Notes: generated by a model not told the origin, from the letters alone. DNA of 64,000 bases from Phyllosticta citribraziliensis (GCF_038025025.1 NW_027117344.1:1116001-1180000), one strand, 5' to 3'; counted from the stretch's first letter, positions 1-64,000 are shown. Made by a program: numbers and translations.

Positions 1-12307: not shown

Positions 12308-13391
12308 ACGGGACGCTGCGATGTCCACGTCCTCGTTGAGGCTCATGTAATCAAACTTTGTGGGCGGCGGGACGGAGCGAGTCAGGGAGAGAGAGGTGGG
12401 TTGCGGCTACCGAATAAGGCAAGGACGGAGAGGACGAGAGGAAGAGAGGAAGAGAGAAAAAAAAAAAAAAAAAGCGACGGGCAGATGACGGATGGACGGA
12501 CGACGGTGGAGCAAAGAAAGCCGTGGTCGACGGTGTGAACAAAGAGCTCCAAGGTCGTCATCGGCTTGGGCGACCCCACCCGGCACGCGGCGGGAAATGG
12601 GGCAGTGAAGCGAATTGAAGCCGAGTCGTCATGGCAAAGTCGTGCGACTCAGCATCATGTACAACATTGTAGATGCAGATTGCAAGTAAAGTCTGCAATT
12701 TGCCATGGCAGAATGAGCTACCTAGCTGGTGCTTGGTGGATGGATGGATGGGTGGTTCCGGTCGGGTTGGTTGGCTTCTGTTTGTCTTCATCTTCATCTG
12801 AACCTCGGCCAAGATCGGCGCAGCGCAGCGCAGACCCTGCCGCCTGGCAATGACGTCGGAGAGAACGACTGAACAGCGACAACAATAACAACAACAACAA
12901 CAGCAGCAGTTGGAACCGTCAGGCCGCGCTCACGAGAGCGCTAGAAGCAAAAGCAAAGACTACTGTACCGTCAGCCGTGGCTGTGGCTGTCATGTCGGTA
13001 GCGTGCGAAGCCGTGGTGGTGGGAGCATGTGTACTGTACTGTAGAAGTACCGGTAGGGATGGTGCGAGCTGCGGGACGGTGCGTCTGGGGTTGGTCCAGC
13101 CGGGGCCGGGGCCAGGGCCAGGGCCACCGACGGACACCTAGGGTCCTCAACTCAACTCAAAAAGTCCGGGCGGGTCCCTGTCGACAACGTTATATTGATT
13201 CAGTCCTCCCACGCTTGCCTGCCCCTTGATTAAACTGTCCCCCAAACTCACTCCAAAATATTCCTGATCTAAATATTATCCCCCCCGATCAGATCGCCCT
13301 CTCATCCTCCAGCACTGTCCACTCTCTCCCAACACCGCCATACTCTCTGATCCGAATATCCTCTTCTCGTCTCCACCTCTCAGCCACCATC

Positions 13392-13721
13392 ATGGCCACT
13401 TCCAAATTCGTCGAATGTCTCGACGCCGACACTCAGCCAACACATCCGGGCTACAACGTCTCTCTCGAAGACATTCTCGCCGAGACTGCCCGTCGCGCCT
13501 CTGCCGCAGACTTCTTCTCACAACAAAATGGCCTTGGCCGCTTCAGCGCCAGCAGCAGTTCTAGCGGCCGCAGCAGCGCCAGCAACAACCGCAAGAGCTC
13601 CTCTCTCTCCAATTCATCGAGCCCCCCGTCGAGCCCAATATCACCCACAAGTCCAATCGCCGCCGTCAAGACACGGCTGCGTCGGCTGAATCTCCACCCC
13701 GGAAGCTCGAGTCGCGACTAA
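13392..13721 (+). CDS. Small (109 aa) Ser-rich hypothetical protein
   Basis: Single-exon ORF with good start context (CCACCATC-ATG-G) after a CT-rich leader. Ordered N-terminus MATSKFVECLD..NVSLEDILAE followed by a Ser/Pro-rich tail. Confidence 0.55.
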   Translation: MATSKFVECLDADTQPTHPGYNVSLEDILAETARRASAADFFSQQNGLGRFSASSSSSGRSSASNNRKSSSLSNSSSPPSSPISPTSPIAAVKTRLRRLNLHPGSSSRD

Positions 13722-16271
13722 GAAGCCATCGACATGTTCACTACTTTGAAAGAGCTTGGGTCATTCTAATCATTGGCACTTTCGGAAAGCGGGCGTTTGC
13801 GAATCTTCCGACGCTGTTGTACTTGCATCTTGCCGTTGTTCGCGTTTTGCACTTGCGCCATGTACTACATCAACAAGTCGTCCTTATTGTGCGTTGCCGG
13901 GCACTTGTCCGCTCCCGCCCGGATCTTTGGGGAAACATGGTCGAGACGTATTTCGTGGCGCTCGTCACACGACGTGAAGCTGCCGTGGCTCATCTCACGT
14001 GTCGCACGTTCGACACTCCCCCGCGGCTGCCCACCAACGCACTCGACCCCGAAGAAGCACTTTCAACCACATCTGCTCTACCTCTCGCCAAGCTTTTTGT
14101 GTCGCGCCCTACTTCCCCACGTTGGTCAATTAGTCGACCCACTGGTTGCAGGCCTGGGCTGGACGCCATCTACCCAGTCACTTGATTGGACGCACTATAG
14201 TCGGCCGACCGCGCCATGCGTCGACCCAGTGCTAGACCGGCCATGCAGATGTCAGCACGTCTATTTGCGCTGCCTGGGGTGGCGGAACGACCTAGGCACA
14301 GAGGCATTCTACCCCGTCCTACTTCGCGCTTGCGACGGTGCTACCCGTCGACGCACGGCTTGGATGACCGCGCCATTTCGAAACCTCAGCCGACTCCATT
14401 TTTGTTTGTCGGGACACCTGGGGGCCGCCTAGGAATTACTGTCCCGTCCTCCAGCCTCGCCGGCTCACCTTCGCGACCATTTTCGGTGGTCGGCCCAAGC
14501 CGCTGCCTTCGGCTGTCCTTGGGCATGTACCCCCAGCCATGACACTTTTGGCAGCGCGGACGGCTGGTGGCTGGAGCGACGGAGATGAGGTGCAAACAGG
14601 GGACCCCCTGATGGCAATCCGAAGTGCCCAGCCTTATCGGCTGAGGGTTTTGTCGCTACCCGCCTTGTTTTGCACTGCCTGCATGTCTGCACGCACTGGC
14701 GGCTGACCGTTGCGCCTCTGCGCGCTTCTCGGGTGCGGGCTCAAAAACTTTAACGCAAGCTCAAACCCAAACATCAGAGCCTCGCGCGGAAAAGGATGCG
14801 CATTGCTTTGTTTTTGGCCACCATCTTCGGCTGTTGGGCTCTTCTTCGGTCCATCGCGCGCCTCCCAACTCCGGTGCTACCGGCTCCTCACGACTTTCGG
14901 ATTTGCTGCCGACAGCGTTGGGATTTGTCCACCAACACATCTGCTGTTCACTACCAGTTCCTGTGTTCCGTTTTCATCTCCGTCGCTTATCCCGAGTGGC
15001 TTCCGGTCAATGGCAACCGTGCCGTCCTGTCGCCCGGCCGGACAAGGAGAAAAACACGGCTGACGCGACACCACTTCGGTCGCTCATCGACGTGCCGTGT
15101 TCATGTCTGGCCAGTCCGAGTCTCGGAGCTGACACCTTTTCTTTCATCATGATCGTTGTGAAGACAGGCTCAACGTTTCCGTGCTTCTTCTTCCCCTTTC
15201 ACACTATACATGTCTTAATCGTGGCTTTTTTTGGTTTGCCAATGACTTTAGAGGTCTTGGATTTGAAGATTTAAGATTGGACAACAAAACTGGCATTTAC
15301 TTTCATGTTGACGGTACGGGGGAGTTCCGTACAGATTTTTAACGACTTGACGAAGAGAAGCATCGAATAGCTCGAAGAATGAAAAACCGCAAGGTTGATT
15401 CCTAATACTAAGAGCCTTTCCACGAAGCGATTAACGCATGCTGCTATCGGCGATGTGTGTTAACCTGCCTATCACATCCATTTTCGACCCACCATGAGTA
15501 GGACCCGAAACCCAACGATGCACCTCTACTCAATCTGCATGACAAGTTTTTCTGTCCACAATTCGTGTTCTGGCAAATACCGCTCTACGCGCAGCGCCGC
15601 CCAAACCCTGTCTTCCACGCGGCTCATTGCGCAATTCACGGCGTTCACCAACATCATCGACGACCGAAAATCATGTCGCTCGCACCACGTCCGCCACAGC
15701 GACCACTACGTCAAGCAGCCACAACAGAGACCAATGACAGCTCGCAGTCCCCTCGCTCAGCTGTGGCCAGTGAGCGTCTTTCGCTGTCCGCTCGACCCTA
15801 TCTCGCCCTATCGAAAGCACCAACGCCGCATCCGGGGTCAACCGGGCACCAGTCGCCGTCGGTCCCCGCCGGCGTCATCCATCCAACCAACCAACCCACG
15901 ACCAGCCAGGCACCGAACCAATCCGCTCGTCAACCGCACCTCCAGGCACGACTGACAGAAGACAATGGCACGACAGGGGCGAGCGGACAGACCACGGACG
16001 CGAGGGACCGAGCGGCAACACCCACGACCATCCACGGCATTTTGACTGTTGGTGTCTGCATGCCGTCAGCCAAGTCCCCCCCAAGTCGAGGCTGTGTAGG
16101 TTGTGCATGGGAGGACGCATCCAAGACGTCGACCAAGAATAAGGAAGACTGAGATTTTGATGATTACGACGACAAGGACGACGATGATGATCTCAGGCAC
16201 GCAGAGGCGCGGAGCTCCGCCAGCGGGGTGGGCGCAGCAGCAGCGGCAGCGGCAACACATGCAGCCTCGTC

Positions 16272-16273
<2 letters not shown>

Positions 16274-16301
<28 letters not shown>
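16274..16301 (+). repeat. Poly(T)28 tract
   Basis: 28 consecutive T in an intergenic region. Confidence 0.9.
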
Positions 16302-16306
<5 letters not shown>

Positions 16307-18930
16307 TGTCGTCATCGCACATCCATCCCATCGCCTCCCGTCGACTTTGACGTGGATCGTCGGCGGTGCTTGTCTGTGTGTGGCTGACATGTGTGGTGCT
16401 ACTGTACACCCGGAGGCCGTCTTGCTGTCCGCCCATCCAGCTCGGCTCAGTCACAGAGCAAGAAGATTCTACCTTTCCCTAGCATGGAAAAGACGCACTG
16501 CTGATGGTTGGGCCAATAGCTTGAACCGTGAGCCAATGCTGTCGCCGCACTCACAGCGGCGCTGGGAGGGCGCAGAAGTAAAAGTTGGGATTCTCGCGCG
16601 CGCAGGCGGCCAGCTCTCCAGGGCAGACAGAGTCGTGAAAGAGACTATTGCCTACCGCTACCGCTGCCGGCACTAGTGGATCTGTACCTGACTGACGAAC
16701 TGTATTTGGACTGAGCTGAACAACTGGTCTGCCGCTGCTGAACCAAATGCAGAGGGGAGTGCAGCATGCTTCATCAGGTAGTCAGCTCAACTAGCTCCAC
16801 CTTCTGAAGACACTGAGGTGCAACACTTCGGACGCGCCCGCCTCCAACTCCTTCGCAACTGGCAGCGCTGCCAAGTCCGAGGATGGGAGAGGAGAAGAGG
16901 AAGAAAATTGATGAAAGTCTAGCAGCTCCAGCTTACCAACCCTCGCGACTCGTCGTCCAAACAGACCGACGACTGCAGATTGGCTGGATCGAAGGGATCT
17001 AGAAACGTCAAAGTGTGCCGGTAGGCACCGAATCCGTCCGCCCGTCCCTCGCTCCCTCTACCCGCCCAATTTAGGTTAGCCCCGGGTTTAAACTGGCAAT
17101 GGTCTACCCCAGCCGCCTGTTCCATGCAAACCCATTGCTTGTGCTTGGCCCTGCCATGTTGACGCTATTTCGTCTCAAACCCCTCTCCTCTGGCGTTGGT
17201 GACGAACATGCCAGCTGCTGCTGCCAATTGCTCGTGGTGTGCGCGGCTGCATCTGCAAACTTGCGAGGCGGTGAATCAGTAGAGCGGGCAACGGGTGGGT
17301 TTCCGCGGTTTGATGCAGACAGACAGACAAGACAGTGACAACCAGCGCAGTAAAACATTTGCCGTCTTGGCCGAAGATAACAAACCTGTGTTAGCAATGC
17401 TCTGAGTCACCAGAAGGGAAAAGAGGAAGGAGACCAGTCATCAAAGACGGAACAGAGCAGGCGGAGCAATCGACGCCCGGCTGAAAAATGAATGACCCAG
17501 CTAACCCACAGCAGAAGATGCGAGTCGAACCCGAGCCAAGTTGCTGCGAAGTCCACCACGGACTGACGTCCCAGTCGCAGCGGTACGCTGCGATGCGGCT
17601 TCCAATGCCATGCCATGCGCTGTGCTGCGAGGCAGCCGCGACGCGATGTGTGATGCGATGCGGTGCAACGCACCGCGCACGCGACCTGGCCTGACCTGAC
17701 CCGGCTCACGACCTCGTCTCGCATGGCCCGGCCTGGCCCAACCACGCGCGAGCTGCTTGTCTCGTCAGAGTACATGCGGGGCAAGGCGATAGGACCGACA
17801 GGCACAACAAAGGCACAAGCAATTAAGCATGTCCAGGAACAGGCCATCGTCGATGTTGGTGAAGCGTGCCGCTCCAATTTGGCTCGTGGCTCGACGGCGA
17901 TCATGCCGAGTCAACACGTCGGTGTAGGAGAGGGGAAGCGAGGAACTAGACCGGTCGAGCGGGTGTTGTTGCTGCTGCTGCTACTTAGTGCTGCTGATGG
18001 CGCTGGTCAGTGATTGGCTTCGCTGAGTACAAGGGTGTGGAGTGTCAGAACTGACAACGCCGCCGTCGGTGCCGTTGTCAGCCCGCCAGCTGGTGCATGT
18101 GCTCAGGCACTGGGTCCGCCACGGCAGAAGACGGTAAGAGACGGGGACGATTCGCGAGGGTGGATGGCATTGATGAATGGTTGGATGGACTGTGGGTGCG
18201 GGGTTGGTGATGCGGCTAGGAAGACGCCTGCTGGAGAGTTGCCTTGGGTAGGCGTGCAGTTGCTTGTTCTTTCGCTACTTGTGTGTAGACCGTGCTGCGT
18301 AACTGTACACGCGGACAATATACGCGCACGCGTTGTTTTGTTTTGGTCTTGGAACGTTGTCATTAAGAGCAGACACGGTGAATTTGGACTTATGAACTTG
18401 GCAAGGTTCGGTTGAGAACGGGTTGGAGTTGGCGCCAGGTTGGAACAGGGAGCTTGCTGGAAACCGAATGTGGTTGGCAGCGGAAAAGGAAAAAGGTCAC
18501 GAGGCACCAACAGAGCAGTTGCACTGCTGTGCATGGAAGGGCCATCGACATGATGGCATTCATAACCGCCACTAATGCGATCATGTATGCTGGACATTGC
18601 AGAGCAGTCATATTTGATAGCTGCGAACATGCTAAGCAATAGCACTACCAGCCATTCGTGTCTCTCGGAATGCAGCTATGCGGTTCAATCTTTGAGCATC
18701 CGCTGAAAGGCTTTCAAAATCATGCTCCCTGGTATCGAGATTGCGCCGGAAAGAGAGAGCAGACAAGCTGCTAAGCCGTCGTGAACAGAAGTCCTTGGAA
18801 GTTGCAAGGCCGAGAAAAATACAGAACGCAGCTGAAGTGGGTCTCGTCAATCGTGCTGCCAGTCTTCGAACGAACCAGCGTACGTCCGATCATGCCCGAT
18901 GTTGAGCAAATCTCCGATCCAAAGGCAGGC

Positions 18931-20898
18931 CTAATTTCTGTCATCGTCTTCCTTGAAATTGTTCTCTTTAGCATCATCATCAGAGTCGTTGCTCTTCTCC
19001 CCAGAAGTGTGCCTCCTTTTCTTGGAGGTTTCTTCACCAGCAGTATCAGCTACAGTCGTTTCTTCTTCTCCGCCGTCGCTGTCATCGTGAACATTTTTCA
19101 AGTTTGCAGGTTTCGTCTCGGGTTCCATGGCGGAAATTTCTCCGAGGGTCGAAGATGCTCCTAGCTGTTCTTGAGAAGCTCCTTCTGCAGCTTTGTCCGC
19201 GGTATTGGGACGGTGACTTTGCTCCCGTGCTCTGGATTGACTCCGCTCCAAGAAATGCTCCTTTCTCAGATACGGTGGACGTTTGACGCCGTGGATTTCA
19301 TGGTATTGGTAACACGCATCGCAGATGCGCCTGCCAACCGAGTCAAACTGCCATACCGAAGTATCGGCGGTTTGACAGTTGGAACAAGAATGATCTTCAG
19401 ATTCCTCCTCTTGAGGGTTAGGCGATGCGGTGTCATGTGAGCCTAGCTCTGCTGTACCAACGCCCCGAAGGATTTCGGCAGGTTCACTCTGACTTTTATT
19501 GCCTGGCCTTGACGATGAAGCGCGCTGGAGGACATGAGGGGTGGCGGGTTCTGCAGAAGCATTCTGATTGATCGCTTGCCAACTGCTGCCTTGTGAACGG
19601 GATGGGAGAGAGCCGAGTTGGGATGTTCTATCGTCTGATGGATCGGGCTGGTCCACGACTCGAGGTTTATCAGCACTTGAACCGCCTGTCATATGGGATC
19701 GTTGAGCCGGGTCCACACATGCTTCACATCGAGTGCGCCCATCTTCGTCCAACATGGGAACATAGCCGAGGTACGAGTTGCAGTAGTAGCAGCTTTTCAT
19801 ATCCTTAAGATCCTGCAGTTCGCGTGGTCTGTTCTTCTTGTGTTTCCTAAAGTATAGGTAGCAGGCGCTGCACGCCATTTGTCCGTTCTCATCTTTGCGC
19901 CACTTGGACGTTTTCCTTGCGAAGCAGTTTCGGCATTGAATTTTCGTAGTGGTTGCTTCCAGACTTGAAAGACTTTCGGGCAGTTGATCGAGGCAGCTTT
20001 CACATATTGGGCGATTATCCCGATCCCGGAGCGGAGTCTGGGTGATGGACTCGTTACACCTGTAACAGACGACTTGGGGACGGCGTATTGAGGACGAACC
20101 TTCCGCGTTGACGTCTGGCTTGAGATCCATTTGCTCCTGGTCTTCCACGTCTTCGCCAACCTTTTCAACATGTTCATCTTCCGACTCTAGATCTCCCAGT
20201 TGATCAGGATCATTTCCCGCCAATCGATCCAGCTCGAGCGAGTCTTGTCCCGGAGACCGTGGGTTCGAATTCGAATCAACATCGGGCGAAAGCTCGTCCG
20301 AGTGGTGAACATATCCGTGTTCATCATTGCCAGCGTAATAGTCCGTGTCAGGGCTGTTTGCATGGGCGCCTGTCGTCTTTCGTCGGCCACCACGTGATCG
20401 CTCGCCGTTGTGTGGCAGACCGCCGTCCAGCCCATGCACGGTACGATAATGCTGGAGCAGATTGTCGCTTCTGGAGAAAGCCTTGGAGCAGTTGGAACAC
20501 TTGTGAGGACGTTCACCCATGTCTAAAATCGTCAGCACGTGATGAATTCATCGCAGAATTCAGTACTTACGCGTCGTCTTTTCGTGCCTCACTTTGTGCT
20601 CAACCCTGCTAAATACGCGGTCGCAGAACTGACATTTGCGTCTTTCTTCTTTCCGGACAGCTCTCTGCATGGCAGGTGTGATGTTGGGTGTCTCGAGCAA
20701 AACGGATCGCTCCACTCGTCTGCAGCAACGTTAGAAATCCAGTGACACAGAGGTGATGGAACCAAAGTAGTTGCTTACTTGCTAACATTTGGCTCATTCT
20801 CGTCTGATGTGGATCGAGAGCGTTTGGTTCCTGCTTGGTTGGGGGTATTAGGAGTTGTCTGAGGTTGATTTCTCGCCGGAGAGCGCACTGCTGGTGCC
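18931..20898 (-). CDS. Zinc-finger region with 2 C2H2 and 4 GATA-type fingers; predicted exons 2-4 of a fusion with the upstream amidohydrolase (alternative own ATG at 20670)
   Basis: Exons 20898-20779, 20719-20571 and 20522-18931, joined by introns 20778-20720 and 20570-20523. C2H2 pair CQFCDRVFSRVEHKVRHEKTTH-MGERPHK-CSNCSKAFSRSDNLLQHYRTVH. CX2CX17CX2C motifs start at 20067, 19935, 19791 and 19386. Confidence 0.85.
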
Positions 20899-21026
20899 CT
20901 ATAGCCAGGTGTTGTCAGATTCCGAAAGCCGCTGCTTTGGGCAAGTCAATGCCGAAAAAAGTGGAGACAAGTCAAGGGGGGAAAGGGGGAAGGTTGGGTT
21001 CGAGCAAGGGGCAAGCAGGGCAAAAC

Positions 21027-22013
21027 TCACTCCTGTATGGCAGGAATACGAAGTAGGTTTTGCGCGTTTCTGTAGGCAATAGACTCCAGGTCCCACCGGC
21101 TGACAAGGTCGCTTCGAGCTAGTTCTTCAACAAAGGCCTTGGCCTGTTTGTTCTTGGAAAATGGGTAGTCGACGCTAAGCATGATCTTCTCGATGGGTGT
21201 GACGCGCAGCAGGCAGGCCATTGGTGCCAAAGAGAACATTCCCGACGTGGTGATCCAGATGTTGTTTTTCCAGACGTGCCTCAGGTCGAACTCGCGACCA
21301 CTCCATTCGGGGTCCTTGATAGTAGAGGTTACGTCGATGATGCGATCCAACTGGAATGGGAGCATTTCGCCCATATGGCCGATGATTATCTTCAATCTAG
21401 GAAAGCAATCGAAGACGCCGGCAGCAAACAGGCGCAGGATGTGCAGACCAGTTTCGCTGTGCCATCCCCAGCCGAAAGTACCAAGGAGCTGGGCAAGGGG
21501 TTCCGGATATTCGCCGTCGTAGAGAGCTCGCTTGGTGTCATCAGTCGGCAAGGTGGGGTGAAGGTAAATGGGCACGTCGAGGTCCTGGGCAGCAGCAAAG
21601 AGGGGCCAGAACTTGGGACCATCATAAAAGTGGCCATTGCAGTGGTTGCTGATCAGGGCGCCAACGAAGCCGAGCTCACGGACACAGCGTTTGAGCTCCT
21701 TGGCGGCTTGCTGGGGTTCGCGCAGGGGAAGCAGGGCAAAGCCGGCATAGCGTGAGGGGTGGCGTTTGGTGATGGAGGCCAGGCGGTCATTTACGGCGCG
21801 TGACATGTCAGGAGTGGGATTGACGGGGGTGTGGGACAGGACCTGGAGGGCGATGTTGTTGTCGTCCATGTCGTCGAGACGGTCGTCGCCGAGCGAGTAG
21901 AGGCGGTCCATGATGGATTTTGGGAAGGGCGGCGGGCGAGCATCTTGCGGCGACGACTCAGGGAGCAGGCGCGCGTCCTGGAAGTGTTCCTCGAGGGCGA
22001 TGAGCGGAATCAT
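21027..22013 (-). CDS. Amidohydrolase-2 family metal-dependent decarboxylase (2,3-dihydroxybenzoate/gamma-resorcylate decarboxylase-like); unspliced 328-aa form
   Basis: ATG 22013 (MIPLIALEEHF). Metal-binding and catalytic motifs ExH, IYLHP, IIGHMGE, ITTSG and SVDYPF are all intact; ends NAQNLLRIPAIQE*. Confidence 0.9.
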   Translation of the reverse strand: MIPLIALEEHFQDARLLPESSPQDARPPPFPKSIMDRLYSLGDDRLDDMDDNNIALQVLSHTPVNPTPDMSRAVNDRLASITKRHPSRYAGFALLPLREPQQAAKELKRCVRELGFVGALISNHCNGHFYDGPKFWPLFAAAQDLDVPIYLHPTLPTDDTKRALYDGEYPEPLAQLLGTFGWGWHSETGLHILRLFAAGVFDCFPRLKIIIGHMGEMLPFQLDRIIDVTSTIKDPEWSGREFDLRHVWKNNIWITTSGMFSLAPMACLLRVTPIEKIMLSVDYPFSKNKQAKAFVEELARSDLVSRWDLESIAYRNAQNLLRIPAIQE

Positions 22014-22548
22014 GTTGGCGAAGGCGACTCTTGTGCGAGCGCCCTTGGTGGAGACGGGAACCTGCGCAAGACATGCAAACGGGACGGAGAGGTCAGGTTG
22101 GCGGATGGAGGTGGTGTTGAAGAGGGAGAGAGAAAGAGAGAGAGGGGAGAAGGAAAGAGAGAGAGAGAGCACAAGCGAGGGGAAGGGAAGGGAAGGAGAC
22201 GAGAGAAAGACTGGACTGGCTGGAACCGGCGAGGAGAGGAGAGGAGGGCGGAGGGGAGACAACCAAGTCAGGCTCAGGCTCAGGCTCAGGACGCGGCGGA
22301 CGGCACAAAAGAGGGGGAGGGGAAAGTGTGTTGGGTGCACCGAGGAAGCGCAAAGCGCATAGGGGTTCAAGGGGGCAGTAGTGTAGGTGAGGGGCTGCCT
22401 CGCGACCGCCCCAGCTGCCAGCTGCCAGCTCCCAGCTCCCTCCATGTGCGCCTCCGCCTCCGCCTCCGCCTCCGATTCATGCATCACCTCCGACTCTCCG
22501 CCATCGCCATCGCGCTCCATTCGGCACTCCCACACCACCTCACCCGCA

Positions 22549-23672
22549 ATGCTTTCCTCCACGGCCGCCGACCAGTCTCGCTTCGCCATCCACGACGCCT
22601 GTCGCGAAGGCAAGAGTATGCACACCTTGCCCCCCCAAAACAACGTCACCGACCCACGCACGCACGCTAACCTGCCCTCCACATCTAGCCGTGGTAGTCG
22701 AGTCGCTGCTAAACGTATGCCTTGTCGCGGTCCCAATCACCAAATCCCAACCGCTCAAAACCCCCTTCGCAGGCAAATCCAAAGCTCGCCAACCGCAGAG
22801 ATGATGACGACCGCCTCCCAATCCACTGGGCCGTGTCCTACAGCCACATGCCCATAGTCAAGTTGCTCGTGCAGACCAAAAACTTCGACGTCGATGAGCA
22901 GGTACGGCCGTGTTGCTTGGAAAACGAGGCTCTCGCCCGCTAAGACTGCGCGTGCTGCAGGACGGTTCTGGCTGGACGCCGCTCATGATGGCCGCAAGCC
23001 TCAAGGACTCGGACGAGCTCGTCGACCTGCTCATCTCACGCGGCGCAGACGTGAACATCAAGAGTATGCCAGCCATGCTCGACTTGTGATGCGCACCAAC
23101 TGACCTGCGCTGCCGCAGACAACAACGGTAACGTACGAGCCTCCCCTCGCCCCTCTCGCCGCAAACGCCCCGCCAATGACCCTGCAACAGACGGCGCTCC
23201 ATTTCACAGCCTCCAAAAGCAATCTCGACATAGCCCGCAAGCTTGTCGAAAACAAGGCTTCGGCGCGCGTCAAGGATAAGCGTGGCCAGCTACCCCTGCA
23301 CCGCGCTGCCGCCGCCGGTTCGGTCCCCCTGATCAAATTACTCTTGCAGGCCAAGAGCCCCGCGAATGCGACTGACATTGACGGCATGACTGCGCTGCAT
23401 CACGGTGAGTCAGGAAAAAATCGGTTGCTCTACTCCGCTAACACGCGCCAGCCATCGCCGAGGGCCATGGTGACGCGGCGGTAGAATTGCTCAAAGCCGG
23501 CGCAGAACCAGACAAAAAGAACAGTGATGGCGTCATCGCCATTGACCTTGCACCTGACGCAAAGGTACCGTGCAGCCCCAGCTTAATTGGCGCTTTGCGA
23601 CGCTGACGTCCAAAACAGATTGCTCAATACATATTCCACAGTGCCGAACTTGAAGGCATCGAGCTGGCATAG
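22549..23672 (+). CDS. NAS6: Ankyrin-repeat 26S proteasome assembly chaperone (gankyrin/PSMD10)
   Basis: Eight exons (22549-22615, 22689-22714, 22773-22901, 22961-23064, 23119-23132, 23191-23404, 23452-23564, 23619-23672) give tandem ankyrin repeats: FAIHDACREGK, RLPIHWAVS, GWTPLMMAAS, TALHFTASK, QLPLHRAAAAG, MTALHHAIAEGH. Confidence 0.85.
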
Positions 23673-24046
23673 GTAGTAGATGCGCCTTGGCGCCACCGTG
23701 GGCATCAAAAGAAAAGATGGCGACCGCAACCAAAGAGCATTCATTTACTGCTACAGTTGCATCTTGCGAGCAGACATTCGCTGCCACAGCTGCGCCTAGG
23801 GATTGTCTCTTCAACACCCAATATGGGACGTAGGAGCCTGGAGAAGCCCACTCATGACTGCGTCGATGCACCATTTGCGGTAGGCATGACTTGATATGAA
23901 CCATGATATACCCGACCTCATCACAGATAGATACAAACAAGAGAACCAACCCTTGATTCCCCAGAGATACCATAAATTCATCAATCAATAATGGTGCAGA
24001 GCCCCAGCTCGTTGACCATCTCCTTTGTCCGATGTTCCGATCCGCC

Positions 24047-26719
24047 TCACTTCATGGTCCTCTCAACCAGATCCTTGTAGATCTTCTTGAGGTCTTCGAC
24101 GTCGTTCTTCAGCTCTTCGACCTGTTCGCTCTTTTCGCCCAGCATTTCGAGCGTCGTCTCATACCGGTTGTTCAGCTCCGTGAGCTCCTTCTGGAGCCTG
24201 TCCACCTTTTGGTCCGCCGCTCGCTTCGTCTCAATCTCGCGCATGAGAGCAACGACCTCTTCGCGCGCCTCGTCCCGCTGCGCTGCCAGACGCGCCATTT
24301 CCTCTTTGGACACGGCTTTCTCCGATTCGAGGCGGCGCACGGCGGCGCTCATGCGTTCGACAAGCTGGACCGATGGTCCTGCACCCACGGTCGAGACGGA
24401 AATCATGTCGGCAACGGTACGGTGCGGAGACGACGTGCGCTCAAAATCTTCTTCGGGCTCGATCGGGTGGATGGAAGGAGGACTTGGAACATTCTTCGAG
24501 CCGTTGAGTCGAGCGACCGACGACGACGATTCTTGTCGAATTGAGGGGGGAACACCCGGTGTGCGTTGGGCAAAATTTGACGTGCGCCGACCGCTTCCTG
24601 GAGATTGGTGCTCCAGGGAAAGGAGAAGCTCTGAAGATACGTTTCTGCTGATGTTGCGGCGACTGTGAATACCACCATCTCCTGTGGTTGAGTGCTTTCG
24701 ACTGAAAGTGCCACCTTGCGTTGACGGCGTCTGCGGGCCCAGGAGGTGCGGCAGGGGTGCTTCCGGGCTGATCGGTGACTGTAGTGCAGCTTGCATCTCG
24801 TTACGCAATTTTGACCTTTCTTCATCAAGCCTTTGTCGCAACTCGGCGTCCCAGATCTTCTTGTGCTGTTCGAACTTCGCATTTGCTGCCTCAAGTTCCT
24901 TCTCAGCTTGCTTGACTTTGGCCTGGAGATCCGCCATTGTGGTCTTTTGCTGGCTGAGCTCGTGCCCTAGCGCTCGCGCCCGCTCACTTGTGCCTTCGAG
25001 CTCATCTTCCAGCTTTCTACTCTTCGAGTTGGCTTCTCGTGCGCGGCGCCTGACCTCGCTCTCGCGCTTCGCCAACTCGTCTCGTTCCTTTTCCAGTGCA
25101 ACCACTCGCGAGGTGAGGCTGCTCTCAATGCCTTGCCAGTTCTCGCTGGCAAGTGCGTACTGGGTTTGGAGGGTTTCGATTTGCCGGAGTAGTTTGATTT
25201 GAGAATCACCTGAAGCAGCCGAAGACACCTCCTCAGTGCGGGAGCGGAGGACTTCGAGCTTCGTTTCGAGGTTCTAGAGACGTGTCAGTACTTTGCCAAA
25301 TCAACATCACGAACCAAGCTTGCTTACCCCAATCTCTCCACGAAGCTCGTTCTCGACTATCTTGGCCCGCTCACGCTGCCGTTCGGCCTCATCTTTGGCA
25401 TCTTGCGCTTCTTTCTTTGCTCGATCCTCCGCCAGCTTTTTCTCTATCCGAGCGTCGGAGAGCTCGTCTTGCAACTCGGCGACGCGCCGCTTGGCATCAT
25501 CGCCAGCACTCTTTTGCGCTTTCTTCTCCGCCTCGCCAGCTCTGTCGTTGGCTGCGACCACCTGTCTTTTAAGCTCCTCCACCAGGCGATTGGCTTCGTC
25601 TCGCTCAGCTTTGAAAGATGCCTTCTCCTTCTCCACTTTTTCGAGCTGTTTGGCTTTGCTCTCCCCGACTTTGGCTTGTGACTCCGCCCTCTTTGCCCGA
25701 TCTGTAGCATCGCTGACGCTTGCCTCGGCCTTGGCCAAACGCCGCCTTAGCTCAGCAATGGCCTTCTCATCCTCCCCAACTTTGGCGCGCAACTTTTTGA
25801 TGGTATTCAAGCAGTTCAATTCCTTTTTTGACAGTGCCTGGCCCTCTTCCATCAACAGTGCTATCTGCTCATCCTTTTCCGCCAGCTTCCGATCCACCGG
25901 GCCAGCGTCACTATCGTTGGCGGCGGAGCGAGCGGAGGTGGCCGCTTGACTGGCCAGGTATTTCAGCTTTGCTTGTAGTGCGTCTATTCGCTCGAGATTT
26001 GCGGTAATTTCCTCGCGATGTGTCATGGAGAGCTCTTCGTAAGCTTCGCGAAGAGCAGCCACATCTTCGGATTCTTCCGTGAAGGTTTGGGGGACAGATT
26101 GTGGTTTCAGTGGGTCATCGGGTCGTGAGGTCGGCGTGATGGAAGAATCGGGTTGGAAAAGTTCTTGCGGTGTTGGGGCGTCATCTTGCTCCAGTACATC
26201 GTCTTCGACTGCTATGTCCGGAATTGTTGAGGCGTTATTCTTCGACTCGTCGGCCGCTATCTGCTCCGCAGCATCATCGGAAAGATTCGCATGCTCCTTG
26301 ATCGCAGACGATGGTGCGTCCGAATTGCGCGAATCTACGCTGGTACGGGAAGTCTCCGCGAGACTGGGTGAAGCTGTGCGGGAGGGTAGCTCAGAGGAAG
26401 ATCGTGACCGCTGCTCCTTGACGGCTTTCGCCAGTCGCTCCTGGAGACGGTCATTCGCTCTATTCCCTGTGCTGCGAGAGGGATTCCGACTGAGGGCTAC
26501 GGAAGTGTTCAGCATGCAATGCGCTGCGCAGACAGCTCACGGCGGGCTACCTTGTTCATAAGCGGCCTTCTTCAAGGCGGCCTCGTCAGCCCTGCTGCGC
26601 GCCGAGGCCTGGTCATCCTCAGCCAGTATGGTATCGAGGCGCGACTCGAGGCCTGCAACAGCGCTGGACAGGAAGCCACCCCACTTGGTGGATTGCTTGG
26701 GCTTTGGCGGCGCGCTCAT
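24047..26719 (-). CDS. SGM1: TMF/Sgm1 golgin (TATA element modulatory factor-like coiled-coil protein)
   Basis: N-terminal WGGFLSSAVAGLESRLDTIL, long coiled coil, KLLRQIETLQTQY..SENWQGIE, and C-terminal GPSVQLVERMSAAVRRLESE..YETTLEMLGEKSEQVEELKNDV. Introns 26550-26497 and 25327-25274. Confidence 0.88.
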
Positions 26720-29700
26720 GCTGCAGTGTAACGACTAGAGAGGTCGGCGGGCTGGGTTCGGCAGAGTCATTGCTCGGACGGCTGGGGCGGTAGACGAGGG
26801 AGTGTGGTGCAGGTCGTCGGGACGGCAAGCATGCGGAGGAACAGAGGGCGACTGGACGCGATGAGGGCGTGGGATGGTTGAGCGATGTGAGGTGCAATTG
26901 GAAGAGTGGCCTGAACTACCAGCTAAGGAAAGGTACGGTGCGTTGGTTGGAACCGTACCTAGTTACGCACTGCAAGGGCTCCTGGCCCGCTGATACGCAA
27001 TCCCCAACACGAATCTAACCTAACCACGCCCGTCGCCTGGCTCGCTCCAGGGCAGCCAGTCTTCACCACGGGAAGAATGATGCTCCGCCATAAACTCTAT
27101 CGCGACGACATGTACCGGACGGCGCCCTCTTGACTCCCTGGCCGACTGTCGTCCTCCGCTTGGGCCTGCCACCGTGTCACGGCGTGCACGCGTCGAATCT
27201 GGCCTGATACGTCTCCACCCGCGCAACCAAACTGTCTCAGCTGCCTCTCCTGCGCCCGAATTCTGTGCGTGAATCACCCACCCACCACTCGTCCTGTTTG
27301 GGTCTTTGTCTCACCGCTCTGTCCGAGCTGGCGTCGTGGTGACGAACCTGGTTTTCCTGGCCGTGGCTGGACCGTTAGGTTGGCAATCAGCGTCCTATAT
27401 GCAAGAGCACGGCGATGACTTGAGCCCACGAGGAATGGATCCATCCTCCCAGCGACCAGCAGGCTCGTTGCAGAACATTATCGTCATGACTGGGTTCCAC
27501 CATGGGCAGACGCTGTGTACCTTGCAGCATGCACTGGCGTCCCTTGAAGAATGAGCTTGGCAAAAGGTCTAAATGGCCAAGGTCGACCGAGGAAGCAACT
27601 TTGCAGCTTCATTTTCAGTGCATGTCTGCGTGCACCAAAGGGATCTATCTCTACTTGTCGACCTGGTCTTCCCCAGCGCCACAACTCCTGTGCAGACATC
27701 ACACGTGCTCCCTACGCCGAGTTTCGCCTGATCCTGGCGAATCTTCATCTCCCGTCAGTCTTTGTACGACTCCTCGACGCCTCTGCGTCCTTCAAGCCGC
27801 CTTGGATCGACGGAACCTTCACCTCCCCGGTCCCCGCGGGCGCCCCTGTCGTGAAGAAAAGGCAAGGCGTTGCGTCACGTCCAGTTGGTCCGGTGGTTTT
27901 GCATGTGCCCTCCTGGCAGCTTTTGGCCACTGTTGGAAGGATCGTGGATTCTGGGGACCGTCATCCCACCTTAAGGACCACCGAGCCATTACCTGTCAAG
28001 GGAGGCTGGTGTGCTACGCTCCTTCAAAATGCGCGCCGCTATCATTCTTGCGTGGGAGTTTAGAGGTGCCAGAGGGCAGTACCATCTCCTGGCGTCGCTT
28101 TCGTGTCGCTCTCCCCGTACGCTACCCGACGGCGCCGTCTGGGGACTGTCCAAGTAGCGTGCATATCAAAGCTGTGACGACGGTAAGGGTTCTTGTCGAG
28201 CCATCATGGGCTCAGGTTGTGGGCTCTGTCCAAACGAATGCACAATCGACTTTGGAACATTCACTTCTTAGCCCCGAGTCGGAACTCTCACCAAGAAGCC
28301 TCATTCGCGAACTCAGCCTGACAGTCTGCGGATGAACCTTTGCACAGGTACTCAGACGATCGCCCTTAACCCCCTTTGCTCATAGGGCTCAATCGAGTCA
28401 TGTGGCATTGTGAGTCCCCAAGCGAACGTTTTCGCATCCTGGACCACCATCTCAGAATGCTTGCGGCTATTCATCACTGATCGACGCCCGTCTCCGCATC
28501 TCTGAACAATGTGGCCCTACCACCCTTGCCAATTGAATAATCTGTGCTACGTCAATCGGAAGATTTGTTGGTGTGATATCTTGCTGACAGAATATGTCAT
28601 CACAGCAGACTCGTCATCTTACTTTTGGAGTACGCTTTCCTTCCAGTGGTCCCGTATAACGAGTCGAACGCCAAAAAAAAGGGCGCATCCAAGAGTCGGA
28701 CAGCCGCATCGCTTGGGACTCCGCAGCGCCCACCTCCCCGTCACCGCTTGACGGTGCAGCGCCAATCGGCCGCTCGCATGCGCCGTCTCTCGCATCGTCC
28801 GGAAGCAACCGAACCCTGCATCAGGCAAAAACATGCCCAAGGCGCCTGCAGAGTGCCCGATGCAGCCCAGCTCTGAATTGCGAAGTGGGAAAACTCGTCG
28901 CCATCTAAAATGGATGACAGCCTTGATGCCTCTAGTACAGCCACGGCTGGCCGGTTGGAAGGGCGGCGACATGGCCCGCATCCACTGGGAGAGGCCCTCG
29001 CAGCCGTAACACTGGATCTTGTCTTAGTATCGCGGCCCTTAACACAGCTGCAGGTCCAATATGCTGCCAGGCTTAGTCACCCGCGGCGTTGGCACATCCC
29101 TGCCAGTCCCAGTGTGAGACAGTCATTCTTCAAACGGACTTGCGCCTGTGCCATTGAGTCGGAGAGGCAGCTCTAGAGCTATGCAAGTGGTGCCGCGCAT
29201 ACCATGGCCGCGAAACATACTGCTTTCGGTCCAACCAAGGCGCGTAGCGACTTGGCGTCGTGGTGGACAGAGACTGGTAAATTGGTAACTGGTAGATGGA
29301 ATGCGAAGCCCTCGAAGCCCTGCCTGTACTACTGATATCCTACTCTGCTTGGACTTTTGGTTTGTTTGACCGTTTTCGTTCCATTTCAGGCCGTCCAAGC
29401 AACGTCTGCGCGTGGCGGGGGCCATCTCTTTCCCCTCTCTACTTCTTGAGTCCTCAAAATCTCTCGAGACTTCAATCTTGAGCTGTCTTCCCAAAGCAGC
29501 CACCAAGAGGTCATCTTGGGCTGTGGTCTTCGCCTCTACGAATCCGGTCCTCATTGGCTGTCCGTTCTCAGTTGACCAGCCTCTGATCTGATACGTATGC
29601 GGTCAACCTTGAGCCTCGCCTCCGCTACAAATAACTGCCCGGGGTACTCATCAGACTCAGACAAAGAGGAACTGCTGCCACATCTTTCGGCCAATTTGCC

Positions 29701-30325
29701 CCCGTTTGCTCGCCGGCGCTCCGGCTTCCGCAACAAAGAACGAGCTCTAAGACGGCGTCCACTCGCCACGCCCGGAGCCGCATCGTGCCTCTGCGAGTGA
29801 TTGCTGTGGAATCTCAGTTCTCTCGCATGCTCGCCAGAGCCAACAACGCACAGTCACAGCGGGTACTTGCAACTGGTTCGTCTCAAAGAATTCCTACAGT
29901 CCACTGCTGCAACGATCCGTCAGCTACAAACCCCTTGCAGTGCAAAACTTACGGAAGAATCATTCACTGATGCGACTAGGCCAATTGATATCCACAGTAC
30001 CTTGGACAGCAGTCCATCTTTGATCTAGAGACTTCTTCCAGAAGCTTTTCGCGAGAAAGATTGGCTGAACCAAGTCGAGACTGTTCATACGACCTCCGTG
30101 ATTCGACTATTCAGCACGGGTATCCGACGTCATTCATCGCGAGCTTCAGAACAGTGACACAACGAAAGCCTTCGCACGCGTGGAAGGCAAAGGCACAGCA
30201 GTCGCTTGTTCTTTCAGCCTCGGCTGACTTCTCAGGAGTACACAGCCCTTTTTGGCGACTTTCTTGACGGCCATTGACGGCTTCGTACGGCACGAATTTG
30301 AAGTACCATGTTGAAAACGGAATCG

Positions 30326-32193
30326 ATGGTCCAGCGTCATCCTCCAACACCGCCCAGCGGACCTTCTGAGCAGCACTATGACCTTCGTCAGCTGGCCCAG
30401 CAGAATGCCAACACGTCTTTCAAGCATGACTTGGACGACTCGCCGTATGGTCACTCTCAGTCATACTCCGTCTTCGGGTCTCCTGCCCCCGTAATGCACC
30501 AGCAGCACTCTGGTGACCCTTACTTGAGCCCGCAGTACGCTGTCAATCAGTATCCAGAGCCACCTCATGACCATCGCGGCGACGTGGGCCTAGGTATTTC
30601 TATTGTAAGCCACCCTTCTCTTGCAAACTGGTTACAACCCATACACTTGAACCAAGGCAACCCAACCGACAATGAGGGGAAGGTTCTACTTTGCGAGTAT
30701 GCTGGCGGCTAACCGGATCTTTCAGGATGATGGCTATGGCACATCGAGTCAACCCTTCTACAACGACGGCCAGATTTACCACCAGATGCCCGTAAGTGTC
30801 TTGTAGCCTTTGAAGGGCCTGAATTTCCGCTGACACTGCGCGGCAGTATATCCCACAGGGCATGCATTCGCACACTCCGCCGACTCCAAGATCAGCAACA
30901 GCGAGCGATACTGGTCGGAGGACCAGAAGTGGAACGTCAGCGGCTCGCACTGCCTCCCCGGCCCCGAAGCCGCGTCCATCAAAGCCGAAAAAGAAGCCGG
31001 AAAACAAGACCAAGGTCAAGACGCCGAAACTCACAGCACCACTGAGTGTTTTGACTAAGGATTACGATGAAATACCTGTCAAGAACATGGAGGAGTGGGT
31101 CAATAGGTCAGAATCGGTCCGCAGAGAAGAGGTTGCAAAGCGCCACGGCTACATCACGAGGCCGATGAATTCCTTCATGCTATATCGGTCAGCATACGCC
31201 GATCGCACCAAAATCTGGTGTCTGCAGAACAACCACCAGGTCGTTTCTTCGGTTTCTGGCGAGAGCTGGCCAATGGAGCCACCGGAAGTTAGGGAACACT
31301 ACAATGATTTGGCCAAGCTTGAGCGACTCAACCACCAGAAAGCGCATCCCGAATACAAGTTCTGCCCTAGCAAGTCTGCGTCGACGGCGCGCAAGCGCAA
31401 AGGCCTCCACTCCGATGACGAGGCCGTCAGTCAAGCCAGCGATGTGGAGGATCCTGACGCAGACTGGGCGCCGTCGCGCCGTGTCCGTGTTGACCGTACG
31501 AGGCGCCAACCCGCCTTTGACGACCACAGCTTCGGCCCAAACGACCATGGCATCAACAAGTCGAGCTGGGAGGCGACCAACGAAGGCCGCCCACTGCCGT
31601 TGGCCCTTGGCTCAAATGACCTTGGCCACAACCAGTACTACCAAACATCTGTGCAGCCGCATGGCGCCTCGGGCGTTGAAGATGTCCGACTACATCGCAT
31701 GGAACATGCTGCGAACAACTTCCGCGCGACGGGCTACCCACAACACTTTGCGGCACACCAGCAAGCGCACATGCAACAGCAACAGCAGCTGCAGCCTCAG
31801 CACATGGTCTCGCAGTCCGTTCTTGGGCTCCCTGGCGGCGGCCAGCACCACGATCTTCTCCAAATGTCCTTTGGATCTGGGCCAGGCAACGTGGCGGGCG
31901 CACATGGTCCGCATGACCCAGCCCAGGTGGACCCCATGCTGCTGGCTTACGCCCACACAACCGAGCACTCGTTCGCGCATGACGACGGCACCGGCTTCCA
32001 CCCAGGAGTATATAGTACGGAGGATGATATTGCGGGATACGTGGGAGACTCAACTGGCGCGTTGCACGCTGGAGCTAGCGGTCCAAACGGAGGTGCCAGA
32101 TCGTCCGACTGGCAGGTCGACTCGGTCCTGATGCCATTGGAGTCTGGAAGTGAATTCGACAAGTGGGTGGACGAGACGACGCAAGGAAACTAA
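30326..32193 (+). CDS. MATA_HMG-class HMG-box transcription factor (likely Ste11/FMF-1/PaHMG5-like sexual-development regulator)
   Basis: HMG box ITRPMNSFMLYRSAYA..NNHQVVSSVSGESWPMEPPEVREHYNDLAKLERLNHQKAHPEYKFCP. Introns 30605-30725 and 30792-30846 (alternative in-frame acceptor at 30858). Alternative in-frame ATG at 30308. Subfamily assignment is from memory and unverified. Confidence 0.85.
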
Positions 32194-33216
32194 CGGCAAG
32201 GATGATGTTTTCGGCCTTGAGGCGTTGGGAGTTTTGCTGTTCTTGCCAGATGCCTTGTGGAGTTTGACAGCAACGGAGGCGGCCTTTTCAATGGACGGCG
32301 TCAGGATGTGTGGAAAATCCGCGATAGAGATAACATGTGGAGAGGCTGTCTGTATACTTTTTTGGCCCGCCAGCGGTGGCGGCTGGTTGGCTTGCTTGCG
32401 TCAGTGGGTTCTTGGCTACGTTGGTCTTCTGATTCTGCTTTGGTAACCACCGACCCTCATTCTTCATACCTTGTTGTTGCTTTTCTTCTTTCTTCTCTTT
32501 CTTCTCTTGCTGTCTCTTGTACTGGTTGGCTTATATTACTGTAAAAAAAGGCATGGTGACGGGGAACGATATGGTTGAGGGCTTGGGTAGGTGGCTTCGG
32601 TGGGTTTGTAGAGTCGCGGTAGACCTAATCCATGTCCGACTTCTGAGTGTACAGGCAGTCTCCTGCGAGTCCCAACGGAGACAAATTGCAAAGTGCCAAC
32701 AACAAACTGACGAGGGGGCAGCCCTTTGTATATGGCAGCTTCGAAGGAAGGAGCACGCCAGGCATGGGTCAAAGATTGGTGGCGACGACAAAGACGTCTT
32801 CCGAGACCACGACAGAGAAGATTGAAGGAAACCAACACAAGTGGCTGGAAGAACAAACACTACCCTTGTTGTTGAGGGCGTTGGCAAAAGAGGGGTCTTT
32901 GCAGTGGGTTGTACTACAGGAACATGACAAGTCGGGAAGGAGAGGCAGCGCTTTGTTTCAAAAGGTGGCAAAGGAGCAATAATTTTACACGGAATTGGGA
33001 GCACAGCGCAGTGTTTCTGCCACAGCCATCGGTGTTTAGGAAGCTTCTTGTAGGAGCCGTGGTGCTGAAGAGATGACGTCCAAATGGGGCAGGAAGATCT
33101 CGTAGGGCGATCAGGGATCTGCCGTCAGCCGTCGGGACCCACGATCCAATCCCCGGCCCCGAGGATTCGCGCCCACAGGAACGCGCCCACGACCTGACCG
33201 AACCGACACCACCACC

Positions 33217-33597
33217 ATGTACGGCGAGTTGGGCAACAAGCTGGTGCATTTCTTCCCACGGCTCGTATCGTCCACATCCCACATCTGACGCGCCGCAGGT
33301 CCAACATGCCAAACGTACTCAGTCGCTCGCCCACCTGCCGCCCTACCAGACGGAGATTGTGCGCGCCGTGACGCGAGAGGTCCGCGAGCTCAACCAACAT
33401 GTCAACGACATCATGTCCTCCATTTCCGGCTCCTTCAACCCGTCTACGGACCCTTCGACGGCGTGCGCGCTGCTCGTCGACCACCTCGCCATGCGACGCA
33501 ATAAACGGTGCCTGTTGGCATATCACAGAGTGCGGTCGGACAAGCTAGAGGAAATGTGCTGGGCAGGCGTCGACGTGCTGGAGCGGCAGCAGCTCAT

Positions 33598-33631
<34 letters not shown>

Positions 33632-33992
33632 AGTGGCAAGGATTTGAGCGGGGAAATGGGAAACACTAGCAGCCTAAGCCCAGAGGAGGAGGAATACGTT
33701 CGGCAGTACAGCGACTTGCTAGCTGCTTACAAAGGGCAGTGGACGGACATTGACCTCACCGGCAGCTTGGAACCGCCCCGCGACTTATTCATCGACGTGC
33801 GCGTGCTGAAGGACGCGGGAGAGATCCAGACGGAATATGGGTAGGTCCACTGCTCGAGGGTGCGCAGCTTTTGGTTTGACTGACACAAATGTCTGCAGCG
33901 CCATCACGTTGACCAAGAACAGCCAGTTCTACGTGCGGCAAGGCGACGTTGAAAGGCTCATTGCCCAAGGTTACCTGCAGCGACTCGCTTGA
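33217..33992 (+). CDS. PSF1: GINS complex subunit Psf1
   Basis: MYGELGNKLVQHAKR..LPPYQ, MRRNKRCLLAYHRVR, LSPEEEEY, DLTGSLEPPRDLFIDVRVLKDAGEIQTEYGAITLTKNSQFYVRQGDVERLIAQGYL. Introns 33244-33298 and 33841-33898. Confidence 0.95.
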
Positions 33993-35083
33993 AAGACGCC
34001 ACCAAAGAGAGGCAGGGCGAATCTAGCTAGACCGCGCAGGGTAGTCCCAGCATACCAGGCCGCCCGGGACGAGGCCCCTTGACTTCACCGACTCCCGGGA
34101 GCCGGCCGACGGCAAATTAAATGCGGGCACAACACATGCAAAGGCGGGGAATGGGCAAGAGGGTCGTTTGCTTGGGGCATGGGCAGGCGTGGCAATTGGG
34201 CTGAAGGAGCAGAAGCCATGGGCGTGGGCAGAATGAAGCGGATGGCGACAATTGATAGTGTCATGGCGCAGTGCAGCGTCCAAGGGGCTGTGTGACCGGT
34301 GTGGACTGGCTGCGGTGCTGCATGTTGCACGAGGAGTGGACATGGTGTAGCAATGGACCCAAGAAGAGATCCGACGCCGTGGAACGCAGGTGCAGACAGG
34401 TGGATGAACGAGTGGCCGGCAGACGACGACCACCCAGACGACACCAAACGCTACAACATGGCCATTTCCAGGTATCAGAATGACTTTGCGCTCCTCGTCG
34501 GATCAAGCTTGTACTGATCATGCGCGTGCAGTAGGTGCGGGCGTGGCCAGTAGGCTGAGGCGGAACTTGAAGGCCGTCAACCCCGGCCCGCCTGACGTTG
34601 GCGCTGGGCTGGGCTGGGCTGGGCTGGGGGAAAACAATCCATGGCCTCTGTCCCTCGATGCGGCTCCCCTCTTGTCCTCGACGCGACCGCGACCGGCCTC
34701 TACTAAGTAATCCAACACGGCTCGACAGAAATGATGGCGCTGCCTGACAAGAAAATTCTGACGCGGTCCGCTCAAGGCACAGTACACCATGCTGCCACCA
34801 TGACCCCGGCTGTGGCCCGCCCGCTGCCGTTGATCTGCCCAGCTTGAACTTGACATTTTGCCCAATCGCTCCAACCTCTGCCCACCAGACCGCCTCTGCT
34901 CCAGGACAGGAAACACGCAATAGCTTCCCATTCTTACGAGAAGCTTCACCAGACGCCTCGCCCAGCTGCTCCGCAGACGCTGCGACCCGCCAGCCTCGTT
35001 GCGCCATTTTGCCCCCCGTTCCTAGCGGGCAAGCTTTCGACGCATTGTTCTGCAGCTCCCGCCTTTGACACGAAAAACGCGCC

Positions 35084-38000
35084 ATGCCCGGCCATGATAG
35101 CATCAGACCCAGTCCCGACCGTCCTTCGTCCTCCGCTGCCGCCGTCCAACATCAATTGCCTTTTACTAGCCCGGCCGTCGACGATGCCGACTTCTCGGCC
35201 GCCGAGACCTCCAGGACTGCAGCTGGTTCCCATCCACAGCCCATTTCGTGCCCCTCTCCCTCAAAGTCCAATTCAACTCCCGGGGGCTACCTCTCCTCGT
35301 CTTATGCGAGAACACCTGCCCGGTCCTTTCACCATCACACCTCGCATGGCCAAATAGGTACCCACCCTGGAGCCTTCGTGCTTTTCCATTACTAACAATT
35401 ACGTGCTAGATACTCCCCAGTACTCCTCCTACGGCGTCCGGGGTAAAACTCAAGAGCTCTCCATGCACGCTCTGTCCCAGTCGGGCTCGTTCCGCTCCAA
35501 AAGCATCCTCGCTCGACGCCTCTCTGCCGCCGAGAGCCCCCACGGACGCGACTCCCCGGATTTCCTCCACGACAGTTTCGACCATGACGGGAGCAGAACC
35601 TCGTCTGATATACCCCCTTCTGGAATAATATCACACCAGTCCGGCACCGCTTCCCCCGAACCGGTCGGATCGTTGCCCCAGGCGAGGATCCCACGGGCTG
35701 GCAAGTCAACCACGCCGGTGAATGGACCAACAGAGCACCGTGCTGGCCAAGGCAATGGAGCCACCGAGACAACTTCTCTCTTGGCTTCGTCCAGGGCCGC
35801 TGACAGGAAGCCGTATGGGACAACTTCAGACGTCGAGTGCCAAGGCGAGTCCCGTAGCAGACGTTCGAGGTTTTGGCACAAAGCGTCGGACCGTGTCCAT
35901 GACGCAGCAGAATTTCTCCAAAGAGCCAGGAACCCCAAAACCTGGAATAGGAAAGCCATTCTTCATGCGGGAGTCATTGATCCTGTCAAGAGTCTTCCCG
36001 CAGTATTTCTGGGCTTGCTACTCAATGTTCTGGATGGCCTGTCGTACGGTAAGTGCATGTCAATTTGCTCTCTCCTTTCGCTTTCGGCACTCCGAAGTCC
36101 GACAGCTTCATGCATTCTCCGCATTTCAAAGTCTGGTTATTTTTGGCCATGATTCTTTTTTCTTGCTTTCACATGCTCAGCGCGGTGGTGTACCTTGAGG
36201 ACCGCTCGCAAAAGCAATTCCGCATGTCTTCTCTGGTTGCTTTCAGGGAAAGAGCTTCTTTAGAGTCTTGCAGGGTTGTCTGAACGCTCCTCGTTACCAC
36301 GGCTGCGGGTCGCTCATCGTTCCAGCCAGACCAAAGTTCTAACCTTGTACAGGCATAATTCTTTTTCCGCTAGGCGAGCCAATTTTTGCGAAGCTCGGCG
36401 TCGACGGGCTGTCCATGTTTTTCGTCAGTTGCATAGTATCGCAGCTGGTCTACTCGCTGGGTGGCTCAACTTTCAAGGGAGCTGTTGGCTCCGAGATGGT
36501 ACGTATACGCTCAACCCACAACATCAAAACTCGACCATAAGGATACCCCGACATGATTGATGAAGTTACTGACTGAGTTGGATTATAAAGATAGAAGTTG
36601 TCCCATTCTTTCACAAAATGACTTATGTGATCATGGGGCACATGGGACCGGCTGAACCAAATGCCATCATCGCAACCGTCGTCCTGGCTTATGCCACCAG
36701 CTCCATCATAACAGGTTTGATCTTCTTAGCGCTTGGCGTATTCAAGCTCGGAAACCTCGTCAGCTTCTTTCCTCGCAACATTTTGAACGGATGCATTGGA
36801 GGCGTTGGATTCTTCCTGTTCGTCACGGGGATCGAAGTCTCGGCTCGACTCGGGGGAAACCTCGAGTACAACCTGACAACGCTCAAAGCTCTTTTTTCGA
36901 GCGACACCGTTGGACTATGGCTGTCACCGCTTGCTTTGGCCATTACTTACATGGTCATCAAGTATTTCTACGACCATCCGGCGCTTATGCCCGCATTCAT
37001 CATTCTCATTACCGCAGTCTTCCATATCGTCGTCGCAGCGGTCGATCACTTCAATCTCGACAAGGCTCGCCACGCCGGTTGGGTTTTCGAGAAACCAGAG
37101 TCGGGTGTTCCTTTTTACCATTTTTACTCCTTATACGGTAAGATCCAACTCACCTTGTGGGCAGACAGCCGATATTGATTTGTGCGCAGATTTTAGCGTT
37201 GTCGACTGGGGCGCGCTTGCAAAAACGATTCCGACAATGTTCGCCCTATCATTCTTTGGCATCATCCACGTGCCCATCAACGTCCCCGCCCTCGCCCTTT
37301 CAGCCAAGGAGGATGATGTGAGCATTAACCGTGAACTCGTAGCTCATGGCTTGTCGAATGCCCTATCGGGCTTCGTCGGATCCATCCAGGTAAGCGTTAA
37401 GATTATAGTTCACTAGACCCTGACTGACACGAGCAGAATTATCTTGTCTACGTCAACAGCGTCATGTTCATGGACCATGGGGGCAACAGTCGCGTCGCAG
37501 GCCTCTTGCTTGCTGCTGCCACGACAGGGGTCTGGATGGCCGGTCCAGGCCTCATCGGGTATGTGCCTGTCATGGTAGTTGGAACCCTGATTTTCTACCT
37601 GGGCATTGATCTGCTGAAGGAGGCTCTGTGGGACACCTTTGGCAGGTTGCGGCTGCTGGAGTACCTTACGGTAAGTGATGCCATTGGCCAACTTTGGTGC
37701 GGAAGCTGACTGGAATAGATCATCACCATCGTTCTGATCATGGGTGTCTACGACTTCGTCTGGGGCGTCCTGGCTGGTATTATGCTTGCCTGCCTCACGT
37801 ATGTCGTGCAGACGTCTCAAACTCCAGTCATCCGATCAACCTACAACGGCACAATTGCGCAATCCACTGTCCGCCGGCCTCCACTTCACCGCAAGTATCT
37901 TGATGAGGTCGGTCAACAAGTCTTTGTGGCGAAGATAGCGGGCTATCTCTTCTTTGGCACCATTGTGTCGGTCGAGAACAACATCCGGAAGCTCGTGGAT

Positions 38001-39293
38001 GAGGAGCAGTTCCGCGCGCGTCCGATCAAGTATGTCGTGCTCGATTTAGTCCACGTAATTGGCATAGATTACTCGGCTGCGGAGGTACTGGTGCGACTAA
38101 ACCGCATCCTCCACCGTCGCCATGTGGAACTGGTCATCTCCAGCGTGTCGCTCAGCGATGACGTAGGTCAAGGCCTCTCAATGGTAGGCTTGTTTGCTCC
38201 TGCCGAGAGCAATGACGAGCACTGCCCTCCGCCAAAACGATTCGAGACACTCAACAAGGCCCTCGAATGGTGTGAGAACGAGCTCCTAGGGACGTTGCAC
38301 GAGCGGACGCGATCGCTGGGATCGCCCAAGGAAGCCTCGCCCGTATCGATCTCCCCGCCCAAGCAGCCAAGCAACGCGCCGAACCCGTTCGACGGGGCCT
38401 TCAACTCTCCACGCCGAGCCCTCTTGCAGGAGGCTGCCGAGATGGCCCTTGGCAACCAGAAGAATGTGATCATCGACAACAACACCAACATGCTCACGCC
38501 TGACAAATGGAAGAACTTTGCTCAGCCAATCCCGTTGCTCCTCCTTACCTTCCAAGACTTGTCTGACAAGGACATTGACTTTTGGCATCGCGCAGTGCCG
38601 TACTTTACACGCCGAGAAATCCCGGCTGGCACTGTCCTGTACTCCCGCGGCGATGTACCGAATGGCTTCTACTTGGTCGAGAGCGGCAGCTTGCGTGCAG
38701 ACTACATCCTCGAGCAAGGAACGTACTACGAAAGTATCCAAGCAGGCACAACGTGCGGAGAACTGCCCTTTTTCAGCGAGACTGAACGCAGCGGAACAGT
38801 TGCAGCAGAGGCTGACACTGTCGCCTGGGTCATGACACGCGAGAAGTGGCGCGAGTTGGAGAGGAAGCAGCCAGAGGTTGCGAGCGAGTTGTTGCGAATT
38901 TGCTTGAAGCTGACTTGCGAGCGGATGAACGCCATTACTTCGTAAGTCCTTGTCCCTTCTTCTTTCCCGGCCAATTGACTGCTCATTTCTCATTGCCCGC
39001 CATTCACTACCCCTTTTCATCCCTCAATATGTCGCCCCCTTGCCAAATGAGGGGTCGCATATAACCATCACTCCCCCACCCCTCATCTCAAGCCGTCTAC
39101 CCGGCCCCCTGAACTGAGATTCCCTCACCACCACTCAAGCGCAAACACAAGAGATTGCCCTGGCCCACGCACTCGACATTTTCCGAAGTGGTTCGTTGTC
39201 AGAGGGGGCGAAACAAGCGGGGGTAAAAAAGACAATAAAGATTGGCTAACAAGAAATGCGCGGCGCAGGTACGTGCTCGTAACGGCGTCGTAG
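35084..39293 (+). CDS. VSB1: SLC26/SulP-family transporter with STAS and cNMP-binding-like domains (yeast Vsb1/Ygr125w-like)
   Basis: [78 protein letters not shown] and cNMP-like [19 protein letters not shown]. Introns 35358-35409, 36049-36352, 36499-36590, 37138-37189, 37390-37436, 37671-37718 and 38942-39268. Confidence 0.88.
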
Positions 39294-42200
39294 TGCGCGC
39301 ACGACGACGATCAACCGATCGTTGGTCCTCGCGGCCGGATATGAGCATTTCCTTTTTCGTCCGTCTCCGCCGCCGCAACCCCACTGCGAACATCACCACC
39401 AGCGCTGGAATATCGACTCATCTCGAAGGCGGAAGGCCGTAGGACTGTTTTGTCGCGACGAACTCTGTCTTGCCCTAGCGCTAACCTGAATGCAATCGTC
39501 CTTCCTAGGGATCGCTCGGTGGAAGCAGCGCGGGTGTCGCCGAATGAGCGCACGGGTGCTGGCTCGACTACAGGTACCTCTTGTCGTTTACCAGATGCAA
39601 GCACGTGCGGGTTGTACAAGCCCTACAGGTATGGGAGAGAGTGCCTAAAGATGATCCTTCCTCACCATTTCGCCGCCTTCGCCTGCTCATCTCGTTGGGC
39701 AGGTGGGAGATCAACCCGGGCCGAGGTTTTTTCAGACCACGCTCGCTCTCACCAGACCCACGACGTTCGTGATGACGGTTGGGCAGCATGCAATTCCCAA
39801 GTCGTACGGCCAGCAGAGGCACAGTATCATTTCTCTTTCACGCTCGTTATGTCCATCTCCCCCCCAATCGCGCTCTGCGATATTTCCTTGTTAATATGTC
39901 AGTCGCACGGGCACATGCCCCTTCTTCGCCGCATCTAGACAAGAAAAAAAGTTTGGCAATTTTTGGTTTCTCATTAAGCTTGTCAAGATTCTTCCCGAGT
40001 GGATATTTTTTGGACTGTGGGTTCATTTTGGAGGCAAGCGGTCTTTTGGTCTATGTGAAAAGTACAGCGAGCAAGCGTCATTGTCAATGTCATTGGTCAA
40101 GGCCATGCATGTTCGTTGCATTGTGAAGCCATGCGGCTTTGATGGCATATTCGCAGCTGCGAGCCCACTATTCATTCTGCGAGGCTTTGATTCATGCTCT
40201 TTGCTCATTCGTTTTACTTCATCCACGTCGTCCTCTGCTCACATATGTCCTGTGGGGGGAGAGACAAAAAGTAGCTATTTTGCTATTTTGCTTATCCAGT
40301 ATGACTTTGTTACCTTGACCATTTGCGTACAGCCTTGAAAAAACATGGACGAGATTGCAAGACGACGAGGCGGAAAGGCCAGGCCCTTCGTAATGCGACG
40401 ATGGTGCATCTTCATCATCTCCAGCCACCAGCCCGCCAGCCCACCACGACCCACGCAGACTACATACACTGCGCAGGCTACGCATGCAGAGCGGACACTA
40501 GCCCAACCCAACCAGCCCGCCAGCCCGCCAGCCCGCCAGCCATCTTCCGTCAAACTACAAGTGTACATACACACACACGGCACCTAGCCGACTAGCTTCA
40601 ACTCTCCCACCCACCACCGCACCCACCTGATACATGATGCTGCAATCCTACATGTACGATGCGCAGATACTACCGTTGCCACGAGATGATCAGACCAGCA
40701 GGCAAGGCGAGCTAGCCCGGGCGGCCGGCCGACAGTGTGGAGGAGCGAATTGGGCGCCAAGGGCCTGCCAACGCGCGCTTGGGTGGGCGATGCCGTTCGT
40801 TTCCCGCGTCTCCATGCACACACCCTCTTACCTGGTGCATCTGCACAGCGCAGAGGTGGATGGGTGGGTCGTGGGTGGCGAGGATAAGGCATGGTGGTGG
40901 TGGGAAATCGTGGGAGACACACAAGTCGGAATAAGATATCGACGACATGTCCAAGCTGCCTCCAAGAAGGGACATGGAATTGCAGGGGGGACGGTCGAGG
41001 GATTTTGTATGTGTGCCAGGGCAACTTGCTGCCGATACCTCGGAGGAACGGCAAACAAGCAAGCAAGAACTGAGCCACGATCTTGTTCGCCTCTTCTCCC
41101 TCACGTGTCCAGTTGCCACAATGGCTACTGGTAAGTTGACTGGTAGTAAGTTTACCCCACACGTACCCACTCACAACCCACTCGCCGTCTCCTGCGCTGC
41201 TGGACGCTTGGTCGGTGCATGCGGAGGTGGAGCGGGTAGGCATGGATGCATCCATGCATGCATGTCACTACGCATTCTCTCTACATACGTCTGCCAGTAT
41301 TGGACCCACTTTGCGGGAGCGAGAGACCGAGGCAATCGGAGGTGAGAGAAGGCGCATGTTTGCCACGAGATGCCTGTTGATGGAAAGTTGCGAATGACTA
41401 AAGTGATTGGTGAGGTGGTTAGATGGTTACATGCCGGCAGACATGGGGCCAGGACATGTATTTCCCTTTTAAAAAAGGGACGCCAAACAGCTTAGCCCTC
41501 AAGTACGTCGACCAAGAACGTCTCTCCGTGAAATCGGGCGATGATGTCGGGAAGTGGCAAACATGCATGCAGATTCCGGTACTCTAGTAGGAAGACACGA
41601 GAAGACCCTCGCTCCCATTTCTGGTAGGCTAGAGAGCTGAGCTGACGTTGATACGGACCCAGATCCTCAGTTCAATCGAGAGCCACGCGACTCTCTGTAC
41701 CACGCTTACGACGTCGAATAAGCTATTCCCAAAAAGGATTGCGCCAGGGTACGTCCTACCGAGAACGGCCAAGTAGTGCCTCAGCCACCACAAAAGTAGC
41801 ACCAGACGTCCCCTCTTCCCATCCATCGCTCCCCCGCATGTACTACTGTAGCAACTAGCCAGCCAGTCAGGCAGCCGACGGCACTAGCCGGCCGACGACC
41901 GGCCGTTTCGACGTCAACCAACGTTTTGCCCTGCGCTTCGCAGCGTTGTGCTGCTGACAGGGCGCGGGAGCACGATACCGGCGGGCGCCGCGCCGCGCTG
42001 CGCTGCGCTGCGATGCGATGCCATGCCATGCCATGCGGGTTCACCGGTCCGAGGAAGGATGGCGCTGACGATGACGGGATCCACTGAACGGATGGGAAAA
42101 GATGGTCATGGGGCTCCCTAGCCCTTTGCGCAAGCAGGTGAAAGAATGGTGAAGAAGGCGGCGGCGGGCGGGGGACTGAGCATCATCACACCGACGAGGC

Positions 42201-44329
42201 GAGAGATCAGCAGCCTGACTGCCTGCCCGCCACCCACACGAGGCGGCGGCGGCGGTCGATTAAGACAAGGGACGGACGATGACGGGGAGAGGCAGCTGAT
42301 GCTAAGAGATTTTTGTTTTCTTTTTTTGTTCACGGTTCTGTTTTGCCTGTCAAGCAACCGGATAACGCTGCGCGCGGGCGCGGATGCTAAGGTAACGTCG
42401 TCAGGTGCTAAGCGGAATTCGGCAAGCAAGGTTGCAGAGTTCTCGGCTTTGACTATTTTCAAGTATGCTTGGCCCTGATTTGATATGTGTGGCGCAGCGC
42501 AAGACGGCTGTTCTGAAACATATGGAAGAGGGAAGAGTGGTTTGTCCGATCAGGGCGGCGGAGGTGGGTGGTGACTGGTGAGTAGCGAATGAGTAGCATG
42601 GTTCGCTAGCGACAGCAATCCAGATGGTCTGACTGTCGCGATGGAAAAGTCTTCGTAGTGGGGTACTCGACAAAGATAAGCGCCTTGTGAGGTAGGTGGC
42701 TTGATGCTGCGATTCTTGGTGCTAGTCACGTTGTAGGCTGAGGCTGTCTTTTTTTTTTTGCTTCTCGTTCCAATCATGCTCGTCATGGGTAGGTACGGTA
42801 CGTATAAACTGACAGCGATAGCCTTTGCGACTGCTCTCATGGCCTCGGTATCGAATCTGATTTGACGCCATGGTCGCCCAATCGCGGAGCGACAGGGATA
42901 CGACGGCTCTTATCAGTCCAACAAGAAGCAGCAGCGTAGGCGGTGGTCATGGAACAAGTCGACTTGGTCATGATCATCATCGTCAAGTCGCCGAAAGCGC
43001 CGCTAAAATCCCAGCAGATCGATCGCCGACGGACGGCAGAATGATTTGAAGAAGAAGAAAAATAAAAAAGTGATGGCTCAGCAGAAGCAAAGAACTGACC
43101 GTTTCAAGTTCTGAACGATGAGGTCTCACATGAAGATGGATACGTAAAATGGCGTCGAGAGGAGACGGGGAGAGAGGATGAATGTCTGGTCATCTCCCAG
43201 CCAACTCTAACAGACATGGCCTGGGGCGGGATGCAATAGTCTTGATGAGCAATTTCAGAAACTCGACCCCACCCGGTGCCCCGAGTTTGGGCGGGAGGAA
43301 TATTGGCCATGAGGGACACGGCGTGTGCGAGATTCGCCAGATTTATCGTTGGCCATGACTGGAGCCGTCAGCCGCGCGGGAGATTGGGGTAGCGCGGAAC
43401 TTGGCAGGTGGTGGCCAAGATGTCGACGGCGGGAGAGGGAGAGGGAGAGGGAGAGGGAGTGGGAAGCAGGGGTTACGGACGGAAGAGTTTGTCATTTGCA
43501 CGGCAAGATTGCGAGAGGGGTGAAAGGGAGATTCAGGGGGTGAAGAACAATCTCGAGGCCTGAGAGACCCCTTCTCTCGTGGCTTCTGGCAGGGCAGTCG
43601 TCAGCGGAAGCGTACAGCCCATGGCCTGGCGCTACGGTAGGGCATCCGAGTCTCGGTCATTAGCGTTTGGAGCATTTTGGAGGCTCGGCGGCTGCGCGTG
43701 GCTTGGGCGGAGGCACAGGAATTCTGGCGGACCCTTTTGGGCGGGAAAAGGAGAGCGGCGGTGGAGCCAGGGGATCGCCCAATGATGTGCAGCCGAGTCG
43801 ACGAGCGGGCCACGAGATGATGCCCTGCGGTGGTGCTGAAAGAACTTCACGTGATGGGCGGATGCAGCTGAGGGGCCTGGCCTGAACCAAGGTGCAGTGC
43901 AGGTGGCAGCGGTGGACGTTTTCGTCTCATGGGTCCTCAACGGCAGGGCGGCGTTGCGCAACGTGGTGGGCTGCATTGGTGTTTGTGTTGCAGGCGGGCG
44001 ACATGTCTGGGATACATAGGAGTGAGTTAGAGGGACAGGTTCAGAGCGTGGCTTTCAGCATTCCCAACGCTTCCACGGTTGAGCAGGCTTGGGCTTGGGC
44101 TTGGTGGTGGTGGAGGTGAGGGACGGACGGGAGTGGGAGGAGTGGGAGTGTAGTGGATGCAGGCCCGGGCAGGGGGGGGGCTGGCACTGACATATTGGTG
44201 ACAGGGTCGCGCCGGCGCCAACGACTGATCGACTGCAACCTGCAATTTCGCCCGCTCCACTAGCGCCCAGCCCAGCCCGGCCCAGCTCTGTTCACTTTGC
44301 GACGACGAGCAGTCAGTCCATGGTCAAGG

Positions 44330-44363
44330 TTGTGGTGGTGGTGGTGGTGGTGGTGGTGGTGGT
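44330..44363 (+). repeat. (GGT)n microsatellite
   Basis: About 10 consecutive GGT units upstream of the PH-domain gene. Confidence 0.85.
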
Positions 44364-44948
44364 TGCGCTCGTCGACGGCGAGCTGGGCGGGACTTTGTCG
44401 TCGCCGTCGCGGGCAGCTGGGCGTGTAGGTACTGCAGCATGCTGCTATCGCAAGACGACCTGACCTGACGGCATCGGATGGCGTCCCTCAGGTCATGCGA
44501 CCCTTTTTCGTACGGTACGGTATGGTACGGTACGGCGCGTTCTGTATTCTCTGGCCTGGTGGGCTGGTGCATGAATGTTATGACGATTCACGTTGATTGC
44601 TGGATTCAGAGTCGAGCCCAGATCAAGCCCTAGCGCCTAGCGCCCAGACCAAATCGCTTCCCTCCCCTACTTTTGCTCGCTTGCCCTCGTCCTCGTCCTC
44701 TTATCCCGCCATCCCTCCCCTTCTTCTTCCCTCTTCTCGCTCTCTCCATCCAACAATCTGCCATCAACAGGCTCCGTTGTTGCTTCGACCCGTGATACCC
44801 CATATACCCACGTCTTTGTTTTCCTTCACTCCCCCCAAAGCCAAGCCAGCTTTCTTCCGTTCTCTTCCTCCGTCGCGCCTTCTCAACCCGACCCTTAATT
44901 TTTCCAAAACACTCCCACACCACCACATCCACACAACAACTCCAAAAA

Positions 44949-47106
44949 ATGTCTGACTCCAAGCCTCTCGACACTCCGGCCACTGAGCCTGTTGCCGTTG
45001 CTCCCGTTAGCGACGCTGCTGCTCCCACCACCACCGAGGCCGCTCCTGTTGCCGACGTTCCCGCCACCGACGCGCCCGCTGCCACGACCGAAACTCCTGC
45101 CGCCGCCGCCGATTCTGCTGCTCCCGCCGCCGACGAGACCACCGCTCTGCCCGTCGAGGAGAAGAAGGGCGAGGACGAGGTCAAGATCACCGCCGAGCCC
45201 ATCTACTCCGGCTCGCTGGGCTACAAGGCTCCTGGTCTTCTCAAGTATGTCTTCTTCCTACTTTCACGCCACAATGTACTTACTAACGCGTCGCGACAGG
45301 AGCCTGACCTACTCCAAGAAGTTCTTTTGGTTCGGCGAGGAGCCCGTGACCAAGGACAGCCTTTCCGCCTACCTCCGTGGTGAGAAGGCCGAGGTTGGCC
45401 ACTCTACCGCTGCTTGGGCGAGCAAGACTGGCAAGGGTATTCTCTTCTTCGCCAAGAACGCTGAGCAAAAGGCCAACCCGGCTGGCGCTTTGAAGCTGGT
45501 ACGTCTACAACTCTTTCGCCACCCACAAGTGCGCGCGCGCGTGTGCTAACATCCTTTCCAGGCCGACGCCTCCGATGTTACCAAGGAGGGCAACGTTGCC
45601 TTTTTCTTCAAGTTCCACGGCCACAAGCACCAGTTCGAGGCCTCGAGCCAGGCCGAGCGCGACGGCTGGATCGTCTCCATCGAGAAGGGCATCGAGGAGG
45701 CCAAGGTCGCCAGCGAGGAGGTCACCAGCAGCGAAGAGTACAAGGCGACCATTGAGGCTCTCGGTAAGTCGTGTTTACCCGCCAAGCGTAGACGCACGGA
45801 TGTCTATGCGCCTGCATCTCGCTTGCTCCCGCTCCAGGCTCCATGTTCCAAAGTGGATCAGGCTAACACTCGCTTAGCCAAACCCGCCACCGCCACTACC
45901 GGTAAGGCTGATGAGAGCGCTCCCAAGAAGAGCACCGAGGTCAAGCCTACTGAGGGTGCTGAGCGCCCCTCGTCCACCAGTAGCTCCGACGAGAACGCCG
46001 AGGGCAAGAAGACCGCCAAGAAGAACAAGAGCCGCTCTGTTTCTCGTAAGAGGGCGTCCGTCTTTGGTCTCCTCGGAAAGAAGGACGACAAGAAGGAGGT
46101 GAAGAAGGAGGAGGAGTCCAAGGAGGTGGCCAAGGAAGAGGCCAAGGAGGAGCAGAAGGCTGAGGCTGAGGCCGCTCCTACGACTGAGGGAGCTGCTGGT
46201 ATGCCGCACAAAGCTGTCTCTAGTCGATCAATTGCTAATGCATCAACAGTCGAGCCCGTTGCTGAGACTGCCGCCGACGAGGCGAAGCCCGCCGAGGAGG
46301 TCAAGCCGGTCGAGGGCGAGGCCGCTGCCGTTGCCGCTGAGCCCGAGGTCAAGCCTACTCCCACTCCCAAGGCCAACAAGCGCACCTCCATCTTTGGCAA
46401 CTTCTTCGAGAAGGTTCGCAGCCCCGCTGCTGAGAAGAAGGAGTCCGAGGTCGCCCCCACTGTCCCGCCCAAGGACAACGAGGTCGTTGCCGCTCCCGCC
46501 GAGGAGACCGCTGTCGCCACCGACGCTGCGGAGCCCACTGTTGCCGCCACCGAGCCCGCCACCACTGAGGCTGCTGAGCCCAAGCCGGTCACTACTCCTA
46601 CTCCTGCCAAGGAGAAGGCTGGTTTCTTCAGCAAGTTTGGCAAGAAGAAGGAGGTCGAATCTCCTGCTGCTGAGACCCCTGCTGTCGTCGAGGCCAAGCC
46701 TGAAGAGGCTACTACCCCTGCTGTCGATGGCGAGGCCGCTGCCGCTCCCGCCCCCAAGGCCACCCCTGAGCCCATCAACAAGGAGAAGCGCCGCACTTCC
46801 TTCTTCGGCAACTTTGGCGCCAAGGGCGGCGAGGCTGATGGCGAGAAGAAGAAGGGTCTCGGTGGTCTGTTCCGCAACCCCAGCAAGGCCGTCAAGTCCA
46901 ACAAGGACAAGGAGGCTGCCCCCACCAAGGTTGAGGAGGAGCCCGAGACCAAGGCCGAAGAGGCCAAGGCTGAAGACAAGGTCGAGGAGCCCAAGGCTGA
47001 GGAGAACACCACCGAGGAGAGCAAGCCCACCATTGGTGACGTCGTCCCCGAGGCTGTGCAGGCCAACGAGAACCAGGCCACGCCCACCGTCCAGGCCACG
47101 GCCTAA
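44949..47106 (+). CDS. Ala/Glu/Pro/Lys-rich protein with a fungal PH-like domain (Meu6/PH_6-like)
   Basis: PH-like segment PIYSGSLGYKAPGLL..KKFFWFGEEP..AAWASKTGKGILFFAK..HKHQFEASSQAERDGWIVSI; strong codon bias suggests high expression. Introns 45245-45299, 45499-45561, 45764-45877 and 46199-46249. Confidence 0.8.
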
Positions 47107-48161
47107 GGTGTGGTGGACGTCTCCCGTCGACGACTGTCATGATGCAATGACGGAAAAGCCTGGCCGCAACTCGCTGTTTGTTGGTTAAGCTATTCTGCGA
47201 TCACAGGCGCCGTTCTTCCTCGAAGCTTCAAAATTTTTCCTAGCACAAAAAATACCCACTTTCCACATCCTCTTCTCACTCGCGTCTTTCATTACAAGGG
47301 GTCAGCCGTTTTCCTTGCATCTGCGGCTCATTGGCGGTCTTTCGTTCCTATCCGTCTAGATTGATACCACCATTGCGCTGCTGAGCTGTCTGGGTTTTCT
47401 TTGACGTTTTTCCTTTTTTGCTTTTAGGTTGCGTTGCTCTGGGTTTGAGGCAACTGCGTATACCCCCCTTGATACCCTGCGTACTAGCCTTATCGGGACA
47501 TGTACAAGTGGCCGCTAGGGCACCGACACTCGTAATATCTAATACAACATCGTCGTTGATAATTTGCACGTTTGCAAAGTGAGGGCGAGGTGAATCATGA
47601 CCGGTGAAACACGTAGATGAAAACGTGCCGTTGTTTGGCGATGTCTGCCAAGTCGAACGACACGAAACACCGGATTTGCTATGTCCAGAATGGCATGCGA
47701 GAGGAGAGCAAATGTCATGGCAAAAGTAGGATTCAAACAAGGTGTACTTGGCATCCACAAACGGCTGCAGCCAAGCGGGAGGTGCAGATACGGCCTGGAC
47801 CCCGATTGCTCATGGATCGAACGGCCCATGGCTGGGGCGAAACGCGAACGAGCGAGCTGGCGGAATAAAGACCTCATCTCTGTCTGTCCACCTGACCTCG
47901 ACCAAACGCTAAAAAATTGAAAAAATCATCATTGCCGACTGTGCAGCCTGCAAGTGGCCGGCTCATCGACGCTACATGCGCTTTGGTGGATAGCACCATT
48001 GCACTCTACTATTTCGGCTCGCGCTACCAGCCCAAGTCCCAGGCTAGCTTGCCACGACCGTTGGATGTCGCTCGCTACCTTACTCAACAGCTTGCTGATA
48101 CGCTTGCTCATCTGATTTTCAACCTGATCAAGCTTGTTGCATCTTATGGAGAGCGACGACC

Positions 48162-49396
48162 ATGGTGAGTGCGACGTGTGGAATCGATGGACTTTTTGCT
48201 TTCGCAATGCATACCGCAGCGCAGCTCCCCTGACCGACGTCATTCCTGTCCATGTTTCGACTCGCAACGTTTTCTGCGCCCTTTCCTTGGGTGTGCAGAC
48301 GGTCGTTGTCTCATTTCGCAGCGCAATGTACTGACAGAACACAGGGCTCTTGCTGTTCATCCACGCGCTCCCATGGCGTCGCATCCTCCTTGTCCACGTC
48401 GCAGAACCACGTAGCGGCCGACTCATCGCGCGCTCACATCAATAACCCAAGCACAGCACCGCAGCCGCATTCCACCCAGTCGTTCTTCTCGGCCACCGAA
48501 TCCATCGGCACCACTCCGCGAGCGTCGCATTCTCGGCCTCCGCCAGCGGCAGCAGCGTCGCGACGCAGCGCCGACAATGCCAACAAGGCGGCCCACGGCA
48601 GCAACGCGGCGCCAGCGTCGTCGTCGGCGCGAAGCAGGGGGGGGTCGCGGCAAAAAGGACAGCAGACCTAACAAGCCGCTGGCGGCGCTGGACAGAAAGC
48701 GACGCTGCAAGAAGCCGGTGCTCGAGGGCAGCGTGGCGGCGACGCCGGGGATGCCGCTGACACGGGCGCGGCTCGAGACGGAGCGCAGGGCGTTTTGGGA
48801 CACGCGGGTGACGGGGCGGCCGGAGATGTGGGGCGCGGTGCGATTGGTGGTCGAAATGGTGCAGCAGGGAGACGTCAAGGGAGCTCAGGGCGTGCTGGAT
48901 GCTTCCGGAGGGACATGTCCGACGGGCCAGCTGTGGAAGGGAATCTACGATGAGTTGGGCAACGAGTACAGCGTGCCCGAGTGGGTTGTCATCGAGCCTG
49001 CGGGCATTGTGGCGGACGACACAAGAGACGACGACGACGAAGAAGAAGAAGAAGAACGAGAGAGCGAAGACATGACTGGTGCGGAGGAGAAGGGAAAGGG
49101 CAAGATGGGGGACATGGTCAAGATCAAGGCTCGTCTCAGTGACAGAGGGACAGATGTGGTGGTGAAGGCGGGCTTGGATGAGAGTGTGCGGACCGTCATT
49201 GCGAGAATGGTACAAGCGGCCGAGGTGAGTTCATGTCGAGGCTGGCGTGACGAGGGCGTTGCTGACGGATTCGATGTAGTTGCCAACGTCTTGTCGGGTG
49301 CGCTTGGCATACATGGGCAGGATGCTGCGCGAAAACGAAAGCCTGGAGGCACAGGGGTACAGCGAAGGGCACATAGTCAGTGCGTTTGTTTTCTAG
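48162..49396 (+). CDS. Ubiquitin-domain protein (UBTD1/2, DC-UbP-like), frame interrupted at a G8 run (48637-48644)
   Basis: ATG-only exon (48162-48164) and intron 48165-48344 give MGSCCSS. UBD motif LTRARLETERRAFWDTRVTGRPEMWGAVR..GIYDELGNEYSVPEWV. C-terminal ubiquitin-like domain VKIKARLSD..(intron 49225-49279)..VRLAYMGRML..GHIVSAFVF*. Confidence 0.8.
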
Positions 49397-49740
49397 GGCG
49401 TCGATCAGGTCGGGACTCGGGCATCATGTTCAATGTTTTGGTGTTTTGGTGTTGAGATGCAACCAACCAATGACGGACGGGACGGGATCTGATGTCACGC
49501 GCAATAGTTCCGCCGGCCGCCGACGTGTCTGCCCGCCAGGCGCTACTCCCAAGACGGCTAGCAGTAACTAGCTCCAAACATGTCAAGCGCCTGCTCTCCA
49601 ACACGACCTGATCACGACTGCCAGCCCACAACAACCTTCCCTCCAAACCCGCCCGCCCCCCCCCCCCCGCCGGCGCTCCATCTCTGTCCTGTCCCACGTC
49701 ACCCACAGCTTCAATTGCTTCCGTCGCGTCAACCACCGCA

Positions 49741-50846
49741 ATGCTCGCTCGCACCGCCCTGGCCCGCCTGCGCGCGCAAGCTCCCCGGAGCTCAGCACGC
49801 GACGTCGCACACATTTCGCGCCAGCTTGCCCACACATACCTGACGTCCACCACCGCCACGACCCAATTGGCCACCGCCCCGGCTGTCAAGACCTTCCGCT
49901 CCTACGCCACTGCCACCAAGACCAAGCCCAAGCCCAAGTCGACTACCAAAAAGGTCCCTGCCAAGAAGACTGCCACTAGAAAGACTGCTGCCAAGAAGAA
50001 GCCTGTCAAGAAGGCCGTCAAGAAGCCTGTCAAGAAGACTGCCGCCAAGAAGCCCATCAAGAAGGCTGCTCCCAAGAGGAAGCCTTTGACTGAAAGGCAA
50101 AAGCTTCTGAAGGAAAAGGCCAAGGTCAGGGAGAACATTGCCCAGTTGAAGGTCGCCGCCCTCGAAGAGCCCAAGAAGCTTCCCGCCAATGGATGGGCCA
50201 TTTATCTCGGCGAATTCTACAACAACCTGCCGCAGGGACATGGCGAAAAAGTGACCGAGGTTTTGAAGAAGGCCTCTACCGAGTTCAAGACCTTGCCCTC
50301 TTCTGAGCTTGAGGTGTGTTTGCAACTTTCCATGTCCCCAGCAAAAGCCCTGCCGCTGACGTAAAATCACACAGCGCCTCCAAAAACAGGCCGCCGACAA
50401 CGTTAAGCGCAACAACGAAGCCTACAAGAAATTTGTCAACTCGTACACGCCACAGCAAATTTACGAGGCCAACAAGGCGCGCGTCACGCTCAAGAAGAAG
50501 CTTGCCGCCTACAAGAAGAACAAGCTCCAAGATGATCGTCTTGTCAAGGCCCCCAGGGGCCCCTTCGTGTACTTTTTCCTGGAAAAGAGGGGTTCTGTGG
50601 AAGGATCTCCCTCAGAGAAGGCTAAGCAGGCAGGACAGGAGTGGAGGGCCCTGTCTGCTGCTCAGAAGCAGGTTCGTATTTCCCTGTCCAATGCGCTGTC
50701 GGTTTGGATGGTAAAGCTAACTGCATTGTTTGTACCTTATGCAGAAGTACGAAGACATCGCCCGTCAAGATACGCAGCGCTACATCAAGCAGTACAAGAG
50801 TCTCTACGGCGAGGAGCCCCAAGTGGCCAAGAAGGCCGTTCAGTAG
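49741..50846 (+). CDS. HMG-box protein with predicted mitochondrial presequence and Lys/Ala-rich segment (mitochondrial nucleoid HMG, Abf2/mtHMG1-like)
   Basis: MLARTALARLR presequence-like N-terminus, histone-H1-like KKPVKK repeats, two HMG-like boxes (PKKLPANGWAIY; DDRLVKAPRGPFVYF..AGQEWRALSAAQKQKYE). Introns 50314-50374 and 50672-50744. Confidence 0.82.
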
Positions 50847-50875
50847 ATCTGCCTCGAGCCTCCTGGATAGCAGGC

Positions 50876-50935
50876 GCCGTCCTTTTGCTTTTCGCAGACT
50901 TTCCTAGCCGTCCTTTTGCTTTTCGCAGACTTTCC
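50876..50935 (+). repeat. Tandem duplication (29-nt identical unit, 31-nt period) in the 3' UTR of the mitochondrial HMG gene
   Basis: GCCGTCCTTTTGCTTTTCGCAGACTTTCC at 50876 and 50907. Confidence 0.9.
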
Positions 50936-51916
50936 CTCTCACTCGCGTCGAGGATACCAGTTCCAGTTTTGCAGATAGGTTTCAGCACAAGCCAAGCGGA
51001 GTGGTATTGTATGATGGATGAGTTTTGGAAGTAGTCAGTCAGGTTGGGGAGTCTGAGCCCCTGATCTGTCGCCGTCGTTGTGTACGATGTTTTCTTGCGA
51101 GTAACGAAATGCTCCCTTTTCTGCGTCGTCTCTTCCCTTTGGCCGTGATGATTGTCGTTGATCGCTTGCGTTGAGAGAAGCCTTTCTTTTTTTTCCTCCG
51201 TTTTTTTGTACGACGCGCTGTGCAGCCGCCACACCTTAAGAGCGATGATCTTGTTTCACACAACGCACAAAAAGAAAAGATGACAATGAATTTTTTTTCT
51301 TCCTTTTTCTCCTATTCGAATCACGGCTTCTTGTACCCCCCCTACGACCACCACCATGACAATGGACGTGGACAGGGCATCTCAGTGTGATGACGCGATG
51401 ATGTTGTCTTAGTAGGGAGATTCCCCGGTGATGTGTTGATATGAACGTGTACAACAGCAATGATGGCGCATAGGTGAAATCTCAACTCCTGCATGTGTAC
51501 GATATCATCGGTAGGCAAGGAAGCACGCATGCGCAAAATGGTGTCGTCCTCGCTGACAGGGGGCTGGTTGATAATCTCACACTCCCTCCTGCATGTGGAC
51601 GAGTCGTTTGCTTGTAATAGAAGAATGGAACGCGTCAGACTTGCTTTCTGAAAGAAGTTTGTTTGACATTGCCTTTGTGTGGTGATTTGTGCATGTCTTT
51701 TCGCTCTCATCCTACCTACCTGCCTGCCTACCCATTCGCTGCCCCCACCCGACCGGAAAACTCCTCGCTTTTCTGTCAAGACAGACAGACAGACCCATCG
51801 AAGAAAAGTTTTGAAAGTAATCGTAAAAAGAAGAGGAGGAATCCCACTACCCGTAACTGCACTGCGCTATGCCATGCCACGCTGCAACGTAGCCCTCGGT
51901 TCAATGACTTAATCAA

Positions 51917-54900
51917 TCACAGCATGTCGACATCGCCATCGCCGGCCGGCGCCATGCCAAAGGCAAACCTGCCCGTCTCCATGGCCGCGACGCGATCCAG
52001 CTCATCCTGGTACTCGCGACGGATGTCGTCGAGCGTGAGGAGGCGACGCTTGACGACCTGCTTGCCCAAGCCGACGCCGTCTGCGGCGGTGCCCTCGCGC
52101 TGGCCGACGAGGAGGTAGCGGTCGTCTTCCTTGACGAGAGCGAGCGTGTTGATGAGTACGAGGAAGAGGTTGACGATGCGGGAGTCCTTGGGGTCGTGCA
52201 GCGCCGCCGCCGACGCCTTGAGCCGCGAGATTTGGTCGTACAGCGCGTGCGCCGCGCCGCGGTAGTTGTTCTTGGCCACGCGGAACGCGTACAGCGTGCG
52301 GTGGTAGGACTCGCCCGGGCCCGAGGCCACGTTGAGCGCGTCGCGCGCCAGCGAGGCTAGCACTTCGTCGACGGCGTCCAGGTCGTGGCTGAAAGGCAGC
52401 GCAATGAGCGCCTTTTCGCGGTGCTGTGTCACCATGGCCTTGACGAGCGAGGACAGCGATGCTTTGCGCAGTCGCACGTCTTCGAAGCGGATGAGCGCGC
52501 CGTATGCACTGCGGAAGTTGGAACAGGCGACGCTGGCGTGGAAGAGGCGGGAGAGAATGTCTTGAACGCTCTGCAGAAAACATTGATTAGCGGAAGCCAT
52601 AGAGACGCAAGAATCTCACATTGTATACCTTGGGATGCGACGCCGCCTCTTTGTATATGAGCGCTTGTTCCGCCCACTGCACCACGAAAACGTGAGATTT
52701 TGCTTGGTCAAAGAGGTTCATTACGTGCTGGCAGAAGGGGCCAAGTCCCTTGCGGAATGAGTCCCTCTCTTCCGCATTCAAGAAGCTGTACGTGTCGATG
52801 TTGAAAATGTCAAAGAAGCCTACTTCTGTTAGCAAGCATTCTCTTATGGGTGAGTGCTGGTCACGTACCACAACCGTAGCTCGCTTTGTTGAAGTATATG
52901 CTCGCCATCTCATCCTTTCCAATGGCGAGATAGTAGCGAGCCCTGAGATAGGTTCCCCAGGCGTTGTTTGGAAGGAAGGGCAGGAATTCTGATGCGAGAT
53001 CAATGTTTCCATGCTTGAGCAAATTGCTCATAACACCGCCAGAAACAAACTCCCAGCTTTCCGGCAATGGAAGTCCAAAGGTCCACGCACGGCACCAGTA
53101 GGTGATGAGCTCAGGCAGAGTTCCTTCAGGGGTGCGCATTGTTGCCCAGTCACCGACGAATAGACTCTCGAAGATGGTGACTGTTGCCGTGGACTTCTTC
53201 ACTTGGGTTTCGCCAATGTCCATCTCAGAAGTCACTGACGAGGACCGTCTCCGAGTCCTTTGTGAATCTGCCCGCACGGTTCGTGCCAGCCATCTGGTTA
53301 TTAGAGCTCCTTTCAGCCTCTCTATCAGCACAGGATATATCTCGGCCACATCGAGATCGGGCAAAGACTCTTGGGGGTTCTCGAAGTCTGTGCCGACAAA
53401 GGCGATGAGCACTAGGAGGTCCAACAGAATCTCGTACGTCAACTCCAAGGTCTCTTGTGCGCCACGAATAAGCGTCTTTGCTCCATAGGCTGCAATAGCC
53501 CTCGGTTGCGAATGCCCGCGGACATTCTCGTCTAAACGTTCCAATGCAGCAACGACGAGCTCTTGAGTAATGCCTTGGAAGCCACCCAGATCGTCGAGGT
53601 GTGAACTGAGCTTCTCGAAATCGTCATCCGTTACTTGGTCGCAAATGCTGCAGTAGGCCTCGAGCTGTGCCATGCGGTCGAGAACGGCAAAGGACGATTC
53701 TTGCGCGGCCTCGCGTCGGACTGCGAGTTCGAGCTGGTAATTCAAAGAAGAAGGAAAGGATTTGCGAAAGACTGAAGCGGCTGTGAGCAGCTTTGCTACA
53801 TTTATGGACAAGTCGTCCTGGAGAGAAGCGAATAAGGGTCGAGAGAGGGGAGGATCTTCAGAGCCGGCAAATTTGTCCTCGTTCAGACGAAGGACCTCGA
53901 CTTCGGAGCACGTGCGGATTGGAGACACATAGTCTGCATGGAGTAACCATGGTAAGTTGTTGTCGAAATCATAGACGAGAGCGATGGGCTCCCCTCGTCG
54001 TTTGTGAAAATCTTCAACAACCCCGTAAAACACCTGCCATTGACTTGCCAGGTCGAGTTCGTGCTGATCGTGATCCAAGCCGTCCGGTCTTTGTCGTCTT
54101 TGAACTTTGACGGCAACGGCGATGGATATCTTTTCCTTCAGAGACATCTTGCCTGCAGCTGTGTACTGCCGCATAGACTCGTCGGACAGACCCCGAAGAT
54201 AAACCCCAAGAGCTGCTTCAAGAGTGGGAAGCGTAAATCGGCCAGGGTAGAAGAGGAAGTCAAGGTACTTCTCGGTAACGCTGCGAGAATGGAATGATGG
54301 GTCTTCAATGTCGAGATCACGCGGGTTTGATGGAGCCGCCTTCAACGAATCTGCAGTGAGCGACCCAGCATCGACGGTGGTCCAGTTGTTTCTCCAGGTA
54401 TCTTCGAGCTGCTCCAGGTCGTCGTACAGGCTGAAACGGAGGTTGAAGACCGAGCATCTTGGCCCTGATCTGACTTGGATCCAGAGATCTGCGTCCCTCC
54501 AGCCGGACTTGGGCTTTATGCTGAATTCCTCCAGGTTCCAGACCGTTGTGTTCATCAGTTCGTCAATTGGAGGTGTGAAGACGAACTCGGGCTGGACGTC
54601 ATGGATGCCATGTTCTTGGTGATCCGCGTCTCTGACGCCCCAGAACTTGAATTGGTGGCGCTTTGGCGAGTAGGTCACGATGAAATACTCATCCCCATCT
54701 CGAGGCGCCTGAACCTCCAGTATCTGCATCAGCTTGCGCTGCTCGGCACCGACGAAGAACTGAGCCATCTTCTGTGGATCCCGATTGTTTTCGCCGAGCA
54801 GGTCGGTCTCAAGTCCCACTCTGCCAGTATTGATATTCCATGATCTCAGTGTATGGTTCAGCGTGACGGTCCAGATGTGCTGTTGGTCGGGGGAACGCTC

Positions 54901-55745
54901 TATCGCGGCGGCAGTCGAAGCTTGAAGGTCGCGATCTCCAAAACGGATGGTCCGGCTGCCCTTCCATGGCAAGAAGCTTTTCAACGCTGAACCAAAGCCG
55001 CCCTCGCCATAGAAGGTTTCGCGCCAGAATGAGCCTATGACAATCTATTTTAGTACAATTTCAATGAGTTCGCCGGGTTGCTCCTACCATCATCGGCAGC
55101 GTTCTTTGTCAAGCGCAACACTTGCCCATCCTCGAGAGAAATGAGCAGCTCTTGAGCACTTGGGGCGACCAAGCGGTATGGTGTGCGTAAAGTGAACGCC
55201 GTAGGAACGCACGATTTGCACCAAACGTCGATCTCTACCTCTGTCGCAGCTGGCCGGATAAAGAAGTCTCTTGGAAGATCGAGGGTATAAAGCTCGCGCG
55301 CAGTTGTGAGGACAAAAACATTCAGCGAATCTTTCTCAGCAGGCTCCGCAAGGGCGACACCGAAAGGCTGGATTGGATTCGGAAACTCCAATAACAGGGT
55401 CAAGATAGCTTCGCCCTTTGGGTGTTTGTCGACTGTGAGGTCTACCGAGCGCAACTCTAGTATCTTGCGCTCGGACAAGACCCTCCACAGGAAGCTTCGC
55501 GGATGGGTGTGCTTCTGGCGGAAGAAGATGGAGGACTCGCCCGCAGCGAGATGCTGGCGTACGAAGCCAGTCTCATCGGCGCCTTGATAGTGGTCTTGGA
55601 GGATGCGGCGAGTGCCCTTGGATCGGGACAAGAAGGTTGAATTGCCGTGGGAGGGTAGATTGATTCCTATGGTGGTGCCGGCGTATGATGGATCGAGATT
55701 CAGGCGCGTCTCCCGGTGGAGGAGAGGAGCAGCAGGAGTGGCCAT
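51917..55745 (-). CDS. NUP120: Nucleoporin Nup120/Nup160
   Basis: SIFFRQKHTHPRSFLWRVL, TVTLNHTLRSWNI, FLFYPGRFT and C-terminal LYAFRVAKNNYRGAA..LLTLDDIRREYQDELDR. Introns about 55087-55035, 52868-52820 and 52628-52572. Confidence 0.85.
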
Positions 55746-56128
55746 GCCTGCGCCATCCAGTGAAGAGCAAGCGCGGGCGAAAATGGGGAGGTGGTGGTCG
55801 ACGGGCGCGGGGGATGGGCGGCGACGGCGGTGTTGACGGTTGTGGAGCTGGAGCGTCTGCAGCTACACGCAACGCGAAACTTTGGAGCTTCGCCGACAGG
55901 GATCGACGCGTGCACCGCCACAACAGCCACAATTTTGTCATGTCTTGCTGCGTTGTTTCATTGTACAAACTCTAGCAAGTAGCCATTAACGCAGATACCC
56001 TAGCTAAAACACCACTTCCATAGCCAAAAGTCTTTCAAAACGCCTTGCTAAGCAAACCCCCATCCATGCAAATCATTCCCTGCAACAAAGCCTCCGAAGA
56101 GACACGAGAAGAGTAATCAGCTTGCCCT

Positions 56129-57350
56129 CTAGTCCTTTTCGAGATCCTTCGGGCTTGGGTCGCCAATTCCATCTTCGTTGATGGCAAACATGGCGTCGCT
56201 TTCAGGCAAACACGGACTATCGTAGATTTTGCATACTCTTGTCTCGCCACGGCCCTTGCGCAGGCTCAATCGTGTCGTACTAGCATGGGCAATGATGTTG
56301 CCGCCAATGGGCTTCTTCGGGTCTGGATTAAACATGGCACTAGGTCCTCCGTCGACTTGGGCCACGACCTGATTCGTAATGACGACCGCAATGCCGAATT
56401 CGTCGGCAAGCCGTTGAAGGTTGCGCATAAACTTGGCCAGGTGCACTTGGCGCGCCGACAGCTCTCCTCGACCCATGAAGTCTGTGCGATACAAGGATGT
56501 CGCCGAGTCGACTATGAGAAGAGAGAATCGCGTTTCTGTCATCATCTGAGCTGCCTGTTGGAGAAGTTGAAGTTGATGATCCGAGTTGTATGCGCGAGCG
56601 TAGGCGACGTTGTCGAGGACTTCTTCGCCGGAGAGGCCGTAGCGGTTCGCAACAGCCAGCAGACGTACAGGTCTGATGTATGTCAGTGGATTGGTTGCAG
56701 TGTGGTTATCCTCGCAAAACTGAATCTGACCTGAAAGTTCCTTCGGTGTCAATGTACAGACACTTCCCCTCGCCACCACCCATGTCAAAGGGCAGTTGGC
56801 ATGTCACAGCCAGCGTGTGGCATATTTGACTTTTCCCGGTCCTGAATTCTCCAAATATCTCGGTAATGGAGCCTGTCTCGATGCCGCCAGCGAGGAGAGT
56901 ATCGAGCTGCTTGGACCCAGTTGTGATGGAAATTAGCTCACTTCGACGTTGATGCATCTCAGTTGCCGTTGTGAAGCCCATGGGAACCAATTTCGATGCT
57001 AGAAGAGGATCAGCCGGAAGTGCGAGCAATTTCTCGACGGCTGTGACTGACCTTCAGCCAATATCTTGGACGCCTTCTGCTCCGAGATTCCCTTGATTTG
57101 CTCCAGTAACCTCCGAGGCCTTTCGTCATGTCAGCGTTGAAAAAACTCCATGGGTACCAAGTGGGGACGGAACGTACGTGTAAGCAACAGACTCGACAGT
57201 ATGATATCCACCGTCCATTATGAGCTTGATGTCGCGCGCTGAAAGGCCATTCACACCCTCAAGGGCTGTGAGGGGCGTCGGGGCACCGGGGCCGCCCACG
57301 GAGCCATCGTCCAGGCCTGATTGGGACTGCAGGTCGTCTTCGGCACTCAT
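56129..57350 (-). CDS. RAD51: DNA recombinase Rad51 (uvsC/mei-3 orthologue)
   Basis: Walker [21 protein letters not shown], Walker [28 protein letters not shown] and [10 protein letters not shown]. Three introns, the first 57177-57120 with an AAG acceptor. Confidence 0.97.
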
Positions 57351-57479
57351 GATGATTGTGGAAGAGTTTTCGAGTACAGTGAAAGTCTGGTTTTGACTGC
57401 GAAGAAGCCTGGCTAGCGAGGGTTGGGGTGGCGCGAGTGTGTTGACAGAGGGAGAGAGGACGCGCGGTGGGGGAAGGCG

Positions 57480-57485
57480 ACGCGT
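57480..57485. promoter_or_regulatory. MCB-like element (ACGCGT) upstream of RAD51
   Basis: Exact ACGCGT 130 bp upstream of the RAD51 ATG, among several CGCG cores. MBF regulation of RAD51 is established in yeasts. Confidence 0.45.
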
Positions 57486-58146
57486 TGGCGAAGTGGCGAG
57501 TCGCGCCCTCACATGCTCTTGCTGCCTAGCGCGGAAACGCCGCCTGAGGCATCCATATTCGTTGAGATGCCGGTGCCTGTGCCGGACCTGAGATTTCCAT
57601 GTGGAGGCGCCATCGTTCATAACTGCAGCTAGACCCAGAGACTACCATTTCTTCTCCTTTGATACGCAATACAATGCGCAACTCTCATCAAGTCGTCATT
57701 TACTGTACCTGCATGCGCTCCACTCCTCTCTCAATCCTCGCCAAAGATCCTCCTCCTACAACCACGTCGCTCGTCCAATTCAGAAATGCCAACAAGAGAC
57801 ATCGCCGGGACGCCGAAAAAGCAGCTACGCACTCATCTCATTGGCTTGAATTGAACTAGTCACCGACTGATCTGTGTCCGAGTACCACAAGCGGGGACTC
57901 TCTGAGAGCCGTCCCCGCACGTCTCGGAATCCGGCCGAGGGGCAATGATGGACTACTGTTTCCCCACGAGGACCCTCTTGAGCATCATGGCATTAGCCTC
58001 GGCCTGGAAAGTGATAGGCGCTGCCTCCTTTTCCTATATCTGGTAAATGCATTCTTCGTTCCCTGCTCTCTTCGGACGCCAAAGCACATTGTCCTCTTCC
58101 TCTCAGCGTTCTGCTTCCTCTCTCAAGTCCACCAGCTCAACATCTC

Positions 58147-60174
58147 ATGGCCATGTCTGAGAAGCGACCAGTTCGTATTGCAGGTATCCGACCGCTTACC
58201 ATTTGTTTGTCAGAACTGCTTGCCAACAATCACAGGATGCTCTGGCTCAACGGCAGACAGGCGAGACGCCATGCGCGCTCTGTCGGCCAACTTTGCTACA
58301 GACCCTGTTGACGTCATCATTGGAGACTGGATGTCGGAGGCAAACATGACTTCCCGTGGTGTTGCCAAGATGGATGCTGAAGGGGATGCCTATGAACCGA
58401 CATTCCTCGAGGCCCTTGGTCCAGCTTTGCCGCACATTGCCAAACATGGCATCAAAGTTGCGGCCAACGCGGGGGCTTCCGATACACGCAAGCTCCACGA
58501 GATTGTAACCAAGATGATCAAAGACCAAGGTTTGGACCTCAAAGTAGCTTGGATATCCGGAGACGAAGTTCTCCCAGCAATCCAAAAAACTTTGAAGTCG
58601 GGACAGTCTCAATTCGAAAACATTTGCACTGGAGAAGTCCTTCAAGATTGGAAGTTCGAGCCCACGTATGCTCAAGCTTATCTTGGTGGCTTGGGCATTG
58701 CAGAAGCCTTTGCTCGTGGAGCAGGTCCGTAGGCACGCCTTCGTTTGGAATTTCCATGCTGAATCAAACAGATATTGTCATCTGCGGCCGAGTGTCAGAT
58801 GCTTCCCCCGTCATTGGCGCTGCATACTGGTGGCACAACTGGACTCGTAGCGACCTTCTCCAGCTAGCCAACGCCTTCGTAGCCGGCCATTTGATAGAAT
58901 GCTCCAACTACGTCTGCGGCGGAAACTTTAGTGGCTTCAAAAGTCTTGCATCAAAAGGCTGGGATGACATTGGGTATCCCATTGCCGAAATTTCGAGCTC
59001 AGGCGCCGTCGTAATCACCAAAAATCTTGGGACTGGCGGAGAAGTGTCTGTCGATACCTGCACCAGCCAGTTACTCTACGAAATTCAGGGGCCTTGGTAT
59101 TTCAACTCAGACGTAACTGCCTTGCTCTCTGACCTCTGGTTTGAGCAGCTCTCCGCCGACCGCGTCGCCCTGCATGGCGTCAAAGCAGATCTCCCGCCAC
59201 CAACGACTAAAGTCGGCATCACTGCCAAAGGCGGCTACCAAGCCGAGTTCCACTGGTTCCTCGTCGGCCTGGACATCAAGGAAAAGGCAACCATGATGGA
59301 GTCTCAAATTCGCAAAATGCTGTCTTCGCACATTCACCACTTCTCGAAGCTGGAGTTCACCACCAACGGGTCAGTGCCAGAAAATCCCACCAACCAAAAC
59401 GCCGCCACGGTCGACCTTCGAGTCTTTGCCCAGGCGCCGAATGCCAGGGATCTAATGCCGGATCGTTTCCTGCGGCCATGCATGGACCCGGTCATGCAAG
59501 GATATCCAGGCGCAACGCCCCATCTAGACATTCGTCAGGGCCTTCCCCGTCCAATCTACGAATATTATGTGACTTTGCTGCCACAAGCAGACTTGCAACA
59601 CAAAGTCCACCTGCATACGGGCGAGGATGTGGAAATCGCGCCGCCATTAGAGACACAGGTTTGGCCAAAGCAGCAACCGAGCCAGCCGACAACCGATGAA
59701 CAAGTAAGCTTGGGGGCACATGGTAAGACGGTCAGGGGACCTCTAGGATGGATCGTCCACGCTAGAAGCGGCGACAAGGGAAGCAACGCCAACGTTGGCT
59801 TCTGGGTGCGTTTTGCGGACGAGTGGGACTGGCTGAAAAGCTTATTGAGCGTGGATACGGTCAAAGAGTTGTTGGCCGAAGAATACACTGGAAAGGCGAT
59901 TGTGAGTTATTTCCCACAATGCATGTCGAGGAAAATGGCTGGCAGTTTCTGGCACAGCGACGTCTGGTCGAAGATGATTGATTCACTGATTGATTTCCAG
60001 GATCGCTTCGAGCTTCCCAACCTCCGCGCTGTCCATTTCCTGCTCCACGACCATCTTGACCGTGGCGTCAGCTGTTCAAGCTCTTATGATTTCTTGGCCA
60101 AGAATGTGGCAGAATTCTTGCGCGCGCGGCATGTGGACTTGCCGGTGCGATTTCTGGAAAGGGGGAAGCTGTAG
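58147..60174 (+). CDS. AtuA/DUF1446 (acyclic terpene utilisation-like) protein
   Basis: RPVRIAGCSGSTADRR, DVIIGDWMSE, AYLGGLGI, DIVICGRVSDAS, GHLIECSNYVCGGNF, QLLYEIQG and HARSGDKGSNANVG. Introns 58184-58235, 58725-58771 and 59902-60000. Confidence 0.9.
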
Positions 60175-60783
60175 ACTTTGTTTCCCGTTTGGAACTTGCG
60201 ATCCCAACCCGTGAGTTGCTACACCATGCCCCGTTGTGTATGGAAAAATCTGTCTTTTTTCAGCATATCGAATGGCATAGCAAGGATTACGAGAGAGAAA
60301 CATGTGCATCGTGTAGCGCTTCAGCTCGAGCCTATTTATCGTCCATTCACACGACATGTCTGTGGTCAAAGCAATGGCGGCTTTTAGAAGCCTTTCCAAT
60401 GGTCGCTATCAATGCGTTCTGTGCCAATTGTGCTTCTTGTTCCGCGTCAGTGCATTCGAAGACAACACAACACAGACACCGAACTAGAAACTGTCTTGGT
60501 TGCATTTCTTGACTCACTCTGCCCTCCTGGAGCAACGGAATTTGACTTCAACTTGCTATATTTACTTCACGTATGCTATCTTGTTACCTACATCTAACAG
60601 CCTCTTGTCTACACCTTCAGCTCTGTCCTTCAGCGAGCAGCCACCGGTTCCTCAACTGACCAAGACTCTCGGCGCCTGGAGCGTCTATTTAGCGGACCTC
60701 TCCATCTACTACGATCACAATTAGATCCACGAAGGATACCACCGTCCACCTGGATCCCTAATAGCCTGCACACAAGAACAACA

Positions 60784-62145
60784 ATGTCGCCAGAACAAAA
60801 TACTCCTGGGCCGCGTAGGCGAACACGGGGCCTCACGAATCCCGCGCCTTTCCTGCGGCCCTATCGCCGCATGCCTACGCCGCAAGTGCCGCCCCGACCA
60901 GCGACTTCGCCTGCTGCGCTACCTACCGGTCGACTCCGTGGCGATCGAGACTCGCGGCGGTTAAGAAGTGGCAATCCCTCCCCTGAGTCAATAACGACGA
61001 CGACGACGAGGACCCCAGGACACACAGGCATAGAAACTGGATATTGCACGTATGCGGAGGAGAAAGAAGAAGAACCACGGGTATTTACCGCGCCCTCGCC
61101 TGTCAGCCCCCCAACAGAGTCAATTTCTTGCACGCAATCGGATTGCATTTATGAGTGCAGCCCCCTGGAACCACCTTTTTCCTACTTCCCAACACCCCCT
61201 CCTCCTTCGAACCACTGCCCACGCCACCACCACAGGAATCGGCGTCTAAACAGCCACACCCGGTCCATTTCCGATGGTATCGTCCCCTATAACCTACCTA
61301 AGCCCCCAAGAACTTCTCCCCTAGACTGGACGCCGCGGCCGCTGCCCGTCCGCATCGCACGATGCCCTGGACACCCGCCGGCTCGCGACGCAATTTTCGC
61401 GCCGCCAGCAACGCCGTACCCGCTAGCGCTAGCGGGCGTGACTGTCGTGGCGAGCCCTTGGACGGGCGCTTCGTCCTCTTCGTCGTCGTCGCCCACTTCG
61501 CTCAAGTCAAACAAGTCATCCGGGTCTGGCTCGCCAATCGACTGGAGTCCTTTTCATGCGAGTGCGCCAAAGAGTGCAAGAGGGGGAGAGGGACAGGTCG
61601 GCAGGCTGTGGGGACGGAGCCTCCCTTGGGGCTTGCGCGTGCCGTCAGGTTTGACGTCGCCGTCTCGTTTGACAGGTAGGGATGGGAGTGGTGGGGTGCT
61701 GATGCCGCTGCGTGCGGCACCGCCTCCGCCTCCTCTTCCATCCCGCATTCTCCCGAGGACGCAGCCAAGAGCCGCAGCTGGCCCCGTTCATCCAGCGTCT
61801 TCACAGCCGCCGGGTGATGGGCATCAGGGCTCGCAAGGTCCGTCACTTCTCACGCAAATCCTGAACGCGCGGGTGTGGGTGACGGCTACATCCCGCGTTT
61901 TCGGACCCGCCGATCCACGCACTGTGGCGGCGAGGAGGGAGGAGAGCGCGAGGAGAGTCGAGCGGGCGAATTGGGTGGAGAGAATTGAGGCGTCTTTGGG
62001 AAGGACGAAGGGCTTAAGAGATTGGTGGAGTGGTAGAGGGCATGGGAGAGGCGGTGCGAACAGAGAAGACGGTAAAAGGGTCAGATTCGTCGAAGAAAAT
62101 GTTGAAGGCGATGAAAAGACGGAAGTGAATGATGGGAAGAGGTGA
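60784..62145 (+). CDS. Pro/Ser/Arg-rich hypothetical protein (453 aa, intronless)
   Basis: 1362-nt uninterrupted ORF with ACA-ATG start context filling the gap between two genes. Low complexity, no recognisable domain; KRVRF motif near the C-terminus. Confidence 0.55.
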   Translation: MSPEQNTPGPRRRTRGLTNPAPFLRPYRRMPTPQVPPRPATSPAALPTGRLRGDRDSRRLRSGNPSPESITTTTTRTPGHTGIETGYCTYAEEKEEEPRVFTAPSPVSPPTESISCTQSDCIYECSPLEPPFSYFPTPPPPSNHCPRHHHRNRRLNSHTRSISDGIVPYNLPKPPRTSPLDWTPRPLPVRIARCPGHPPARDAIFAPPATPYPLALAGVTVVASPWTGASSSSSSSPTSLKSNKSSGSGSPIDWSPFHASAPKSARGGEGQVGRLWGRSLPWGLRVPSGLTSPSRLTGRDGSGGVLMPLRAAPPPPPLPSRILPRTQPRAAAGPVHPASSQPPGDGHQGSQGPSLLTQILNARVWVTATSRVFGPADPRTVAARREESARRVERANWVERIEASLGRTKGLRDWWSGRGHGRGGANREDGKRVRFVEENVEGDEKTEVNDGKR

Positions 62146-63317
62146 AGAAAGTCTTGGTGAGATGATGAGGAAACGGTAGTACGAAAGCCGCAAAGGCAAA
62201 TTGGGTAATACTTTGCTTCTTTCCTCTTCATTCGAACTTCCAAATTGTTCCTGTGGTATTCGGAGAGATCGCCTCTCGTCATCCCTTCGTGAGTAGCACC
62301 CGAGGCTCGATGGCAAAAACACGGTAGACACAACTACTCGTGCTTGATAATAGACAACTCCCTAGCTCTTTCATGGTTAAAGAGTGGTGGTGGATTTTGA
62401 ACGCTCCTCATTGCCTCTCTGGCTGCGATCTTGAACGCTTCCTATCACTCCTCCTTTCCGTAGATGAGATGAATGCTCCCTGTCTGTCATCTTTTGGTCT
62501 TGTGTGCAACGACTCTCTCCTCAAAGCCCCAATGGAATGGTTCATCGTTGGTTTCATGTGATGAACTAGACATTGACTAACGTCTCCGTTGGTAGTCTCT
62601 TGAGGGATAGATACCCTAGCTAGACGGAGTATGGTCAGGATATGGGCAGATTCCAACAAAGCCATTCATCAAACAATTGTGTGGAGCATCCATCACGGTA
62701 TCCGACAAGGCAGAGGTCGGAGAAAAGACCCGAAGTTAGACAGAGTTGGCCGTGGCATCCGAGGCGTATTATAGAAGGGCGTGGAGCTGGTGTGAGGCGG
62801 CGGATCCAGGGGCCCGCGGTGGAGCAGGGCGGCAGCGAAAGGAGCGCAATCAGACGATGTCAATGTTATCTCGAAAGATGTGTGATGTTGACGATGAATC
62901 TTGTCCGTCAGGCAGGAGGGGCGGACGTGCGTCACTGACTCTTGGGTCCATGTCTGCCCCACTACCGCACCCGAGTTAAAAGACCCCGCGCCTCAGCACT
63001 GAAAACATTGAGTCGAGCCCCTCTTCCCTCACCTCCATCACTTCGCCTTCAATTCCTCAACAGATACCCTTCACCACAGAGGTGAGTTTCCCCTTATCTT
63101 CCTTCATCCAAGCTTGTGAGCCCCGAGTCACTGCGCTGGTGGCAATGCCACGGCTCGTCGCGCCAAGAGGGCCCCCCTCATATGGAGACATCACTCCACG
63201 TTGGCACGCCGATTCCGGGCTGCAAGAATCAGGCGCAATCTCTTGGGGCTCGCATTCCCTTCTCTCTCTCGTCCCGTCACACTCGTCGCCGGACTCAGCT
63301 AAACACAGCACAGCAAA

Positions 63318-64000
63318 ATGTCTCTCTCCAACAAGCTCGCCATCACCGACGTCGACCTCAAGGGCAAGCGCGTCCTGATCCGCGTACGTTTCCTCATAAC
63401 TTCAATGGCAAAGGCGCAGGGCTAAAACTTCCATAGGTCGACTTCAACGTCCCCCTTGATGGCGACAAGCAGATCACCAACAACCAGCGTATCGTCGGTG
63501 CTCTACCCACCATCAAGTACGCCGTTGAGAATGGCGCCAAGGCGGTCGTTCTGATGTCGCACCTGGGCCGTCCTGACGGCAAGCCCAACCCCAAGTACAG
63601 CCTGGCTCCCGTCGCCGCCGAGCTCGAGAAGCTGCTGAGCCGCAGCGTCGTCTTCACCAAGGACTGCGTTGGCCCCGAGGTCGAGGAGGCCGTCAACAAG
63701 GCCACCGACGGCCAGATTGTGCTGCTCGAGAACTTGCGCTTCCACGCCGAGGAGGAGGGCAGCTCCAAGGATGCCGAGGGCAAGAAGGTCAAGGCCGACA
63801 AGGCTGCTGTTGAGCAGTTCAGGAAGGGTCTCACTGCCCTGGGCGATGTCTACATCAGTAAGTTGACCCCACAGTGGGTGTCGAAAGACGAGACTTTGGA
63901 ACATCGCTGCACGCAGGCAGCGTTTGTTCACTGCCAGTTACGTCCAGAGTGTTGTCGTCTGCTCACACGGTTGCGCCTCGGGAGCAGTCGTTCACCATTG
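63318..64000 (+). CDS. PGK1: Phosphoglycerate kinase, 3'-truncated by the window edge
   Basis: [37 protein letters not shown] and [13 protein letters not shown]. Intron 63384-63436; second intron starts at 63858 and runs off the window. Confidence 0.97.

Follow-up and report, generated by a model that had tools for sequence, protein, structure and literature searches.

Covalent fusions of an enzyme with a transcription factor are a standard bacterial device for coupling metabolite levels to transcription, the trigger enzymes PutA and BirA being prokaryotic examples of such enzyme-regulator fusions, and to our knowledge they are rare in eukaryotes. The solved members of the Amidohydro_2 decarboxylase family are oligomers. 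BzdR (PMC3602430) and RbkR (PMC5397151) are likewise reported as prokaryotic enzyme-regulator fusions.

In this article we analysed a window of 64,000 nucleotides of Phyllosticta citribraziliensis DNA (GCF_038025025.1 NW_027117344.1:1116001-1180000). A minus-strand locus starting with ATG 22013 had been proposed there, from the sequence alone, to encode a decarboxylase spliced in frame to a six-zinc-finger protein of 947 amino acids. RNA contigs of two runs confirmed an in-frame splice that bypasses the enzyme's own stop codon and links the enzyme to zinc fingers; the six fingers and the length of 947 aa did not stand in these contigs, both of which remove a further intron of 62 nt. The RNA-supported product is a decarboxylase, a linker and two C2H2 fingers. 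Judged by the spliced RNA and the conserved open reading frame, one polypeptide thus contains an enzyme fold and a DNA-binding domain; the two are connected by way of an intron that takes out the enzyme stop codon, after which comes a short bridge, basic and disordered. We consider it probable that the locus is a single gene of Phyllosticta (P. citribraziliensis or a near-identical strain), whose decarboxylase-type enzyme, spliced in frame to the C2H2 pair, would act as an enzyme-coupled regulator.

The runs that carry spliced contigs over the site are X2, which has 0 mismatches to the window over 3.4 kb, and X20, RNA-seq by its record, from a relative of ~92% identity. X21 is DNA-like and unspliced, and X1, confined to 18600-19529 (8 of 30 bins), is uninformative on the junction. 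The locus is composed as follows.

22014..22249, minus strand: 5' untranslated region; RNA cover reaches 22249, where the contig ends in adapter-like letters
21031..22013, minus strand: exon 1, complete Amidohydro_2 domain of predicted ortho-hydroxybenzoate decarboxylase type, residues 1-327 plus 2 nt (Pfam 2.1e-38; PDB neighbours)
20899..21030, minus strand: intron 1, 132 nt, GTGAGT..TAG, containing TGA 21029-21027 (RNA joints in X2 and X20)
20779..20898, minus strand: exon 2, 120 nt, a bridge of 40 codons rich in Pro, Asn and Ser, with a basic KRSRS patch and predicted to be disordered (RNA; conservation; model pLDDT)
20720..20778, minus strand: intron 2, 59 nt, GTAAGC..CAG (joint 20719 to 20779 in X2 and X20)
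20571..20719, minus strand: exon 3, last 16 bridge codons, ATG 20670 and C2H2 finger 1 to its third zinc ligand (sequence, Pfam, alignment)
20523..20570, minus strand: intron 3, 48 nt, GTAAGT..TAG, splitting finger 1 (RNA joint)
20100..20522, minus strand: exon 4a, last His of finger 1, C2H2 finger 2, a basic stretch and an acidic low-complexity region (Pfam, patterns, model)
20038..20099, minus strand: 62-nt fourth intron, or 'exitron', with ends GTTCGT..CAG and a length not divisible by 3 (joint 20037 to 20100 in X2 and X20)
20015..20017, minus strand: TAA stop of the fully spliced reading, 565-aa product (first stop after 565 aa; coordinate read off the sequence)
18931..20037, minus strand: exon 4b, which carries four C-x2-C-x17-C-x2-C fingers and a disordered tail and ends with the stop TAG 18933-18931; it continues the frame of exon 4a only when the 62 nt stay in the mRNA

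All the splice signals, the branch point, the phase of exon 2 and introns 2 and 3 were recovered exactly where the sequence-only reading had placed them. The enzyme frame runs to ATA CAG GA, followed by the donor GTGAGT, whose first G is position 21030; the in-frame TGA at 21029-21027 lies inside this donor hexamer. Intron 1 has CTGAC at 20918-20914 and its TAG acceptor at 20901-20899, and removal of intron 3 restores the H-x4-H of C2H2 finger 1 together with the inter-finger linker HMGERPHKC. With the 62-nt intron retained, exons of 983+120+149+1592 nt encode 947 aa, letter for letter the RefSeq protein of P. citribraziliensis XP_066654523.1 (P0010, "uncharacterized protein"). The absence of an in-frame ATG in exon 2 and the out-of-frame ATG at 20797, both pointed out beforehand, were seen in the sequence, along with a further out-of-frame ATG at 20788. 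What had been taken for a single exon 4, however, holds the overlooked GT..AG intron of 62 nt (20099-20038). The 169-nt bridge was open in the needed frame in 2671 of 20000 shuffles (13%), so the open frame alone is not significant, and it should be emphasized that the reality of the fusion rests on the RNA joints and on cross-genus conservation, not on the open frame.

One X2 contig of 3492 nt joins 21535-21030, 20897-20779, 20719-20571, 20522-20100 and 20037-18600, and one X20 contig of 2562 nt has all four joints as in X2. The exact predicted junction, 21031^20898, was found in both of the two spliced-contig runs covering the site, as were the other two predicted introns; the intron 1 joint runs from 20897 to 21030 in X2 (cut +1) and is the same in X20, with one differing letter at the junction (net 132). 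X2 is uncovered at 21536-21700, and the RNA contigs of X2 and X20 end at 21535 and 21554; upstream, record 10 of X2 lies on 21701-22114 and on 22209-22249, where its end (22249) is loose, and the CT-rich tract between them, 22115-22208, was passed over as a repeat. No single contig runs from ATG 22013 to the zinc fingers in P. citribraziliensis; contigs cannot show transcript ends, one that spans two genes does not demonstrate a single transcript, and an uncovered stretch proves nothing. Neither run gave a contig on intron 1 or on the 62-nt intron, and the mRNAs of the unspliced stand-alone enzyme and of the intron-retaining 947-aa form were not seen among these contigs, which drop rare variants. 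Three joints in X21 (20721 to 20873, 20897 to 21100 and 22083 to 22295) were discarded for their short side of 22-25 letters (min_likeness 85). The indels of relatives respect the reading frame: among those listed, to which at least one more belongs, all five in introns 1-2 are non-multiples of 3 and the two in exons are 9 and 12 nt. X21 indels of 1, 1 and 2 nt fall in intron 2.

Adjacency and frame are kept in relatives, both in the bridge of Phyllosticta and in an equivalent fusion in five genera of the Botryosphaeriaceae. The bridge peptide is identical at 38 of 41 positions in P. citricarpa and at 31 of 40 in P. capitalensis (with a one-codon in-frame gap), and the exon 3 residues before the Met of ATG 20670 are identical in P. 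citricarpa (16/16). Six of the 11 public Phyllosticta models use the intron-1 junction (947, 949, 1081, 697, 370 and 370 aa, the 949- and 1081-aa forms being the long P. citricarpa models), and a 328-aa stand-alone enzyme occurs in none of the 11. All P. capitalensis models split the locus, P0011 at ATG 20670; read without splicing, P. capitalensis-type DNA meets no stop at the donor and runs on for 29 junk residues (P0012).

Gene models are predictions, and such models place the enzyme-C2H2 fusion in Botryosphaeria, Lasiodiplodia, Diplodia, Neofusicoccum and Macrophomina. Twelve named Botryosphaeriaceae models fall in 4 clusters: seven measure 459-508 aa (the six that were aligned all have the enzyme, the bridge and both fingers, and no GATA part), two stop in an unspliced intron 3 after finger 1, and three are enzyme-only (329-330 aa), ending exactly at ...QE with the locus split. 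The Macrophomina and Diplodia seriata models (P0013, P0292) end ...HEKTTRK, as unspliced intron 3 would read, which implies the same position of intron 3 there. Between these genera the bridge is kept as KRxxGEGVN..RKKRGRPPK, open and different from the Phyllosticta form, and P0298, from Neofusicoccum-like data, is a complete Met-to-stop fused ORF of 503 aa on a single 2398-nt contig. The direct search for fusions of the enzyme outside Phyllosticta covered lengths up to 574 aa, and an ESM Atlas search with the Diplodia fused protein gave no usable match. Since the fusion is modelled across the Botryosphaeriales, it is old and maintained, not a one-off read-through; judged from these models, the joining of the enzyme to two C2H2 fingers predates Phyllosticta, and the 565-aa product has the same architecture as the ~500-aa Botryosphaeriaceae proteins.

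This one gene has been annotated in at least eight different ways, because a stop lies inside a donor and a frame-shifting coding intron precedes the extra DNA-binding module. The claim that no protein of this architecture had been described held in part: the identical 947-aa, the 949-aa P. citricarpa and the ~500-aa Botryosphaeriaceae models are deposited under uninformative names, and a literature search found no publication on the fused protein or on an enzyme-transcription-factor fusion in the Amidohydro_2 enzyme family.

The enzyme half is, by its sequence, an intact amidohydrolase of the ortho-hydroxybenzoate-decarboxylase type. It matches Pfam Amidohydro_2 PF04909 with 133.2 bits against a cut-off of 26.4, over profile positions 23-289 of 289, so that the domain is complete ahead of TGA 21029-21027. 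Forty PDB sequences match the enzyme part (best 3.3e-56), with 3nur, gamma-resorcylate decarboxylase (3s4t/2dvt) and 2,3-dihydroxybenzoate decarboxylase (6m53) as neighbours; the closest characterised relatives (E 3e-51 to 2e-41) act on free hydroxybenzoates, and uracil-5-carboxylate decarboxylase of the same superfamily was matched in the PDB search at E 5e-15. The metal site reported as intact (ExH, H, H, D) is indeed so, E8, H10, H152, H213 and D282, columns which we take to be the metal ligands of the solved enzymes, being invariant in 10 of 10 aligned proteins, fused and free. Orthologues outside the Botryosphaeriales are single, stand-alone proteins of 318-329 aa with 50-56% identity, in agreement with the view of the family as normally stand-alone. 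The typical size of ~320-350 aa does not apply to the fusion: at this locus the stop is spliced out, and the fused models of Phyllosticta and the Botryosphaeriaceae measure 459-1081 aa.

Pattern counts matched the proposed two C2H2 and four GATA-type fingers: two C-x2-C-x12-H-x4-H fingers at residues 397-418 and 426-447, and four C-x2-C-x17-C-x2-C fingers. The single-finger Pfam C2H2 matches (15.7 and 23.6 bits) lie below the cut-off of 25.2, and orthologues carry precomputed PF00096 and PF13465. Pfam GATA PF00320 reaches 48.2 bits against 26.8 over two stretches, which are two of the four C4 fingers. The PDB matches of the C2H2 pair (ZNF568, CTCF, Zif268 and ADR1, the last as 2adr with E 1.9e-10) were generic poly-zinc-finger matches, and the search gave no subfamily. 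The helix contact residues R-E-H-R and R-D-N-Q presumably resemble those of Msn2 and would predict an AGGGG-type site. An AlphaFold model of the 947-aa form (mean pLDDT 51.6, pTM 0.40, 10-row alignment) predicts the barrel with confidence and shows the linkers as disordered and the fingers as small modules, with pLDDT <50 over residues 327-381; the model is good only for the barrel and the disordered linkers. No catabolic or biosynthetic cluster was found near the locus, where nine of 30 ORFs have Pfam matches, all of housekeeping types apart from one weak, chance-like match.

Removal of the 62-nt intron shifts the frame, so that the ORF stops at 565 aa, before all four GATA-type fingers, and the six-finger protein is at most an alternative isoform in the RNA at hand, which in both runs lacks these 62 nt. 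That the 947-aa protein is nevertheless the main product is in our view unlikely. Its ORF is open throughout and identical to the RefSeq model, P. citricarpa has models of comparable or greater length (949 and 1081 aa), and the peptide encoded by the intron is identical at 20 of 21 positions in two species, against 79% and 66% identity over their GATA regions; this peptide supplies the first CxxC, half of C4 finger 1, and the pattern of that finger parallels finger 3. Such conservation argues that the retained form is translated and suggests that retention does occur. Against its being the main form, no retaining contig came from X2 or X20, the P. citricarpa models P0009 and P0006 (697 and 445 aa) splice the intron too, and the Botryosphaeriaceae orthologues have no GATA part. 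A profile search with the zinc-finger part found no GATA-part relative beyond Phyllosticta-like sequences among its best 150 matches (weaker ones may lie below that rank): 147 were animal-type poly-C2H2 proteins matching profile positions 2-75 only, and three were Phyllosticta-like entries. Given a real fusion, it is quite unlikely, too, that the barrel acts only as an oligomerisation or scaffold module, or as an enzyme tethered at chromatin, with no ligand sensing. The oligomeric state of solved relatives, the lack of pathway genes near the locus and the uracil-5-carboxylate decarboxylase within the superfamily would fit this, but the metal and catalytic positions, all invariant as in the free enzymes, argue for retained chemistry, and the closest characterised relatives work on free hydroxybenzoates.

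The finger part might also be separate from the full enzyme. An internal promoter within the enzyme gene, at ~21.55 kb, would yield a zinc-finger transcript with a C-terminal barrel fragment (from Met214) or none, the full enzyme never being attached; we regard this as very unlikely. In two studies the RNA contigs break off at 21535 and 21554 without a loose end while the DNA-like run continues, which is a weak hint, and the upstream contig of X2 has a depth of 30.9 compared with 53.3, yet depth is a per-contig mean and the uncovered stretch carries no weight. Three of the invariant metal ligands lie within residues 1-213, and a barrel deprived of these residues would fit poorly with conservation throughout the order; P0298 has the full fused ORF on one contig. 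Still less probable, to the point of being remote, are two ordinary neighbouring genes, a 328-aa enzyme and a zinc-finger protein from ATG 20670 or 20130, with the junction as a read-through by-product (conjoined transcript). The natural TGA after a complete Pfam domain speaks for them, as do ATG 20670, 12 codons upstream of finger 1 and the point where the P. capitalensis annotation splits (P0011), the window's own annotated GATA-only model of 399 aa (P0001, start ATG 20130), and the length (132 nt) and pyrimidine-rich, promoter-like character of intron 1. However, three Phyllosticta species share the bridge as a conserved peptide, and five further genera conserve it in a different but open form; the indels of relatives keep the frame, the donor of P. 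capitalensis-type sequence lacks a stop, it is the spliced form that contigs of both RNA runs keep, and ATG 20670 is overlapped by a reading that starts from the upstream ATGs 20797 and 20788. An unconserved junction and intervening sequence without coding constraint, the marks of read-through, were not found at the locus.

The single fused gene remains our preferred reading. Its protein would be nuclear, and the barrel would bind, and probably still decarboxylate, a phenolic acid of the salicylate, dihydroxybenzoate or orsellinate class; the occupancy or oligomeric state of the barrel may modulate promoter binding by the C2H2 pair. Splicing would set the output: retention of intron 1 would give the enzyme alone (328 aa), full splicing enzyme-C2H2 (565 aa), and retention of the 62-nt intron enzyme-C2H2-GATA (947 aa). 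As a tentative and rather doubtful extension, the protein might be a splice-programmable eukaryotic one-component regulator, kept since the Botryosphaeriales ancestor, in which the barrel senses and turns over a plant phenolic acid (salicylate/dihydroxybenzoate) and gates the C2H2 pair, with three splice outputs. A bolder variant, a DNA-tethered decarboxylase acting on a carboxylated base or a chromatin-bound substrate, has little support. Botryosphaeriales are endophytes and latent pathogens of woody plants, and the hosts they live in abound in salicylate and kindred acids that serve as defence signals. Should the barrel control the fingers, these fungi would have a route to read host phenolics, and a compact ligand-responsive eukaryotic regulator would be at hand. 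The locus joins an intact phenolic-acid decarboxylase fold to canonical DNA-binding fingers, with RNA support and order-wide conservation, and it is a clear case of splicing deciding domain composition.

Compared with the ACMSD/Amidohydro_2 non-oxidative ortho-hydroxybenzoate decarboxylases (2dvt/3s4t, 6m53 and the salicylate enzyme 6jqw; E 3e-51 to 5e-36), the enzyme domain is full-length, covers the Pfam profile to its end and keeps the metal and catalytic positions invariant; here, in contrast, the stop is spliced out, the protein goes on for another 237 residues with linker and zinc fingers (619 residues in the long form), and substrate and activity are predicted. The C2H2 part resembles the fungal two-finger regulators of the Msn2/CreA/Adr1 type in its two tandem fingers and TGEKP-like linker (HMGERPHKC), whereas those are unfused to enzymes. 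GATA-type factors share the four C-x2-C-x17-C-x2-C modules, two of which match Pfam GATA, but here non-canonical and canonical fingers alternate downstream of C2H2 and are in frame only with the 62-nt intron retained. Exitrons are introns within coding exons whose splicing changes the protein, and the 62-nt element is like them in lying within conserved coding sequence, in its GT..AG ends and in its removal in RNA; unlike exitrons that delete an in-frame segment, it is not a multiple of 3, so its splicing truncates the protein. A transcription-linked enzyme of a filamentous ascomycete also combines an enzyme with a role in transcription, without a fused DNA-binding domain, whereas here the fingers are covalently attached. 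In the prokaryotic trigger enzymes PutA, BirA, BzdR and RbkR a single polypeptide unites the fold of a metabolic enzyme with a DNA-binding domain, and the same logic is presumed here; those proteins come from bacteria or archaea and rely on HTH or RHH domains, while the protein described here is eukaryotic, carries C2H2 (with or without GATA) fingers, is assembled by splicing and would be coupled to its ligand by analogy with them.

The minus-strand reading frame that starts at ATG 22013 comprises 328 codons, closes with a TGA at 21029-21027 and encodes a complete Amidohydro_2 domain (133 bits in Pfam, cut-off 26.4), the profile being matched to its last position. The enzyme frame ends ...ATA CAG GA^GTGAGT, with the stop codon sitting within a consensus splice donor. 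Three introns had been proposed in the sequence-only reading, and they were found with canonical ends and with the lengths it had given, together with a fourth one that it had missed.

Introns of the fusion gene
21030-20899, minus strand: intron 1, GTGAGT..TAG, 132 nt
20778-20720, minus strand: intron 2, GTAAGC..CAG, 59 nt
20570-20523, minus strand: intron 3, GTAAGT..TAG, 48 nt
20099-20038, minus strand: fourth intron, GTTCGT..CAG, 62 nt, skipped in both RNA contigs

Joining the exons without introns 1-3 gives an open frame of 947 codons, which is letter for letter the public P. citribraziliensis model P0010, an "uncharacterized protein" (XP_066654523.1 / KAK7536107.1; Dothideomycetes, Botryosphaeriales, Phyllostictaceae). 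The two C2H2 and four C4 fingers claimed for this reading are present in it, and two of the four C4 fingers match Pfam GATA.

Zinc fingers in the 947-aa reading, by pattern count
Residues 397-418, 426-447: two C2H2 fingers, C-x2-C-x12-H-x4-H
Residues 570-594, 614-638, 662-686, 797-821: four C4 fingers, C-x2-C-x17-C-x2-C

Intron 3 can be regarded as certain from the sequence alone, because its removal restores C2H2 finger 1 and the TGEKP-like inter-finger linker. The 169-nt bridge between enzyme and fingers (exon 2 and 49 nt at the start of exon 3) was open in the needed frame in 2671 of 20000 shuffles (13%), therefore its openness by itself is not significant. Intron 1 is 2-3 times as long as the other three introns (48-62 nt); it is pyrimidine-rich (20899-21030), as is the CT-rich tract 5' of the enzyme ATG (22100-22330), and it may be the relic of an old intergenic promoter or a present-day internal promoter.

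Out of 21 listed sequencing runs, four (X1, X2, X20, X21) were compared with the window; their contigs reveal neither RNA ends nor RNA levels. X2 has no letter differing from the window, and its 3492-nt contig consists of the pieces 18600-20037, 20100-20522, 20571-20719, 20779-20897 and 21030-21535; since the four GT..AG introns are lacking, it derives from spliced RNA. X20, recorded as RNA-seq, comes from a relative (roughly 6-10% other letters per piece), and its 2562-nt contig has four joints identical to those of X2; at the first joint there is one differing letter, the net skip being still 132 nt and the frame preserved. The claimed junction 21031^20898 was thus found in both runs that have spliced contigs across the site. 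X1 cover of the gene is limited to 18600-19529. X21 covers 30 of 30 bins and, because the introns are covered too, behaves as DNA from several relatives. The listed X21 indels in introns 1 and 2 measure 1, 1, 2, 1 and 1 nt, with more in the 5' region, and the only exon indels among those listed are +12 nt (X21) and -9 nt (X20), the former being an in-frame tandem duplication of four codons at 21032, directly before the intron-1 donor, in one relative. Such a pattern would be expected of a coding exon 2 and a coding junction.

X2 has no contig over 21536-21700. The RNA contigs of X2 and X20 stop at 21535 and 21554, respectively, but these stops are no more than a weak hint. Another X2 contig spans 21701-22249, with adapter-like letters at its 22249 end, therefore transcription includes the 5' portion of the enzyme gene; in P. 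citribraziliensis the stretch from 22249 to the zinc fingers is covered by separate X2 contigs rather than by a single uninterrupted one. RNA-derived cover also reaches well beyond the TAG at 18933-18931, into 17350-18930: the X2 contig extends 857 nt past 18600, and the very deep X1 contig (depth ~1400-6600) extends 1250 nt past it, while X1 cover stops at 19529. ORFs in 17350-18930 had no Pfam match, and this cover may stem from a long 3' UTR or from a neighbouring transcript that overlaps the gene.

The 62-nt intron decides which fingers are joined to the enzyme. It is absent from both RNA contigs and, since 62 is not a multiple of 3, its removal shifts the frame, adding seven further codons before TAA 20017-20015. 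The 565-aa product carries an acidic tail behind the decarboxylase, the bridge and the C2H2 pair, and has no GATA finger; the 947-aa form requires retention of this intron. The retained reading is nevertheless probably used as well, judging from its conservation: the 21 residues encoded by the intron, of which 20 are shared with P. citricarpa and 20 with P. capitalensis, are more conserved than the following GATA region (79% and 66%, respectively) and the C-terminal tail (57% and 41%), and they supply the first CxxC of C4 finger 1, with a pattern (CY.CN...) that parallels finger 3. It might be expressed through intron retention in the long transcript, through initiation at ATG 20130, which is conserved and opens the window's own 399-aa model, or through both. 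The in-frame enzyme-C2H2 splice of the proposed six-finger fusion was borne out, whereas the GATA fingers fall outside the frame in both RNA contigs. The chances that the six-finger 947-aa protein is made at all are about even; it is unlikely to be the main product and would be an alternative isoform at best.

Two further features concern the GATA module and the acidic region ahead of it. In P0136, a 114-aa P. citricarpa-like fragment, the first half of C4 finger 3 is followed at once by the residues that precede finger 4; the skip would map to 19761-19405 (minus strand; GT..AG, 357 nt, in frame) and could be a second coding intron, and neither the X2 nor the X20 contigs show it. Furthermore, a long ORF is open in an alternative frame over the acidic region (20187-20522, minus strand). 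A P. citricarpa 445-aa model (P0006) uses this frame and enters the GATA part after splicing of the 62-nt intron, the window equivalent being 394 aa from an ATG near 20178; GA-rich codons have probably produced this reading as an artefact of annotation.

The Phyllosticta models of the locus (n=11) fall into three clusters, and a 328-aa stand-alone enzyme is found in none of the eleven.

Phyllosticta gene models
4/11: enzyme and fingers joined (947, 949, 1081, 697 aa); the 697-aa model splices the 62-nt intron
2/11: P. capitalensis 370-aa sequences (several accessions), exon 1 joined to exon 2, ending within unspliced intron 2
5/11: zinc-finger-only pieces (549, 515, 445, 399 aa, and the window's own 399-aa model)

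Enzyme and finger halves seem to be adjacent in P. capitalensis too, as the accession numbers are consecutive and on the same contig. P0012, an unspliced ORF from P. capitalensis-type DNA, continues for 29 residues after ...LQE; the immediate stop of the window is therefore not conserved, its TGA being a by-product of the GTGAGT donor in that phase.

Among the best 120 of 7337 enzyme relatives, the closest proteins outside Phyllosticta (54-61% identity) were all from Botryosphaeriaceae and all extended. A cluster look-up returned 12 named Botryosphaeriaceae models.

Botryosphaeriaceae models
7/12, 459-508 aa: Botryosphaeria dothidea (two strains), Lasiodiplodia theobromae, L. hormozganensis, Diplodia corticola, D. 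intermedia, Neofusicoccum ribis
2/12, 411 aa: Macrophomina phaseolina, D. seriata; end ...HEKTTRK
3/12, 329-330 aa: end at ...QE, the exon-1 boundary

In an alignment of six of the 459-508-aa models, all six have the enzyme, a ~50-residue bridge, both C2H2 fingers and a conserved C-terminal tail (...SFFEGLQTYA..EAQE.W.); the GATA part was found in none of them. The bridge is conserved across genera, RKKRGRPPK included, and the fingers are clearly orthologous to those of the window. The ...HEKTTRK end is exactly the unspliced intron 3 reading of the window, therefore the position of this intron is common to both. P0298, a 503-aa ORF from Met to the conserved tail, lies on a 2398-nt contig that is probably cDNA, because ORFs of the same source otherwise run straight through introns, as P0012 does; it would then give independent RNA support for the full-length fusion in Neofusicoccum. 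The expected conservation of the fused ORF in relatives thus holds in Phyllosticta and Botryosphaeriaceae models.

Orthologues from other orders (Aspergillus, Phaeoacremonium, Colletotrichum, Lentinula and others; 50-56% identity, 318-329 aa) end a few residues short of ...IQE. The best 150 matches of a profile search with the zinc-finger part contained no GATA-region relatives beyond three Phyllosticta-like entries. By these comparisons the enzyme-C2H2 fusion is older than Phyllosticta, and the most economical history would be that in a Botryosphaeriales ancestor the stop codon and spacer between a free decarboxylase gene and a two-finger gene downstream of it turned into an intron, fusing the two, and that the GATA module was acquired later, in Phyllosticta, behind an intron that shifts the frame. 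Over-long relatives occur elsewhere: in P0033 of Aspergillus homomorphus (560 aa) a member of this amidohydrolase family is combined with a BTB domain (PF04909 + PF00651), through either another fusion or a merged model, and P0099 (510 aa) and P0121 (428 aa) are likewise over-long.

Closest PDB relatives of the enzyme domain
3nur, uncharacterised amidohydrolase: 3e-56
3s4t and 2dvt, gamma-resorcylate decarboxylases: 3e-51 and 1e-46
6m53, 2,3-dihydroxybenzoate decarboxylase: 2e-41
5-carboxyvanillate decarboxylases: 5e-37
Salicylate decarboxylases: 5e-36
More distant: ACMSD, 1e-24; uracil-5-carboxylate decarboxylase, 5e-15

E8, H10, H152, H213 and D282, which we take to be the metal-binding and catalytic residues in this family, are invariant in 10/10 aligned fused and free sequences, and for this reason the domain seems to be a functional enzyme rather than a degenerate remnant. 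In the AlphaFold model (mean pLDDT 51.6, from a shallow alignment) the barrel is confident, with blocks reaching pLDDT 97, the finger modules are small and of moderate confidence, and residues 327-381, 448-566, 694-794 and 829-947 have pLDDT below 50; the predicted protein resembles beads on a string. Its gene is surrounded by housekeeping genes (E1-like ThiF, short-chain dehydrogenase, ankyrin repeats, TMF, HMG box, Sld5), which offer no pathway context. The ankyrin-repeat gene (22713-23100, plus strand) stands head-to-head with the fusion gene, the ~700-bp upstream region being common to both.

It was established that the junction is spliced in frame, that the fused ORF is order-wide, that the catalytic motif is intact and that the frame-shifting intron is alternatively removed. 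The observation of the sequence-only reading was confirmed; of its interpretation the enzyme-zinc-finger fusion stands, but not the six-finger protein as main product. The spliced, conserved enzyme-C2H2 ORF is very probably real, and the whole explanation, translation into a working fusion included, is likely. In the proposed mechanism the protein would be nuclear, since the bridge carries basic patches (KRSRS in the window, an RGRP-containing patch in Botryosphaeriaceae). The barrel would bind or convert an ortho-hydroxybenzoate, and its state would be relayed to the C2H2 pair by allostery or by oligomerisation, which is typical of this decarboxylase family. The contact residues of both C2H2 fingers presumably resemble those of Msn2-type factors, which would predict a G-rich STRE-like site; a PDB search with the C2H2 pair gave generic matches only and no subfamily. 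Splicing would yield three outputs: the enzyme alone, with 328 aa in the window, if intron 1 is retained, the 565-aa enzyme-C2H2 protein and the 947-aa enzyme-C2H2-GATA protein; the RNA contigs show the 565-aa form only. Ligand sensing is a tentative and rather doubtful proposal.

The architecture had been thought undescribed. Indeed, a literature search of open-access full texts found no publication describing an amidohydrolase-C2H2 or -GATA fusion; however, it is not new to the databases, because gene models are already deposited in GenBank, RefSeq and UniProt under names such as "uncharacterized protein", "amidohydrolase 2", "Decarboxylase orsB" and "C2H2-type domain-containing protein". 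Fusions of enzymes with DNA-binding domains are a known kind, and the decarboxylase-zinc-finger fusion is a real and conserved one with a putative function. Its closest functional analogues are the enzyme-regulator fusions of bacteria and archaea, namely PutA, BirA, BzdR and RbkR.
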